The notes beneath the pieces are model-generated. The model was not told the DNA's origin, ran no database searches, and was given only the letters and a program-made list of their open reading frames with translations. Made by a program: the position numbers and the translations under genes. From NCBI GenBank assembly GCA_031362565.1, contig JANLSU010000039.1, forward strand, positions 96,001 through 160,000: a stretch of DNA of 64,000 nucleotides. The letters run 5' to 3'. Shown here piece after piece: positions 1 to 64,000 of this stretch (within the stretch, counting starts at the first letter, position 1; each line of letters begins with the position of its first letter). Source of the DNA: a bacterium. Lineage in GTDB: Bacteria; Krumholzibacteriota; Krumholzibacteriia; G020349025.

Positions 1-1436
1 ACCCCCACCTGAATCTTGCGGAAGCGCGCCGGTGCGGCACCGTGCCCCGTTGCCATGATTTGTCCCGGCTGGCCCTTGCCGCACGACGGAATGCCCCACA
101 ACACCCAATGCCGGGCGTCACAGATCGCATCGCAGCGATTCCAAAAATCCGTGGTGGTGCCTTGATAGGTGGGATTGCGCAGCATGCGGCCGCGTTTGCC
201 GTGGCGAATCTCCCAGCCGATTTCGGTCCCGAATTGGAAGTTGAGGCGGTACGAATCGATGCTCCAACTGCGGTTCGTTTCCATCAGGATGCCGTCATCG
301 GTGTCGGCCACGAGGTCTTCGAACCCCCACGTGCCGGGCACGAGCCACACGTTCACCATGCGGATGAGCGGGAAATTGCGCCAGCCGTCGGCCCGCATGC
401 AACCACGCGACGCCGATGCGCCGATGCGCCGCGCCGTTTCGCGTGACGTCAGGTAATCCACGAAGCGGCCGTCGCGCACCAGGTCCCAACTTTGCGCCGC
501 CACACCTTCGTCGTCATACCCGAAGGTGCCCATGCCGCGCGGACTCGTGGCATCGGCACGCAGCGTCACGAGCGGCGAGCCGTAACACAATTCGCCCTGC
601 AAGTCCGGGGTGAGAAAGGATTGCCCGGCATAGTTCGCTTCGCTGCCCAGCACGCGGTCGAGTTCGGCCGGATGCCCGCACGACTCGTGGATTTGCAGCC
701 CCAACTGCGAACCCCCGAGAATGACATCCCGCGCCCCGGGGGGACACGGATCGGCGACCAAGAGCGCCGCGGCTTCCGACGCGACGCGCGGCGCGTTCTC
801 CAGCAGCCGCCAATCGGCCAGCATTTCATAGCCCCGGGTCTCGAACTGGCCGCGGAAAGAGTTCGGATACGACCGCACCTGGATTTCGCCGTCGCCGACC
901 GCGGTCGCCACATATCCCGCCCCGCTCGACAGGATTTCCTGGTCGATGCGCGCCCCCTCGGTGCTGGCAAAGAATTGCTGCTTTTTGGCGAAATCCATGC
1001 TACTGCGCGCCACGCGCACCGCCTTTTCGGCGCGCAGCGCCCGGTCGATCGCGAATAGAAAATCGAGCTTGGCGTCGAGTGAGATGCTGAACGGATCAAT
1101 CTCGAAGGGGGTGCGGTAGGAGGCTTGGAGGGCCTTTGCCGGGGCCATTTCGACCGGCGAACGGCACCCGCGTGCCGCGGCGCGTGCCAGAACCACCGCT
1201 TCCTGGGCCGCCGCAACCGCCGCTTCCGGCGCGTCGCCGGCGCGCGACGCGAATCCCCACGCTCCGCCGGCGAGAACCCGCACGCCGAAGCCTTCGTCGT
1301 CACGCTCGTCGAGAGATCCGACCTGCTCGTTCTTGGTGGTGAGACTTTGGGTGCGGGTGCGGACGACGCGAACGTCCGCGTAGTCCGCACCGGCGGAGCG
1401 CGCGGCGTCCAATGCGCGGGCAGCGAGGTCTCGCAC
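1..1436 (-). CDS. tldD: TldD/PmbA-family metalloprotease (TldD type), 3' end runs off the window
   Basis: Frame not in the ORF track because there is no stop in the window. GTG at 1436 after GGAGG reads MRDLAARALDAARSAGADYADVRVVRTRTQ...DEGFGVRVLAGGAWGFAS. The window edge reads CGKGQPGQIMATGHGAAPARFRKIQVG, which includes the TldD C-terminal CGK motif. Confidence 0.88.
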   Translation of the reverse strand, partial: MRDLAARALDAARSAGADYADVRVVRTRTQSLTTKNEQVGSLDERDDEGFGVRVLAGGAWGFASRAGDAPEAAVAAAQEAVVLARAAARGCRSPVEMAPAKALQASYRTPFEIDPFSISLDAKLDFLFAIDRALRAEKAVRVARSSMDFAKKQQFFASTEGARIDQEILSSGAGYVATAVGDGEIQVRSYPNSFRGQFETRGYEMLADWRLLENAPRVASEAAALLVADPCPPGARDVILGGSQLGLQIHESCGHPAELDRVLGSEANYAGQSFLTPDLQGELCYGSPLVTLRADATSPRGMGTFGYDDEGVAAQSWDLVRDGRFVDYLTSRETARRIGASASRGCMRADGWRNFPLIRMVNVWLVPGTWGFEDLVADTDDGILMETNRSWSIDSYRLNFQFGTEIGWEIRHGKRGRMLRNPTYQGTTTDFWNRCDAICDARHWVLWGIPSCGKGQPGQIMATGHGAAPARFRKIQVG

Positions 1437-1530
1437 GTCCCCTCCCCATCAGTGCAAGATGGCGGAGAGTGTGCCAAAGCGCGGCGCGCGCGGCAAGTGA
1501 GTCACGCGGCGGTCGAGTCTGAGTCGTGGG

Positions 1531-1848
1531 TCAGAATACCGATTCGATGAAGCCCTTGAGCTTCTCGTCGATGGGGCCTTCGGACATTTCCATCTCGACG
1601 CCATGGCGGCCGAAATACTCGACCGCGTCGGCGCCCGCCTGCGTGCAGCAGACCACCTTGCAATCGCGCAAGGTCTCGGCGATGCCCTGCAGCGTTTTCG
1701 GAGAACTGACCGCATCGCGATAGCGGTTCTCGCGCTTCTCGACGAACGAGATCCCCGACAACGACACATCGAAAACGAAGAATTGTTCCGAGGCGTGCAG
1801 ACCGTGGTTGATGTAGGCGCCTTCCATCGATGCAACGGCGATTCTCAA
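1531..1848 (-). CDS. NifB/NifX-family (FeMo-cofactor-binding-like) small protein
   Basis: TTG at 1848 after GAGGTG. MRIAVAS...INHGLHASEQFFVFDV...LRDCKVVCCTQAGADAVEYFGRHGV fits the NifX/NifB C-terminal family pattern. Confidence 0.7.
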   Translation of the reverse strand: MRIAVASMEGAYINHGLHASEQFFVFDVSLSGISFVEKRENRYRDAVSSPKTLQGIAETLRDCKVVCCTQAGADAVEYFGRHGVEMEMSEGPIDEKLKGFIESVF

Positions 1849-2044
1849 GAGACACCTCACGGGCGGCAGGGCGACGTAAAAGATTCGATCACGTGCATTC
1901 ATCATATCATGGGCGCCGTGCGGGACGCAAACCCACAACCGCGCAAATCCACTGCTGGCGTGCCCTTGCGGGGTGAGATGGCCCAGACGCTCCACGCGCG
2001 CGGAACCCTTGCGCGCCGCGCCTCCAGGCAGCATCATTCCGTCC

Positions 2045-2449
2045 ATGAAGCTTCGAATCCCACGCCTGGAGTCCTGGCGCATCCTCCTGCTGTTCGCGGC
2101 ACTGCTTGTTTCGGCCTGCAACGACACCGCGACGCGCCCGGTACGCACGATCGCCATCACGAGCCCGCTCCAATGGACGCCCACCGGTTCCAACGGCACG
2201 TTCGCTGCGACTGCGGCACTGCGGGTCAACTGGGTGTTTCGCCTCGAACTCGTTGCCCCGACCGACACTCGCGCACCGGTGTTCAGCGCGCAATTCACGG
2301 CGCAAGAACACATGCTGTTCACTTGGGATGGCCGCAGCAATTCCGGTTTTGGCGACTTCGCGATCGGGGACAGTTGTCGCGCCCGGGTCGAGTTTCCGCA
2401 GCTCGCCCCGGCGGACAGACCGCGCGCCGAGGTTCGTTTCCTGTTCTGA
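2045..2449 (+). CDS. Hypothetical lipoprotein, possibly FlgD-Ig-like
   Basis: Signal peptide with lipobox LLVSA-C; beta-rich mature part containing FTWDGR. Confidence 0.65.
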   Translation: MKLRIPRLESWRILLLFAALLVSACNDTATRPVRTIAITSPLQWTPTGSNGTFAATAALRVNWVFRLELVAPTDTRAPVFSAQFTAQEHMLFTWDGRSNSGFGDFAIGDSCRARVEFPQLAPADRPRAEVRFLF

Positions 2450-2507
2450 GTCGCGGCTCGAAGGTTGCACCTTTGGGGAGGGCGGGTAGGGTGGGAGCGG
2501 TGGCCCG

Positions 2508-3275
2508 ATGACGACAGTCCGGTCCGAACTGCAGTTTTGGCAGCCGCGGAGCAGCAGCGCGTGGCCGTGGCTACGCGCCCGCGTCAGCACGCGCCACGGC
2601 GGCACGAGCCCGGCGCCTTACACGAGCCTCAACCTTGGACTCGCAACGGGTGATGACGCGGCGAGCGTGCAGCAAAACCGCCGTCTGTTGCAGCGCGCGC
2701 TCGGCCTTGAACCCGCCCGTGTGCACACCCTGCATCAGGTCCACGGCGCCGCGATCTTTCAGGCTCCGACCCCGGCTCGCGACGGCGACGGACTGTGGAC
2801 GGCGGAGCCCGGCGAGGTCCTGGTGGTCGGCATCGCCGATTGCGTGCCGGTCTTCGTATGGGACGACGACGCCCGCCGCATTGCACTCGTGCATGCCGGC
2901 TGGCGTGGTACAGCCGCCGCCATTGTGAGCCGCGCGCTCGAGGAACTGCAGCGCCAAGGCTCCAAGCCCGAACACTTGCACGTCGCTCTCGGCCCGTCGA
3001 TCGGCCCCTGCTGCTACGTGGTCGGCGCCGACACCGCGGCGCAGTTTCCGGCTGCCGCCGTGCAGGCGGACACACCCGGATTTCGTCTCGACTTGCGCAC
3101 CGCCAACCGACTGCAGGCCGAGGCGATGGGGCTCCTGCCCCAACACATCGAATCGGACCCACCCTGCACCGGATGCAACCGCGACGATTTCTTCTCACAC
3201 CGCATGGAAGCGGGCCGCACCGGCAGGCTTTGGGCCCTGCTTTGGATGCCGGTGGACGCCGGGCCGATCTCTTAA
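2508..3275 (+). CDS. pgeF: PgeF/YfiH peptidoglycan-editing factor (laccase-like domain)
   Basis: Motifs SLNLG, QVHG, ADCVPV, HAGWRG, GPSIGPCCY, CT and FFSHR. Confidence 0.92.
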   Translation: MTTVRSELQFWQPRSSSAWPWLRARVSTRHGGTSPAPYTSLNLGLATGDDAASVQQNRRLLQRALGLEPARVHTLHQVHGAAIFQAPTPARDGDGLWTAEPGEVLVVGIADCVPVFVWDDDARRIALVHAGWRGTAAAIVSRALEELQRQGSKPEHLHVALGPSIGPCCYVVGADTAAQFPAAAVQADTPGFRLDLRTANRLQAEAMGLLPQHIESDPPCTGCNRDDFFSHRMEAGRTGRLWALLWMPVDAGPIS

Positions 3276-3311
3276 GACCGCACGGGTCGTCCGACGCGCT
3301 ATACTTACCGC

Positions 3312-4901
3312 ATGAAGCTTGGCGCGGCGAGAATTCCGGCCATCGGGCGAGCCGCTTTGGCGGCCGGCCTGGCCGTGACCGCAAGCTGTTCACGCCCGGT
3401 GGAAACGCAGTCCGAGCGCGCCCTGCACGCCATTTCCGCCGAACACATCAACAGCATCGGCAAAGCTCTCGCGTCCGACGACATGGCCGGGCGCTACTAC
3501 GCCTCACCGGAGGCGGATTCCGCCGCGGCGACGCTGCTCGCGCGCCTGCGCCAGGCCGGGATTCCTTTCGTGCAACGGTCGGAGAACTTGCTGGGCAGCC
3601 ATCCGGCGAGCTTCGCGCATCACTTCAGTGTGACGCTCTATCGGCTCGGGTCGCGCACGCGTCTCGGTGGAACCCGCGGCGCGACAGAGCGGGCGGCCGA
3701 CCTCGGCGCCGATTTCGTGCCCCTCGTCTTCTCCCAATCGACGGCCACGTCGGGGCGGCTCGTGCGGCTCGATGCCAACGCCGAGCGGGCGGCGTATTCG
3801 GTGCGCAACCTCAATGGCGCAGTGGTCCTGGTCGCGGCCGCAGCGGATCGCCGCCAAGACACGGCGCTGTACGCGCGAGCCCGGCGTCTGCAGGAACGCG
3901 GTGCCGCAGCCGTGTTGTTCGAAGGCGACGGGCGCCTTCTGACGACCGCGGCGGCGATCTATCCGTCACACCTCTCGGCGGAACAACGTGCCGCGGCGCT
4001 TTCACCGCGCGGTCAGAGTGCGAATCTGAGCGGCGACCGGGTGAGCCTCGCATCCCAAGCCCTATCGTGGCGCGACGCCGGCGAGCACACGATCCCCGCC
4101 CTCGCGGTGCGATCGAGTTGGGCCGACCGCCTTCAGGACGGCGACCTCGTCCATCTGGAAGTCGATCTGCGCGCCGAGGTATCGCTTGGACAAAACGTGC
4201 TGGTGGGCTTTCGCGGCAAGACGCGACCGAACGACGTCATCGTGCTCGGGGCGAACTACGACCACGCCGGCGTCAACGCGGCCGGCGACGTGCTGAATGG
4301 CGCCAACGACAACGCCAGCGGCGTCGCGGCGCTCAGCGAGGTCGCGACGGCGCTCGCCGCGGTGCGTGGCGAACTGGGGTGCAGCGTCATTATCGCGTTC
4401 TTCTCGGCGAGCCGGGCCGGACTGCAAGGCAGCGAGATGTTGCTGCACGACTGGCGGCTGCTGCTGGGCGGCGATGTCCACCCGGTGGCCATGGTCGGGC
4501 TGCGCGCCATCGGCCGCGCCGACGGCAACTCGTTATTGGTCGTGGGCGGCAAGCAGCGGGGCGATTTCGCGGCCGCACTCGAACGCCACGACCGGCGCGA
4601 AGACCTGCTCGGACCGGTGCTCGCATTGCAGCGCTTCGACGACGAGGTCAACGATGTCAGCCGCATCGAGCTGGCTCCGTCACGCGGCAGCGACCACTTG
4701 TCGTTCCTGCGCGCCGGCATTCCGGCGGTGTTGCTCACCGGTGGAATGGACGCCGCCGACCTGCCGAACGCCGACGACGATTGGCGCGAGGTCGATGCCG
4801 ACAAGGTCGCACGCGTCGCGCGGCTCGTCTTCCGGACGACACTCGACTGGACCAACGACCTACATCCGACCGTCGTGCCGGCGAGCAGTCCGGCGCGTTG
4901 A
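3312..4901 (+). CDS. M28 peptidase-like lipoprotein with PA-like insert, probably catalytically inactive
   Basis: Lipobox TASC; LASDDMAGR, NVLVG, NGANDNASG and SDH motifs. Metal ligands and the catalytic Glu are substituted (GANYDH, FSASRAGLQGS). Confidence 0.8.
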   Translation: MKLGAARIPAIGRAALAAGLAVTASCSRPVETQSERALHAISAEHINSIGKALASDDMAGRYYASPEADSAAATLLARLRQAGIPFVQRSENLLGSHPASFAHHFSVTLYRLGSRTRLGGTRGATERAADLGADFVPLVFSQSTATSGRLVRLDANAERAAYSVRNLNGAVVLVAAAADRRQDTALYARARRLQERGAAAVLFEGDGRLLTTAAAIYPSHLSAEQRAAALSPRGQSANLSGDRVSLASQALSWRDAGEHTIPALAVRSSWADRLQDGDLVHLEVDLRAEVSLGQNVLVGFRGKTRPNDVIVLGANYDHAGVNAAGDVLNGANDNASGVAALSEVATALAAVRGELGCSVIIAFFSASRAGLQGSEMLLHDWRLLLGGDVHPVAMVGLRAIGRADGNSLLVVGGKQRGDFAAALERHDRREDLLGPVLALQRFDDEVNDVSRIELAPSRGSDHLSFLRAGIPAVLLTGGMDAADLPNADDDWREVDADKVARVARLVFRTTLDWTNDLHPTVVPASSPAR

Positions 4902-4909
4902 ACCGGCGC

Positions 4910-6538
4910 CTACTTGGCGTCCGTGACCCACCACTCTTCGATGCTCTCATAGGCGCCGCGGGCGTCGAGATGCACACCCTGCAACCGCGACCGCATGCCG
5001 ACCACATCGTGTTTGTAGTAAAGCCAGGTGTAGGGGTAGTCGCGCGTCACCACGCGCTGCGCTTCGTGCCAGAGGGGACGGGCCGCATCGGGTTCGAGCC
5101 GCACAGCTGCCGTATGCAAGCTGTCGACGCGCGGGTTGCAGTAGCCGAAGTAGTTCAGCCTCTTGCCGCAGCCCCAGACCGGCAGCAGATTCGGGGTAAC
5201 CGTCGCACCCCACCCACCGAGGGACGCCTGAAACAGGCCGTGTTCGCGCGCCGCGCGCGCCGCTTCGGTATCCCGTAAGTCCAAGGTCGCCTTCACACCA
5301 ACGGCCTTCCAGTTCGCCTGAATCGGCACGGCGGCCGCGCGCCGCGCCTCGCTGCTCGCATCCAAAAGCAGCGCGAATTCGAACTTCTTGCCATTGCGAT
5401 CGAGCCAGCCATCGCCATCCGTGTCGCGCCAGCCTGCCGCCGCCAGGAGCAGTGCGGCGCCGGCCGGATCGTACGGCGTGATGGGGAGGCTGCGATCGTA
5501 GGCCCACACGAGTGGTGTCATGGGACTCTCGAAGGGTTCGGCGAATCCATAGCACAAGCCTTTGATGATCGACTCGCGATCGATGGCGCGGGTCAGCGCT
5601 TCGCGCACCGCGCGGCGCGCGAACAAGGAGTCGCGTTCGTTGTAGCCCACGTACTCGTAGCCGCGGCCCGGACCGCTCCAAAGGCGCAGGTCTTGGGACC
5701 CTGCGTCGCGTACCGTCGCGGCGTCACGCGGCGGCATATCGGCCAGAAAATCGATCTGGCCGGCGTGCAGTTGCGCGACCCGCGTCGACGGGTCGGGAAT
5801 CACCTGCAGGACGAGGCGATCGACGTAGGGATGGACCTTGTCGGCGTAGTGTTCGTTGCGAACGAACACCAGTCGCTGCCCGGCCTCCCAGCGCTCGAGC
5901 CGGAACGCTCCACAACCGACCGGCGTGCGCGCCAGGTCGGTCTCGTCCCAGTGATCGCGCGCCACTGATTGGTAGATGTGCTGCGGCAGAATGTAGCCCT
6001 CTTTGGCGTAGCGGAATTGATCCGGGAAGCGCTCCTTGAAATGGAACCGTACGGTGTGTGCATCGACAGCGTCGCAGGCGGTGATCTTGAGTTTCCAATG
6101 GCGCGATGTCCAGTTCACCAGGCTGTCGCACTGCACCTCGAATGTGAAGGTGACGTCGGCGGCGGTCACCGGCACCCCATCGCTCCATTGCATGTCGTCC
6201 CGCAGGCGCATGGTGAGATCCAGATGGTCGGCACTCCACTCCCAGGAGCGAGCCAATGAAGGTTCGTAACCCATGAGGGTACTGTCGGTGTTGGCGAGCA
6301 TCATGAACACGAACCCCAAGGCCTCGCTCGCATTCTGGCTGGCGGCGCTGTACGGGATCAGATTCTTCGGGTCGGCGGAATAGCCGATGGTGACCGTCCC
6401 GCCGCGGCGCGGCGCCATGCCGGCGGTGTGCGCGCCCGGCTTGGTCTCGTCGTGCCCGCTGCAGCCCACGACCGCGAGCCCCACCAGCGCCAGAATCCAC
6501 CCGGCTCGCTTCGACGCCTGCGCGGCAATACGCGCCAT
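4910..6538 (-). CDS. ABC transporter substrate-binding lipoprotein, family 5 (Opp/Dpp type)
   Basis: ATG at 6538 after AAGGAGG; lipobox VVGC; LARSWEWS, WSDGVPVTAADVTFT, PVGCGAF and VREALTRAIDR. Confidence 0.92.
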   Translation of the reverse strand: MARIAAQASKRAGWILALVGLAVVGCSGHDETKPGAHTAGMAPRRGGTVTIGYSADPKNLIPYSAASQNASEALGFVFMMLANTDSTLMGYEPSLARSWEWSADHLDLTMRLRDDMQWSDGVPVTAADVTFTFEVQCDSLVNWTSRHWKLKITACDAVDAHTVRFHFKERFPDQFRYAKEGYILPQHIYQSVARDHWDETDLARTPVGCGAFRLERWEAGQRLVFVRNEHYADKVHPYVDRLVLQVIPDPSTRVAQLHAGQIDFLADMPPRDAATVRDAGSQDLRLWSGPGRGYEYVGYNERDSLFARRAVREALTRAIDRESIIKGLCYGFAEPFESPMTPLVWAYDRSLPITPYDPAGAALLLAAAGWRDTDGDGWLDRNGKKFEFALLLDASSEARRAAAVPIQANWKAVGVKATLDLRDTEAARAAREHGLFQASLGGWGATVTPNLLPVWGCGKRLNYFGYCNPRVDSLHTAAVRLEPDAARPLWHEAQRVVTRDYPYTWLYYKHDVVGMRSRLQGVHLDARGAYESIEEWWVTDAK

Positions 6539-6549
6539 GACGACCTCCT

Positions 6550-7476
6550 TCAAGACAGTGAGATTCGATACTGTGCGGCGAGTTGCTGCAACTCGGCGGG
6601 CGGAATGTCGAGTTCCTGCGCGGCGCGAATGGCGTCGCCGGTATGCCGGCGGAGTGCCGCGCGCAGTGCCGACTCGGTGGCCTGGTCGCGGGCCATGGCG
6701 AGCGTCCGCGGCACTGCAGCGCCATCGATCCGCAAGTCCGCCGGACCGATCACATCCCCGGTGAGCAGCGCCGCGCCGCGGCGGATACAGTTTTCCAGCT
6801 CGCGAACATTGCCGGGCCATTCATGCCCTCGTACCACGGCACGCGCTGCGTCGGAGAGACGTAACGTGCGGCCGAGCTCGACACCACGCGCCGCCACGAA
6901 TGCATCCGTCAGCAGATCGAGGTCGCTGCCGCGCGCGCGGAGTGGTGGCAACATCAGCACGATTTCGTTGACGCGGTGATACAGGTCGCGGCGAAACGCG
7001 CCGCCCTCGACCATCCCGGGAAGGTCTTGATGCGTTGCAGCGATGAATCGCACCTCGATGGCGCGGTCGCGGGCACCGCCCAAGCGCTGCACCCGGCGGT
7101 CCTGTACGACGCGCAAGAGTTTGGACTGGACGGTGAGCGGCAGTTCGGCGATTTCATCCAGAAAGAGGCTGCCGCCGTCGGCCCGTTCGATCCATCCGGA
7201 GTGCGCCGCGACGGCGCCGGTGAAACTGCCCTTTTCGAATCCGAAGAGTTCCGACTCCACGAGATTGAGCGGCAAGGCGGCGCAGTTCACGGCAACGAAC
7301 GGACCCGCCGCACACGCACTGCGCCGGTGCAGGCTGCGGGCGACGAGTTCCTTGCCGGTGCCGGTTTCGCCACGCACGAGGATGGTGAGATTGGACGGCG
7401 CGACGCGGTCAATGGCGACGAATACGGCGCGCATCGCCGCACTGTCACCCAGCATGCCATCGAACGGCTCCGCCAT
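6550..7476 (-). CDS. Sigma-54-dependent enhancer-binding protein (AAA+ plus Fis-type HTH) without an N-terminal sensor domain
   Basis: GETGTGKE Walker [30 protein letters not shown] and [10 protein letters not shown]. The likely ATG at 7476 sits directly before the AAA domain. Confidence 0.9.
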
Positions 7477-7520
7477 CGCCGCCCCCGGAATCGCGCCCCA
7501 CGTGTCGCCACGAGAGGCCG

Positions 7521-7550
7521 ATCTTAGGGAGCGGTGGCGCCCAGCGTCAA
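7521..7550 (-). promoter_or_regulatory. Putative sigma-70 promoter for the enhancer-binding protein gene
   Basis: Minus strand TTGACG-N18-TAAGAT, about 45 nt upstream of ATG 7476. Confidence 0.4.
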
Positions 7551-9889
7551 GGCAGCGGATCGGGCGCGCCGAGGCTGTCGGCGTAGACCTGCGCGAGCAC
7601 CGCAACGTCGGTGCCCGGATAGCGCAACTGGACGGTCGACAAAAGTGCGACGGCGCGTGGTTTGTCGGCGAGTTGTTCGACCGCGACATGGGCGGCCAAC
7701 TCGAGCAATGACCCGGCGCGTGGATCGTTGCCGAAGGACGCCGAGACGCTATCGAGGAAGGCCACGCTGCGCTCCCAGTGCCCTTCGAGACCAAAGCATT
7801 CGCTCATGAAGCGCGCCGCGAGCAGGGCCGGACGCTCGGTGCCGAACTGCTGAATGACGCTCCGGTAGCCTTGCATCACTTCCGGCACCAGGGTGTGCGC
7901 CTCGTCGGCTTGGCCGTGTTCTCGCAGCATGCGAATTTCTTCGAGCGGCGCGACAAGTCCGGCGGCGGTCGCCGGATAGACGTCGCGAAGCTGCGCGTAC
8001 AGGCGCCGCGCGTCGCGAATATCGCCGCGCGCCACTTCGACGCGCGCCAGACCAAGCGTCGCTTCGGACCGGCCGGCCTCCGAGCGCGCCTCCGCCGCGG
8101 CGTGCGTGAACGCGTCGTCCGCCGCGTCGAGTTCCTGAGCGCGCATATGAATCTGCCCGGCCAAAAGCCATCCCAAGACCCGGTGCTGGTTGTCGAACGT
8201 GGCGCGTTCCGAACTCAAACCGGCCAAGATTCCCAGCGCATCCTTGTCGCGGCGCAGCCCACTCGCGAGCAAGCTGGCCTCCGCAACGAGCATCCCGCCG
8301 TCGTGACCTTCGGGGTCGTGGCGGGCGCGCAAGTCATGCAGTGCCGTGAAAGCGTCGTCCCAACGCCCGGCGCCGAGCAGCAGTGCGAACCGGGCCGTGC
8401 GTGCATCGCGCGCTTCTTCGCCGCGTTCGGCTGCCGCCTCGAGGGCCCGGGCGCCGCGCTCGACCCAGGCGGTGCGGGCCTGCTGATCACCGCGACCCTG
8501 AAACCGCTGCACGACATAGCCGGCGATTTCGACACCATTCGCGTGCAGCGGCCAGCGGCCGTCCTGCACGCCCCGCAACCACACCTCGTAAGCGGCGACC
8601 GCGTCGGGCCAATTGCCGTGGGCGTCGAGAACGCGGGCGAGTTCGAGTGCCGCGTCACCGCACACGCCGCGATAGGCGCAGTGGTCGATGAGGTCACTGA
8701 ACTCGGCACGGGCAACGTCCAAGCGCCCGGCGTGCGCATACGCGGCCGCCCGTCCCAGCAAGCCCTGGCACGCGAGCCGCGCGAGGTCGTGCTCCAAGCC
8801 TTCTGGAGCCCGCTTCGCACTCCGTTCGGCGCCAACGCGTTCGACGGCATCGCCATAGAGCTGGGCGACGCCAAGCCAGGCGAGCGTGTCGACCGGCGCC
8901 GCCGTTTCGAGGCCACCTTCGCGAAGCCGCGCGCGTTCGACGCACCGTTCGGCGTCGTAACGCAGCGTCAGGTTGCGGGCGTCACGCTCATGGGCGCAGC
9001 CGGCGCACGCGCCGAGCGCGACAACGACGAGCATCGTCGTGGCGACGCGCACCAACGGCGCTCCGGGCGCGGCTTTACGGCGCACCCGGGTTCGTACCGC
9101 GAAATAGGCCGACAGGCCGGCGGCCAGAAATCCGCCGACGACTTCCGCCGGCAACTGTCCGGCGAGGGCGGCGAGAATCCAGTCTGGATCCTGCGCCGCT
9201 CCGGCGCGAATGGCCGGCGTCCGCAGGATGATTCCCGGCACGTGCAAGATCGCAATCGCGACGACGGCGAGCGGCAGTGAAATCGGCAGATGCGCCACGA
9301 GAGCGACGCTCGCCCGCACCGCCTTCCAGGCTCCAATGTCGTAGAACACGACGAAGGCGGGAGCTGTGAACAGCAAGAGCGAGATGACGCCGCCGGCGAG
9401 CAACGCCACCAGAGCGGCTGATTCTGGGCTCGCCACCAACGCGGTCACGCGCAGCGCGAGTACCGGTACCGCGAGCAGTACCAACGCGAAGACGACGAGG
9501 GTCATTCCACGCCGGATGGCGCCGCGTACCGGTCCGAACAGCGGGACGGGTTGCCGGCCCCAAGCGGCGCCGAGGCGCCGCATCACCACCGCCTGCACGA
9601 ACACGCCAATGGTGACGAAACTCACGATGTCCATCGTTTGCGCGACGAGAGGCAGATGCAGCGGCAGGTCCGGATAGTGAACGTGGCGCACGAGCCCGGG
9701 AGCGATGGCCAGCGCTGGTACGAGCACGAACCATGGCACCCAGTCGAAACGCGCCACGAGCAGCAGCACGCAGCCCTTCAGCAGCGCGACGACGACGAAG
9801 GGCAGCCAGGCAAGCGGATCCAACACCTGGCCAGCTACGGCTCGCATCGCGCTCATGAACGGACGCAATGGATGCGAATGGAATCTCAT
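7547..9889 (-). CDS. Polytopic membrane domain fused to a TPR-like helical repeat domain
   Basis: About 6-7 hydrophobic segments at the N-terminus, then an internal LGACAGC segment and Ala/Leu-rich TPR-like repeats (e.g. [31 protein letters not shown]). The start is uncertain (ATG 9889 or a nearby downstream ATG). Confidence 0.7.
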
Positions 9890-9900
9890 GCCCTTGCAAC

Positions 9901-9916
9901 AGCAAGGACCTTGCCA
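9901..9916 (-). promoter_or_regulatory. Sigma-54 -24/-12 promoter motif (leftward)
   Basis: Minus strand TGGCAAGGTCCTTGCT has exact GG-N10-GC spacing with TGGCA and TTGC. Confidence 0.7.
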
Positions 9917-10008
9917 CGCACGGCGGGCGACCGTTGGGGCGACAATCGCTGTCCACGTCGGTGTCAGCCGCGGCACCAAGAGGTGCGCCCGAGCCCGGCG
10001 TGTGGACA

Positions 10009-10024
10009 TGGCGCTTCCTTTGCA
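10009..10024 (+). promoter_or_regulatory. Sigma-54 -24/-12 promoter motif (rightward)
   Basis: TGGCGCTTCCTTTGCA has exact GG-N10-GC spacing and lies about 44 nt upstream of GTG 10068. Confidence 0.65.
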
Positions 10025-10067
10025 GGGACCCGAAGTCCCGAACGTTCCTCCCAAGGGCGACGGCGCT

Positions 10068-10544
10068 GTGAATCCTCGTCTGCTTCTTGTCGGAGCTCTT
10101 GCAGTCGCGACCTGCGGGTTGGGCGTTCTGTTTGGACACCGCAACGCGGTCGCGTGGCAACGCGCCGGTGGACCGGCCCGCATCCCGGACGCGTGGCGCG
10201 GCGCGCCGTCCGAACCTGCCGCCTGGGTTTTCGTGCGCCCCGGGTGCCGCCATTGCGGCGATCACCTTCAAGCCCTCGAGCGCGCCGTTCAAACGCGCCC
10301 GGAATCGTTGCGCGCCGGCATTCTGGCGCGCATTCGCATCGTCGGTGCGGCCGCCGAACGGCCCGGCGGGAGCCTGGCGTTGCCTGATTCCCTGCGCCGC
10401 GTGTTCGACGTCCGGATCGCGCCGACCACGTGGTGGATCACCGGGGATGGCGTGATTCGGAGCGCGTGGCGTGGGGCCCGCGGCGCGGCGGCGTGGAACC
10501 GCGGCCTCGAATTCCTCGCCGCCCAGCCAGGGGTGACGCCATGA
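10068..10544 (+). CDS. Membrane-anchored thioredoxin-fold (CxxC) protein
   Basis: N-terminal hydrophobic anchor; WVFVRPGCRHC; putative cis-Pro loop IAPTTWWITGDG. The stop overlaps the next ATG (ATGA). Confidence 0.75.
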   Translation: MNPRLLLVGALAVATCGLGVLFGHRNAVAWQRAGGPARIPDAWRGAPSEPAAWVFVRPGCRHCGDHLQALERAVQTRPESLRAGILARIRIVGAAAERPGGSLALPDSLRRVFDVRIAPTTWWITGDGVIRSAWRGARGAAAWNRGLEFLAAQPGVTP

Positions 10545-11131
10545 CGGCGCGGCGTTGGTTGTGTGCAGCCGCATGGTGTGCGGCAACATCGGCGCGGCAC
10601 ATCGCCGCGGTACCGGCGTCACACCTGTGGGCGCTGGACTTCGGCGCGCTCCAAGATCCGCACGCTTGGGTGGCGCTCGAGAGCTGGGGACCCGATTGCG
10701 CCTGGGTCGGTGCGGCACCGGGCGATCTCCAGCATGCGGTCGACGGCTGTGGACCGGCGGCCCTGGCGCTCCTGCTGCGCACCGCGGGCCGTCCGGTGCC
10801 GCAGGACGTGCTCTGGAGTGCGTGCCGGATGCGCGGCGGCGGCACCACACTCGGATGCCTGGCACGTGCGGCGCGGACTTTCGGTCTCCCGGTTCAAGTG
10901 CGGGTCGTGGCGGATTTTACGGCGCTTGAATTGCCGGCGATCGTGCATTTGCAACGCGGCCACTTCGTGCTGCTGGAGCGCTGCAACGCGGCCGTCGCCG
11001 AGATCACGGATCCGGCCTGCGGCCGGATCCGGGTGCGAGGTGCAACCCTCCGCCGCATGGCATCCGGTGCGGTTCTCGTCCGCGATGCCGCGACGCGTGG
11101 CGCGCCCCACTCCGCTGGAGGCCGGTCATGA
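10541..11131 (+). CDS. Stand-alone C39-family cysteine peptidase
   Basis: Q-x5-C (QHAVDGCGPAALA), GTTLGCL, LPAIVHL, GHFVLL and ITDPACG give the oxyanion Gln and a full Cys-His-Asp set. No ABC domains are fused. Confidence 0.88.
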   Translation: MTARRWLCAAAWCAATSARHIAAVPASHLWALDFGALQDPHAWVALESWGPDCAWVGAAPGDLQHAVDGCGPAALALLLRTAGRPVPQDVLWSACRMRGGGTTLGCLARAARTFGLPVQVRVVADFTALELPAIVHLQRGHFVLLERCNAAVAEITDPACGRIRVRGATLRRMASGAVLVRDAATRGAPHSAGGRS

Positions 11132-11808
11132 GGCGCGGATGGCACGAACTCCTGCTCTGCACGCGAACAGTCGTCGCACCGGGTGAGATGTGGTCGGCAG
11201 TCGCCGTCGCGCCACGCACGACACTCGCGATCGCCTGCGTCGGCGGCCTCGAAGCACTGAATCTGGTGCTGCAGTCATGCGTTCTGTGGCCGGCATTCGC
11301 CGGCGACCCGTTGGTCTTCGATGCGCCGGGTGGAGCGCCCGCCGCGTTGCGGGCCTTCTGCGTCGCACGAGGTGCGGCGATCGCGCTGGCACCCGCGGCC
11401 GTCGCGGTGCGTGCGACGGCACTCGGGGTCCTGCTGTACGGCGCTTGTGGCCGGGGCGCGCGGCTGCCGCGGGTCGGCGTGCTCGTGGCTCTCGCCGCGT
11501 ACGCCGAGATCATCCCGTGGATCGAGAGTGCGGCCCTGACGATCGCGATCGCGATCGCCGCTCCACAGGACCTCGATGCGCTGCGCACCGTGCAGTTGCA
11601 CGCCGGCCTCGACCTCGTGTGGCCCTCAGCGTCCGCCGGGTGGGCACCATGGCTTGTTGCCGTGAATGCGTTCACCGCCTGGTGGGCGCTCGTCGTGGCT
11701 TGCGGGCTGGTGCGGATTGCCGGCTTATCGCGCCCGCGGGGCCTTGGCGTTGGACTCGTACTGGCAGCATCGCGCGTTGTGATCGACGTCGCGTCGACGC
11801 GATTTTGA
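11128..11808 (+). CDS. Yip1-family membrane protein
   Basis: VVAPGEMWSAV start pattern, about 5 hydrophobic segments, and a typical C-terminal NAFTAWWALVVACGL. ATGA-coupled to the C39 gene. Confidence 0.7.
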   Translation: MRRGWHELLLCTRTVVAPGEMWSAVAVAPRTTLAIACVGGLEALNLVLQSCVLWPAFAGDPLVFDAPGGAPAALRAFCVARGAAIALAPAAVAVRATALGVLLYGACGRGARLPRVGVLVALAAYAEIIPWIESAALTIAIAIAAPQDLDALRTVQLHAGLDLVWPSASAGWAPWLVAVNAFTAWWALVVACGLVRIAGLSRPRGLGVGLVLAASRVVIDVASTRF

Positions 11809-11872
11809 GGCGCTGAATCGCCGTCGACCGAAGGAGCGAACCCCGATTGACTTCCCGAGAATTGGATCCGTC

Positions 11873-12211
11873 ATGTTTCGACACATCTGGAACGCCGGAC
11901 GCGTTTTGGCAGGCGCGGCCGCGGTGATCGTACTCTTCGTGCTGCCGGATTCACCGGCATTCACGCCAACGGCTGGCGCCGGCGTCGCCGTTTCGGTTCG
12001 AACCCCAGCGCCGGGCGACTCCAGTGTTTTGGACCCGGTGGCGTTGGCGAGCGACGCGTCCGGTGGGTGGAAGTTCCCATTGGGGCTAAGAGCCTGCGCA
12101 CTCTCGGTCGGAACCGCAATCGCGGGCCTGGCGTTCGTGCCGGTCGCGCCGCTCGGCGCGTTGAATGCATTCACGGCCGGCTTTCTGTCGATGTTGTACA
12201 CGTGTTCATGA
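11873..12211 (+). CDS. Putative bacteriocin/RiPP-like precursor A (signal peptide + GG leader + 47-aa two-Cys core)
   Basis: Hydrophobic N-terminus; VLDPVALASDASGG followed by WKFPLGLRACALSVGTAIAGLAFVPVAPLGALNAFTAGFLSMLYTCS. The RBS is weak. Confidence 0.65.
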   Translation: MFRHIWNAGRVLAGAAAVIVLFVLPDSPAFTPTAGAGVAVSVRTPAPGDSSVLDPVALASDASGGWKFPLGLRACALSVGTAIAGLAFVPVAPLGALNAFTAGFLSMLYTCS

Positions 12212-12250
12212 GCTCATTCCCCCGGCACTCTCCTGAAGGATCTTTGAATC

Positions 12251-12628
12251 ATGTGGAGCAAACAGATGTTCATCGCCGCCGCTCTCGTTGCGGCAACGAT
12301 CGCGCCGGCCGCACCGGCGCCGGCGGCGCAGCGCACGGCACCGGTTGCACCGGTGTTCGACGTGAGTTTCTCGACTTCGGTGGCGGCCGCACGGGCTTGT
12401 GACGTGGCGGACGCGTGGTCCCCGTTGGTGCAAACGGATGCCAACGCGGCCCGCGGCGCCGGGTTTCTCACGTGGTGGCGCGGCCACGGCAAGCAGATTG
12501 CCGAGGCCGTCGGATGCGCCGTCGACGGCGCCGCCATCGGCCGCATGCTGGCGATCGGCATGGCCGCCGCCGGCGGTCCTTGGGCGGCAGCCGGTTTGGC
12601 CGCTGCAGCGCTCGCGTGTCTCGGGTGA
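12251..12628 (+). CDS. Putative bacteriocin/RiPP-like precursor B (signal peptide + GA leader + 55-aa two-Cys core)
   Basis: AAGGA RBS; Sec-like signal; PLVQTDANAARGA followed by GFLTWWRGHGKQIAEAVGCAVDGAAIGRMLAIGMAAAGGPWAAAGLAAAALACLG. Confidence 0.7.
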   Translation: MWSKQMFIAAALVAATIAPAAPAPAAQRTAPVAPVFDVSFSTSVAAARACDVADAWSPLVQTDANAARGAGFLTWWRGHGKQIAEAVGCAVDGAAIGRMLAIGMAAAGGPWAAAGLAAAALACLG

Positions 12629-12638
12629 TGGTTGAGAG

Positions 12639-12678
12639 GGACGGAGCGCGCGGAGCAAAGCCGGCGCTCCGTCCGTTT
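12639..12678. terminator. Hairpin between convergent genes, probable terminator
   Basis: 11-bp perfect stem GGACGGAGCGC/GCGCTCCGTCC followed by GTTT. Confidence 0.55.
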
Positions 12679-12977
12679 CATGGCGCTTCGGACGGCTTTT
12701 CGCGCGGCTGGGTATCTTGGATGTGCGGCGCCGGCGCGGGTGCGGCGGGCGGTGCAGCCGCCGCAGCTTGAGCCGCCGCCGGCTTCGGGGGGTCGTCGTC
12801 GTGCAGCCCAACGATTTTGTCCGCGTCCAACTCGTCGCGTAGTTCGCGCGATGCCTGGCGGAAGCGCTTGATCGTCCGCCCCAAGGACTCACCCACCTCG
12901 GGCAAGCGTTTCGGCCCTAGGAGCAAGAGCGCCAGGACCAGAATGATGAGCAGTTCGGAACTGCCGATGTTTCCCAT
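12678..12977 (-). CDS. tatA: Twin-arginine translocase TatA/TatB-family subunit
   Basis: MGNIGSSELLIILVLALLLLGPKRLPEVGESLGRTIKRFR. Confidence 0.9.
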   Translation of the reverse strand: MGNIGSSELLIILVLALLLLGPKRLPEVGESLGRTIKRFRQASRELRDELDADKIVGLHDDDPPKPAAAQAAAAAPPAAPAPAPHIQDTQPREKPSEAP

Positions 12978-13057
12978 ATTTCACTCCGTCTCGGGCGAAC
13001 CATCGCCCCAACCGGGCACGCGAACTTCACGGCGCATCACGACAATTCAAGGCTCAC

Positions 13058-13513
13058 TCAGTGCTCCTGGGCCGCGCCACCGAAGTCGCGGCCGAGAACG
13101 ACCGTCACATCGACCAGCAGCGACGCATCGCGCTGTTCGAGGACCTGGCCGTGTCCCAACGTTGCGGCGACTTGCTGCGCGACTCCGATCCGGCCACGGC
13201 GCACGAGGACCAGTGTTTCCCGATAGGTCTGAGCGTCTGCATTCCCGACCGTTACCACGTCCAACCCACGCGCCCGCAGCAGGTCGGCAGCACGTCCGGC
13301 GAGTTCCGGAATCCCACTCCCGTTCATGACCTGCACCTGCGGAGCGCGCGCCGATGCGCCGGTCATCTTGTGCGTCGCACGCAGCGCCAGCGACGCAGTC
13401 GCGGCTACCAGGCCCCCGAGCAAGATCCAAGTCGCCGGCGTCAGACGCTGGGACCAGTGTGTTGCAGCGCGCCGCCGCCGCCGCACCGGCCGCCGCACCG
13501 GCCGCGGGCTCAT
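13058..13513 (-). CDS. LytR C-terminal domain protein
   Basis: N-terminal TM segment; VQVMNGSGIPELA, VGNAD and C-terminal DVTVVLGRDF. Confidence 0.85.
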   Translation of the reverse strand: MSPRPVRRPVRRRRRAATHWSQRLTPATWILLGGLVAATASLALRATHKMTGASARAPQVQVMNGSGIPELAGRAADLLRARGLDVVTVGNADAQTYRETLVLVRRGRIGVAQQVAATLGHGQVLEQRDASLLVDVTVVLGRDFGGAAQEH

Positions 13514-14004
13514 GAACGCTCGCGCTCGAAGGCCACGCGGAGGCGTTCATAACTGCTCTCCAGGCTCTCCGGCAAAACGCGGGTGGCGCCGACGGTGGAC
13601 ATGAAGTTGGTGTCGCCGTTCCAGCGCGGCACGAAATGCACGTGCAGATGCCCGACCGCACCAGCCCCCGCCGGCCGGCCGATATTCACGCCGACGTTCA
13701 GCCCCTGCGGCTCGTACGCGGCGCGCACCGCCGCTTCACAGTGGCGCATCGCCGGGGCGAGTTCCGCCGCTTCCTCGGCGCGCAAGTTCACGAATCCTTC
13801 CTCATGCCGCACGAGCGCCAGCATCAAATGCCCGTTGCTGTACGGGTAGGCGTTGAGAATCGCATACCAGTGGTTCCAACGCCACACGATGCCGTGCCGC
13901 CGGTCGTCACCCGCGGCCGGAAACTCGCACAAGAAACAGCCGCTCGGCGCGCCGGCCGCGCCCTCGACGTAGGCGCGACGCCAAGGCGCCCACAGTCTAT
14001 GCAT
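13510..14004 (-). CDS. HIT-family hydrolase (Ap4A phosphorylase-like)
   Basis: MHRLWAPWR, CFLC, LNAYPYSNGHLM and HLHVHFVPRW. Confidence 0.9.
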   Translation of the reverse strand: MHRLWAPWRRAYVEGAAGAPSGCFLCEFPAAGDDRRHGIVWRWNHWYAILNAYPYSNGHLMLALVRHEEGFVNLRAEEAAELAPAMRHCEAAVRAAYEPQGLNVGVNIGRPAGAGAVGHLHVHFVPRWNGDTNFMSTVGATRVLPESLESSYERLRVAFERERS

Positions 14005-14746
14005 GCCGGACGCGCTCCCGCAGGATCGATTCGACTTCGCGCAACTGTTCCGGCGTGTTGACGCCCAAAACCTCACGCGGATCGCGGCACACCTGCGCTG
14101 CCACCCGCCGCCCGAGACCCAGGAGAATCTCGAGCGTATCGGTCAGATAGTACTCGCCTTGCGCGTTGTCGGCGCGCACTTGTCCGAGCGCCAAGAAAAG
14201 ATCGCTGATCGAAAAGGCGAACAAGCCGGAATTGATTTCGCGCCCCGCCCGCTCCTCTTCGGTTGCATCCTTGTGCTCGACGATGCGCCTGACGGAGCCG
14301 TCCGGGCCGCGCACGATGCGACCGTACCCGGTCGGGTCATCGACTTTGGCGCTCAAGACCGTCGCCGCCGCGCCTGCCGCATGGTGCGTCGCGAGCAAGT
14401 CGCGGAGCGTCTCGGCAGTCAAAAGCGGCGTATCGCCGCACAGCACGAGTACTGTTCCCTCGACGCCGGCGAGCAGCGGTTGTGCTTGCAGCACCGCGTG
14501 GCCCGTACCGAGCTGCTTTTCTTGCCGGGCGAAGGCGACACCGCGCGGCGACACGGCGCGCTGCACCGCATCGGCCTGGTGCCCCACGACCACGACACTC
14601 CGGCGCACCCCGGCGCCTTCGACGGCATCCAGCACGTGGTCGAGCATCGACCGGCCCAGCACCGGATGCAACACCTTCGCGAGGTCCGAATTCATCCGCT
14701 TGCCGACACCTGCGGCAAGAACAATCGCGGCCGTCTCGTGCTTCAT
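13997..14746 (-). CDS. Sugar-phosphate nucleotidyltransferase (GlmU N-terminal domain only)
   Basis: LAAGVGKRM, QLGTGHAV, GDTPL, PTGYGRIVR, EINSG and EYYLTD. The gene ends without the hexapeptide acetyltransferase domain. Confidence 0.88.
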   Translation of the reverse strand: MKHETAAIVLAAGVGKRMNSDLAKVLHPVLGRSMLDHVLDAVEGAGVRRSVVVVGHQADAVQRAVSPRGVAFARQEKQLGTGHAVLQAQPLLAGVEGTVLVLCGDTPLLTAETLRDLLATHHAAGAAATVLSAKVDDPTGYGRIVRGPDGSVRRIVEHKDATEEERAGREINSGLFAFSISDLFLALGQVRADNAQGEYYLTDTLEILLGLGRRVAAQVCRDPREVLGVNTPEQLREVESILRERVRHA

Positions 14747-15657
14747 CGTGTCCCTCCGGCATGCGGCCCATCCGACCAACCGAGGAGTGGCGCGTCACGC
14801 ACCCCATCACCCTGCACTTCGAGGACGAAATTGTCGATCAAACGCGTGCGGCCCACGAATGCCGCCACGGCGAGTAACACGCGCCCGGCCACCGCCTCGA
14901 GCGGCGCGAGCGTCCCGGGATCCACCACCGCAGCATAGTCGATTATCAGCTGTGAGCCCCGGTCCAAGACGCCGCGCATGCGCGCCGCAATCGCCGGGCC
15001 GTGGCGCTCACCTTGCTGCAGCGCGTCGCGGCCGGCGCCCAAGGCTTCGTGCAAGAGAAGGGCCTCGCGGCGTTCCTCGGGTCCGAGGTAAGCATTGCGC
15101 GACGACATCGCCAGCCCGTCTGGATCGCGCACCGTGGGAACGACCCGCAGTTCCACCGGCCAGTCGAGATCGCGCACCATGCGCCCAAGAATCACCGCTT
15201 GTTGGGCATCCTTCCGTCCAAACACGGCGACCTGCGGCTGTACGAGATGGAACAACTTGGCAACGACGGTCGTGACGCCACGGAAGTGCCCGGGGCGGCT
15301 GCGGCCGCACAGCACATCCCCCATCGAACCCACTTCCACGACCGTGCGCGCGTCGCTCGCATACATGTCGGAGGCGGCTGGTGCGAACAGCAAATCGCAA
15401 CCCGCCCCGGCGAGCATCCGGGCGTCGGCTTCGAGATCGCGCGGGTAGCGCTCGAAGTCCTCACCTGGGCCGAATTGAGTTGGATTCACGAACACCGAAG
15501 CAACGACGAAATCGATTCCGGCGCGCGCGGTGTCGAGGAGCGCCAGGTGTCCGGCATGCAGCGCGCCCATCGTCGGCACAAGCCCGAGCCGCGCCCCTTT
15601 GTCGCGCAGCGTGGCCACCCGCGCCTGCATCGCGGCCCGAGTGCGCACGGTTTCCAC
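14743..15657 (-). CDS. panC: Pantoate-beta-alanine ligase
   Basis: VPTMGALHAGH, FVNPTQF, RPGHFRGV, GLAMSSRN and TRLIDN. Confidence 0.97.
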   Translation of the reverse strand: METVRTRAAMQARVATLRDKGARLGLVPTMGALHAGHLALLDTARAGIDFVVASVFVNPTQFGPGEDFERYPRDLEADARMLAGAGCDLLFAPAASDMYASDARTVVEVGSMGDVLCGRSRPGHFRGVTTVVAKLFHLVQPQVAVFGRKDAQQAVILGRMVRDLDWPVELRVVPTVRDPDGLAMSSRNAYLGPEERREALLLHEALGAGRDALQQGERHGPAIAARMRGVLDRGSQLIIDYAAVVDPGTLAPLEAVAGRVLLAVAAFVGRTRLIDNFVLEVQGDGVRDAPLLGWSDGPHAGGTR

Positions 15658-15658
15658 G

Positions 15659-16537
15659 TCAGCTCCCGTATTCGTGCTCGGGACGTGGATAACGCCCGGC
15701 GCGTACCGCCGCGGCGAACGCCGCTACCCCGGTACGCGCGGCGTCACCGAGCATTGCGAAGCGCTCGACAAAGCGCGGCATGGCGCCTTCGGTCAGCCCC
15801 AACAGATCGTGCAACACCAGGACCTGTCCATCACACGCCGCGCCGGCGCCGATGCCGATCGTCGGGATGCGCACCGCCGTACGGATTTCGGCCGCAAGTG
15901 CCGCCGGAATTGCTTCGAGCACCAGGCCGAAGCATCCGGCGTCCTGCAACTGACGCGCTTCCCGCCGCAATCGCCGCCGCGCTTCCGCCGAGCGGCCTTG
16001 AACTCGGTACCCACTCATGCGGTGCACCGACTGGGGCGTCAGACCCAAGTGCCCGAGCACCGGGATATCGGCGCGCACGATGGCTTCCACCATCGGCAGC
16101 ATGCGTTCGCCGCCCTCGAGCTTGACGGCTTCGGCACCACCGTGTTGCACGAGCCGGCCGGCGCTCCGCACCGCCTGTTGCGGCGACACCTGGTACGACA
16201 TGAAAGGCAAGTCCGCGACCAAGAGCGCCCGCGGCCGCGCCCGTGCCACCGCTTGCACATGGTGCAGCATGTGTTCGAGGGTGACTGGCAGAGTGCTTTC
16301 GAATCCGAGCACCACCATGCCGAGGGAGTCTCCCACCAGAATGACGTCGGCGCCGGCGGCATCCACCAAGCGCGCGAACGGGAAGTCATAGGCGGTCACC
16401 ATGACGATGGGCTGCCCGGCGCGCTTGAGATCCTGCAGCGAGGCGACCGTCACTTTGGGGCGTGCCGCCACCGCCGCTGCCGCGGTGCGGGCGGCCGGCG
16501 CCTGGCGCCGCGCCGCGGTCTTGCGTCGAGCACTCAT
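15659..16537 (-). CDS. panB: 3-methyl-2-oxobutanoate hydroxymethyltransferase
   Basis: TAYD, ILVGDSLG, VKLEGG, GHLGLTPQ and DGQVLV; ATG at 16537 after GAGGTG. Confidence 0.97.
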   Translation of the reverse strand: MSARRKTAARRQAPAARTAAAAVAARPKVTVASLQDLKRAGQPIVMVTAYDFPFARLVDAAGADVILVGDSLGMVVLGFESTLPVTLEHMLHHVQAVARARPRALLVADLPFMSYQVSPQQAVRSAGRLVQHGGAEAVKLEGGERMLPMVEAIVRADIPVLGHLGLTPQSVHRMSGYRVQGRSAEARRRLRREARQLQDAGCFGLVLEAIPAALAAEIRTAVRIPTIGIGAGAACDGQVLVLHDLLGLTEGAMPRFVERFAMLGDAARTGVAAFAAAVRAGRYPRPEHEYGS

Positions 16538-16542
16538 GGCGG

Positions 16543-17196
16543 TCACCTCTCGCGCTGTGGCGTGTAGTACTGAACGCCTTGGAACGGCGTCTCGATGTGC
16601 CGGCGCAGGTCGTCGTAGTGTGCCCGGCTGTGCACGAAATCGATGTCGTTGGTGTTCACGACGAGGAGTGGTGAGTCCGTGTAGTGAAAGAAGAAATGAT
16701 TGTAGGCTTCCGCCAGGGAATCGATGTAGTCGCGCGGCATGTCGCGTTCGTATTCGCGGCCGCGCCGCACGATGCGCGCCATCAGCACGTCGACCGACGC
16801 TTGCAGAAAAACCACCAGATCCGGCGCCGGGACGCGGCCGTGCAGTTCGTCCGCGACGCGCTCGTACAGGTGCAGTTCGGCGTCGCTCAAGTTGAGGTTC
16901 GCGAAAATGCGGTCCTTGGCGAACACATAGTCGCTGACGACTCGGTGCTGGAAAAGATCCTGCTGAAAGAACTCCTGCTGCTGGCGATATCGCGACAGAA
17001 GAAAAAAGATCTGGGTCGCGAAGGCGTGCCGCCGCGGGTCCTCGTAAAAGCGGGTCAGAAACGGATTTTCCTCGACGACTTCCAGATTGAGCCGGGCGTC
17101 GAGATCGCGGGCCAAAAGGCGCGAGAGGCTCGTCTTGCCCGCGCCGATCACGCCCTCGATGGCAATGTAGCGAATTTCACGCGACGGGCTCGGCAC
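16543..17196 (-). CDS. Deoxynucleoside kinase
   Basis: YIAIEGVIGAGKTSL, ENPFL and PDLVVFLQAS; GTG start after GGAGG. Confidence 0.92.
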   Translation of the reverse strand: MPSPSREIRYIAIEGVIGAGKTSLSRLLARDLDARLNLEVVEENPFLTRFYEDPRRHAFATQIFFLLSRYRQQQEFFQQDLFQHRVVSDYVFAKDRIFANLNLSDAELHLYERVADELHGRVPAPDLVVFLQASVDVLMARIVRRGREYERDMPRDYIDSLAEAYNHFFFHYTDSPLLVVNTNDIDFVHSRAHYDDLRRHIETPFQGVQYYTPQRER

Positions 17197-17698
17197 GCCA
17201 CTCCTCCGGTGTGAGATCGCCCGCCGGGTGCAGCGCCTGATGCGATTCGAGGGCGCGCAGGCAGCGCACCAGCTCGGGCCGCGCGGCCAGAACACCCAGG
17301 TCGTCCAATGGCTGCAACACGAACCGCCGCGCCGCGAGTTGCCGGTGCGGCACGGTGAGCCGGGGGTGGGTGATGGTGCAATCCCCGTACAGGAGGATGT
17401 CGAGGTCGAGCGGACGTGGCAACTGGTGCGTTCCGGGGCGGCGCCCGGCGGCCAGTTCGATCGCCTGGGTGACGTCCAAGAGCTCGAGCGGTGTGAGTCC
17501 GGTGCGAGCCTCGAGCACGCCGTTGAGATACGCCGCCTGCGGTCCTGCCGGGCCGACATAGTCGGTGTCGTACAGCCGCGACACGCGCCGCGGCTCGACG
17601 CCATGGCGCGACAGGGCGCTGACGGCCCGGCAGAGTGCCATCCGGCGGTCGCCCTGGTTGGAGCCCAGACCGATGTACACGATCACCGACGCCTGCAT
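17177..17698 (-). CDS. folK: 2-amino-4-hydroxy-6-hydroxymethyldihydropteridine diphosphokinase
   Basis: YIGLGSNQG, YLNGV, PRPLDLDILLY, LTVPH and RRFVLQPL. Confidence 0.95.
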   Translation of the reverse strand: MQASVIVYIGLGSNQGDRRMALCRAVSALSRHGVEPRRVSRLYDTDYVGPAGPQAAYLNGVLEARTGLTPLELLDVTQAIELAAGRRPGTHQLPRPLDLDILLYGDCTITHPRLTVPHRQLAARRFVLQPLDDLGVLAARPELVRCLRALESHQALHPAGDLTPEEWRAEPVA

Positions 17699-17804
17699 GC
17701 GCCCGAACACCCCGCGTGGAAGTGGAGCACGCAACGACGATTCCGCCGCGCTTCCGGGTGGCAGCTTGCGGCGGGGACTCGAACGATGTCAAGGGTGCGC
17801 GAAG

Positions 17805-19370
17805 TCAGTTTTCGAGCTTGATCACCCAAGGCGACGGATAGCGGGTGCGTTTCATTCCGTCCAGCTCCTCGATGATCGCGGGGATATCGGGCACGCTCGC
17901 CGCGCCGGTCGACCGTCCCCATGGCGCCACCGTGTAGTCCGAAATGTAGACCAGCCATTTCTTGTCGCGCTTGAAGCGTGGGAAGAGGTTGTGCGTCACC
18001 GGCGCCGCGTATGGCAACAGGCGCGTCAACGTGTTGTCGTCGATGTCGAGGAGGTACAGATTGACGCGGTTTTCGATCTGGGCTTGGAACGCCACCAGGG
18101 TATGCTCGCCCGTTTGCCAATAGACGGTCGGGCTCAGGATTCGCGCCAGGTCGCTGTCGGGCAGTGCGATGGCGCTGACCGCACCGGTCGCCGCGTCGAC
18201 CCAGGACAAACCGCCGCCGACCGCAACCACGATCCGAGTCCCGTCCGGATGCCAGTCGAATCCCGCCACGCCACCGGTGGTCGTGAGACGGTGGTAGTTC
18301 ACGAGCGTGTCCGAGCGCGCTTCGGGGTGGGTGTGGCGGTCGCGCAGGCTGCCGGTCCACAAATCGTTGCCGCCGACGTCGTGCGACACGTTGCTCAGGA
18401 AGCCGATGCGCGCGTCGCTGCCCGATGCAGTCGGATCCCAGCGCGGCTGGGAGAAGTTGAACGCATACCAAAGCGTGCTTCCAAACCGCGTAAACGTCGA
18501 ATCGAACGTCATCTGCCGCGGCTTGAACGTCGTGCCATCGAGCTGCGGACTGTGCACAACCCAAAGATTGAGCGGCGCGCCGCACGACCCGCCGTTCGGG
18601 CAACGCTCCGGGTACTGGTTGTCCATCCGTGACGCAAAGACGATTTCGGCGCGCTGGGTACTGGCGGGAGCGACATCCGGGAAAAGTTTTGGTGCCGTCG
18701 GGAAGTTGTTCCCGGGCGGGTCTTCGGACACCTGCAGGACTTGCTGCAGCGGGCTGTCCAACGCTCCGTCGAGCGGTGCGAAGGCGTGCAGATACAGAAG
18801 GTTCGTGTTGTTGGCGCTCGGGGCCTCCACGAAGAGGATCTCGTTGCCGAAGAAAGTCGGCGACTGTGTCGGATCGTCGGGCTCCGGGTCGGCCCATGGA
18901 ATGCGCGCGCTCTTCATCCAACGATTCTCGATGACCGCGAACCGCCGGGTGAAACTGCCGGTCTCCGCCCCATTGGTGCCGTCGGCCTTGATGTCGTAGA
19001 AACCAAGCGCCAGAGTCGAGGGCGCGGGAAGCTGCAATGCCACCGACGCGTCATGGATCGTCAAGGCCGCCGTCTTGGGAACGAGCGTACCCAAAGCGGC
19101 CGGGACCGTCCAATTGTAGACGGCACGCGTCGTACCGCCGGTGGCAAACGCGGTCAGGTAGTGCTGCGCGACCTGAGCCGAAGGCAAGCTGCCGGAAGGT
19201 GCCGGCCGCTCGATGGAAATCGGCCGCAGAAAAACGTCGAACACTTTGAACGGACCGCCGTTGGTGCCGCCGCCCCCTGGTGGCGGCGGTGTGATCGAGT
19301 CTTTGTTGCAACTCGACGCGCCCACAACCCCACAGAGCAGGAGCGCCGCAACGATGCGTCGAAGGTGCAT
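17805..19370 (-). CDS. Lipoprotein with TolB/PD40-like beta-propeller repeats
   Basis: Lipobox GASSC; repeats QSPTFFG, SQPRWDP, FDWHPDG and LFPRFKRDKKWLVYISD. Confidence 0.7.
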   Translation of the reverse strand: MHLRRIVAALLLCGVVGASSCNKDSITPPPPGGGGTNGGPFKVFDVFLRPISIERPAPSGSLPSAQVAQHYLTAFATGGTTRAVYNWTVPAALGTLVPKTAALTIHDASVALQLPAPSTLALGFYDIKADGTNGAETGSFTRRFAVIENRWMKSARIPWADPEPDDPTQSPTFFGNEILFVEAPSANNTNLLYLHAFAPLDGALDSPLQQVLQVSEDPPGNNFPTAPKLFPDVAPASTQRAEIVFASRMDNQYPERCPNGGSCGAPLNLWVVHSPQLDGTTFKPRQMTFDSTFTRFGSTLWYAFNFSQPRWDPTASGSDARIGFLSNVSHDVGGNDLWTGSLRDRHTHPEARSDTLVNYHRLTTTGGVAGFDWHPDGTRIVVAVGGGLSWVDAATGAVSAIALPDSDLARILSPTVYWQTGEHTLVAFQAQIENRVNLYLLDIDDNTLTRLLPYAAPVTHNLFPRFKRDKKWLVYISDYTVAPWGRSTGAASVPDIPAIIEELDGMKRTRYPSPWVIKLEN

Positions 19371-19420
19371 CACGATCGTCGGGCCTCCAAGGGCCAACCG
19401 CCGGCGGCACGCGCCGCGGG

Positions 19421-20200
19421 TCAGCGATACAGGGTCTTGATCTGCGACCATCGCATTTGCTGTTTCGAGGGCAGCACGCTCGAGAACGGCGTGAACTCCC
19501 AATCCAGTTTGGTCTGGCTCGGATCGGGCCGGTACCACAGCTCGCCGGCGTCGCGCGTCATGTAATCGCAGAACGGATGATCGTTCGCATCCGAATCGGC
19601 CTTGACGCCGGTAAAGTCAGTGTCGAGCGGATCGGAGAACTGCAGGATGAGCCAGGCCGCCTGGTCGCTTTCCAACACCAGGTTGTCGCCGGCGAGGTCG
19701 ACACAGGTCGGCTCACCGGCCGCGGCCGGGATCAAGAGGTGGCGCAGCGCCCGGAGATCCGAAGTGGCGGGCAATACCGGCGCGTCACGCCTCGTCACAA
19801 CAGCGCCGGCGGCGGCGTACGTGACCGCACGGTTGCTGATGAACGAGAAACTCACGAGTCGCGTCCGCACCGCGCCCGGCTCGAAATACTTCACGATGTA
19901 GTGGGTGAGCCTCGGAGTCTGCAGGCGGTCGAAAAACGACCCGACATTGATATAGCGCGAGGCGCCTGCCTCATAGCAACTGTCGGCGACCCCGACAGCG
20001 CATTCGGCGCGCCGGGCGGACGGCGTGGCAGCAGGAGCCGGGATACCGCTGCCGCCGACCATCGGCGTCGCGGCCGCGAGCGCCGCAATGCCACTCTGGC
20101 CGCTACGGCTCGATGCGGCACGCGCCAGCCCCGGGACGAGGAGCGCGGCTGCGATCAGACATCGAAAGGAGGCACGAAAGCCCGTGGAAGTCGAAATCAT
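19421..20200 (-). CDS. Secreted hypothetical protein ending in WSQIKTLYR
   Basis: Signal peptide (LIAAALLVPGLARA); C-terminal motif shared with the 48073-48744 protein. Confidence 0.75.
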   Translation of the reverse strand: MISTSTGFRASFRCLIAAALLVPGLARAASSRSGQSGIAALAAATPMVGGSGIPAPAATPSARRAECAVGVADSCYEAGASRYINVGSFFDRLQTPRLTHYIVKYFEPGAVRTRLVSFSFISNRAVTYAAAGAVVTRRDAPVLPATSDLRALRHLLIPAAAGEPTCVDLAGDNLVLESDQAAWLILQFSDPLDTDFTGVKADSDANDHPFCDYMTRDAGELWYRPDPSQTKLDWEFTPFSSVLPSKQQMRWSQIKTLYR

Positions 20201-20262
20201 GCCGTAACATAACGGCTGACCTTGGGCCCGTCAACCCCGCCGGGGCGCAAGGGTTGCGCGCG

Positions 20263-20303
20263 AAAGCAAACGGGGAGCGGTGGCCCGAGCCGCCGCTCCC
20301 CGT
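20263..20303 (-). terminator. Intrinsic terminator of groESL
   Basis: Stem ACGGGGAGCGG/CCGCTCCCCGT followed on the minus strand by TTGCTTT, just after the groEL stop. Confidence 0.75.
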
Positions 20304-20326
20304 CGTCCGATTCGGCCGCCGCCGGC

Positions 20327-22495
<2,169 letters not shown>

Positions 22496-23275
22496 TTACT
22501 TGAATCGAAGCTGCGCCGCGACCGCCTGGAGGCCCAGGGTCATGAGACCGGGCTCCTGGCGGACCGTGCCGGCGAACCAGGGGGCGACGGCAAACGCCGC
22601 GCCGCCGGTCAGAATCAACGCCGCCGTCGCCGGCAGGTCCGCACCCAGGCGAGCGGCGACCGCGGCCACCCCGGCCGCCGTCGGATGCAGCACGCCCGCT
22701 TGCAGCGCCGCCACGGTGTCGCGGCCGATGCGCGGCGCCGCGGCATTCCATTCGAGGCACGGCAACTGCGCGGTTCGCGATCGCAGGGCGCCGAGCTGCA
22801 AATCGAATCCCGGCAGAATCAGACCGCCCTCGAAGCGTCCGTGGCGCAGCACGTCGATGGTGATCGCGGTGCCCACATCGATCGCGATGCCGTCTCGAGA
22901 GCCGAGGGCGCACAGTCCGGCAATGTTCGCAAGGCGATCGACGCCGAGCGTCGACGGGTTGCGCACTGCGATCACGAACGGCCATGGGTCGTCCCACCGC
23001 ACGCGATGCACGTGCCGCACGCCGCAGGCACGCACGATCCGAGTCAGTGACTCGACCGCACCCGGAACGACACTCGCGATGAGCACCGGCAGCGCGCCGT
23101 GCCGCGCCGTCACGGTGAGCGCGGCGCGGAACGCCGCGGCGAGTTGCACGGGCCGGCTCCGCGTCGGCAGTCGGATGCGGCCTGCGACCCGCCCGGCCGC
23201 TACGACACTGATCTCGATCTTGCTGTTGCCGATGTCGATGACCACGACATCGCGCGCCAACCGGCGGCGGTTCAT
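22496..23275 (-). CDS. coaX: Type III pantothenate kinase
   Basis: VIDIGNS, ASVVP, LGVDR, IDVGTAITID, GGLILPG and ILTGG. Confidence 0.93.
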   Translation of the reverse strand: MNRRRLARDVVVIDIGNSKIEISVVAAGRVAGRIRLPTRSRPVQLAAAFRAALTVTARHGALPVLIASVVPGAVESLTRIVRACGVRHVHRVRWDDPWPFVIAVRNPSTLGVDRLANIAGLCALGSRDGIAIDVGTAITIDVLRHGRFEGGLILPGFDLQLGALRSRTAQLPCLEWNAAAPRIGRDTVAALQAGVLHPTAAGVAAVAARLGADLPATAALILTGGAAFAVAPWFAGTVRQEPGLMTLGLQAVAAQLRFK

Positions 23276-24195
23276 TGCAGGTGGACCTCGCCGGCGGACA
23301 GTTCGCGCAGCGCGCCGTCCGGTAAGCGCAACCGTAACAATCCCGCCGAGGTGATGCCGGCGGCACGTCCCGCGAGCCGGCCGGCGCCGGTTTCGACGCT
23401 CACGTCGCGGCCCAGGCTGCCGTCGACCGCCGTCCATGCGTCGACGAGCGTCGTGAATCGCGCCGCGCGCCAGTCCTCGACGCGGCGTTCGATGCCCTGC
23501 AGCACGGTGGCGAGCAACGCTTCACGCCGCCACCGCGCCCCGTGCGCCTCGAGCGTCGTCGCGAGCGGCAAGACGGCGCCGGCGATGGCTGCATCCATGA
23601 CGTTGATGCCGAGCCCGATGACGGCGTGCGGCGGCGCGCCGTGCCGCGCTTCGACCAAGATGCCGGCCAACTTGCGGCCGTCGAGCAGCACGTCGTTCGG
23701 CCATTTCGTGCAGAGCGGCAGGCCAGTCACTTCTCCGAGCGCTTCGCACACTCCCAATCCCACCGCCAGCGGCAGCAGCGTCGGGTGCGCGGCCGCGTCG
23801 AGCGGCGTATACAGCAAGAACGACGCGAGCAGGCCGGCGTGCGAGCTGCAGAACCAACTGCGTCCTTGGCGCCCGCGGCCATCGGTCTGCATTTCGGCGC
23901 ACCACAGAGCCCCATCCGGCGCACCGGTTGCCGCACCAGCGCGGGCCAAGTCGTTCGTCGACGCGGTCTCTTCCCACACTTCGAAGCAGCGGCCGATCTG
24001 CCCCTGGCATGCAGCACTGAACGCCTGCGGATCGAAATGCTGCGCGGCGCAGCGCAGGACCAAAGCCGCGCCGTCACGGACGATTTCGTGGCCGCGCCGC
24101 CGGAGTTCGTGCAACGCCGGCTCTGGAACCATGGCGGCGTTCAACCCGCCGGGCGACCCGATCAGATCGGCAAGCAGTCGCTCGGCGGCTTGCAT
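23272..24195 (-). CDS. birA: Biotin-[acetyl-CoA carboxylase] ligase
   Basis: STND, AEMQTDGRGRQGRSW, KWPNDV, KLAGILVE and IGLGIN. Confidence 0.93.
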   Translation of the reverse strand: MQAAERLLADLIGSPGGLNAAMVPEPALHELRRRGHEIVRDGAALVLRCAAQHFDPQAFSAACQGQIGRCFEVWEETASTNDLARAGAATGAPDGALWCAEMQTDGRGRQGRSWFCSSHAGLLASFLLYTPLDAAAHPTLLPLAVGLGVCEALGEVTGLPLCTKWPNDVLLDGRKLAGILVEARHGAPPHAVIGLGINVMDAAIAGAVLPLATTLEAHGARWRREALLATVLQGIERRVEDWRAARFTTLVDAWTAVDGSLGRDVSVETGAGRLAGRAAGITSAGLLRLRLPDGALRELSAGEVHLQ

Positions 24196-25046
24196 CACAG
24201 TCGAAGTCCTTGCACGAGAAGCGAAAGATCCAGCGCCCGCGCACTGTGCGTCAGCGCCCCGACCGACAGGATGTCGGCGCCGGCGCGCGCGTAGGCCGCC
24301 ACCGTTGCGAGTTCGAGATTGCCCGACACCTCGAGGAGCGGCGCCCGGCGCGGGCCGCGCGCCTGCACGGCTGCGGCTACGGCTTCGGGCGACCAATGAT
24401 CGAGAAGAATGCGGTCGGGCCCAAGACGCAACGCGATATCGAATTCGTCCCGGGTTCGCACCTCGACTTCGACCGGAACTCCCCGCTCTCGCCCCGCCGC
24501 GAGCGCGGCGCCGAGAGCGCGTTCGAGCGAACCTGCGGCCGCGATATGGTTTTCCTTCACCAGGAGCATGGCATCGAGACTGGCGCGATGATTCGTACCA
24601 CCGCCGCAAACCACAGCGTATTTTTCCACCGCCCGCAAGAGCGGTGTGGTCTTGCGCGTATCCGAAATCACAGCGCTCGTCCCCCGCACCGCGGCGACGA
24701 ACTCCGCCGTCAATGTCGCGATGCCGGACAAGCGCTGTAAGAAATTGAGCGCCACCCGTTCGCCGGAAAGCAGCGCCCGCGCCGGGCCGTGCACCCGCAA
24801 GACCACGTCACCGCGCCCGACGCGCGCCCCATCTTCGACCCCGGCGACGCGGCACCCGGCCGCGAGGCGCGTGAAGACACATTCGGCGAGGGCCCGCCCG
24901 CCGATGACTCCGGGCGCCTTGGCGATGATGTGCGCTTCGACCTCGAGGCCGGCCGGCACGGTGCATTCCGTCGTCCAATCCCCGGCTCCGAGGTCCTCGG
25001 CAAGCGCCGCATCGACGAGTGCCGTGATCACTTCGTTGCGCAGCAT
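24195..25046 (-). CDS. nadC: Nicotinate-nucleotide diphosphorylase (carboxylating)
   Basis: ALAEDLG, ERVALNFLQRLSGIAT, DTRKTTP, NHR, KENH and SVGALTH. Confidence 0.96.
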   Translation of the reverse strand: MLRNEVITALVDAALAEDLGAGDWTTECTVPAGLEVEAHIIAKAPGVIGGRALAECVFTRLAAGCRVAGVEDGARVGRGDVVLRVHGPARALLSGERVALNFLQRLSGIATLTAEFVAAVRGTSAVISDTRKTTPLLRAVEKYAVVCGGGTNHRASLDAMLLVKENHIAAAGSLERALGAALAAGRERGVPVEVEVRTRDEFDIALRLGPDRILLDHWSPEAVAAAVQARGPRRAPLLEVSGNLELATVAAYARAGADILSVGALTHSARALDLSLLVQGLRL

Positions 25047-25053
25047 CGCCGCG

Positions 25054-27057
25054 TCACGCTCCTTGCGCGGCAAGCCGCGCCCGTAGTTCCTCGACCCGAT
25101 CGCGCAAACTGGCTGCCGTCTCGAAGCGCAGCGCACGCGCTTCGCGCAACATCTCCGACTCGAGCCGCGCAATGACGCGTTCGAGCGGCTGATCGCCGAG
25201 CGCGAAGTCGGCGACGGGATCGGGCCGCGCCTCCGGCTGCTCGCCACGCTGGTCGGCGGCAGCCGTCTGCTGCATGATGTCGTCCACCGACTTGATGATC
25301 GAACGCGGCACGATGCCGTGCTCGACGTTGTAGGCCGCCTGAATCTCGCGCCGGCGGTTCGTTTCATCGATGGCGCGCCGCATCGAGCCGGTGATCTTTT
25401 CGGCGTACATGACGACCCGGCCCTCGACATTGCGCGCCGCCCGCCCGACGGTTTGGATGAGCGTCGTCTCGGACCGCAGGAAGCCCTCCTTGTCCGCATC
25501 CAGAATCGCCACCAGCGCCACCTCGGGCAAGTCGAGCCCTTCGCGCAGCAAGTTGATCCCGACGAGGACGTCGAACTTGCCGAGCCGCAGGTCACGCAGA
25601 ATCTCCACCCGCTCGAGCGCTTCGATGTCGGAGTGCAGGTAGCGCACCCGGATCCCGAGATCCAGCATGTAGTCGGTCAAGTCTTCGGACATGCGCTTGG
25701 TGAGCGTCGTGACCAGCACCCGATGCTTCGCCGCCACGGTGCGTTTGATCTCTTCCAGCAGGTCGTCCACCTGGCCCTTGGCGGGCCGGATCGTGATCTC
25801 GGGATCCATGAGACCGGTCGGACGGATGATCTGTTCGACGATGACGCCGCCGCTCTTCCGCAGCTCGTATTCACCCGGCGTCGCCGAAACGTACACGGTC
25901 CGCGGCGCCACCCGCTCGAACTCGTCGAAACGCAGCGGCCGGTTGTCGAGCGAACTCGGCAGCCGGAAGCCGTGTTCCACGAGCGTCAGTTTGCGGGACC
26001 GGTCAGCGTTGTACATGCCGTCGATCTGCGGCAGCGTCACGTGCGACTCGTCGATGATCACCAGGAAGTCTTCCGGGAAATAGTCGAGCAGGCACGAAGG
26101 CCGCTCGCCCGGCCGGCGCCCGCCGAGATAGCGCGAGTAGTTCTCGATGCCCGAGCAATAGCCCATCTCGTGCATCATCTCGAGATCGAAGCGGGTGCGC
26201 GATTCGAGCCGCTGGGCTTCGAGGCGCTTGCCGGCCCGCTCGAATTCGACGAGACGCGTTTCGAGATCCTGCTCGACGGCGACCATGGCCTCGCGCAACT
26301 GCGCTTCGGGTGCCACGTAATGACGCGCCGGATAGATGATCGTGCTCTGCAACGACTCGGCCGGCCGGCCGGTCACCGGGTCGATCATGCGGATGGCTTC
26401 GACCTCGTCGCCGAAGAGTTCGATCCGCAAGGCGCGTTCCTCGTACGCCGGCACGACCTCGATCACATCACCGCGAACGCGAAACGTGCCGCGGCCGAGT
26501 TCGTAGTCGTTGCGGGAATACTGGATCCGGACCAACTTGCGCAGCAATTCGTCGCGCGGGATGCTGCCGCCGACCCGCAGCTCGACGGACAGTTCCCGAA
26601 AATCGGTCGGCGATCCAAGGCCATAGATGCACGAGACACTCGCCACCACGATGACGTCGGGGCGCGACAAGAGCGAGCCCGTGGCCCGCAACCGCAGCCG
26701 CTCGATGTCTTCATTGATGGAGGCGTCCTTCTCGATGTAGGTGTTGGTCGCCGGCACGAACGCCTCGGGCTGATAGTAGTCGTAGTAGCTGATGAAGTAC
26801 TCGACGGCGTTGCGCGGGAAATAGCCCTTGAACTCGCCGTAGAGTTGCGCCGCCAGCGTCTTGTTGTGCGACACGACGAGCGTCGGCAGGCCGAGCCGGG
26901 CGATGACGTTGGCCATGGTGAAAGTCTTGCCGGAACCGGTGACGCCGAGCAACGTCTGATAGCGCTCGCCGGCACCAACGCGCTCGATGAGCGCCTCGAT
27001 GGCGGCGGGCTGGTCTCCGGTGGGTCCATAGGGCGCGACGAGCTGGAACTCCGACAT
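25054..27057 (-). CDS. uvrB: Excinuclease ABC subunit B
   Basis: [30 protein letters not shown] and [11 protein letters not shown]-terminal UVR domain. Confidence 0.99.
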
Positions 27058-27116
27058 GCCGCCATTCTACGGCACGCGGTGCGACCGGGACGAGCCGCCA
27101 GTGCGGCGCGCTGGAT

Positions 27117-28847
27117 TCAACGAGGTGGAATCACGCCGCCGTGTGACTCGATCGCGGGTGCGGCGTTGGCAGCGGGTGCCGCGCCGGCCGGCCGCGGCCG
27201 CGGGCGTGGACGGCGGCGATGCGCCGCCGGTTGCGCGCCGGCGGGCTCCAGCGTGCTGCGATCGAGGCTGACGGCGCGCCCATCCGGCGGCGTCGCGATG
27301 GCGCGGCCGTTCAGCGTCAATTGCAAATTTTGACCGTTGCGGGCCACCATGCGGAAGCCGCGCCGCGCCGTCCAACTGCGGCTCTCGCCGGCGCGTGAAA
27401 AGGTGTAGGGAATGCCGCGCCGCGTTTCGCCGTCGGTCACGAGGCGCAGGACACAAGGCCCGGTTGCGGTTGCGGTGAGAACTACGGCGTCGACCACACC
27501 GGCGGCATTGTCACCGGTGCGCACCGCGCCCCGTAGGGGCTCCGCCGGCTTGGCGGTCAACGGCGCGGCGCTGCCCACGGCGGCCGGCAGCGAACTCCCA
27601 ACGACCACCGGCGACATTTCCGCGCGCCCTCGCGGCATCGACGCGGCCGGAATCTCCACGAGATCGGTCATGAGGCTGCCGTCGTGCGGCGACGGCGCGG
27701 AGGCGGTGAACGGCACGGCCGAGGCGACGCTCGCGGGGGCCGGCGCCGCCGTGTCCTCGCTGCTGATGACGCCGGGCGCCGTTGCGGGCGCCGTCTCCAG
27801 TCGCGCCGCCGGAGCGGTCGCCGGATGGACCGGGTTCGAAGCCCGCAGTTCGGTCTCGATCTGCTCGAGCCCCGCCGGGGCCCGCAGTTCGATGGACGAA
27901 CGTTGCAGCATCCAGGTCGCCGCCCCACCGATCGCCACGACAACAGCTGCGGCGGTGGCAATCCACCCGCGGTAGCCACGGCGAATCGTGCGCGCTGCGA
28001 AGAGGTCCACGACGCTCGCCGTTTCAACGACCGGCGCCTGACGCGCCGGTGCGGCCACAGCGACCGTTTCGTCATAGCGTTGCAACAATGTGGTCAGATC
28101 GAGTCCGAGGAATGACCCGTAACTCCTTAGAAATCCGCGCACATAGGCATCGGCCGCGAACTCGTCGAACCGGTCGTTCTCGAGGTGTCCCAGCATCTTG
28201 CTCGACATGCGGGTGCGGGTGCTCGCGGCTTCGAGCGACAATCCGCGGCCTTCGCGGGCGGCGATCAAGAGTTCGCCGACCGTCGGGCCGGCAGGAAGGC
28301 TGGTGGTCTCCTGCGCTGCGACGTCAACCGCGGGGCCAGCGGCGGCCGCTTCACCCTCTGCCACCGGCGCGGGTGACGCGGTGGCGGCCAGCGACTCTGC
28401 AACGGTGGGCGACGACGGGCCGGACGCATCTGGGCCCACGGCCGGCACCACATCGTGTTGCACGACGGCCGGCGGTGCCGCGACGACGGCGATCACATCG
28501 CGAACGGCGACCAACGGCGCGGTCACATCGCCGGCGGCGGCAACCGGCCCGTTGGTGGACTCGCGCGCCGGTTCGTGGCGCCCGCGCGGCACATCGCGGA
28601 TCGAACGCAGACTCGGGCTCGTATTCGGCTTGATGCGCGATGGAATCACCGGGCGGGCGGTAAGGGGCGCCGGTGCCGCGGGCACCGGAGCGGCTGGCTG
28701 AGCCGGAACCGAGGGCGGCAGCGCCGTGACCGGCGCCACCAGCACCCGGGCGGTGCGCGGGTCCCGGTCGTCGAGGAAATCGAATCCGTCGTGGCCCGCA
28801 CCGGGCTGCGAGTGATTCATTCGCCGGCGCTTCGACTTACGGCTCAT
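27117..28847 (-). CDS. RodZ-like protein (HTH, TM, Pro/Ala linker, C-terminal periplasmic domain)
   Basis: VGELLIAAREGRGLSLE...LENDRFD...YVRGFLRSYGSFLGLD, one TM segment, and C-terminal NGQNLQLTLNG. Confidence 0.82.
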   Translation of the reverse strand: MSRKSKRRRMNHSQPGAGHDGFDFLDDRDPRTARVLVAPVTALPPSVPAQPAAPVPAAPAPLTARPVIPSRIKPNTSPSLRSIRDVPRGRHEPARESTNGPVAAAGDVTAPLVAVRDVIAVVAAPPAVVQHDVVPAVGPDASGPSSPTVAESLAATASPAPVAEGEAAAAGPAVDVAAQETTSLPAGPTVGELLIAAREGRGLSLEAASTRTRMSSKMLGHLENDRFDEFAADAYVRGFLRSYGSFLGLDLTTLLQRYDETVAVAAPARQAPVVETASVVDLFAARTIRRGYRGWIATAAAVVVAIGGAATWMLQRSSIELRAPAGLEQIETELRASNPVHPATAPAARLETAPATAPGVISSEDTAAPAPASVASAVPFTASAPSPHDGSLMTDLVEIPAASMPRGRAEMSPVVVGSSLPAAVGSAAPLTAKPAEPLRGAVRTGDNAAGVVDAVVLTATATGPCVLRLVTDGETRRGIPYTFSRAGESRSWTARRGFRMVARNGQNLQLTLNGRAIATPPDGRAVSLDRSTLEPAGAQPAAHRRRPRPRPRPAGAAPAANAAPAIESHGGVIPPR

Positions 28848-31594
28848 GGTCCCTTTCCAGCGATATCCGCGATCTCGCTTCGCAACCGGTCGCACCGGTC
28901 CGCGAGGTCCACACGGCGGGCTCGTTCGCCGTCGACCACCGCGGCAGGTGCCTTGTCCACGAAACCCGGCTTGGCGAGCTTGCCGTCCAATGCCGCCAGA
29001 TCCCGTTCCGCCTTGTCCAACTCGCGCTGCAACCGGTCCCGTTCGGCGCCCAAATCCACCAGTCCGCCGAGCGGCAAGTAGATCTGCAGATCACGCACCA
29101 AGAGCGAGATCGCGTTGTCCGGCCGCACTGCCGTCGGCTCGACGCTCTCCAGCTTCGCGTGCAGCTTCAGGAGCTCGGTCTCTTCCACACTCAGGCCGGC
29201 ACCGCTTCGCGTGTCTTTCTGCACGAGCGCCGGTGCCTTTTTGCCGGGCGGTACGTTGCGTTCCGAGCGCACCGTCCGGATCGCACTCGCCGCTTCGATC
29301 ATCAGCGCGAACCGGTCGACACTCGCGGCGTCGCGTAGCGCCGCAATTTCGCGCGGGAACCGGCTTGTGATGACCAGCCCCGCGGTCCCGGGGATGCGGC
29401 TCCAAAGCTCTTCAGCCAGGAACGGCATCAGCGGCGCGAGCAACTTCGTTGCGGATGACAGCAAGACGAAGGCCACGGCGTGGGCACTGCGCGCGGTCGC
29501 GCGGTCAGCGCTCTGGAGGCGTGGCTTGATCGACTCCAGATACCAAGCGCAGTACTCGTCCCAGAAGAAGTGATAGAGGTCCGAGGCCGCATCGTTGGCG
29601 CGCAATGAATCCAAGTTCCGGCGCATCGTCGTGACGGCTTCCGTGTAGCGGTGCAGAATCCAGCGGTCCTCCAGTCGCAGGTCCGTCTCGATGCCCGCCG
29701 GCAGCGGCCGTCCGAACGACTCGGCCCAGAGCGCCGCGAGCCCTTCGGCGCCGGCCGCTGGTGGCGTCACCGGCGCATCGCCTTCCAGACCCAGCTCGGC
29801 GACAAACCCATGCGTGCTGGCGCTCGTCAACACGAGACGTGCCGCATTCCAGATCTTGTTGGCGAAGTGCTGGCCGGTCTCGACGTTCTTGGCGTCGAAG
29901 TACGTGTCCTGCCCGGGCGGCGACAACATGACGGTGGAGAAGCGCACCGCGTCCGCACCGCAGTTGGCGATGAGATCGAGCGGGTCCGGCGAGTTGCCGA
30001 GCGACTTCGACAACTTGCGCCCCTTGGCGTCACGCACGATGCCGTTCAAGAGCACTTGCGAAAACGGCACGTCGCCCATGAATTCGAGGCTCGCCATGAT
30101 CATGCGCGCCACCCAGAAGAAAATGATTTCGTAACCGGTGACGAGCAGAGTCGTGGGGTGGAAGCGATTGAGATCCGCGGTCTCCTCCGGCCAGCCCATC
30201 GGCGAGAACGGACACAGCCACGACGAAAACCAGGTGTCGAGGACGCTTTCGTCTTGTTGCAAGCGCGCGTCGCCGCATTTTTCGCACTGTGGCGGCGCGG
30301 CGTGCGCCGCCACCGCATGCTGGCACGCCACGCACTCGTACACCGGGATGCGGTGCCCCCACCAGAGTTGCCGCGAGATGCACCAATCTTGAATGTTGCG
30401 CGTCCAGTGCAGGTAGACGTTGCGCCAACGTTCCGGATAGAAAGTGACGCGGCCGTCTTCGGCGGCCCGCACCGCGGGTTCGGCGAGCGGCTTCATGCGC
30501 ACGAACCATTGCTGGGACAGGTAGGGTTCGATGACCGTCTCGCAGCGATCATGGCGCCCGATCGCCAGCGTGTGCGCTTCCACCTTCTCCAAGAGTCCAT
30601 CGGCCTCCAGCCGTTCGACAACGCGGGCCCGCGCCTTGAAGCGATCGAGACCCGCGAACGGGCCGGCAAGGGCGTTCATGACGCCCGCCGGGTCGATGAC
30701 CACCGGTGACTCGAGGCCATGGCGCTTGCCGACGTGAAAATCATTCGGATCGTGGGCCGGAGTGATCTTCACCATGCCGGTGCCGAACGCCGGGTCGACG
30801 TACGTGTCGGCGATGACCGGGATCTCGCGCCCCAGGATCGGCAGCCGCAGCATGCGGCCGACGAGTTCGCTGGCGCGGGGATCTTCGGGATGAATCGCGA
30901 CCGCGACGTCGCCCAAGATCGTCTCGGGGCGCGTCGTCGCGACGCGCACGAAACCGCTGCCGTCGGCAAACGGATAGCGCAGCGTCCAGATCTTGCCCTG
31001 TTGCTCGACGTGCTCTACTTCTTCATCGCTGATGGCGGTGCGGCAGGCCGGGCACCAGTTGGTGATGTAGGCGCCTTTGTAGATGAGCCCCTTGGCATGC
31101 AACCGAATGAACACTTCGACCACGGCGCGGCTCATGCGTTCGTCGAGCGTGAAGTACTCGCGGTCCCAGTCGAGCGACCAGCCGAGGCGTTGCATCTGTT
31201 GCACGATGTGGGCGTGCGACTTGGCCTTCCACTCCCAGCAGCGCTCGACGAAGGCTTCGCGTCCGAGCGCCGCCGGGTCGATCCCCTCTTGGCGCAGGTT
31301 TTTCTCGACCACCTTCTGGGTCGCGATCCCGGCGTGATCCGTACCCGGCCACCAGACGGTTTCGCGCCCCTGCATACGCGCATAGCGCACGAACACGTCC
31401 TGCAACGTGTTGGCGAGCACGTGCCCCATGTGCAGCACACCGGTGACGTTGGGCGGCGGCAACAGCACGACATAGGGCGGCAGGCCGTTGGTCGACGGCA
31501 CGGGAGCGAACGCCCGGCTCTCCTGCCAGCGCGCCACCCACGGCGGTTCGACTTGCGCGGGGTCGTAGGCCTTGTCGATCGGGGCGCGATCCAT
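28844..31594 (-). CDS. valS: Valine-tRNA ligase
   Basis: PPPNVTGVLHMGH, PGTDHAGIATQ, WCISRQLWWGH and KLSKS; C-terminal coiled coil. Confidence 0.99.
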   Translation of the reverse strand: MDRAPIDKAYDPAQVEPPWVARWQESRAFAPVPSTNGLPPYVVLLPPPNVTGVLHMGHVLANTLQDVFVRYARMQGRETVWWPGTDHAGIATQKVVEKNLRQEGIDPAALGREAFVERCWEWKAKSHAHIVQQMQRLGWSLDWDREYFTLDERMSRAVVEVFIRLHAKGLIYKGAYITNWCPACRTAISDEEVEHVEQQGKIWTLRYPFADGSGFVRVATTRPETILGDVAVAIHPEDPRASELVGRMLRLPILGREIPVIADTYVDPAFGTGMVKITPAHDPNDFHVGKRHGLESPVVIDPAGVMNALAGPFAGLDRFKARARVVERLEADGLLEKVEAHTLAIGRHDRCETVIEPYLSQQWFVRMKPLAEPAVRAAEDGRVTFYPERWRNVYLHWTRNIQDWCISRQLWWGHRIPVYECVACQHAVAAHAAPPQCEKCGDARLQQDESVLDTWFSSWLCPFSPMGWPEETADLNRFHPTTLLVTGYEIIFFWVARMIMASLEFMGDVPFSQVLLNGIVRDAKGRKLSKSLGNSPDPLDLIANCGADAVRFSTVMLSPPGQDTYFDAKNVETGQHFANKIWNAARLVLTSASTHGFVAELGLEGDAPVTPPAAGAEGLAALWAESFGRPLPAGIETDLRLEDRWILHRYTEAVTTMRRNLDSLRANDAASDLYHFFWDEYCAWYLESIKPRLQSADRATARSAHAVAFVLLSSATKLLAPLMPFLAEELWSRIPGTAGLVITSRFPREIAALRDAASVDRFALMIEAASAIRTVRSERNVPPGKKAPALVQKDTRSGAGLSVEETELLKLHAKLESVEPTAVRPDNAISLLVRDLQIYLPLGGLVDLGAERDRLQRELDKAERDLAALDGKLAKPGFVDKAPAAVVDGERARRVDLADRCDRLRSEIADIAGKGP

Positions 31595-31833
31595 TTGCGA
31601 TCTCCATCCGAGTTTGGAAGTCGTTGTACGGCAGCGAGATGCCGTGCCTCCACGCTTACCACAGCGGCTGCGGACGGTCAACGTCGGGCAACCCGGGCGC
31701 TATGTGGGTGCGACTGCGGGCCAGTGCTCGCGCCGGCAAGTTGTCGCGGGCACTGGCGTGTGGTGTGAACGGATCGGACAGCAATGAAGCTGGAGGGCCG
31801 CGCCAGGGCCACGCCCGGTCGGAGCCAATCCTG

Positions 31834-31905
31834 ATGTCGCACTCCGGGCATGCAGCCCGTCCCCACGACTCACCGCTCTACAAGCTGGTGCAAGATCGCT
31901 TCGAT
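31834..31905 (+). pseudogene. Possible N-terminal remnant of an IS91-like transposase
   Basis: ARPHDSPLYKLVQDRFD resembles, from memory, the N-terminus of IS91-like transposases. There is no continuation. Confidence 0.25.
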
Positions 31906-32008
31906 ATCGCTTCGATGCGCTGGCGTTGGTTCACGAGGAGCGGTTCCAGAAGTCGTAGCGGCGTGCTTCGTCAGAAAACGGGGGCAGGTCAGGGACTTCT
32001 ATCCCTGA

Positions 32009-32074
32009 TATCTCGTACCTCAGCAGCACGCCCGATTTGAACGGATTGGGAAAACACGACACGAGCCGCGTCTC
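32009..32074 (-). pseudogene. Orphan fragment of a secretion C-terminal tail
   Basis: ETRLVSCFPNPFKSGVLLRYEI matches the start of a T9SS/FlgD-like tail and then degenerates. Confidence 0.5.
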
Positions 32075-32238
32075 GCGCGGTGGTTGGGGACCGAGCAAAT
32101 CGATCGGGCTGCCCTTTCTCCCGACGCCCAAGACGGCCGTTATTCGTGTTGCGTACGGTGCGAACTTTCCTGAAGATTTCGAAGTCCGGCTAGTCGATCG
32201 CTCCATTGGCGTGATTCAGGCTCTGTCCGATCAAACAC

Positions 32239-32388
32239 CTCTTCCAAAACGTACCGAATCCGTTCAACCCGACGACCCGCATCGCCTTCCTTCTACCGCA
32301 GGCCGAGTCCGTCGAGCTGATCGTGCACGATGCCGCCGGTCACCGCGTGGCCACGCTCTTGCGCGGCCCCATGTCCGCCGGCCATCAT
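32239..32388 (+). pseudogene. Orphan fragment of a secretion C-terminal tail
   Basis: LFQNVPNPFNPTTRIAFLLPQAESVELIVHDAAGHRVATLLRGPMSAGHH follows an in-frame stop at 32212 with no start codon. It closely resembles the tail of the 54479-55903 protein. Confidence 0.7.
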
Positions 32389-32547
32389 GACTCCCCCCTC
32401 AGTTACAGGCTTCGGGTACCATGCGCTATTGTAGTGTCTCTAAAACGGCTTTACAGCGACCACCCTTGCGCATCGGCCTCGGAAGCGATTTGCTTTCTAT
32501 CCCTGAAGCAAACTACTAGCCACCCTTGGCTTGGAGGTGCCGGAGTC

Positions 32548-33762
32548 ATGATTCCTCGCGCTCTTATCCTGGCACTGGTCCTTCTTGGGTACCCCGTCGC
32601 CGCCGGCGCCGAATGGGTCGAGTTCTCGCTGCCGGGCATTCGCGTGCGTTCGCTCATACAGTCCAGTTCAGGTACCTGGTTCGCCGGGGGGGAGGGAGGC
32701 CTGTTCCGGTCCCTCGATGGCGGCTCGACGTGGACGAGCATCGAGACGCTGCCGTTTGACCACACATTCGTGGTGGCCGCGGGCGGTGACTCGAATCTCG
32801 TGTTCGCCGCTCGCGAGACCGGGATCTACCGTACGAGCGACGACGGCATCTCATGGATTCGACTCGGCGATGACGTCCTCTCGACTTACTCGCTCGCATC
32901 CGCCCCCAACAACGACCTCTACGCTTCCGGCGCATTCGGGACCCAACGCTCCACGGATCGTGGCCTCAGTTGGTCGCAGGTCGGGGAGATTTCGGCGGGT
33001 TTCACCGACGGGATCGCGATCGACCCGAACGGCCTCGTGTTCGTCAGATCTCTCGGCGCGGACCTTCACCGCTCCAGCGACAGCGGCGCCTCATGGCAAG
33101 AGGTGGCTCCGACATCCGAGTTCAAGCTGGCTCTCGCCGTGAGCCCGCGCACTGGGACGGTACTGGTAGGAAGCATTACGTTCGGTACCCCGTCGATGCT
33201 CTCGATCCATCGCTCCACCGATCACGGGGCAACGTGGCAGCGAGTGGTGCACCGCGTCGGTATTGTCGACGCCATCCAGTTCTTGAGCAATGGCGATGCG
33301 CTAGCCGGCGCGGACATCGTGCTTCACTCGACCGATGATGGCCTCACCTGGATGCCTCGGAATGGCGGTTTACCGACTGGTGTCCCGGTCACTTGCTTCG
33401 CTCAGATCCAGGGACAGGTGTTCGCGGGGGTCGACTTTCTCGGTCTTTGGAGAGAAGAGAATTTGATCGTCTCGGTGCCGCTCACTTCGCCAGCGTCGAA
33501 TCGCGGCCTGCATTTGCGGGCGACGCCCAGCCCGTTCATGAGCCAGACCACTCTGGCCTTCAGCTTGAACAGCGCCGCTAGGGTCAGTCTCGATGTGTAC
33601 GGGCTCGGGGGCCGCCGAGTCGTGCGTCTCGCGAGCGGCGTGTTCCCAGCCGGACCGCATTCCGTTCCGTTTGACGCGCATGGGCTGCCGGCCGGAGTTT
33701 ACTTTGCCCGGCTGACGATCGGCGGTGCATTTACTTCCACGCGACTGGTTTCGGTGAAGTGA
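32548..33762 (+). CDS. Secreted BNR/Asp-box beta-propeller protein with T9SS-like C-terminal tail
   Basis: Signal peptide; repeated S-x-D-x-G-x-[ST]-W boxes; tail PSPF...YGLGGRRV...GVYFARL. Confidence 0.85.
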   Translation: MIPRALILALVLLGYPVAAGAEWVEFSLPGIRVRSLIQSSSGTWFAGGEGGLFRSLDGGSTWTSIETLPFDHTFVVAAGGDSNLVFAARETGIYRTSDDGISWIRLGDDVLSTYSLASAPNNDLYASGAFGTQRSTDRGLSWSQVGEISAGFTDGIAIDPNGLVFVRSLGADLHRSSDSGASWQEVAPTSEFKLALAVSPRTGTVLVGSITFGTPSMLSIHRSTDHGATWQRVVHRVGIVDAIQFLSNGDALAGADIVLHSTDDGLTWMPRNGGLPTGVPVTCFAQIQGQVFAGVDFLGLWREENLIVSVPLTSPASNRGLHLRATPSPFMSQTTLAFSLNSAARVSLDVYGLGGRRVVRLASGVFPAGPHSVPFDAHGLPAGVYFARLTIGGAFTSTRLVSVK

Positions 33763-34509
33763 CATGGAAAGACCCGATGTCAGGCCCGGCGGGACGCAGC
33801 GGATTCTGCAGTGAGCGCTGCTGGGCTCCCGGAAAGAGCACCCCGTTTCGGTCGCGGAGCTCCCTGTGAACTTCGACCGCGTGCACCGCCGGAGCGACAA
33901 ACGAGAGCGAGATCCCCCGCAATAACCGCCGCGCGGCCTCGATTCCACTCCCGTGCCGCTCAACAGTTCGAACACCCAAGACAATCCGCGCCTCAGCCAC
34001 CCGACCGCGACACCATTGCCCGCCCGGACTACGAAGCGATTTACTCCCATTTCTTGGCTGGGAAGCTGCGCGAGGTAATAACGAACCGGTTGGCGACAGC
34101 CTCGGCCGCGACGCCGGTGAACCGAAACTCGAGCTCAGCGATCACTTCTTTGGGCTGCCCGGCGGCCCAGCAGAGTTCCTGAGCCGTCGAGGTCGAAGGC
34201 CATGACATGATGCGATAGACGCCGCTCGGCGCGGTCGACAGGTCGGCGTAGTGCCCCGGATGCTCGGGCGCGCTGGGGCACGGGCCCAGACCGCGGCGAT
34301 GGTTCACGAATAGGGGGCACATCCGGCACCCAGACTCGCCCCCGGTTGGGCCTCCGGCCCCACCGAGGGTGCGCTGCTGGCAGGCCAGCGGCCAGCGCGC
34401 GGGCCTGCGGCGACAACGAAAGTCACGCCGGCGGCGGAACTCGGATTCCACGAGAGCCCGACGTCGCAACGACGTGGCGGCACGAATTGCAACCAGAGGA
34501 GGCTCAAGA

Positions 34510-35673
34510 ATGGGACGGCCGATCATCGCGAGTGCGGCTCTATGCTTCGCGCTCGCACCGACTGCATGGGGCGCCTCGATCGGGATCTTCGGCAGCAGCG
34601 ATTGGGCGTCTTGCGATCTCGCGATCGCATTCGGAGAGACGCATTCACAGGGTCGGGCGGCGAACGGCGGACCGACAACTCGTTCCGGCGAACTTGACTC
34701 GGCAGCCGCGGCGCGCCAGGAGCCATTCACGCGCCGGCCGCTTGATCTGCGGCGCGGCGAAGAATGGCGCGGGGAAGGAATTGCGTACGGTCCGCACCGC
34801 GACGGGCAGCGCCCCGGGGGCGCGGCGCCAAGCCGGAGCCAGATTACAGAGGATCTCCGGCTCCTCGCGCGCCACTGGCGCTGGATCCGCGTCTACGGTT
34901 CGGCAGAGTTGGGCGAGATCATCCTGGGCGCGATTCAGAGCGAGCGACTCGATTTACAGGTCATGCTGGGAGCCTGGCTCGCCCCGGAGGAGAGCCGGCC
35001 CGACAGCTCCGGAGCCGTGCAGCACTTCCCCACCGTGCGAGTGGAAAACCGGCGCGAGATCGACGCTGCGGTGCGGCTTGCGAACGCCTATCCCGGTGTC
35101 GTGTCGGCGGTGTGCGTCGGCAATGAGACCCAGGTCTCCTGGTCCGATCATCGCAGCCCGCCGGGTGTTTTGATCGGCTACTTGCGCGAAGTGCGGGCGC
35201 GAACGCACCTGCCGGTGTCCACGGCGGACGACTTCAATTTCTGGAACAAGCCCGAGAGTGACGCCGTGGCGCGCGAGTGCGACTTCATCGTGATGCACGC
35301 GCACCCGCTTTGGAACGGTTTGCAGCTCGAGGATGCTCTCGACTGGACACGTGCGACACTCGCGGACGTGCAGGCAAAGCATCCGGATGCGCTCATTGTG
35401 CTCGGTGAGACCGGTTGGGCGACCAAGCGCAGTAATCAGGGCGACCAGGGCAAACTGATGAAAGGCCGTCTCGGGGAAACGGAACAGGCGGCGTATCGCC
35501 GGGCTTTTTGCGCCTGGGTGCGACGCGACCGTGTCGCATCGTTCTTCTTCGAGGCTTTCGACGAAAATTGGAAGGGGAGCGAAAACCCGGACGAGGTCGA
35601 AAAGCACTGGGGACTCTATCGCGCAAATCGCACGCCGAAGGCCGCAATGGGGGGAAATGGGACGCGTCGATGA
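34510..35673 (+). CDS. Glycoside hydrolase family 17 (beta-1,3-glucanase/glucosyltransferase)
   Basis: GAGGAGG RBS and signal peptide; GIAYGP, WIRVY, VGNE, LGETGW, FFFEAFDENWK and EKHWGL. Confidence 0.88.
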   Translation: MGRPIIASAALCFALAPTAWGASIGIFGSSDWASCDLAIAFGETHSQGRAANGGPTTRSGELDSAAAARQEPFTRRPLDLRRGEEWRGEGIAYGPHRDGQRPGGAAPSRSQITEDLRLLARHWRWIRVYGSAELGEIILGAIQSERLDLQVMLGAWLAPEESRPDSSGAVQHFPTVRVENRREIDAAVRLANAYPGVVSAVCVGNETQVSWSDHRSPPGVLIGYLREVRARTHLPVSTADDFNFWNKPESDAVARECDFIVMHAHPLWNGLQLEDALDWTRATLADVQAKHPDALIVLGETGWATKRSNQGDQGKLMKGRLGETEQAAYRRAFCAWVRRDRVASFFFEAFDENWKGSENPDEVEKHWGLYRANRTPKAAMGGNGTRR

Positions 35674-35858
35674 CGCAACCGCCGTCACGAGATGCACGCG
35701 CCAGACGCACATTGTTACCGGCTGGTGGACCCGCGCCAGGCGACCCGAGCGGCGGCGTCGACTCGTGTCGCCGATGCGCCGCACATGCAGGCCGCGGCTG
35801 CTCACGAACTCTGGTCTCTCTTGACGCGTCAGCGGCCGCGGCGTAGTGTCCCTCTTCC

Positions 35859-38800
35859 ATGACACTGCCGTCCAAGCAAGCGCAGGTGGAGCCTTTTCGC
35901 AGCAACGGCTCGTTGGGAGTTCGGAGCTCCGGCCGGATTCTGCGTCTACTGCCGTACGTTCCCCTCCTCGGGTTGATTGTCCTGTTTCCCGCGAGGGCGA
36001 TCGCCGGGCACCCGGCGCCGCCGCGCGGGCCGCTCGAGCAGTTCTGCGCTTTTTCGCCAGACAGCACTGCTGCACGTGAGGACTTGTTTCGGGCTAACCC
36101 GAATGCACTGCGGCTCGCCTTCGCCGAGCGGCTGGCCCGCTGCGGCACGCCACGCGGAGTGCCGCCTTGTCTTTGGGACGTGGCGCGCCTCGACTGCACA
36201 GTGAACACCGATCCGATCCGCGATTCGTTGCTGATCCGCGACCTTCGGATCGTGCCGAAGATGACTCCAAAGCAGCGCGCGCAGTGGATTCTGGGCGTAC
36301 GCGCCGAGCAAGCGGCGCTGGCGATCGCGCCACCGAACGCGGATCAGGCGGCGTATTTTGCCGCGGCGGCCGATGACTTCGACCGTGCCCAGCATCTACG
36401 GCGCCAAGCGATCGTGCTGGGGTCACTGGGGCGGTCACTCTTCCAGATCCAGAAGTACGACGATGCGCTTGCTGCGTATGCGCGCGCCCTCGAGGCGCGC
36501 CGCCGGTTGGGCGACCAGCGTCTCATCGAACTCTCGCTCCGGTCGCTCGGAAGCACGCAGTTGTTGCGTGATCATGCCGAAGAGGCGGTGACCTACTACA
36601 AGCAAGCGCTCGAAGTGGGGCGCGCGCGTGGCGACGCGAAGAGTGTTGCAACGACGTTGCAGTCCCTGGGCGACGCATATCGGCGATTGAATCGCTTTGC
36701 GTTGGCACGCGACTGTTACGAAGAGGCGCTTCTTTCCATTCCGCTGTTCGCGCCCACGGATCCAATGATCAATCGTGTGTGCATTGGCATGGCTGGCGCC
36801 TACCGCGAACTAGGTAACCTTCAACAGGCCCGTCGCGTCGTCGCTGACGAGGTCGACCGTCTCGTAGCCATTCACACTCTCGCATCGAGCCCCGTCCTAG
36901 CCGTCACACGCGGGCTCTATGGTGATGTCCTTCGGCGTTGCGGACTGCTCGGGCAAGCACTCGAACAACTAGAGGACGCGGTCGCGGCGTTGGAGTCGGC
37001 GCATGCATGGTCGGACCTGGCGCGAGCCGAGAACTGTTTGGGCACAGTGCACAACGAACTCGGGCAGCATTTGGTCGCACTGCAGCTATTCAGGAGTGCC
37101 AAGACGCACGCCGAACAGTCCGCCAACCGGGACGACATTGGGTTCGCGTGCATGAATCTTGGTATTACATTTGCCTACACCGTTCAGCCAGACTCCTCTT
37201 CGCTCTATTTTCAGGCGGCGCTCGACATATTCCGCGATGGCACGGATCAATCGCGCATGGCGGATGCCCTAGAAACGTGGGCCGAGGTGCTTGTCGCAAA
37301 CCATCACGGCTCTGAAGCCGAGAGAGTCGTACGCCGTGCCATGATCATCAACGAGAAGAGCGGCGATAGTCTCAGGCTCTTGGAAAATCGCCTGTGTCTT
37401 GGAAACGCACTGGGCACCGCCGGCCGACCAGGCGAAGGCGAGAGAGAGTTCCGGCTGGCCATCACAATGCTGGGCGCTCCGGGCCTTCCTTCGTACTTAC
37501 GCTTCGCGGCGTTTCTGGGCCTTGCTGATAACCTCGAGCGGTCGGGGCAGTTGGACAGCGCGGCGGTGTATTGTGAAGGCGCCATTGCGGTTCTCGAGAC
37601 CGTTCGCGGCGATCTCCCCATGGCGGACGCCCAACGAGTGTCATTTCAACGGAGTAAGTCGTATGCCTACGAAGCACTTCTGCACGTTCTAGCGACCCTG
37701 GATTCACAACGGCCCGGTCAGGGATATGCCGAGCGTGCGTTCCATGTGGCGGAACTTGCGAAGGCGCGCGCGCTCCTTGATCGGATTGAACACGGTCGCC
37801 GAGATTCCGATTCTTCCGGGCGATGGAGCGAGCTGACGACGCCCGTGTCCTTGATTGGCCTTCGCGATCGCGTCCTCGCGGAATCGAAGAGTGTGCTACT
37901 TGAATATGCTTGCAGCGATACCGTGGCGTACCTCTGGATTGTGACGCGAAGTCGAGTCCAGCTCCACCGGCTTTCTCCGCCGGAGGAGATTGCCCGAGAG
38001 GTACGGCAACTGCGTAGCGCTCTCATGGAGCAGAACGCGTCGTTCATCGATCCGTCACGGCGCCTCTGTTCCACGCTGCTCGGACCTGCGGCAGAACAGC
38101 TTCGACACAGCAACGTGGTTTACATCGTGCCCGATGGCGATCTGTTTCTCGTTCCATTCGAATCGTTGGTGAACGCCGGATCGCATGTGAATTCGTCGCA
38201 CGTTGAACGAGCGCATCGCGACCCGTCCAGAGCGCGCGGGGTCCAGGTGGGCCGGCCCTCCGAGCCGGCCGCATCGCCGGCGCGGCCGGATGGCGTGACC
38301 TACGAGTTGAGCCATGCGCAGGTGGCCTACGCACCCTCCGCTACGGTGCTCGCGCTCCTTGATTCCGTTTCCGCTGTCAGCCAGAGCCAAAGCGTTTCGA
38401 GGACACTCCTCGCGCTTGGAGATCCGGCATCCCTGCAGCCATTTCCGCGTCTGCCCTTTGCAGCACAGGAAGTCGAGGTGATCGGCAGGTTGTTTTCCGC
38501 GGACCAGCGGACGGTGTGGACCGGGCCCCAGGCGCTAGAGGACTCGCTATATGCAGCGTGTTCGCAGGGATCCTACCGGCTCTTGCATTTCGCGACACAC
38601 GGTGTGATCGATTCGCTTCTGCCGGAGCGCTCCCACCTATTGCTTGCGACTACGACGCAGTCACATTGTGACGGCGTCCTCAGTGTCGACGAGATCGAGC
38701 AATTGCCGCTGCAGGCGGATCTTGCGGTTCTGTCGGCCTGCGAGACCGGCCTTGGCGGCGTCGTCCGGGGTGAGGGCGTAATGGGTCTCGCGCGGGCGTT

Positions 38801-39047
38801 CTTGTTTGCGGGTGCTCGCTCGACTGTCGTGAGCCTGTGGAACGTTCAGGACCGCTCGACTTCGGAGTTCATGTCGCAGTTCTACCGGCGTCTATCTCGG
38901 GGCGATACATCGATCGGCAAGGCGCTCTGGGAAGCAAAGACAGAAATGCGACGAACTGCGGAGTTTGCGCACCCGTTCTTCTGGTCCCCGTTTGTGCTGG
39001 TTGGCCCCGGGAACGTCATGATCCGGTCGCCGGGACGATCGCATTAG
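35859..39047 (+). CDS. TPR-repeat + CHAT (caspase-like) domain protein
   Basis: Many TPRs; AFHVAELAKARALLD, IVPDGDL, LPFAAQEV, LHFATHG (His), VLSACETG (Cys) and HPFFWSPF. Confidence 0.92.
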   Translation: MTLPSKQAQVEPFRSNGSLGVRSSGRILRLLPYVPLLGLIVLFPARAIAGHPAPPRGPLEQFCAFSPDSTAAREDLFRANPNALRLAFAERLARCGTPRGVPPCLWDVARLDCTVNTDPIRDSLLIRDLRIVPKMTPKQRAQWILGVRAEQAALAIAPPNADQAAYFAAAADDFDRAQHLRRQAIVLGSLGRSLFQIQKYDDALAAYARALEARRRLGDQRLIELSLRSLGSTQLLRDHAEEAVTYYKQALEVGRARGDAKSVATTLQSLGDAYRRLNRFALARDCYEEALLSIPLFAPTDPMINRVCIGMAGAYRELGNLQQARRVVADEVDRLVAIHTLASSPVLAVTRGLYGDVLRRCGLLGQALEQLEDAVAALESAHAWSDLARAENCLGTVHNELGQHLVALQLFRSAKTHAEQSANRDDIGFACMNLGITFAYTVQPDSSSLYFQAALDIFRDGTDQSRMADALETWAEVLVANHHGSEAERVVRRAMIINEKSGDSLRLLENRLCLGNALGTAGRPGEGEREFRLAITMLGAPGLPSYLRFAAFLGLADNLERSGQLDSAAVYCEGAIAVLETVRGDLPMADAQRVSFQRSKSYAYEALLHVLATLDSQRPGQGYAERAFHVAELAKARALLDRIEHGRRDSDSSGRWSELTTPVSLIGLRDRVLAESKSVLLEYACSDTVAYLWIVTRSRVQLHRLSPPEEIAREVRQLRSALMEQNASFIDPSRRLCSTLLGPAAEQLRHSNVVYIVPDGDLFLVPFESLVNAGSHVNSSHVERAHRDPSRARGVQVGRPSEPAASPARPDGVTYELSHAQVAYAPSATVLALLDSVSAVSQSQSVSRTLLALGDPASLQPFPRLPFAAQEVEVIGRLFSADQRTVWTGPQALEDSLYAACSQGSYRLLHFATHGVIDSLLPERSHLLLATTTQSHCDGVLSVDEIEQLPLQADLAVLSACETGLGGVVRGEGVMGLARAFLFAGARSTVVSLWNVQDRSTSEFMSQFYRRLSRGDTSIGKALWEAKTEMRRTAEFAHPFFWSPFVLVGPGNVMIRSPGRSH

Positions 39048-39084
39048 GAACCTCGAGCCAATCGTCCTCTCCGCGCCGCCGTTC

Positions 39085-42000
39085 CTACCTCAGCAGCACG
39101 ATCTTGAGATGTTCACTCCAGTCACCGGCACGCACCACTGCGAAATACACGCCCGTTGCGGCGCGACTGCCACTCGTCGTGCGACCATCCCATGTCAGTA
39201 TGTGACGGCCTGCTAGGAGGCGCCTCACCGCCATTTCTCGTATCAAACGCCCGTCCACCGAAAAAATACGCAGATTCACTTCCTGCGCCGAGGGCAAATC
39301 GAGACCGAAGGATGTGACCCCACGGGAGGGGTTCGGCATCGGGCGTCCGAGCGCTAACCGCAACGGCAACGTTTGGTCGAGCGCTTGAGTGGTCGCCACA
39401 TCGATCATGCTCACGCTCCTGGAGCCGGCGTTCACGACAAACAACTTGCCTGAGCGTCGATCGAACGCCATGCCGATTGGATTTTCACCGACTGCGATGC
39501 TCGACAGTGGCGTAAACCCTATGAGCGTCCGAGGGCGCCAGCTGGCTCCGCCACCGTTGGCCAGAATGCTCACAATCGAGAACACCTGTACGGTCCCATC
39601 CGAGTTTGTGACGTAGACCTCACCGCCATCAGGGGACACAACGATGATCTGCGATGAGCCCCCGGTGCGGATTGGGGCGGTTGCGACACTGGAATTCGAG
39701 AGATCGATGAGGTACAGCTGACCGTCCGATGCCAGGACAACTGCATATCCACCGTCAGGTGTTACGACGATGATCTGCGATGATCCGCCCGTTCTGATCG
39801 GCGCTGTCGCGGGGTCGTTCGGATTGTCTGCGTCCATGACCAGAATCCCGGTCGACGTACCGACGAGCAAGCGCGCGCCATCGGGTGTGATCGCAACCGT
39901 CTGCGTCCTGGATCCAACGTTCACTATCGCGATCGGTCGCAGATAGTTTGCGCTCGCGGAATCCGTGTCGACGATCGACACCGTGCCATCCATGTAGTTC
40001 GCGACGTACACGCGGCGACCGTTCGGATTGACCGCGATCCCGGTCGGGTTGGCTCCCACCGCAAACCGGTTGACCACACGCTGAAAGTCTACGCTCGTCG
40101 GCGTCGCATCGATGACCGTGACCTCGTTCGACCGGAAATTGGTGACGTACACCCAACGGCCGTCCGGCGAAGCAGCGACTCCAAACGGGTATACGCCGAC
40201 GGGAATCGCGGCTTCGGCAACCTGGTCCAGAATCCGCATCGGCACGACGGTGCCGGAGCCAGGGCAGGTCATGTACGCGCGCGTCCCGTCCGGGACGATC
40301 GCGATGTGATGGCCGCTGGATGGGGCGGTGATGGTTCCGATCACATCGTTGACCGGTGTTCCTCCCGCCGGCAGCACGACGAAACTCCTGGCGGCTGTCG
40401 AGTCGGTGCCGGCGACGACGCGCACGGGGCTCGTAGTCGCCTCAGACGGCACGTAGGCGCGTAGCGCAAAGCCATCGCCGCTCACCGGTGTGATCGTGGT
40501 CGTGCCGAACCGCACGCGAGCTTGTGTGTAGTCACTCGGGAAGCCGGTGCCCGAAATGACGATGGGGGAGCCGACCGGCGCCGCTGGCGGCTCGATCGCC
40601 AAGAGTCGGAGTGGCGACACGGTGGCACTCGTGGTGAAAGTGCGGGTCCCGGGGTTCGATACCGCGGCTCCAGAGTGATCCAAGATCCCACCCTGGACGT
40701 CGACGGTGTAAACCGTCGCGAGAGCAAGCGGCGCTAGCGGCCGCACGACGGCCCGGCGGTTGTTGTTCACGAGCGAGTACAACGCAGGAACGGTCGTTCC
40801 GGCAGTGCGGAGCGTCAGCGATCCGACGTTCACGGTCGACGGTCGTACCGATTTCGAGAAATCGACGACGACCGCGGTCTGTATTCCAGGACTATCGGCG
40901 GTTCCCGGGTGGACGGCGATGAGCTGCGGCGCGCCGATCGTGTCCAAGATCGCGGTGACGCTGAAGTTGACACCGGCTGCGCCTACGAGCGCGGAAACCG
41001 TCGTAGTTGCGGACACCAGGTACTGCGGTGCGCGTACGAAGCCGTTCGCGTCGGCGACCCCGAATCCGACCCCCGGCGGTCCGAGGACACCCCAGGGAAG
41101 AAGTTGGCGGAAGGAGCCATTGAACTTGACGAGCGTCCCATCCACGGGGTTGCCCGGAGTGCCACCGCTCACGCGCACTGCAAACGCATCCGACACCAAC
41201 GTATTCCGAAGTGCGACAAGCGAAGGCGAGGACGCGATCGCCACCCCGGCCGGGGCTGTCAGATAAGCCATCTTCAAGGCGTTGTAGTACAGCCGGGCAT
41301 CATCGGCCGACACAACGAGGTTCAGAGGCGACGTGCTGATTGCTCGAGATGCCGCCAGCCCCAAGAAGCTCCCGGTGCTATTCACAGCCGCCCAAAGGGT
41401 GTTCGCTGTCGCCATGTATACGACAGTGCCGGAGCCGTTCATCGCCATGACAGGGGTGCTGGTCGTGCTCGACGACACCGGTAGTCCTTGCAGCACCACG
41501 TTGAATGTCGGGCTCGCCGGATTCGTATCGATCACGTTGAGTGTGTGCGTCGTGCTTCCGAAGACGTCGACATTGACGATGATCCGTGAACCGTCCGGGT
41601 CGGCGACGATTGGGCCAGTCGTGGAAGACGTCTGTGGGGATGTGGTGATAAACGCCGTCGTCGCGCCAAACGCCGGTCTGGTTGGGTCGGCATTCACCGC
41701 TCGCACGCCGACCGTCCCCCCTCCCAAATTGTCAGAAATGTAGAGAGTCGCACCATCCGGGTGCATCGCGAAGCCACCAACCCGCGTCAGCCCGGGGAGG
41801 GTGAAGGCGCCTGTGTCCGTCGTCGTGTCGACCAGCCAAATCTGTGGTGGGCTCGTGGCGACCCGCACAAACAAGTATTTCCCGTTCGGCGACAACACCA
41901 ATCCAGAAGGTTGAATGAATGTTTCGTCGACGCCTGATGCGATGATGTTCCGCGTATAGTGGAATAAGAACGGCAATGCCGGATCGAACGAGTAAACGCG

Positions 42001-45000
42001 GATCCGTGACGCTACCGGGTCCGCCGCGAACAGTTGTGTGCCATCGCGACTCATCGCCATGGCACCGTCCGACGATAGTAGAGTTTGACTCGCCGTCAAG
42101 GTGACGACGGAAGAGTGCAAAGCCGAGTTGGGGTCGGAGACGATCACGGTAAGCGTTCCAATGGGGTCTCTGGCGAACAACCACTTGCCGTCGGGCGACA
42201 TCAACAGGCGTCCGCCACCGGACTGGGTAAACGTCCCGATCGCGATGTCCGGGAGAAAGGCCCCCGAATTCGTCCGATTGACGACGCGATAGGGCGCCGC
42301 GTTCGACTGTCGCGCGGCCACGGTGACCTGAACCGTACCGGTCGTGGCGGCTGCGTCCTGCACCGCGACGAGACGAGTTCCGGTGGTGTTCGTGGAAAGA
42401 GGAACCACTGCAACTCCGCCAATGACGACGGAATTGCTTGCGAGGCTCGGACTGAAGCCAGACCCCGTGATGGTCACATGCGTGCCTGGGCCTCCGGCGC
42501 TTGGGGAGATCGTCTTCACGATCGGACCCGTTTGCGTGTCGTAAACCTCGAGGTGGCTATTGGCGAGCAAGTAGATGTACCGGCCAGAAGCACCCGTCGC
42601 AATGGCTACCGGGTCGCGCCCGGTGGGAAACAGGGTCATCGGCTGCAGATTGTTCTGCTGAATGTCGAGAACCTGAACCTGGTTCTGGATGAAGTCGGCG
42701 CAATATGCGATTTCGCCCTCGGGCGAGATCGCCATGGACTTGAAGCCGCCGCCGAGTGCGATTTCCTTGACGATCGTGGCGTTGTTGTCGCCAATCCGCA
42801 CGACACCGAGTTCGTCCACGGTGAAGAACCGCCCGCCCGCCGGGGGTACCGCGATCTCTCGTGGCGCAGTGCTGCCAAAACCGATGTGTAGAACCGTCTC
42901 GCCCGGCTGCAGCCCGAGAATCAGCATGCGCCCGTCAGTGGCTGCTGCGTAAGCCGTGCGGCCGTCTCCGGCGACCGCAATGCTGCCCTCGAAGGTCACA
43001 TCCGGACTGGTCCACTCCCGAACCTCTTGGCCGGCGTTCACGCCCAACGTCGAAATCTGAACAACGCGATCCGCATCGACCACGAGAGCATCGCCGCCAG
43101 GAAGAGCTGCGACGCCCAGCGGCATGTCGGCGAGACTTGCGGCTGCCGACACCTGATGGGTGCGATTCACGAGATCGGTTTCGAGAAGCCGGAAACGCGG
43201 CTGCACGGGGCCGATCGCAATGACATGACGCCCATCGCCAAGTGCCGCGACCGCTGTCACGCCGCCGGTGATCAGCATCGGCGTCGCTTGCAGGAACAGG
43301 CCGCTCACCGGACTCGCATCGACTGCAGTCACGCCCTGGCTCGTGGCAATGTAGGCCCATGCGCCACCGGCGGACAGGGTCAGCGAGCGGACCGTTCCGA
43401 TCAGCAGGCTTCCCAACGAACTCATGGTGGGTGGCTGCCGGGATGCGACGACCGTGATCGGGAGTGCATTGCTCGTCTGGCCACTCGTCACCGTCACGTT
43501 GCCGGAAACAGCTCCGGTTGGAATCTTCACATAGAGTTTCACCGGCGTTGCGCCGGTTGGAATAGCGGTTACGTTGCCGGCGAAGTGGACCGTATTCGCC
43601 GCAGCGATCGGATTGAAGCCCGTCCCCTGAATGACCAGGATTCCACTGACCGGAATCTCGACGGGCGACACGGAGGTCAAGGTCAGTGCCGGTTGTGCCT
43701 CGGTCGTGAATGTCGCGGACGCGGCACTGGGCATCGCGTTGCCGAAGCGGTCGCGAATTCCTGGACCCATGCTGAACGTGTACGACGTCGAGTATTGGAG
43801 CGCACTGGTTGGCGTGAATGCGATCAAGCTATCACGTTGCAGGAGTCCGGCAGCACCCGCCACGCCTTGAGTGCCGTTCGCGCGAAGCTGCACGGTCGTT
43901 CCAGAGATGCTCGATAGATCGATGCGGTCGTTGAACTTCGCTGCCAGAATCGTCGTGACGGGCACGTTCGTCGCGCCGTTCGCAGGCGTGAACGCGGTGA
44001 CAACCGGCGCCGCAAGGTCGGCATTGATGATGACGTCGGCATTGACGAGCGTCGGCCCTGGGGCCACGACTACGACGCCCGTCCCGGTGTCGGCGTTCGT
44101 TTCCGCCGGGCCGTCCCAGTACTCCGGCACAAAATCCGCTTGCGCGATGCCGGCGAACTCCCGCCCAACGCTCCCGGGCGCGAGCCCGCCAATCTCTGGC
44201 CCGCCGTCGATCGGCTGTACGTAGATCTTGAAGTTCTCGGTTGCGCCCCAGAAGGAATAGCCGCCATCGAGACCTGTGACGGTCATTTGCAGCGTATCGC
44301 CGGTGGCAGTGCCGATTGCGATCACCGCAGCGCCGGGAATCGCTGTCACCCCGTCGCTTCGCTGGATGCGGCCCGAGGCGTTCACGGCCGGACTTCCGTA
44401 GGTACGGGCGACGAGCGCCTTGTCATCGCGCGACAGGGTGCGGAAGCTCGTGTCATGAGGCACGGCGTAATACATCGTGGAGGATTTCACCGATGAGTGT
44501 GCCAGGCCAAGGAGGTGTCCGGCCTCGTGCGTCGCCACGCTCTGCAGGTCGAACATGTTCGAGGCCGGCTGTCCGAGTCCGTGATAGCTCGGCGTCGTAA
44601 ATGTATAGGTTGCTGAATTGAACAGAATATCCGCATCGACGATCTCGCCGGGGCGGTACCAGGTACCATCGATGACGGTGTCACCGCCGGCGATGCTCGT
44701 GACGACTGCGATTGCCAAGAACCCCGGTTTGTAGCCGTTGGGGTCGAGAAACGTCATGGTGTTGCGGCCGTCGCCGGCGACGGCGATTGCCGGCGTGTCG
44801 GCCGGCGTGTCACGAATGGCAGTGAAGCCCGCAGCCGTGTTCCACGTCGAAACTGCGCTTGTCAGGGCCTGTATGTCACTGCCGTCAGTGATTGCCGCGT
44901 CGGCTGTCGGGTGAATTTCGAAGTGGAATGGGAGGCGATCGGCGCTCCAGAAACGCATGTTGCGGAACGAGGCGGCCGGGTCCGCGCAACCATCCAAATC

Positions 45001-46851
45001 GCGGTCGGTCTTGCCGAGCGGCGGTGGCCCGCCTGCCGGACAGGCATCGGCGGCATCGAGCGCGACGTCACCATCGGTGTCGACACGGAATGGCAGAGAC
45101 GTTGCGACGTACGCGTTGTTCTCGCCCGATCGCGACGAAACGAAGGCGAGCCCGTTCCCATCTCTGGTCCACACCGGGTTGAAGTCACTGCCGGGGTCCG
45201 CCGTGATGCGGTACTCGCCGTACTGGGTCTCGCGCGAGCCGCGGACATAGATATCGGCATTGCCGCTGCGGGTGTCGGAGTAAGCGATCCAGCGGCCGTC
45301 CGGTGACCAGGATTGCCCCCACTGCGGATTGGTCAGAGTTGCAACCGTGCGCACGCCGGCGGCCTCGCGCAACGCCGCCGAAACGACGAGGACTTGATTG
45401 GCACGCCGGAATGCGATGCGCTTGCCGTCCGGGGACCATGCGGGTTCGCCAGCGCCCAGCCCTGAGAGTGTGAGCTGCGCCAAATTCTGGCCGGAAAGAT
45501 CGACAGTGAAGATCGCGTTCGTATCCGTGTCATCCAGGAGTTCAAATGCAATGCGGTCCGCAAGTGGCGACCAGGCGGGTGTGGCGCCAGCGAATGCGGG
45601 GCCAACACTGACGCCGGTTGCGCGCAGGACCGGCTCGATTTGGGAATCGCCGGTCTTGCCGTCGATACCCAGCCGGTCGGCTCCAGGCGACCACGTCGGG
45701 GATTTGATGAAGGTCCCCTGCACCACTCGGTGCGTCACGCCGGTATCAAAGGAGTTTGTAGACGTCACATAGAGGCCACCGGTGCGGCTGAACGCCAGTG
45801 AATCGAACGGCGCGAGCGGGCCCGTGGTCGCGATTCGAATATCGGTCGGGTGGCTCGTGACCCGGCGGAGCGTGACAGCTTCGTCGTACAGAACCACGGC
45901 CCGGTCGAGCGTCGCGGAACCTGCATCCGTGCTGAGCTGCAAGTCCCATGGGCCAGTCGGCAAGGCATCGACGGGGAAGACAGCCGTCACGCGGCCCGGC
46001 GACACCGGCGTCACGAGTGTCGCATAGACGGTCGGTTGCGCGACGTGCGTCAACCGGGCGATGAGAGTCATCGGATTCAGATTCGAGTTGGCGCCGACGA
46101 TATCCAGGGTCAAAGTACCGCTGTTGCGCGCCGCGGGGTTGGTGACATAAGCGACCGTTGGAACGTTGATGCCACACTTGACGAATGCGGACGCGTTCGC
46201 ACCCGCGTCGGACCTCTGCATCGTGACCCGAACTCCATCACAGCGCGTGAAATTGGCGAAGGGCGTCAGCGGATCGGCCGGAGTGCTGTGCCCACGGACC
46301 GCAATGTCGACCACGGGAGGGGGAAATGGGAGGCCTGGAAGCTGCGTCGCATCGATCACGAGCCTGCCAAGAACAATGCGTTGTCCGGGTGTCGAACTTG
46401 GAGGACAGGTCAAGGCCACTTGGGCGCCGCCACCGGAGCCAAAGTCCAGTGGGTCACCGGACGACGAGATGAGTGCGCTCGAGGGAACCCAGGTCACCCA
46501 GAAGTCGTCATCCTGCACCGGATTCGAGGTCTCGACGAGGCGGAACTCCGCGCCGACGATGCCGCAGGCCGACGCTCCTGCCAGAGTTGCGACGACCCAC
46601 CACGTCGACGTCACGCCACCAGTGACCGGTGGGCACGGGGTTGTCGCTGCGGAGTCGCCGTAGACACCAACCCAACCTCCGACCCCAGAGTTCGGGCCTC
46701 CGCAAGGCGGCGGCATCGAGGTCACCGGCGAATTCACGGGGCGATCGGTGAGTCCCTGCGCGTCATTGTGCCCGCCGACGCTGAGCACGACGACAAGGAA
46801 TGCCATCCAGTGGAGAAGAGATCGACGCGGAGAGGAAAGCAGGTGACGCAT
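39085..46851 (-). CDS. 2588-aa secreted multidomain metalloprotease (PD40 propeller, matrixin/M10, Ig-like and IPT/TIG domains, YVTN-type propellers, FlgD-like tail)
   Basis: Signal peptide; PAWSPDG repeats; HEAGHLLGLAH plus Met-turn STMYY; TIG signatures (TITGSGF); YVTN/YVAN repeats; tail PMPNP...TWDG...GVYF. Confidence 0.88.
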   Translation of the reverse strand: MRHLLSSPRRSLLHWMAFLVVVLSVGGHNDAQGLTDRPVNSPVTSMPPPCGGPNSGVGGWVGVYGDSAATTPCPPVTGGVTSTWWVVATLAGASACGIVGAEFRLVETSNPVQDDDFWVTWVPSSALISSSGDPLDFGSGGGAQVALTCPPSSTPGQRIVLGRLVIDATQLPGLPFPPPVVDIAVRGHSTPADPLTPFANFTRCDGVRVTMQRSDAGANASAFVKCGINVPTVAYVTNPAARNSGTLTLDIVGANSNLNPMTLIARLTHVAQPTVYATLVTPVSPGRVTAVFPVDALPTGPWDLQLSTDAGSATLDRAVVLYDEAVTLRRVTSHPTDIRIATTGPLAPFDSLAFSRTGGLYVTSTNSFDTGVTHRVVQGTFIKSPTWSPGADRLGIDGKTGDSQIEPVLRATGVSVGPAFAGATPAWSPLADRIAFELLDDTDTNAIFTVDLSGQNLAQLTLSGLGAGEPAWSPDGKRIAFRRANQVLVVSAALREAAGVRTVATLTNPQWGQSWSPDGRWIAYSDTRSGNADIYVRGSRETQYGEYRITADPGSDFNPVWTRDGNGLAFVSSRSGENNAYVATSLPFRVDTDGDVALDAADACPAGGPPPLGKTDRDLDGCADPAASFRNMRFWSADRLPFHFEIHPTADAAITDGSDIQALTSAVSTWNTAAGFTAIRDTPADTPAIAVAGDGRNTMTFLDPNGYKPGFLAIAVVTSIAGGDTVIDGTWYRPGEIVDADILFNSATYTFTTPSYHGLGQPASNMFDLQSVATHEAGHLLGLAHSSVKSSTMYYAVPHDTSFRTLSRDDKALVARTYGSPAVNASGRIQRSDGVTAIPGAAVIAIGTATGDTLQMTVTGLDGGYSFWGATENFKIYVQPIDGGPEIGGLAPGSVGREFAGIAQADFVPEYWDGPAETNADTGTGVVVVAPGPTLVNADVIINADLAAPVVTAFTPANGATNVPVTTILAAKFNDRIDLSSISGTTVQLRANGTQGVAGAAGLLQRDSLIAFTPTSALQYSTSYTFSMGPGIRDRFGNAMPSAASATFTTEAQPALTLTSVSPVEIPVSGILVIQGTGFNPIAAANTVHFAGNVTAIPTGATPVKLYVKIPTGAVSGNVTVTSGQTSNALPITVVASRQPPTMSSLGSLLIGTVRSLTLSAGGAWAYIATSQGVTAVDASPVSGLFLQATPMLITGGVTAVAALGDGRHVIAIGPVQPRFRLLETDLVNRTHQVSAAASLADMPLGVAALPGGDALVVDADRVVQISTLGVNAGQEVREWTSPDVTFEGSIAVAGDGRTAYAAATDGRMLILGLQPGETVLHIGFGSTAPREIAVPPAGGRFFTVDELGVVRIGDNNATIVKEIALGGGFKSMAISPEGEIAYCADFIQNQVQVLDIQQNNLQPMTLFPTGRDPVAIATGASGRYIYLLANSHLEVYDTQTGPIVKTISPSAGGPGTHVTITGSGFSPSLASNSVVIGGVAVVPLSTNTTGTRLVAVQDAAATTGTVQVTVAARQSNAAPYRVVNRTNSGAFLPDIAIGTFTQSGGGRLLMSPDGKWLFARDPIGTLTVIVSDPNSALHSSVVTLTASQTLLSSDGAMAMSRDGTQLFAADPVASRIRVYSFDPALPFLFHYTRNIIASGVDETFIQPSGLVLSPNGKYLFVRVATSPPQIWLVDTTTDTGAFTLPGLTRVGGFAMHPDGATLYISDNLGGGTVGVRAVNADPTRPAFGATTAFITTSPQTSSTTGPIVADPDGSRIIVNVDVFGSTTHTLNVIDTNPASPTFNVVLQGLPVSSSTTSTPVMAMNGSGTVVYMATANTLWAAVNSTGSFLGLAASRAISTSPLNLVVSADDARLYYNALKMAYLTAPAGVAIASSPSLVALRNTLVSDAFAVRVSGGTPGNPVDGTLVKFNGSFRQLLPWGVLGPPGVGFGVADANGFVRAPQYLVSATTTVSALVGAAGVNFSVTAILDTIGAPQLIAVHPGTADSPGIQTAVVVDFSKSVRPSTVNVGSLTLRTAGTTVPALYSLVNNNRRAVVRPLAPLALATVYTVDVQGGILDHSGAAVSNPGTRTFTTSATVSPLRLLAIEPPAAPVGSPIVISGTGFPSDYTQARVRFGTTTITPVSGDGFALRAYVPSEATTSPVRVVAGTDSTAARSFVVLPAGGTPVNDVIGTITAPSSGHHIAIVPDGTRAYMTCPGSGTVVPMRILDQVAEAAIPVGVYPFGVAASPDGRWVYVTNFRSNEVTVIDATPTSVDFQRVVNRFAVGANPTGIAVNPNGRRVYVANYMDGTVSIVDTDSASANYLRPIAIVNVGSRTQTVAITPDGARLLVGTSTGILVMDADNPNDPATAPIRTGGSSQIIVVTPDGGYAVVLASDGQLYLIDLSNSSVATAPIRTGGSSQIIVVSPDGGEVYVTNSDGTVQVFSIVSILANGGGASWRPRTLIGFTPLSSIAVGENPIGMAFDRRSGKLFVVNAGSRSVSMIDVATTQALDQTLPLRLALGRPMPNPSRGVTSFGLDLPSAQEVNLRIFSVDGRLIREMAVRRLLAGRHILTWDGRTTSGSRAATGVYFAVVRAGDWSEHLKIVLLR

Positions 46852-46854
46852 CGC

Positions 46855-47448
46855 TTACCTCCCGCCCTTGGCTTCGACATCGCGCACCAAGGCGCGCAGA
46901 TCATCGAGCACGCCGCTCAACGCCGTCGTCTTGTCCGCCGCCGACTTTGCGGCGGCGGCGCCTGGCCGCAATGCCGTCCGCAGCTCGGCCGCCAGGTCGC
47001 CGCTCACGACGCGTTCGCCAGTGCGTCCATCGACAACGACTTCGAACCGGCCGCGTGACCAACCTTCGACAGACTTCGTGCCCTTGGAATCGTCGACGAC
47101 GAAGAGGATGGTTTCCTCACCATCTCGAAACGGCGCGACGCCGGGAACGTCGACGACGAGCTTGCCGATCCTCCCGCCGGGCATGGTCAGCAGGACTTCG
47201 GAATCGTCCGCACCCTTCAAAACATCGAGGGTCCGAACCCGAGTCTGAGTGATGATGAGTGTGTGATCGTCGTTCCAACGGCTTCGCGAACTCACTACGG
47301 TTCCGTGGATGACCTGCGTGGCGGCGGCGGCCACTTGCCGGAGATCGCGCGGTTCGAGCGAAGTGGCATGGCAGAACGTGGCGTGAAGCACGCCCACCGC
47401 GGCCGCAAAGCACCCGGCAGTGGTTCGATACGGCAAAGGGCGCAACAT
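46855..47448 (-). CDS. Secreted hypothetical protein coupled to the metalloprotease gene
   Basis: Signal-like N-terminus; AATQVIHGTV, VLKG, PGG and PFRDGEETILF; 3-nt gap to the next gene. The start is uncertain. Confidence 0.72.
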   Translation of the reverse strand: MLRPLPYRTTAGCFAAAVGVLHATFCHATSLEPRDLRQVAAAATQVIHGTVVSSRSRWNDDHTLIITQTRVRTLDVLKGADDSEVLLTMPGGRIGKLVVDVPGVAPFRDGEETILFVVDDSKGTKSVEGWSRGRFEVVVDGRTGERVVSGDLAAELRTALRPGAAAAKSAADKTTALSGVLDDLRALVRDVEAKGGR

Positions 47449-47923
47449 GCGGTCTCCCGTCGACAGGATCCGTTCCTTCACTCCCGGCCTTCCATTGTCG
47501 GGTGTCAAATCAGGGCCAAGCTCCGTGGCCTCACTGATCTCAAATGCCGGCACCGGCAAAATCGCACGATTCGCATGTCGCAGGAGTGTACTCCCCACAC
47601 TTGGGTTCGGCCAGGTGCCTCGCAGCCCAATTCACCGTGTCGATCGCACCGCGATGCCTCGCCTGGGTGCGCGGCCGCGGTGACCTGAATGGCGCCGGCA
47701 CCGTGTCACGCCGCGACCTCTAAATCATCGTCCCGGAGGTGACACCCTGGATCGCCGACATCAGGCCCACCGGACGCTGCCCTTCGCCTCGACCCCGGCG
47801 GTTCGCGGCATCCCCGCCGCCCGCTTTCCCCGCCGCACTGCTTTGCCCTGAGCGGGCGCTCCCCTGGGGGGGCGGGACCGGCCAGAGCTGGCCCCGGGTC
47901 AAGCTTCGGGTCGCCCAAGAAAT

Positions 47924-47955
47924 ACTTTGTTCGGCCATCGAACATTGTGTAGACT
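47924..47955 (+). promoter_or_regulatory. 25-bp palindromic operator overlapping a sigma-70 promoter
   Basis: ACTTTGTTCG-GCCAT-CGAACATTGT (47924-47948); -35 TTGTTC, 17 nt, -10 TAGACT. Confidence 0.7.
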
Positions 47956-48072
47956 GAGGCTACACCTGTCAGGAAGCCCTGCGACCGCCGGGATCTCGGC
48001 AGGTGCCCCCGGGGCCACACCGGCGCCACTGCGTGAACCGACGGGCCCCCACCTTCTGAAGGAGGAGCAAGA

Positions 48073-48744
48073 ATGTTGCTCGAGACTCTGCATCGACGCG
48101 CGGCAGTTGTCGGCGCGTACCTCCTGATGACCGGCACGACGCTGGCCATCTCGAACTCGGTCGCAAGCGCCAATTTGCTCGGCAATCCGGGTTTTGAAGT
48201 ACCGGCGATCCCTGCCGGGCCGCCGGAATACTTTGGAGCCGGCTCCGCATGGACGAGCTTTGGCGGCGGAATCTTTACCGTCGGCGCCGCGGTCGCACCG
48301 CCTCACACCGGCGCCCAATCGCTGAAGCTCTTCGGCGGCTGTTGCAGCGGCGCCTTTCAGCAATACCCGACACTGCCGGGCGAAACGTGGAACGGCGGCG
48401 TGTGGATGATGAACTTCCACGGTGATCCAATGGGCGGCGGTCAGGTTGCTGCCGTGAACATCGAGTGGATCAAGGCCGATGGGACTACAAATTCGAGCAT
48501 CATTCCGTTCATTAGCAACGGCACCTTCACGGCCGCTTCCCCGCGTGATGTCTGGACCCTGCAGCCCATCAGTGGAGTTGCACCCGCCGATGCGGCGTTT
48601 GCCCGCCTCGTGGTCATCACCGGCGATTTTCTGCCGGGCGGTCCCGGCGGCGCGCCGTTCTACGACGACGCCTTTCTCGACCGTGATTCGGCGGTGCCCA
48701 CCCAGGCTGCAAACTGGGGGCTGATCAAGACACTCTACCGATAA
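48073..48744 (+). CDS. Secreted carbohydrate-binding-module-like protein ending in WGLIKTLYR
   Basis: GGAGGAG RBS and signal peptide; ANLLGNPGFE, HTGAQSLKLFG, APADA and FYDDA (CBM4/9-like jelly-roll pattern). Confidence 0.78.
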   Translation: MLLETLHRRAAVVGAYLLMTGTTLAISNSVASANLLGNPGFEVPAIPAGPPEYFGAGSAWTSFGGGIFTVGAAVAPPHTGAQSLKLFGGCCSGAFQQYPTLPGETWNGGVWMMNFHGDPMGGGQVAAVNIEWIKADGTTNSSIIPFISNGTFTAASPRDVWTLQPISGVAPADAAFARLVVITGDFLPGGPGGAPFYDDAFLDRDSAVPTQAANWGLIKTLYR

Positions 48745-48757
48745 GGCACTGCTCGCG

Positions 48758-48795
48758 ACCCGGCCCCGCAGAAATGCGGGGCCGGGTTTGTTTTT
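48758..48795 (+). terminator. Intrinsic terminator
   Basis: 13-bp stem ACCCGGCCCCGCA-GAAA-TGCGGGGCCGGGT followed by TTGTTTTT. Confidence 0.9.
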
Positions 48796-48885
48796 GGGGC
48801 GATTGCCGCCGGTCGGCGTGGACTCGGGGAGCGACGCCTGAAGGTGCATCCTTGACGTATACTGGTCGCAGACTTGGAGGTTGTC

Positions 48886-50922
48886 GTGCGCCGCTTCTTC
48901 TGCGCGGTAATCCTGGCTTCGTGTTGCAGTGCATCTGCGGCGTGGGGACAGTCGTACCAGATGGTCTGGCAAGACGAATTCAACGGCACACAGCTCGATC
49001 TCACCAAGTGGGAATCGCAGGTCGGCGATGGCTGTCCGGCGCTTTGCGGCTGGGGCAACAACGAACTCGAGTACTACCGCACCCAGAATGCCGCCGTCGC
49101 GAGCGGCCTTCTGACGATCACTGCGAAGCGAGAGAATTTCGGCGGCCGCAGCTACACTTCAGCGCGGCTGCGCACCAAGAATCGCGGCGATTGGAAGTAC
49201 GGCCGCATCGAGATGCGGGCCAAGATGCCGATCGGTCGAGGGCTGTGGCCGGCGTTCTGGATGCTGCCGACCGATGAAGTGTACGGGACGTGGGCCGCCA
49301 GCGGCGAAATCGACATCTTGGAGTATCTGGGGCACCAGCCCAACCAAGTCTTTGGGACACTCCACTACGGCGGGACCTATCCCAATAACCAGTTCACGTC
49401 AAATCTGTTCACGTTGGGCTCCGGGAACTTCAACAGCGGCTTTCACGACTTCGCGCTCGAGTGGGAGCCCTGCGAGCAGCGCTGGTACGTCGACGGAGTT
49501 CTTTATGCGACACAGAAGAACTGGAACTCGACTGGCGGACCCTATCCGGCGCCTTTCGACCAACGTTTTCATTTGTTGCTGAACCTCGCGGTCGGTGGCA
49601 ACCTGCCCGGCCCGCCGGATGCAAGCACGGTGTTTCCGCAAACCCTGGTGGTCGACTACGTGCGCGTCTACCAGCTGCCGGACATCAGCGCCTGTATCGG
49701 CGTATTCGATGGCATGGATCACGCGAACCCGTTCGCCAACGGCTGGTTCACGTTCACCGGCGGCGTGGGCGGCGGTGGGATCGGAGCGAATCTCGTCGAC
49801 TTGCCGCCGGTCGACGGGTGCCGGGCGTCACTCGAAGGCGGCTGGGGCTCGGGCGGACAGCCTGGCTTCATGGGCGGCTTCGGTCGCCGTCACCCCATGG
49901 ATCTCGCCGGCATGACTCACTTTTCTTGTTGGATCCATCCCGACGCGGGTCAACAATACACTCTCGAGATCAATCTTCAGGATGACGACAATGGCGATGA
50001 CATCATTCCCAGCTCGCCGACTGCGGCCGACGACGAATTCCAGTTCAACTGCTTGGTGGGCCCCGCTGGACCCACCGCGGTCAGCGGCGGCGGCTGGCAG
50101 CGCCTTTCCATTCCGCTCGCCAGCTTCACCGACGACAACTCGTTTTATTTCGGCGGCAACGGGATTTTGGACCCGATACCGGTGACAGCTGGCGGCAATG
50201 GCCGCTTGATTAACGTTGTGATGAGCGTCATCAGCACGAGCGGCAGTAACGTCACGTTCCGAACCGACCGCTGGGCATTCACGCGGCAAACCGCCACTGT
50301 CACCGGGCAGATCTGGAACGACGCCAACGGCGACGGCGTCCTGGGTGGCACGGAATCGGGGCTCAACGGGGTTCGCGCCAATCTCTTCGATACGGCACTC
50401 GGCTCGGTTGTCGCGACGAGTACGACCGGCAGCAGCGGCAACTACAGTTTCAGCGCCCTGCTCGGTGGCCATTACGAGGTGCGGCTCGACCCGAGCACCC
50501 TGCCGACGGGTTTCGTGCCAACCGCCGATCCCGACGGCATTGCGACGCCCAATGTGTTCGCTTTGGATCTTGGCTGCGACCAAACCGCGCCGAGCCGGAA
50601 TTTCGGCTACTTTCCGACGAATTCCGACGTCCCCGCGTTCAGAAGCATCGACGTCTTACGGCAGAACGTTCCCAACCCGTTCAATCCCAGCACCTGGATC
50701 GAGTTCGAGTTGGGCGAGGACACCTTCGCGGAGATCGCCGTCTGTGACGTGGCGGGCCGCACGGTGAGGATTCTAACGCGGGCCGCAACGCCGGCAGGGC
50801 CGCATCGGGTCGCATGGGACGGTCGCGACGCGGCCGGAGCCCCAGTTGTGAGCGGCGTATATTACTACCGGCTTCACACCGCGCACGGCAGCTGGACGAA
50901 ACGCATGGTCCTGCTCCGGTGA
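48886..50922 (+). CDS. GH16 laminarinase-type endo-beta-1,3-glucanase with CBM-like, SdrD-B-like and FlgD-like tail domains
   Basis: GGAGG RBS; WQDEF, GWGNNELEYY, YTSARL, WPAFWML, GEIDILE, LNLAVGG and VDYVRVYQ; later GQIWNDANGDG; tail QNVPNPFNP. Confidence 0.93.
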   Translation: MRRFFCAVILASCCSASAAWGQSYQMVWQDEFNGTQLDLTKWESQVGDGCPALCGWGNNELEYYRTQNAAVASGLLTITAKRENFGGRSYTSARLRTKNRGDWKYGRIEMRAKMPIGRGLWPAFWMLPTDEVYGTWAASGEIDILEYLGHQPNQVFGTLHYGGTYPNNQFTSNLFTLGSGNFNSGFHDFALEWEPCEQRWYVDGVLYATQKNWNSTGGPYPAPFDQRFHLLLNLAVGGNLPGPPDASTVFPQTLVVDYVRVYQLPDISACIGVFDGMDHANPFANGWFTFTGGVGGGGIGANLVDLPPVDGCRASLEGGWGSGGQPGFMGGFGRRHPMDLAGMTHFSCWIHPDAGQQYTLEINLQDDDNGDDIIPSSPTAADDEFQFNCLVGPAGPTAVSGGGWQRLSIPLASFTDDNSFYFGGNGILDPIPVTAGGNGRLINVVMSVISTSGSNVTFRTDRWAFTRQTATVTGQIWNDANGDGVLGGTESGLNGVRANLFDTALGSVVATSTTGSSGNYSFSALLGGHYEVRLDPSTLPTGFVPTADPDGIATPNVFALDLGCDQTAPSRNFGYFPTNSDVPAFRSIDVLRQNVPNPFNPSTWIEFELGEDTFAEIAVCDVAGRTVRILTRAATPAGPHRVAWDGRDAAGAPVVSGVYYYRLHTAHGSWTKRMVLLR

Positions 50923-50943
50923 CCCGGGGGCGTGACACCGGGC

Positions 50944-53900
50944 TCAAGATTGGTAGAGCGCGCTTTCACGCACCCCGACGTCGAGCCGCGTGATGTGACC
51001 GAGTCGTTCGAAGAGCGCTCGGCTGAGGCCGGCGTCGAGCCGGTCACCGGCGAGAGTGGCCGCGCTGCCGTCGCTGGTGTGGACGCGAATCCAAGCCGTA
51101 TCCTGGCTCAGCTCGTAGACGATCGGCACCTGACAATAACTGAACGCAAGTGCCCCAGCCGGCACGTCGATGGAGCGATACACTGCACTCCGATCGAAGA
51201 AGTTGTACGTACCCGGTTCCCGCCGGAATTCGTTGCGCCTCAGGAGTGCGGGACGGAAGGCGATGATGCCACGCTCGACATCGACACCCAACTCGCCGAA
51301 CCGGGTGAGGATATCCTCTTTGACCTGTCCAGTCACACCGGGCTGCTGGGCGCCGGCGTGTGATGGCGTATGCGAATAGGGGTCGGTCGGAAACGCGCCA
51401 TACTCTTGGACTGTTTTCTCGAAACCCAGGCCGGCGCGGATTCGGTAGTAATTCTGCGCCAGCGCGCCGGTGAGCGCCACGGGCTCGGCCTCCCGCGTCG
51501 CGCGCAGCGCCAGCTCTTGCACGGCGAGCAGGAGCTTCGACACCATGTGCCAGTAGACGCAGCCCAGACCCTCGTAACCATACATGCTGCCCGAGCGGCC
51601 GGTGAAAGCGTGATGGCGAAAGACCGTCTCGAAGACGTCGAGCACCGCCTGGCGGTCGCGTGCGACATGCTCCGACCAAGCATCGCGCGCCGCGAGGTGA
51701 TCCAGGGCTGAACCCAGGTCGAGTGCATTCTTGAAGTCGGCATGGAACCGGTACGCTCCGAGCGCATCGCGTTCCACAATCGAATTCTCCTTGGCTTCAA
51801 CCAGGTTCCGCAAGAGCGGCACGCTGCGCACGTGCTCGTCGGGAACGACGTTCCGCTCGATGAACCCCGGGAGCTCACGCTCCGGATACAGCAAGAAACT
51901 GCGTTGGTCGGCCCGGTACATGCGGCTCCGGAACAAGCTTGTGAGGACCTGGAGCGCGTCGACGGGACTCACGACTCCGGAGCTCAACACGGCCACTTGT
52001 CCCTCGAGCATCTCCTCCAGGTGCCGAATCGCGATCTCAGGCCGATCCGGCGTCATCTGCAGCAGGTTGTACGAGTGGTAGAGACCATCGGGCCGCTGGT
52101 TGGCACGAATCGCATGGTCGAGATACTCCAAGGCGACGCGGCAAAGCGCCCCGATCTCCGCCACTGGAATCGCTTCCCTGCCGGAAAATCCGCGCGCGTA
52201 GACCGCCGCGCGGTATTCCGAGAATGTCCGGCCCAAAGCATCCATCAACTGCCGGCGATCGACATCCTGCACTTTGTCCGACGCGAGAACCCCGCGGTTC
52301 GCACTCAGGATCTTGTGCACTTGCTGCAACCAAAGCACAACCTCGGCCGACATCTGCACCGCGGTGGGTCCCAGAGGCGCCACGAGGCCTTCGAGAAACG
52401 CCAGGTACCGGCGCAGATAGCACAGGGTGACCATCGAGATTCCGTTGCCCACGAGCGCATTGTTCGCGTCGTTCCATTCCGGCCGCTGGGTGTTCATCCA
52501 AATACCGGCATCCGGCACCAGGTTCGAGAGTTTCGAGAGCGCCGGAACCACGAGCTTCTCGAGCAAATTGACGTGATACACCGATCCGTCGCGACCCGGC
52601 ACGAGCTTCCCGTCGGTCCCGATGGCGCGGACACGGTCGGCGATCCGCTTGGCCAGTTCCGCGTCGTAGACGACTGTCGAGCGCGGGTCTTGCAGCATTT
52701 CCTCGTATGGTTTGACCCGGTACGGAACGTCCGCGTAGCAAAAAACCTCGCGATCGAGCAGATCCTCGAGTTTGCCGGGCACAAAGTTCGCCAGCGCCTC
52801 GAGAAACTTCAGCAGGTAGACGATCTGGTGGTCGCCCCAGTATCCGATGCAACTCCACGGATCATCCGGGTCGGCGACCTCCCAATCGATACCCTCATGG
52901 GTAATTCGATACGGATTGAACCCATCGATGGTGGACGCGTTGACGAACTTGGCGATGAAACTCGGCAGGAAACAGGGAAAGCTCCGGGCGAGCGCCTCCC
53001 AGTTCTGAAAGATGTCCCGCCAGTTGCCCTCGTAACGCAGGGCACGGCTACCGTCCGGGTTCCGGGTGCGAATCGAAAAGCGATTCCAGGGCCGGCTGGG
53101 ATCGCCATGCCGGCGGCCAAAGTAGATCGGCAGGTACTCGTGGCACAGTCGTTCGAGATCCGGATCCTGGGTGCGGGCGGCCGCGGCGGCCAGGTCCGGC
53201 AGGAGAATCTCAGCCGGTAGGGCTGCCAGGAAAGCGTGATTGCGGCCGGCGGCCACGCGGTTCCGTGCCCGCAGACTCGCCGCAAGATCCGCCGTCGAGA
53301 TGCCGTAGTCGTGCGCGAACGTACCGCCCCGCATGTTGTTGAACACGACGCATGCCAAGTGATGACCAGCGGCCTCACGTTGGCCGGTGAGCTGGATTCC
53401 ATCGGCATTGCCGGCATTGCGGAGCAAGTTCCGGTTCGCGTTCAAGAGACTGTCTTCGATCGCGCGGTCGAGACCCGCCGCCTCTCCGAGGCGGCGGCGG
53501 AGGGCGGCAATTTGGACGTGGCTCTGGCCGGTATCGGCGACGACATGCCACTTCGCATGCGCCCCGGGTTCCAATTCGAGCCGCGCGGCGACAAGGTAGT
53601 TGCCGCGGCGCCCGGTCAAAGAATGCCCGTGGTGGACCGCCGCGCCGCGCCGGAACGCCGCAATCGCGTCCGCTGCAAGACAGACGTCGAAACCAGCGAG
53701 GCCGCAACTCCAAACCGTGTTGGCGCGCAGCTCTTCAGCTGCTTCGGGCCGGTCGATAATGCGCGCGGTGAGCGAGAAAACCCCGAGCCGCGTTTCTGGA
53801 TCGCAGTCGCTGCGTTTGTACGCATCGACCAGGCAACTCGACTGTTGATAGAGCGCGAGGGGCACGCCATGGGGCAGGACATTTCGCAAGCCGTCAAGGA

Positions 53901-54411
53901 CCGCCGCCCCGATCGCACCGGAACCTCGATTGGTAAGAGTCGCGGTACGCACCAGGCCGAACTCATCACTTCCGGCCCAGCGATACCGAAACACGAGACC
54001 GAGATCGTGATTGATCTCTTCGAAAAGAACCCGGTTGCCGAGCGGCGTCTTGTACAGATTCCGCTCGATGCGGAAGTCCTCCGCAGCGCGTTCGGAAAAC
54101 GGCTGCCACAAGACATCGCGCCTGGAGTGCCGTTGCAGCCGAATGAGGCTGATGGGGCCCGTGTGGTAATGGCCGTCGTGAAGCTTGTCGACCGTTTCGT
54201 AGGGAAACAGGCTGCCGTCGGGGTCCGTTCTCCCCGCCGTCAGGCCGCCGCCGGAACTGATGAACATCCACAGATCGGCGTCGCTGGTGATGCTCATCAG
54301 AAATGGCGGCAGCCGGTCGTAGGCGGAGATACGGTAATACTCCTCCCCGTCCACCAACGTGAACTCGCCGGCTGGCTCCGGGCGAGTCTGTGCGGCGCGA
54401 CCGATGGTCAA
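50944..54411 (-). CDS. GH149-like beta-1,3-glucan phosphorylase
   Basis: 1155 aa with no signal peptide. RRHGDPSRPWNRFSI, YEGNWRDIFQNWEAL, GYWGDHQI, WMNTQRPEWNDANNAL and GQVKE were recognised from memory as GH149 motifs. TTG start after GAGGAG. Confidence 0.82.
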   Translation of the reverse strand: MTIGRAAQTRPEPAGEFTLVDGEEYYRISAYDRLPPFLMSITSDADLWMFISSGGGLTAGRTDPDGSLFPYETVDKLHDGHYHTGPISLIRLQRHSRRDVLWQPFSERAAEDFRIERNLYKTPLGNRVLFEEINHDLGLVFRYRWAGSDEFGLVRTATLTNRGSGAIGAAVLDGLRNVLPHGVPLALYQQSSCLVDAYKRSDCDPETRLGVFSLTARIIDRPEAAEELRANTVWSCGLAGFDVCLAADAIAAFRRGAAVHHGHSLTGRRGNYLVAARLELEPGAHAKWHVVADTGQSHVQIAALRRRLGEAAGLDRAIEDSLLNANRNLLRNAGNADGIQLTGQREAAGHHLACVVFNNMRGGTFAHDYGISTADLAASLRARNRVAAGRNHAFLAALPAEILLPDLAAAAARTQDPDLERLCHEYLPIYFGRRHGDPSRPWNRFSIRTRNPDGSRALRYEGNWRDIFQNWEALARSFPCFLPSFIAKFVNASTIDGFNPYRITHEGIDWEVADPDDPWSCIGYWGDHQIVYLLKFLEALANFVPGKLEDLLDREVFCYADVPYRVKPYEEMLQDPRSTVVYDAELAKRIADRVRAIGTDGKLVPGRDGSVYHVNLLEKLVVPALSKLSNLVPDAGIWMNTQRPEWNDANNALVGNGISMVTLCYLRRYLAFLEGLVAPLGPTAVQMSAEVVLWLQQVHKILSANRGVLASDKVQDVDRRQLMDALGRTFSEYRAAVYARGFSGREAIPVAEIGALCRVALEYLDHAIRANQRPDGLYHSYNLLQMTPDRPEIAIRHLEEMLEGQVAVLSSGVVSPVDALQVLTSLFRSRMYRADQRSFLLYPERELPGFIERNVVPDEHVRSVPLLRNLVEAKENSIVERDALGAYRFHADFKNALDLGSALDHLAARDAWSEHVARDRQAVLDVFETVFRHHAFTGRSGSMYGYEGLGCVYWHMVSKLLLAVQELALRATREAEPVALTGALAQNYYRIRAGLGFEKTVQEYGAFPTDPYSHTPSHAGAQQPGVTGQVKEDILTRFGELGVDVERGIIAFRPALLRRNEFRREPGTYNFFDRSAVYRSIDVPAGALAFSYCQVPIVYELSQDTAWIRVHTSDGSAATLAGDRLDAGLSRALFERLGHITRLDVGVRESALYQS

Positions 54412-54478
54412 CTTCCGGCTCCTCGATTTCGATGCAAGCCGCGCCGCCTGGATGTCGCTCGGGCGTGACTACGACTGG

Positions 54479-55903
54479 TTACTTCATCAGCACCATGTTG
54501 TGCGCCAATTTACCCGCCGAGGTTGTCAGCACGTACCGATAAATCCCCGTTGCGGCGGTGCCGCCATTCGTCGTCTTTCCATCCCACACCACAGCGTGTG
54601 GGCCCGGCTCCACAGTGCCGCGCAACAGAGTCGCCATCCGCCGGCCGGCGACATCGTAAATGCTCAGGTCCACGGTGTCCGCCTGCGGCAGATCGAACGC
54701 AATGCGAGTCGACGGATTGAAAGGGTTCGGTACGTTTTGATGCAGCCAGAGACTGGCGGCGGGCGTGCCGGGAGCAACGTCCGTCGGGCCTTGTTGCCGG
54801 AACAACACGTCATCGATGAACATCGCTCCGCCGGATATCGTTGGCGAAACGAAGAGAATATACGCTTGTACCGACGCGGTGCCTGCCGGAGCCGGGGGGG
54901 ATCTCAGGACATGCTGCGTCCATGTTCCAAGCGGCGCAGCGTGGTCGATGATCACCGTTTGGCTCGAGCCGATCTCGGTGTTGGCGGCATCGCGGAACAC
55001 GATCTTGGCGAGCCCGAGGTTGTCGTTGGTCCCGGAAATGGGGCCGTCCTGGCACGTGGTCAGCGAGTAGACATCGAGCTTCCATTTCGATCCCGGCGCC
55101 GCCGCAAAAGCCTGATACATGCCGGAATCGGAACCCAAGACAAACGTCGAGAACAACTTGGCGGCGCCGGCCGGCGTACGGGCTGCGAATGCGCGCCCGT
55201 CGTACAGCGCGTTGCCGAACGTGGTCCAGCCGTTCAGGCTGGTGGCAAAACTCGAGTTGGCCAGGAGATTGGATTCCGCGGCGCCCGGCGTCAGCTCGAC
55301 GAACGACGTGTCATCCACGTAGACCGCTCCGCCATCGCAGGCCGGCTGCAGGTACAGGAACATGGCCTGCACACGCAATGCGCCGGGAGGAACCGGCGCC
55401 GACACCGAGAAGGCGTTCCACTGGTTGCGAATCGAGTTGCCGTCACCGATGACGACTTCGTTCGAAGAAATCTCGGAGCCGCCACCCGCAGCATTGAAAA
55501 AGACGATCTTCGCGATCATGCGGTTCTTGTTGCAGGTGTCGGTGCCCGGAATAGGGTCGGCACTCGACACGTACGAATAGCCGCTCAGCCGATAAAGCTT
55601 GCCGGGCGTCGGTGCGAGGAGGGATTGGAAGCAACCACTGACGTTGAACCCCCCAGGACCGGGACAGCCCGGGAATGCTCCGAAGATCTTCGACGCGGCA
55701 ACGCCGGTGCGAATGATGTTGTCTCCCGCCGGCAGCGACAACGCCACATTGTTCCCAGGAAAAGTGGACCAGCCGTTGTACGAGCCGCCTGCCGCCTCGA
55801 AGCCGGGGTTGGTCAGGAGATTGGCCTGCGCGAACGATTGTGACGCGATGGCCAATGCGGCCACGAACGTCAACGGAAGCGAAGCGTTCAAGAGGCGCTG
55901 CAT
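54479..55903 (-). CDS. Secreted protein with two CBM-like domains and FlgD-like tail
   Basis: GAGGAG RBS and signal peptide; tandem ANLLTNPGFE and SNLLANSSF domains ending VYVDD and MFIDD; tail QNVPNPFNP...WDG. Confidence 0.8.
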   Translation of the reverse strand: MQRLLNASLPLTFVAALAIASQSFAQANLLTNPGFEAAGGSYNGWSTFPGNNVALSLPAGDNIIRTGVAASKIFGAFPGCPGPGGFNVSGCFQSLLAPTPGKLYRLSGYSYVSSADPIPGTDTCNKNRMIAKIVFFNAAGGGSEISSNEVVIGDGNSIRNQWNAFSVSAPVPPGALRVQAMFLYLQPACDGGAVYVDDTSFVELTPGAAESNLLANSSFATSLNGWTTFGNALYDGRAFAARTPAGAAKLFSTFVLGSDSGMYQAFAAAPGSKWKLDVYSLTTCQDGPISGTNDNLGLAKIVFRDAANTEIGSSQTVIIDHAAPLGTWTQHVLRSPPAPAGTASVQAYILFVSPTISGGAMFIDDVLFRQQGPTDVAPGTPAASLWLHQNVPNPFNPSTRIAFDLPQADTVDLSIYDVAGRRMATLLRGTVEPGPHAVVWDGKTTNGGTAATGIYRYVLTTSAGKLAHNMVLMK

Positions 55904-56069
55904 CGTGACCCTCCTCAGGTGAAGCACCGGGAACGAATCTCGTTGCGAATCGGTGTCGATCTCGATCCCGACTCGATGGCGCGCGGCCGTGTCGCGGCGC
56001 GCCAGGACTCCAGACGACACCCGGCGCGCCTGCTTGTGGACCCATAGGGGGCGGAGGCCGATGCGTGTC

Positions 56070-56118
56070 TTGACAGTCCTATTGGGATCCTACACTATGT
56101 TCGATAGGCGAACAAAGT
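56070..56118. promoter_or_regulatory. 25-bp palindromic operator with overlapping divergent sigma-70 promoters
   Basis: ACTATGTTCG-ATAGG-CGAACAAAGT (56094-56118). Minus strand TTGTTC-N17-TAGGAT; plus strand TTGACA-N17-CACTAT. Confidence 0.72.
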
Positions 56119-56143
56119 CCCTTTTTTCGTGGCGAGGCACCGG

Positions 56144-57151
56144 ATGCAGGCCGATCGCACATTGCCGCAGGCCCCGTTGCTCGAACTGTGCGGCATCCGC
56201 AAGACTTTCACCTCGACCGGGCTGTTCGCGGCCGCGCGCCGCGTTGTCGCCGCGTCCGACGTCTCGTTCGCGATCGAGCGCGGACAGGCCGTGGCGTTGG
56301 TCGGCGAATCGGGTAGCGGCAAGAGCACCCTCGCACGGCTCGTCCTGCGGCTCGAAAACCCGGACGTTGGCGAGATTCGTCTCGACGGCCTGGATATGCT
56401 GGCCCAGGAGCCTCGTGGAGCTTCCCTTGGCTATCGCGCCCGCGTGCAAATGGTGTTTCAGGACCCCTTTGGCTCGCTGAACCCAGTCCACGACGTCTTC
56501 CATCATTTGGAGCGACCGCTGCGGCGCCATCACCGGGCAGAGCCTGCGAACGTGCGAGCGCGGGCCCTGGAACTGCTGAATATTGTCGGCCTCGAGCCGG
56601 CCGAGGACTTCATCGACCGGCGTCCGTACGAACTGTCGGGCGGGCAGCGCCAGCGAGTCGCCATCGCCCGCGCCCTCGCGGTGGACCCCGACCTCCTGGT
56701 CGCCGATGAGCCGACGTCGATGCTCGACGTGTCGATCCGCATGGGGGTTCTGAACCTTCTCGCGCATCTCAAGCGCGACCGGCACCTCGCCATCCTGCTC
56801 ATCACGCACGATCTGGCGTCGGCGCGTTACCTGGCGGACCGCGTCCTTGTTCTCTATCGCGGCCGGGTCGTGGAAGAGGGCTCGACCAACGCCGTGATCG
56901 AGACGCCGGCCCACCCTTACACGCGTGCGCTTCTGGCTTCCATCGCCGGCGACGCAGCGGACACGCAGCGGACCGCGCCGCGATGGGTCGAAGCCTCGAG
57001 TGGCGAAGAAACCCACGGCTGTCCGTTTGCGCCGCGCTGCCCCGACGTGCTCGACATTTGTCACACCGAGGATCCGCCGCCGCGGACTGCGAACGGCCGC
57101 CAAGTTCGCTGCCACCTGTACCCGCAAAACGCGCCGGCATCCGGGAGCTGA
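56144..57151 (+). CDS. Opp/Dpp-type ABC transporter ATP-binding subunit (OppF-like)
   Basis: GESGSGKST, QMVFQDP, LSGGQRQR, ADEPTS, HPYT and the Cys-rich tail GCPFAPRC...CHL. Confidence 0.95.
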   Translation: MQADRTLPQAPLLELCGIRKTFTSTGLFAAARRVVAASDVSFAIERGQAVALVGESGSGKSTLARLVLRLENPDVGEIRLDGLDMLAQEPRGASLGYRARVQMVFQDPFGSLNPVHDVFHHLERPLRRHHRAEPANVRARALELLNIVGLEPAEDFIDRRPYELSGGQRQRVAIARALAVDPDLLVADEPTSMLDVSIRMGVLNLLAHLKRDRHLAILLITHDLASARYLADRVLVLYRGRVVEEGSTNAVIETPAHPYTRALLASIAGDAADTQRTAPRWVEASSGEETHGCPFAPRCPDVLDICHTEDPPPRTANGRQVRCHLYPQNAPASGS

Positions 57152-57157
57152 GGCTCG

Positions 57158-58546
57158 ATGGGCACGCACGTTTTCCCGCCAGGGTTTTTATGGGGTGTGG
57201 CGACATCCGCCCCACAGATCGAGGGCGGGTTCGCGGCAGGCAAGCGTGGAGAGTCCATTTGGGACCGCTTCGCCGCGACTCCCGGTCGGATCGCCGACGG
57301 TTCCAACCCCACGATCGCGTGCGATCACTACCATCGATGGCCGGAGGATGTCCGGCTCTTGCAGTGGCTCGGCGTTGGAGCCTACCGATTCTCGATCGCC
57401 TGGCCGCGGGTGCTGCCGGCAGGCCGCGGCCCAATCAACACGGCCGGACTCGACTTCTACGACGGTCTCGTCGATGCACTTCTGGATGTCGGCGTTGAGC
57501 CGTTCGTGACGCTGTACCACTGGGATCTGCCCCAGGTTTTGCAGGATGAAGGCGGCTGGGGCGCGCGCCATACGGCAGAGGCGTTCGCGGCCTACGCGGC
57601 TGTCGTGGCGAAACGCCTCGGCGACCGCGTGCACCGCTGGATCACCCACAACGAGCCCTGGTGCGTCTCCGTCCTCGGGCACGAAGAGGGCCAGCATGCG
57701 CCCGGCCACCAAGACCCCGCGGAAGCGGTGCGCGTCGCGCACCATTTGCTGCTTTCACACGCCTGGGCGAGGGATGCGGTGCGCCAGAACGCGCCCGGAT
57801 CCGAGGTTGGAATCACGCTCAACCTCACGCCCGGATATCCCGCCTCCGAAAGCGACGCCGACCGTTTGGCGACGCACCGTTTCGACGGCTTGTTCAACCG
57901 CTGGTTCCTCGATCCGCTCTTCCGCGGTTGTTATCCCGCGGACACGGTGGCGGACCGGATTCGCCGCGGCCACGTCGAATCCGACCTGCCATTCGTGCAG
58001 GACGGTGATCTGCGCGCCATCGCGGCACCGATGGATTTTCTGGGCGTGAACTACTATAGCCGCGCCATCGTCCGCGCCGATGCTGCGGGCGACCCGATCG
58101 CGGTGCCGCTGCCTCCACAGACCGAGCAGACCGCAATGGAATGGGAAGTCTTTCCCGAGGGGCTCTACGATCTTCTCGCCCGCATTTGGCGCGAGTATCG
58201 TCCGCCAAAGATCTACATCACCGAGAATGGCGCTGCTTACCTCGACGAGGTCGAGGTTGGAGGGCACGTCTCCGACGTGCGCCGCGTCGAATTCCTGCGC
58301 CGCCACCTCGCCGCAGCACACCGTGCAATTGCCGCCGGGGTACCACTTCACGGTTATTTCGCTTGGTCACTTCTCGACAACTTTGAATGGGCCGAAGGCT
58401 ACGCGAAGCGTTTCGGCCTGTACCGCGTCGACTTTGCCACGCAGGAACGCACCGCCAAAGAAAGCGCCATCTGGTATCGCGACGTCGCGGCCACAAGTGC
58501 GGTCGACGACAGAATGGATCCGGCCACCGCCAGGAGGCTCCCATGA
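57158..58546 (+). CDS. GH1 beta-glucosidase
   Basis: FLWGVATSAPQIEG, YRFSIAWPR, TLYHWDLP, HNEP (acid/base), ITENG (nucleophile) and DNFEW. Confidence 0.96.
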   Translation: MGTHVFPPGFLWGVATSAPQIEGGFAAGKRGESIWDRFAATPGRIADGSNPTIACDHYHRWPEDVRLLQWLGVGAYRFSIAWPRVLPAGRGPINTAGLDFYDGLVDALLDVGVEPFVTLYHWDLPQVLQDEGGWGARHTAEAFAAYAAVVAKRLGDRVHRWITHNEPWCVSVLGHEEGQHAPGHQDPAEAVRVAHHLLLSHAWARDAVRQNAPGSEVGITLNLTPGYPASESDADRLATHRFDGLFNRWFLDPLFRGCYPADTVADRIRRGHVESDLPFVQDGDLRAIAAPMDFLGVNYYSRAIVRADAAGDPIAVPLPPQTEQTAMEWEVFPEGLYDLLARIWREYRPPKIYITENGAAYLDEVEVGGHVSDVRRVEFLRRHLAAAHRAIAAGVPLHGYFAWSLLDNFEWAEGYAKRFGLYRVDFATQERTAKESAIWYRDVAATSAVDDRMDPATARRLP

Positions 58547-61500
58547 CACCGAACCGTCGACACGCCGTCGCGGCGATTACTGCGATCGCTGCACTCCTCA
58601 CAACGGCGCGTGCCTCGGCACAAGCCGCCGACGCACCTCGGACGAGCGTCGTCCGCGTTGCGGCCGATGCCGCCGGGACGAAGCTCCAGGTCGACGGCAA
58701 GGACTTCATGGTGTTCGGAATGAACTGGGACTACTGCCCCATCGGTCAGAACTACAATTACGGCCTGTGGGGCCAGCCCGACGACATCATCGAGGCGGCG
58801 CTCGGCCGCGAGATGCCGCTTCTGAAGGGCATGGGTGTGAACGCGATCCGCGTCTACGTCGGCATCCCGCCGCGCTGGGTGCGCTACATCTACGAGCACT
58901 ACGGCATCTACACCGTGATCAACCATCCAATCGCCCGCTACGGGTACACGCTGGATGGCGTTTGGATTCCCTCGGTCGACTACTCCAGCCCGCGCCTGCG
59001 CGCGGCGCTGGCCGCCGAAATAACGGCCCTGGTCGACCAGTTTCGCGGTGTGCCCGGCGTCCTCATGTGGCTGCTGGGAAACGAGAACAACTATGGTCTC
59101 TCGTGGACCTCGTTCGAGATCGAAGCGCTACCTGCCGGTGAGCGCGATGCAGCCCGCGCCCGCCAACTCTATTCGCTTTTCGGGGAAATCATCCGCACCG
59201 TCAAGGCGCACGATCCCGACCGCCCGGTCGCCATCGCCAACGGCGATGTGCAGTACGTCGATATCATCGCGCAAGAGTGCAAAGGGTTAGACGTCTTCGG
59301 GACCAACGTCTACCGCGGCATCTCCGCCCGCGACCTTTTTCAAGTCGTCCACGACAAACTGGGCGTCCCCGTGATGTTCACCGAGTTCGGCTCGGATGCG
59401 TGGAACGCCAAGGACATGCGCGAGGATCAGATCATGCAGGCGCGCTACCTCGTCGGCCAGTGGCGCGAGATCTACGAACAGTCGAGCGGCAAGGGACGCG
59501 TGGGCAACGCGATTGGTGGTTTTGTATTTCAGTGGAGCGACGGCTGGTGGAAGTTCGGCCAGGAAAGCCGCCTCGACATCCACGACACTAACGCCTCGTG
59601 GCCCAACGGCGGCTATGTGGAGGATTTCGTGCCGGGCCGCAACAACATGAACGAGGAGTGGTGGGGCATCTGCGCCAAGGGCCAACCGGATGACCGCGGT
59701 TTGTACGAAGAGTACCCGCGCGCCGCATACTATGCACTACGACGGGCGTTACGGCTGGATCCGTACGCACCGGGAACGGATCTCGCGGTGATCCAGGGGC
59801 ACTTCGCCGCCTGCGACCCGGTGTTGTCCGGCCTCGAAGCACGCGGCGACCGCGCCAGTCTCGCGGCCGATGGGCTCGAACGCGTGCGGTTGAGCGGATT
59901 GCGGCTCGAGTTCGAGACCTTCAGCACCGGTGGATCCCGCATCACGACGCCGCGCGCGTCGGCGCCGCAGGCAAGTCTGCCCTCCTACCTCGGCTTCGAC
60001 CATCTCGAGTCGTTCTATGCGGACGTGCAGGTGCAGCCCAATCCCAGTGTGACGGGCACGGTGTCATTCAACGTCTTGGGGCACGTCCCACTCAACCGCA
60101 TCGACCAGATCAACTACGAGAACCGCGGCCGGACGCGCACGGTCCTGACGGATGAAGCGCCGCCGCCTGGGGGATTCGAGCCGCCGCTGCAGCTGGAGGG
60201 AATCGAACGGGTGAAAGTGTACCGCGGCAATGTCTCATGGGACGCCCCCCGGTTTCAGCTCGAGGGCTTCTACCGCACCGGCCACACGCATTGGGGCTAC
60301 GAAGGCGACTTCTTCGGCCTGTATCGCGATGCGTACTACGGCACGAACATCGATATCTACAATGGCGAAGCGCCGGTGGGCATCGAGATGAGCGGCAAGG
60401 GCGGGCTTGCAGGTTGGAAACTCGCTTTCGGCCCGCAATTGTGGTGGGGCGCCAACCCGGCTTTTTTGCTGAAGTACCGCCACAACATCGGTTCCTTCGA
60501 CACCGCCGCCCTGTTCCAAGAGGACATCGCCAACCAATCCTCCGTCACGTCCTCGAACGCTGTGCCGCCACGGCGTACGCGCAAAGCGACGCTGCAAATG
60601 AAAACCCGGCGCGGTCCGCTCGGCATCGAGGTCGGTGGCATCTGGGCCGGTTCGCCCCGCGTCGACGAGAGCTTTCAAATCGCTGCAGGAACGTCCGGCA
60701 ACTATCGCATTCTGCAGGACCACGTCGTTGCGACCGATGCCCTCGGCGTCAAAGGCAAGGTGACGGTAGAACGTGGCCTTTGGCATTGGTACGCGCAGGC
60801 CGCATATATGGGACTCGTCGCCGACGGCGGTCCAACCGCGCCCATCACGTTCACTGGATGGAGCCTCAAGGACACCGGTTCGGGCAACCAGACGAACGCC
60901 ATTACCGGCTTGGCGGTCAACTTCGGGAATTTCCAGTTCGGTCCCAATTTTCTCTGGCAGAAACCGATCGTGGGGCCGGTTCCGGGCGACGTTCAGTCAC
61001 CCGGGCGGCCGCGCAACATTCTCGACGACCCTTTTGCGGTGCGCGCCAACCGCGAGACCGTCGGCGGCGAACTGCTCCTCGCATATGACCCGACGCCGGC
61101 CACGTGGATGTGGGCATGGGACAATGACGTGCGCGAAGACGCCCGCCTGGCCGCGAGCCTGGGCCTAGCGATTCGCCACTTGCCCACCACTCAAGACGCC
61201 AGTATTGGCATTCAGGCCGACGGCCGCACGACGTTCCCGTTCCCAGGCGCGCCACCGCCACGCGACTTGTGGGAGGCACGGACGCGCCTGGTGTCGCGAC
61301 TGCGGAGCGATATTCGCATGGTGACGCATCTCTTCGCCGGCGCCGGCGAACCGAATGGCAATGACCCGCGGGTCGTGCATCGCTATGGCGCCGACACCCG
61401 GCTCGCCTGGGGATCCATGACGCTGGCGACGGCCGCGAAGTGGAACGACTGGGGACCGTACGACTACCATCGCGACGGTAACCTGACGTTCCCGGTGCAA

Positions 61501-61680
61501 CTCATGGGCGATCTGTCTTACACGCTCGGAACACCGCGGTGGTTCGATTTCCCGCAAACCCAAGTCGGGGCGCGTGCGGCATGGCGAACCCTGGACAACC
61601 ATTCACCGCGCTTGGTCACGGCGCCCGGGAAAAACGGTCGCGAATGGGAGATCCGGACATACCTGCACGTGGGTCTGTGA
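58543..61680 (+). CDS. Clan GH-A TIM-barrel glycosidase (GH2/GH158-like) fused to a putative outer-membrane beta-barrel
   Basis: AGGAGG RBS and signal peptide; GVNAIRVY, LLGNE, FTEFG and EEWWGI; a C-terminal region of about 600 aa rich in amphipathic strands, ending WEIRTYLHVGL. Confidence 0.75.
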   Translation: MTPNRRHAVAAITAIAALLTTARASAQAADAPRTSVVRVAADAAGTKLQVDGKDFMVFGMNWDYCPIGQNYNYGLWGQPDDIIEAALGREMPLLKGMGVNAIRVYVGIPPRWVRYIYEHYGIYTVINHPIARYGYTLDGVWIPSVDYSSPRLRAALAAEITALVDQFRGVPGVLMWLLGNENNYGLSWTSFEIEALPAGERDAARARQLYSLFGEIIRTVKAHDPDRPVAIANGDVQYVDIIAQECKGLDVFGTNVYRGISARDLFQVVHDKLGVPVMFTEFGSDAWNAKDMREDQIMQARYLVGQWREIYEQSSGKGRVGNAIGGFVFQWSDGWWKFGQESRLDIHDTNASWPNGGYVEDFVPGRNNMNEEWWGICAKGQPDDRGLYEEYPRAAYYALRRALRLDPYAPGTDLAVIQGHFAACDPVLSGLEARGDRASLAADGLERVRLSGLRLEFETFSTGGSRITTPRASAPQASLPSYLGFDHLESFYADVQVQPNPSVTGTVSFNVLGHVPLNRIDQINYENRGRTRTVLTDEAPPPGGFEPPLQLEGIERVKVYRGNVSWDAPRFQLEGFYRTGHTHWGYEGDFFGLYRDAYYGTNIDIYNGEAPVGIEMSGKGGLAGWKLAFGPQLWWGANPAFLLKYRHNIGSFDTAALFQEDIANQSSVTSSNAVPPRRTRKATLQMKTRRGPLGIEVGGIWAGSPRVDESFQIAAGTSGNYRILQDHVVATDALGVKGKVTVERGLWHWYAQAAYMGLVADGGPTAPITFTGWSLKDTGSGNQTNAITGLAVNFGNFQFGPNFLWQKPIVGPVPGDVQSPGRPRNILDDPFAVRANRETVGGELLLAYDPTPATWMWAWDNDVREDARLAASLGLAIRHLPTTQDASIGIQADGRTTFPFPGAPPPRDLWEARTRLVSRLRSDIRMVTHLFAGAGEPNGNDPRVVHRYGADTRLAWGSMTLATAAKWNDWGPYDYHRDGNLTFPVQLMGDLSYTLGTPRWFDFPQTQVGARAAWRTLDNHSPRLVTAPGKNGREWEIRTYLHVGL

Positions 61681-61681
61681 G

Positions 61682-62641
61682 CTACTTCGCGAGGTGGCAG
61701 GCGGCCGCGTGACCGGGGCGGTACTGGACGAGCTCCGGCGTGCGTACGCGGCAGAGATCCACGGCTACGGCGCAACGCGGGTGGAAACGACAGCCCGCGG
61801 GTGGGTTGCGCAAACTCGGTGGCGTGCCTGGGATACTCGCGAGTTCCACGGCGCCGCCGTGTAACGCCGGAAACGCCCGCAGGAGTCCTTGGGTGTAAGG
61901 ATGCAGCGGCGCGCGCCGGAGCTCCGCCACCGGCGCGATCTCGACCAGCCGGGCGGCATAGAAGACCGCGACACGGTCCGAGAACTGCAGCATGCGCGCC
62001 AGGTCGTGGGTGATCAATATCACGGCGAAACCCAGCCGACGCTGCAGGGCGCGGATCTGCTCGAGGATTTCGCGTTCGACGATCACATCCAGTGCGGTCG
62101 TGGGCTCGTCCAGAATGACCAAGGCGGGTTCCAGCGCCAGGGCCAGCGCGATGTTCACCCGCTGCCGCATGCCACCCGACAGTTGGTGTGCATAGGAGTC
62201 GAGCCGGTCGCCGGGCATCCCGACCATACGCAAGAGTTCCGCGGCTCGGGTGCGCGCCGCGTCGCGGCTCGGCGCGTCATGCGCGAGAAGTGTATCGACG
62301 ATCTGCTCGCCAACCGTGATCACCGGGTTCAGTGCGTCCATCGCGCTCTGAAAAACCATCGAAATGCGTTTCCAACGCAGGGTGCGCAATTCCGGCTCGG
62401 GGAGCGACAGCAGATCGCGTCCTTCGAATTGGACACTGCCGCCTGAAATGACCGCCGGCGGCGGCAGGATACGCAGCAGTGCCTGCGCCATGGTGGACTT
62501 GCCGCTGCCCGACTCGCCCGCGACACCCAGGATCTCGCCTGGTCCGACGTCCAGCGAAACGTGATCGATGGCGCGCACCGGCCCTTGGTCTGTGATGTAA
62601 TCGATGCAGAGGTCGCGAATGGACAGGATTGGTTCAGTCAC
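61682..62641 (-). CDS. Opp/Dpp-type ABC transporter ATP-binding subunit (OppD-like)
   Basis: GESGSGKST, LSGGMRQR, DEPTTALDV, HPYT and GCRFHPRC. Confidence 0.95.
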   Translation of the reverse strand: MTEPILSIRDLCIDYITDQGPVRAIDHVSLDVGPGEILGVAGESGSGKSTMAQALLRILPPPAVISGGSVQFEGRDLLSLPEPELRTLRWKRISMVFQSAMDALNPVITVGEQIVDTLLAHDAPSRDAARTRAAELLRMVGMPGDRLDSYAHQLSGGMRQRVNIALALALEPALVILDEPTTALDVIVEREILEQIRALQRRLGFAVILITHDLARMLQFSDRVAVFYAARLVEIAPVAELRRAPLHPYTQGLLRAFPALHGGAVELASIPGTPPSLRNPPAGCRFHPRCAVAVDLCRVRTPELVQYRPGHAAACHLAK

Positions 62642-63575
62642 GATCCAACACCACCGGCGTCGAACGCGTCGGCTGCTGATGCCGAACGACAAGATACTTG
62701 CGCCAGGCGCGCTCCAACTGCAACCGCGGATTGGTGACTTCGTCAAACCCGGAGTTGAGCATCGTCAGACCAAAGCCCACCAGCGCCACACACAGCCCAG
62801 TGGGCGCGAACGTCCACCAGGCACCGGTGAGGAGCGCTGCGTCATTTTGTGCCCAGTAGAGATTCGTTCCCCAGGTCACGGCAGAAACGTCGCCGAGGCC
62901 CAGGAACTCGAGCCCTACCTGCGCGCCGATCGCGTACACCGTGCTGCCGATGACCTGCGCCACCAGCAACGAAGTCATGTTCGGCAGAATCTCACGCGTC
63001 ACGATGCGGAAGTTCGACTCCCCCGACACGACCGCGGCAGCGACAAAATCGCGTTTGCGCAACGCCAGCGTCTGGGCGCGGATGACGCGGGCGTTCCACG
63101 CCCACCCGGTGACGATGAGGACGAGCGCCAGCGTGAACGGCCCGGAGGGCAGGTACGCGGCGATGACGATCGCAAGCGGCAGCCCGGGGATGACCAGGAA
63201 AATGTTGAAGAGCAGCGAGAGGATCCCGTCGACACGCCGGCCGAAGTACCCAGCCGTGACACCGACGAGCGCCCCCACGAACACGACGATCACGCCCACT
63301 CCGAAACCGATCGCGAGCGAAATCCGAGTCCCGGTCACGACCTGGGCCAGCACGTCTTGCCCCTGGCCCGTTGTTCCGAGCCAATGCGCCACCGAGGGCG
63401 GCTGCAGCGGTATCCCGACGAGAGCATCCGGTTCGCCGACGAACCACCGGCCGAACAATGCGATGGCTGCAAAGAAAGCCAGAACGACTGCACCGATCGT
63501 CGCCTTGCGGTCGCGGCGAATCGCCATCCACCAGGCGGCCACGCCAGTCACCTTGCGGTCCAGAGCGGCGCTCAC
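62634..63575 (-). CDS. Opp/Dpp-type ABC permease (OppC-like)
   Basis: HWLGTTGQGQDV, RDFVAAAVVSGE and EILPN; GTG overlaps the upstream stop. Confidence 0.93.
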   Translation of the reverse strand: MSAALDRKVTGVAAWWMAIRRDRKATIGAVVLAFFAAIALFGRWFVGEPDALVGIPLQPPSVAHWLGTTGQGQDVLAQVVTGTRISLAIGFGVGVIVVFVGALVGVTAGYFGRRVDGILSLLFNIFLVIPGLPLAIVIAAYLPSGPFTLALVLIVTGWAWNARVIRAQTLALRKRDFVAAAVVSGESNFRIVTREILPNMTSLLVAQVIGSTVYAIGAQVGLEFLGLGDVSAVTWGTNLYWAQNDAALLTGAWWTFAPTGLCVALVGFGLTMLNSGFDEVTNPRLQLERAWRKYLVVRHQQPTRSTPVVLDRD

Positions 63576-64000
63576 GATGACGACTCCCGGGTGCGCGGAT
63601 CGAGCCACAGGTAAACCAGGTCGACGACCCAGTTCGCGCCCAGCACCGCCAGCGTGATCACCAAGAAGATGCCCTGCATGAGTGGGTAGTCCTGGTTCCG
63701 CACCGCCTGCACCAGCAAGTACCCTTGGCCCGGGTAGGAAAAGACGATCTCGGTGAGCAGCGATCCGCCCAATACGAAACCCAGCGCCATACCGAAGCCA
63801 GTGACACTGGGGAGCAAGGCATTACGAGCCGCGTAGCGGAACGCCACCCGCGATGGGCGGACGCCCTTCGCACGGGCCAGATTGACATAGTCCGACCCGA
63901 GGATCGCGATCATGGTGTTGCGCATGGTGAGCAACCATCCACCCAGAGTGGCCAGCACCACGGTCGCAACCGGCAGCACCGCGTGCCGCGCGACGTCCGC
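63572..64000 (-). CDS. Opp/Dpp-type ABC permease (OppB-like), 5' part outside the window
   Basis: DYVNLARAKG, RNALLP, EIVFSYPGQG, QDYPLMQG and LDPR. Confidence 0.93.
   Translation of the reverse strand, partial: ADVARHAVLPVATVVLATLGGWLLTMRNTMIAILGSDYVNLARAKGVRPSRVAFRYAARNALLPSVTGFGMALGFVLGGSLLTEIVFSYPGQGYLLVQAVRNQDYPLMQGIFLVITLAVLGANWVVDLVYLWLDPRTRESSS

Follow-up and report, generated by a model that had tools for sequence, protein, structure and literature searches.

Positions 10068 to 12628 of the window, by which we mean the whole 64,000-nucleotide stretch analyzed here, hold an operon of a sediment bacterium on the forward strand. The first gene (10068-10544, +) starts with GTG and encodes a membrane-anchored thioredoxin-fold protein of 158 aa with a CRHC motif, referred to here as the Trx-like protein. 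The second gene (10541-11131, +) encodes a stand-alone C39 cysteine peptidase of 196 aa with a signal-like N-terminal extension, and its ATG overlaps the TGA of the Trx-like gene in an ATGA arrangement. The third gene (11128-11808, +), which is ATGA coupled to the C39 gene in the same way, encodes a Yip1-related-family membrane protein of 226 aa. They are followed by two small ORFs, sA (11873-12211, +; 112 aa) and sB (12251-12628, +; 125 aa), and by a strong G+C-rich hairpin (12639-12674, no strand assigned), which separates sB from the convergent tatA gene. The three coupled genes, the two small ORFs, and the hairpin had been named in an initial annotation and are present at these positions. 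The fold over 12626-12690 has an energy of -36.9 kcal/mol (z score of -4.03), with 0 of 200 shuffles being equally stable, and the hairpin is likely a two-way terminator for sB and tatA. It is missing from the output of a simple terminator scan because it has no T-run.

A sigma-54-type -24/-12 element, TGGCGC-N5-TTGCA (10009-10024, +), precedes the start of the Trx-like gene by 44 nt and has one mismatch to TGGCAC-N5-TTGC. L017, L012, L013, and L014 also have such an element, 45 to 53 nt ahead of their Trx-like genes, which together with the window copy makes five of the five operons examined. At two or fewer mismatches, the motif count across the window is 90 versus 74 expected, which is not above chance, and the support for the promoter therefore comes from position and conservation and not from the motif alone. 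In addition, a gene encoding a sigma-54 activator (bEBP; 6550-7476, -) with an AAA+ domain and an HTH, without a sensory N-domain (Sigma54_activat, E value of 2.5e-64), adjoins the operon, as it also does in L012 to L014, L017, L020, and L030. The activator is probably 308 aa long and starts at the ATG at 7476, a start that was placed by the onset of conservation and by the composition of the preceding 106 codons. The positionally conserved element and the neighboring activator gene both support the sigma-54 control that had been proposed for this locus.

In the textbook view, C39 peptidases are domains of bacteriocin exporters and lie in the cytoplasm. The C39 protein of this operon matches PF03412 over residues 63 to 181 with an E value of 1.7e-14 (54.3 bits versus a cutoff of 22). 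Q64, C70, H141, and D157, which we take to be the catalytic residues of the family, are invariant in 14 of 14 sequences and in 12 of 12 aligned relatives, in agreement with the intact stand-alone peptidase of the initial annotation. Its close relatives are all 116 to 287 aa long. The longer relatives are weak matches to PCATs, the C39-ABC exporters (best E value of 1.3e-8); 23 of 25 carry ABC Pfam domains, and those nearest to the C39 protein are peptidase domains of bacteriocin exporters. In NCBIfam, the C39 protein matches NHLM_micro_ABC1 with an E value of 3.1e-14. An identity as a PCAT was ruled out, the 196-aa protein ending in a stop codon with the Yip1-family gene next to it. The PF03412 domain occurs at two places in this genome, whose completeness by marker genes is 100%, and both places are outside ABC transporters. 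The claim that no ABC exporter accompanies the peptidase thus holds genome-wide for PCATs.

All 13 members of the C39 family with full N-termini have the catalytic Cys at residues 61 to 87, and the 19 PCAT relatives in which the motif was located have it at residues 14 to 29. The 13 members carry an N-terminal extension of 45 to 60 residues with a basic and hydrophobic stretch, by a crude reading of hydrophobicity and charge, and this extension is absent from PCAT domains. In one member the extension ends in a lipobox-like LAAGC. The h-region of the peptidase in this genome is weakly hydrophobic, with a best 10-residue Kyte-Doolittle mean of 1.62. As described in PMC5557850, FapD of the Pseudomonas Fap functional amyloid is a free-standing C39 peptidase with a Sec signal, is active in the periplasm, and serves amyloid secretion. 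The protein studied here was rejected as a FapD by the NCBIfam model NF058616 (12.7 bits versus a cutoff of 330).

The two small ORFs share one plan, in which a signal-like N-terminus is followed by a variable pro-region, G-[G/A/S], and a core with two Cys residues that are 29 to 37 residues apart. The pro-region ends in GG in sA and in GA in sB, giving candidate C39 sites after G65 and A70, respectively, and each core has exactly two Cys, so the anatomy first described for them was correct. The sA core has 47 aa with its Cys 35 residues apart, and the sB core has 55 aa with its Cys 33 residues apart; a third Cys lies in the sB pro-region. All 18 small ORFs at the 7 loci contain, in order, the signal-like N-terminus, a linker, G-[GAS], a Cys, a gap of 29 to 37 residues, a second Cys, and a tail of 1 to 2 residues. 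The G-[GAS] motif was located by a motif script in 17 of them and by eye, as the GG of L017_a, in the alignment, and exactly two Cys are present in 17 of the 18 cores. The signal-like N-termini that had been noted on the small ORFs are present, and C39 carries one as well, the basis being a crude reading of hydrophobicity and charge.

It is extremely improbable that the small ORFs are chance open frames in G+C-rich DNA rather than genes, even though GC3 does not set them apart from antisense frames, and this explanation is already contradicted by conservation. Orthologs of sA are present as L017_a and L023_a, with a tblastn match in L021 (E value of 7e-4), and the dN/dS values are 0.56 for sA versus L017_a and 0.48 for sB versus L017_c. 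In all 11 orthologous small-ORF pairs, dN/dS ranges from 0.19 to 0.56 at about 50 to 60% nucleotide identity, which indicates protein-level conservation under purifying selection. The small ORFs in L017 are also linked to one another by ATGA or overlapping coupling. A profile search with sB identified 36 relatives (E value of ≤0.001), none named beyond "hypothetical protein," and a lack of conservation, which the initial annotation had regarded as damaging to its proposal, was not what we found.

No Pfam or NCBIfam family was matched by sA, and no consistent family, including known bacteriocin models, was found in Pfam or NCBIfam among the 30 peptide family members scanned. Of 32 small relatives from the wider sB family, 31 keep the spacing of the two Cys and the tail, 27 have G-[GAS], and 25 have a signal-like N-terminus, and many of the relatives carry a textbook signal whose end is of the AxA type. 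Distant relatives retain a WW/basic motif and have their Cys exactly 33 or 29 residues apart, and distinct paralog types are each conserved between genera. The AF2 model of sB (30-row alignment, pLDDT of 70) predicts helices at residues 3 to 17, 71 to 103, and 109 to 124, with a turn at residues 104 to 108. The helix from 71 to 103 would begin directly after G69-A70, and C89 and C123 are each 17 residues from the center of the predicted turn.

That C39 processes the small ORFs is suggested by several of these features. In all 18 local peptides and most relatives, G-[GAS] immediately precedes the conserved core at a single position of the alignment, the predicted core helix begins right behind it, the catalytic tetrad is invariant, and peptides and peptidase strictly co-occur in complete systems. 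We consider it unlikely that C39 has another envelope protein as its substrate or plays a nonproteolytic or chaperone role, with the small ORFs being ordinary membrane proteins and their G-[GAS] incidental. Such an explanation would nevertheless fit the frequency of G-[GAS] dipeptides in Gly/Ala-rich compositions and the weakness of the canonical leader pattern, whose hydrophobic residues at -4, -7, and -12 were not seen by eye in the sA and sB pro-regions. In addition, G-[GAS] is missing from 4 of the 32 relatives (P0029, P0035, P0046, and P0049), all of which retain both Cys and the WW/basic motif, and GG-type cleavage therefore cannot be family-wide. FapD is likewise presented without a clear substrate in PMC5557850.

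If C39 cleaves the small ORFs, the compartment is most plausibly the periplasm. We regard as very improbable the classical arrangement in which the hydrophobic N-termini are not signals, C39 is cytoplasmic, and an unlinked transporter exports the peptides. That arrangement would match the characterized bacteriocin-type C39 domains other than FapD, all of which act on the cytoplasmic side according to PMC5557850. However, it conflicts with the basic and hydrophobic extension of the C39 family, the textbook signals of many peptide relatives, the anchored extracytoplasmic type of the partner oxidoreductase, and the absence of a PCAT from the genome. No short leader ending in G-[GAS] is present in the small ORFs; the motif lies 65 to 70 residues from the start, behind the signal-like segment and the pro-region, and leaders of that length would far exceed GG leaders.

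The partner oxidoreductase is the Trx-like protein, whose N-terminal hydrophobic segment (residues 5 to 23) forms an anchor that is invariant in six of six orthologs, as are C60, C63, and P119; we read P119 as the cis-proline of the thioredoxin fold. The protein itself has no Pfam match, including to thioredoxin families; Thioredoxin_2 matches one of the six orthologs (E value of 0.0061), and a PDB profile search gave ResA at an E value of 1.8 only. The AF2 model (pLDDT of 83) has a thioredoxin fold, and Foldseek returned 141 PDB matches at an E value of ≤0.001 (best, 7.3e-7), with the anchored oxidoreductases ResA, StoA, CcmG, PilB-N, Etrx, and SdbA type at the top. The anchor, the invariant CxxC, and the fold match bear out the anchored CRHC thioredoxin-like protein of the initial annotation. 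ResA, StoA, CcmG, SdbA, and Etrx share with it an N-terminal anchor, a thioredoxin fold, a CxxC, and a conserved proline, whereas the Trx-like protein falls below Pfam thresholds, has CxHC in five of its six orthologs, and is encoded in a peptide maturation operon and not with cytochrome c or spore cortex genes. The CxHC dipeptide is typical of oxidizing thioredoxin-fold members. The structural neighbors of the model include both oxidizing and reducing kinds, and since the best of them (ResA, StoA, CcmG, PilB-N, and Etrx) are mostly reductants, the protein might instead keep the catalytic Cys of the peptidase or the Cys of its substrates reduced rather than form a disulfide.

The third gene product was assigned to Yip1 in the initial annotation. 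Five hydrophobic segments are predicted by a Kyte-Doolittle window, which is a crude method, and PF04893 (Yip1) matches three of nine orthologs (best E value of 1.7e-12), but the window protein has no Pfam family match even at an E value of ≤10, and the NCBIfam YknW_fam model reaches an E value of 0.14. The nine orthologs share 20 invariant columns.

The gene neighborhood recurs in other genomes. The operon lies at the same chromosomal site in three of three genomes of a sister genus and on several metagenome contigs, and its relatives carry three small ORFs; gene order is retained in G001, G005, and G006 and in L017 to L023. Among 208 genomes of the phylum, the peptide family, the C39 family, and the close Yip1 family are found in the same four. 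Matches to the peptide profile among the 208 are limited to G000, G001, G005, G006, and G003, plus one weak match (E value of 8.3e-4), and the genomes with profile matches are those with C39 or close Yip1 homologs. The syntenic site in G003 has a truncated Trx-like frame and part of a Yip1 gene joined to what is left of a peptide gene, without C39, which suggests that the module decays as a unit. The locus occupies a fixed chromosomal site and is vertically inherited within one bacterial family.

Taken together, these data are consistent with a sigma-54-dependent operon that makes two small peptides (three in relatives) matured outside the cytoplasm. Each would be made as a prepropeptide whose Sec-type signal directs it into or through the inner membrane; signal peptidase I would probably remove the signal there and leave the variable pro-region of 20 to 50 residues on the core. 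C39, exported by its own signal-like N-terminus, would cut after G-[G/A/S], and the anchored CxxC protein would handle the two core Cys, most likely closing a disulfide. Because the two Cys are equidistant from the predicted turn, this bond could staple a helix-turn-helix hairpin. The Yip1-family protein may be a membrane partner that confers immunity or that scaffolds or escorts the hydrophobic hairpins. The products would be Trp-rich, mildly cationic, Gly/Ala-rich hairpins acting jointly on membranes, as a multipeptide bacteriocin-like toxin without an ABC exporter. We place middling confidence in this reading, in which Sec export is followed by C39 cleavage in the periplasm and by closure of a disulfide in a helical hairpin, the outcome being a multipeptide product active on membranes. 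The overall interpretation of the initial annotation, which had proposed Sec export with cleavage and disulfide closure in the periplasm, is supported in part; small-ORF conservation, signal-like N-termini, and the absence of a PCAT, the points at which computation could have contradicted it, were all favorable.

More specifically, but only tentatively, the product may be a two- or three-component disulfide-stapled hairpin toxin of a diderm, exported by Sec, matured by a periplasmic free C39 and its own thioredoxin, and partnered by a Yip1-family escort or immunity protein, with the C39 logic uncoupled from ABC export. Small-xxx-small Gly/Ala-rich helices, a Trp-rich cationic segment, and co-encoded peptides are usual in multipeptide membrane-active bacteriocins. 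The same maturation route might also yield envelope-resident or secreted structural or signaling peptides, such as hairpins residing beside the Yip1-family protein in the inner membrane, components of a matrix or biofilm, or a set of pheromones that could be switched on by the sigma-54 activator, an alternative that is possible if doubtful. It would suit cores that are very hydrophobic and short (about 2 by 15 residues), and such a Sec-exported hairpin may stay in the inner membrane of its producer; no outer-membrane exit route is encoded near the operon. The syntenic, vertically inherited, nonmobile locus points the same way, and the fixed site together with the lack of a recognized immunity family at the locus is less typical of bacteriocin loci. 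The WW/basic motif with its exact Cys spacing resembles a partner-binding constraint more than an arms race, and each paralog type has been kept between genera. GG-motif peptides with nonantibiotic roles are also known, from amyloid secretion with FapD and from the small GG proteins that enable cyanobacterial biofilms (PMC4997328). On the other side, the helices, the Trp-rich cationic N-terminal segment, and the two to three co-encoded peptides have the look of a bacteriocin, the module is dispensable, being absent from 202 of the 208 phylum genomes and decayed in G003, and no amyloid-type repeats or FapF-like channel were found.

With membrane-active peptides as the favored product, the operon appears to be an undescribed variant of bacteriocin maturation, with FapD and Bacillus SDP as the closest precedents. 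It resembles the PCAT-dependent double-glycine peptides (class II bacteriocins and the microcin V type) in its bacteriocin-processing-type C39, its G-[GAS] before a Gly/Ala-rich hydrophobic core, its disulfide-capable Cys pair near the C terminus, and its several peptides per operon. It differs in that C39 is not fused to an ABC transporter, in having a Sec-like signal and pro-region where those systems have a leader of 15 to 25 residues, in having no membrane fusion or TolC-type gene near the operon, and in peptides that match no bacteriocin family model. FapD is likewise free-standing and has a Sec signal, of which the basic and hydrophobic extension read crudely here may be the counterpart, and GG/GA motifs are suspected in its Sec-exported operon partner, no substrate being defined in PMC5557850. 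However, the C39 protein here is not its ortholog, and in place of amyloid-repeat subunits and a FapF-type channel the operon encodes the Trx-like protein, the Yip1-related protein, and peptides whose two Cys would close a hairpin. The SDP toxin of Bacillus subtilis is hydrophobic, has 42 aa and a single intramolecular disulfide, and is cut from its precursor by dedicated accessory proteins, and the Yip1-family protein YknW belongs to the SDP resistance pump YknWXYZ (PMC4887032 and PMC6818787). The logic is similar, with a disulfide toxin, operon-encoded maturation proteins, and a Yip1-family protein handling the toxin, but the components of the two systems showed no homology to one another (an E value of only 0.14 for YknW_fam), the processing of SDP needs SdpA and SdpB and not a C39, and its producer is monoderm and so has no outer membrane. 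The claim that the locus has no characterized counterpart therefore requires qualification: a periplasmic Sec-exported C39 and a Sec-exported, disulfide-bonded, matured toxin are both known, but their accessory genes and peptides are not homologous to those of this operon.

If the proposed route is correct, ribosomal peptides would gain a new class of export and maturation, and for the first time a periplasmic C39 would have obvious substrates to which it is linked genetically, FapD being the one characterized periplasmic exception and lacking a defined substrate in PMC5557850. Because a periplasmic-type C39 lies beside small proteins with an aligned GG-type site, synthetic peptides offer a direct way to test the mechanism and specificity of such enzymes. 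Active products would show that diderm bacteria need no type I secretion system to produce double-glycine peptides, and genome-mining rules would widen, since most such tools require a PCAT. An unannotated peptide family and a concrete role for a bacterial Yip1 protein would then also be added.

Upstream of the bEBP gene and in the same orientation is a gene encoding a membrane protein with C-terminal TPR repeats (7547-9889, -), which matches TPR families such as TPR_6 (E value of 7.2e-9). It is present in G000 and L017 only, with 57% identity in L017 and no tblastn match in L012 to L014. A sigma-54-like element, TGGCAAGGTCCTTGC (9916-9902, -), lies just upstream of this gene.

On the plus strand of the window, which has a G+C content of 65%, five genes lie in a row between 10068 and 12628. 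The first (10068 to 10544) starts with GTG and encodes a thioredoxin-like (Trx-like) protein of 158 amino acids (aa). It is followed by genes for a C39 peptidase (10541 to 11131; 196 aa) and a Yip1-family protein (11128 to 11808; 226 aa), each with an ATG overlapping the preceding stop codon (ATGA). The small ORFs sA (11873 to 12211; 112 aa) and sB (12251 to 12628; 125 aa) come next, after spacers of 64 nucleotides (nt) and 39 nt, respectively. A G+C-rich hairpin (12639 to 12674), common to tatA and sB, lies between sB and the convergent tatA gene; the fold over 12626 to 12690 has an energy of -36.9 kcal/mol and a z score of -4.0, and 0 of 200 shuffled sequences were equally stable. A terminator scan returned one site, an unconvincing one within sA. 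The coupled genes, small ORFs, and hairpin described in the initial annotation are all present. Also convergent to the operon, on the minus strand, are tatA (12678 to 12977; TatA_B_E, E value of 1.5e-17) and the genes for a LytR_C-domain protein (13058 to 13513) and a HIT-family protein (13510 to 14076), which keep their position in all relatives examined.

The same neighborhood recurs in other genomes. The order of Trx-like, C39, Yip1-family, and small-ORF genes is kept in all three sister-genus genomes (G001, G005, and G006) with the same flanking genes, a sigma-54 activator on one side and tatA, LytR_C, and HIT genes on the other, and also on the metagenome contigs L017, L020, L021, and L023, with shorter pieces on L018, L019, and L022. 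In these relatives, three small ORFs lie downstream of the Yip1-family gene. The metagenome loci were found with a closer C39 alignment (A2); the single C39 protein as the query against genome contigs gave 599 pattern matches and no true relative. Candidates at L016, L024, and L007 to L011 were rejected as members of the stand-alone C39 family; their C39 domains lie within long proteins, including a peptidase-containing ABC transporter in L016. Across the phylum (208 genomes), only the genome of the window (G000), the three sister-genus genomes, and G003 matched the peptide profile, apart from one weak match (8.3e-4). Of 41 genomes searched with the stand-alone C39, G000, G001, G005, and G006 contain it. 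At the syntenic site of G003 (L030, G003:C1:3638765-3642022), a truncated Trx-like frame with CARC remains, as does an incomplete Yip1 frame joined to what is left of a peptide ORF, from which the last Cys has been lost; no C39 is found, and the activator, tatA, LytR_C, and HIT neighbors are intact, which we read as decay of the entire module. A Yip1-peptide fused form like that of L030 is also seen in the database protein P0038 (179 aa). A Trx-like gene and a C39 gene that are more distantly related (profile E values of 2.8e-16 and 2.9e-37, respectively) occupy L022:3-922, on the plus strand of a metagenome contig of 1,056 bases and 60% G+C. This contig stops short of any downstream gene, so that such a pair may also occur beyond the close clade.

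The C39 protein matches PF03412 with an E value of 1.7e-14 (54.3 bits; cutoff, 22); in NCBIfam, it scores best against the N-terminal peptidase domain of a bacteriocin exporter of the NHLP type (3.1e-14). Gln64, Cys70, His141, and Asp157, noted at first sight as an intact catalytic set, do not vary in either of two alignments, one of 14 relatives and one of 12. All 12 relatives of near length are small (116 to 287 aa). The 25 longer relatives match more weakly (best E value, 1.3e-8), and 23 of them carry ABC transporter Pfam domains, so this C39 is a free-standing offshoot of the exporter-type peptidase. The family has 45 to 60 additional N-terminal residues: the catalytic Cys lies at residues 61 to 87 in all 13 members with complete N termini, versus residues 14 to 29 in the exporter relatives (pattern located in 19 of 25). 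Basic residues and a hydrophobic segment open the extension, and in one member it ends in LAAGC, resembling a lipoprotein signal.

The absence of an ABC exporter, which had been proposed for this system, is borne out in G000, for which marker genes indicate 100% completeness. PF03412 was found there in two places, the operon and an open frame of 788 aa that has a signal-like start (L002:1-2367, minus strand, corresponding to G000:C93, around 28924 to 29271), and neither carries ABC domains. The 788-aa frame matches Peptidase_C39_2 (1.8e-10) and C39 (2.6e-8), with weak TPR matches and no family for the C-terminal ~380 aa. Open frames of 745 to 760 aa with the same C39-type domain occur in the genomes G002, G021 (two), and G027, and the 788-aa frame may represent another exported C39 architecture. 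No membrane fusion or TolC-type protein was found among the other genes in the 14 kb of the window examined, which encode housekeeping-type proteins.

The small ORFs appear to be real genes forming one family. An alignment of 18 small ORFs from seven loci reveals the plan first recognized in sA and sB: basic residues and a hydrophobic N-terminal stretch, a variable linker, a candidate C39 site (G-[G/A/S]), and a core. The site was located by script in 17 of the 18, and in the remaining one (L017_a), a GG is visible by eye. It is followed by a short polar or aromatic segment and then by Cys, 29 to 37 Gly/Ala-rich hydrophobic residues, Cys, 1 or 2 residues, and the stop, with exactly two Cys in 17 of 18 cores. 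The head is Trp rich and mildly cationic, with net charges of -1 to +2. In all 11 orthologous pairs, dN/dS values are 0.19 to 0.56, close to those of C39 (0.28) and the Yip1-family gene (0.57), with dS saturated in the deeper pairs; GC3 by frame did not distinguish the small ORFs from antisense frames. A sequencing-run search listed no RNA run and seven DNA runs, one of which contained all sampled words and may be the sample from which the window derives; the others had shares of 0.05 to 0.06.

An sB-type profile searched against 1.84 billion representative proteins gave 36 matches at E values of ≤0.001, of which 4 long repetitive proteins were set aside. Of the 32 small relatives, Cys-(29-34)-Cys followed by no more than 3 residues is kept in 31, a G-[GAS] ahead of the core is present in 27, and a signal-like N terminus is seen by a crude rule in 25; many have textbook signals with AxA-type ends. 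Ten relatives checked are singletons; they come from short contigs of metagenomes, and "hypothetical protein" is the most specific name that any of them carries. No fitting family was found for the peptides in Pfam and NCBIfam. In the AF2 model of sB (30-row alignment; pLDDT, 70), a signal helix (residues 3 to 17) and a disordered linker precede a helix (71 to 103) that begins directly past G69-A70, a turn (104 to 108), and a second helix (109 to 124). Cys89 and Cys123 each lie 17 residues from the turn center in this model and would thus face each other in an antiparallel hairpin. Foldseek returned no PDB match for the model. A "class IIc cyclic bacteriocin" cluster in the ESM Atlas (sB, 0.76) was treated as chance, with the best look-alike (0.84) below the lead level of 0.9.

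The Trx-like protein has a hydrophobic N-terminal anchor and matches no Pfam thioredoxin family. Its CxxC and one proline are invariant in six of six sequences; the active site is CRHC in the window and CSHC, CRHC, CRPC, CDHC, or CGHC in orthologs. The AF2 model (pLDDT, 83) matched 141 PDB chains at E values of ≤0.001, the best neighbors being anchored extracytoplasmic thiol-disulfide oxidoreductases, namely, ResA, StoA, CcmG, PilB-N, Etrx, and SdbA; a PDB sequence-profile search with its alignment gave nothing significant (ResA at an E value of 1.8). Oxidoreductase genes, bdbA and bdbB, sit in the sublancin operon, and C39-VKOR-thioredoxin fusion proteins occur in bacteriocin loci of Bacteroidota. 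Because the structural neighbors of the model are mostly reductants, the Trx-like protein may instead protect the thiol of the C39 peptidase.

The Yip1-family protein has five hydrophobic segments and conserved loops at residues 54 to 75 and 146 to 172. The window protein itself has no Pfam match, and three of nine orthologs match PF04893 (best E value, 1.7e-12). Among the 208 phylum genomes, its profile matched at E values of <1e-80 in G000, G001, G005, and G006 only and at 1.2e-17 in G003. Weaker matches (1e-6 to 1e-12) in 59 further genomes were rejected as the same system: at 25 such loci (L031 to L055; ~1.5-kb flanks), no C39, Trx-like, or peptide homolog was found, and we take these matches to be ordinary Yip1 paralogs.

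Sequence and models together are in line with stepwise maturation in the periplasm, in which the prepropeptides would be exported by Sec and relieved of their signals, an exported C39 would cut them after G-[GAS] to give peptides predicted to begin at W66 (sA) and G71 (sB), the anchored thioredoxin-fold protein would handle the core Cys pair, and the Yip1-family protein would be the membrane partner. We consider the processing part alone somewhat probable and the complete chain an even bet. Four sB relatives without the motif (P0029, P0035, P0046, and P0049) and the lack of a classical leader pattern in the sA and sB pro-regions count against GG-type cleavage. A complex prediction for C39 (residues 27 to 190, 12-row alignment) and sB (residues 40 to 125, 6-row alignment), run without controls, scored 0.07 against a mark of 0.32 and was taken as evidence neither for nor against the reading. 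Gly/Ala-rich helices, a Trp-rich, mildly cationic head, and several co-encoded types are the look of multipeptide membrane-active bacteriocins, and the presence of these features here, with two or three types per operon, suggests such a product. Vertical inheritance of the operon at one constant site counts against a toxin; in the main rival explanation, the maturation route is unchanged and the products are envelope or signaling peptides, which we regard as rather unlikely. Hairpins this hydrophobic may stay in the inner membrane permanently, and no outer membrane exit route for the peptides is evident.

Counterparts are known for every element of the operon, among them oxidoreductases encoded in peptide operons, C39/GG processing, Sec-dependent bacteriocins, and FapD. 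The initial annotation regarded the architecture as uncharacterized. This holds insofar as no description of an operon with Trx, a stand-alone C39, Yip1, and Sec-signal GG peptides was found in the full-text literature (subscription journals may differ), but given these counterparts, we take the operon to be a variant and not a new category. Judged by profile matches, the peptide, Yip1-related, and Trx-like families lie below or outside the Pfam and NCBIfam models. In the literature searched, a periplasmic C39 was found in the FapD paper only; FapD is the one precedent for a periplasmic, catalytically active C39, with its substrate still unclear in that paper (PMC5557850). The C39 described here scores 12.7 bits against the FapD model, below its cutoff of 330. 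The nearest functional analog is Bacillus SDP, a hydrophobic toxin of 42 aa that contains one disulfide and is released from its precursor by SdpAB; YknW, a Yip1-family protein, belongs to the SDP resistance pump (PMC4887032, PMC6818787).

Sigma-54 control, suggested from the sequence alone, gained support. A -24/-12 element of the TGGCGC-N5-TTGCA type, TGGCGCTTCCTTTGCA (10009 to 10024, plus strand), lies 44 nt before the Trx-like GTG and is one mismatch from the sigma-54 consensus. In four of four other operons examined (L012 to L014 and L017), an element that carries GG and GC in the correct register precedes the start of the Trx-like gene by 45 to 53 nt. Sigma-54-like matches with ≤2 mismatches across the window are not above chance (90 versus 74 expected), and a sigma-70 promoter scan gave 0 sites. 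The adjacent sigma-54 activator gene (6550 to 7476, minus strand; E value, 2.5e-64) is divergent to the operon; its product probably starts at 7476 (308 aa) and would then comprise AAA+ and HTH parts only, apparently with no sensory N-domain. A gene for a TPR-repeat membrane protein (7547 to 9889, minus strand), present in G000 and L017 and absent in the sister genus, precedes it, and a second sigma-54-like element, TGGCAAGGTCCTTGC (9916 to 9902, minus strand), lies 13 nt before its ATG. About 9 kb upstream of the operon, a PmbA/TldD-family metallopeptidase gene (3 to 1436, minus strand), open at the window edge, is probably a housekeeping gene unrelated to the operon.
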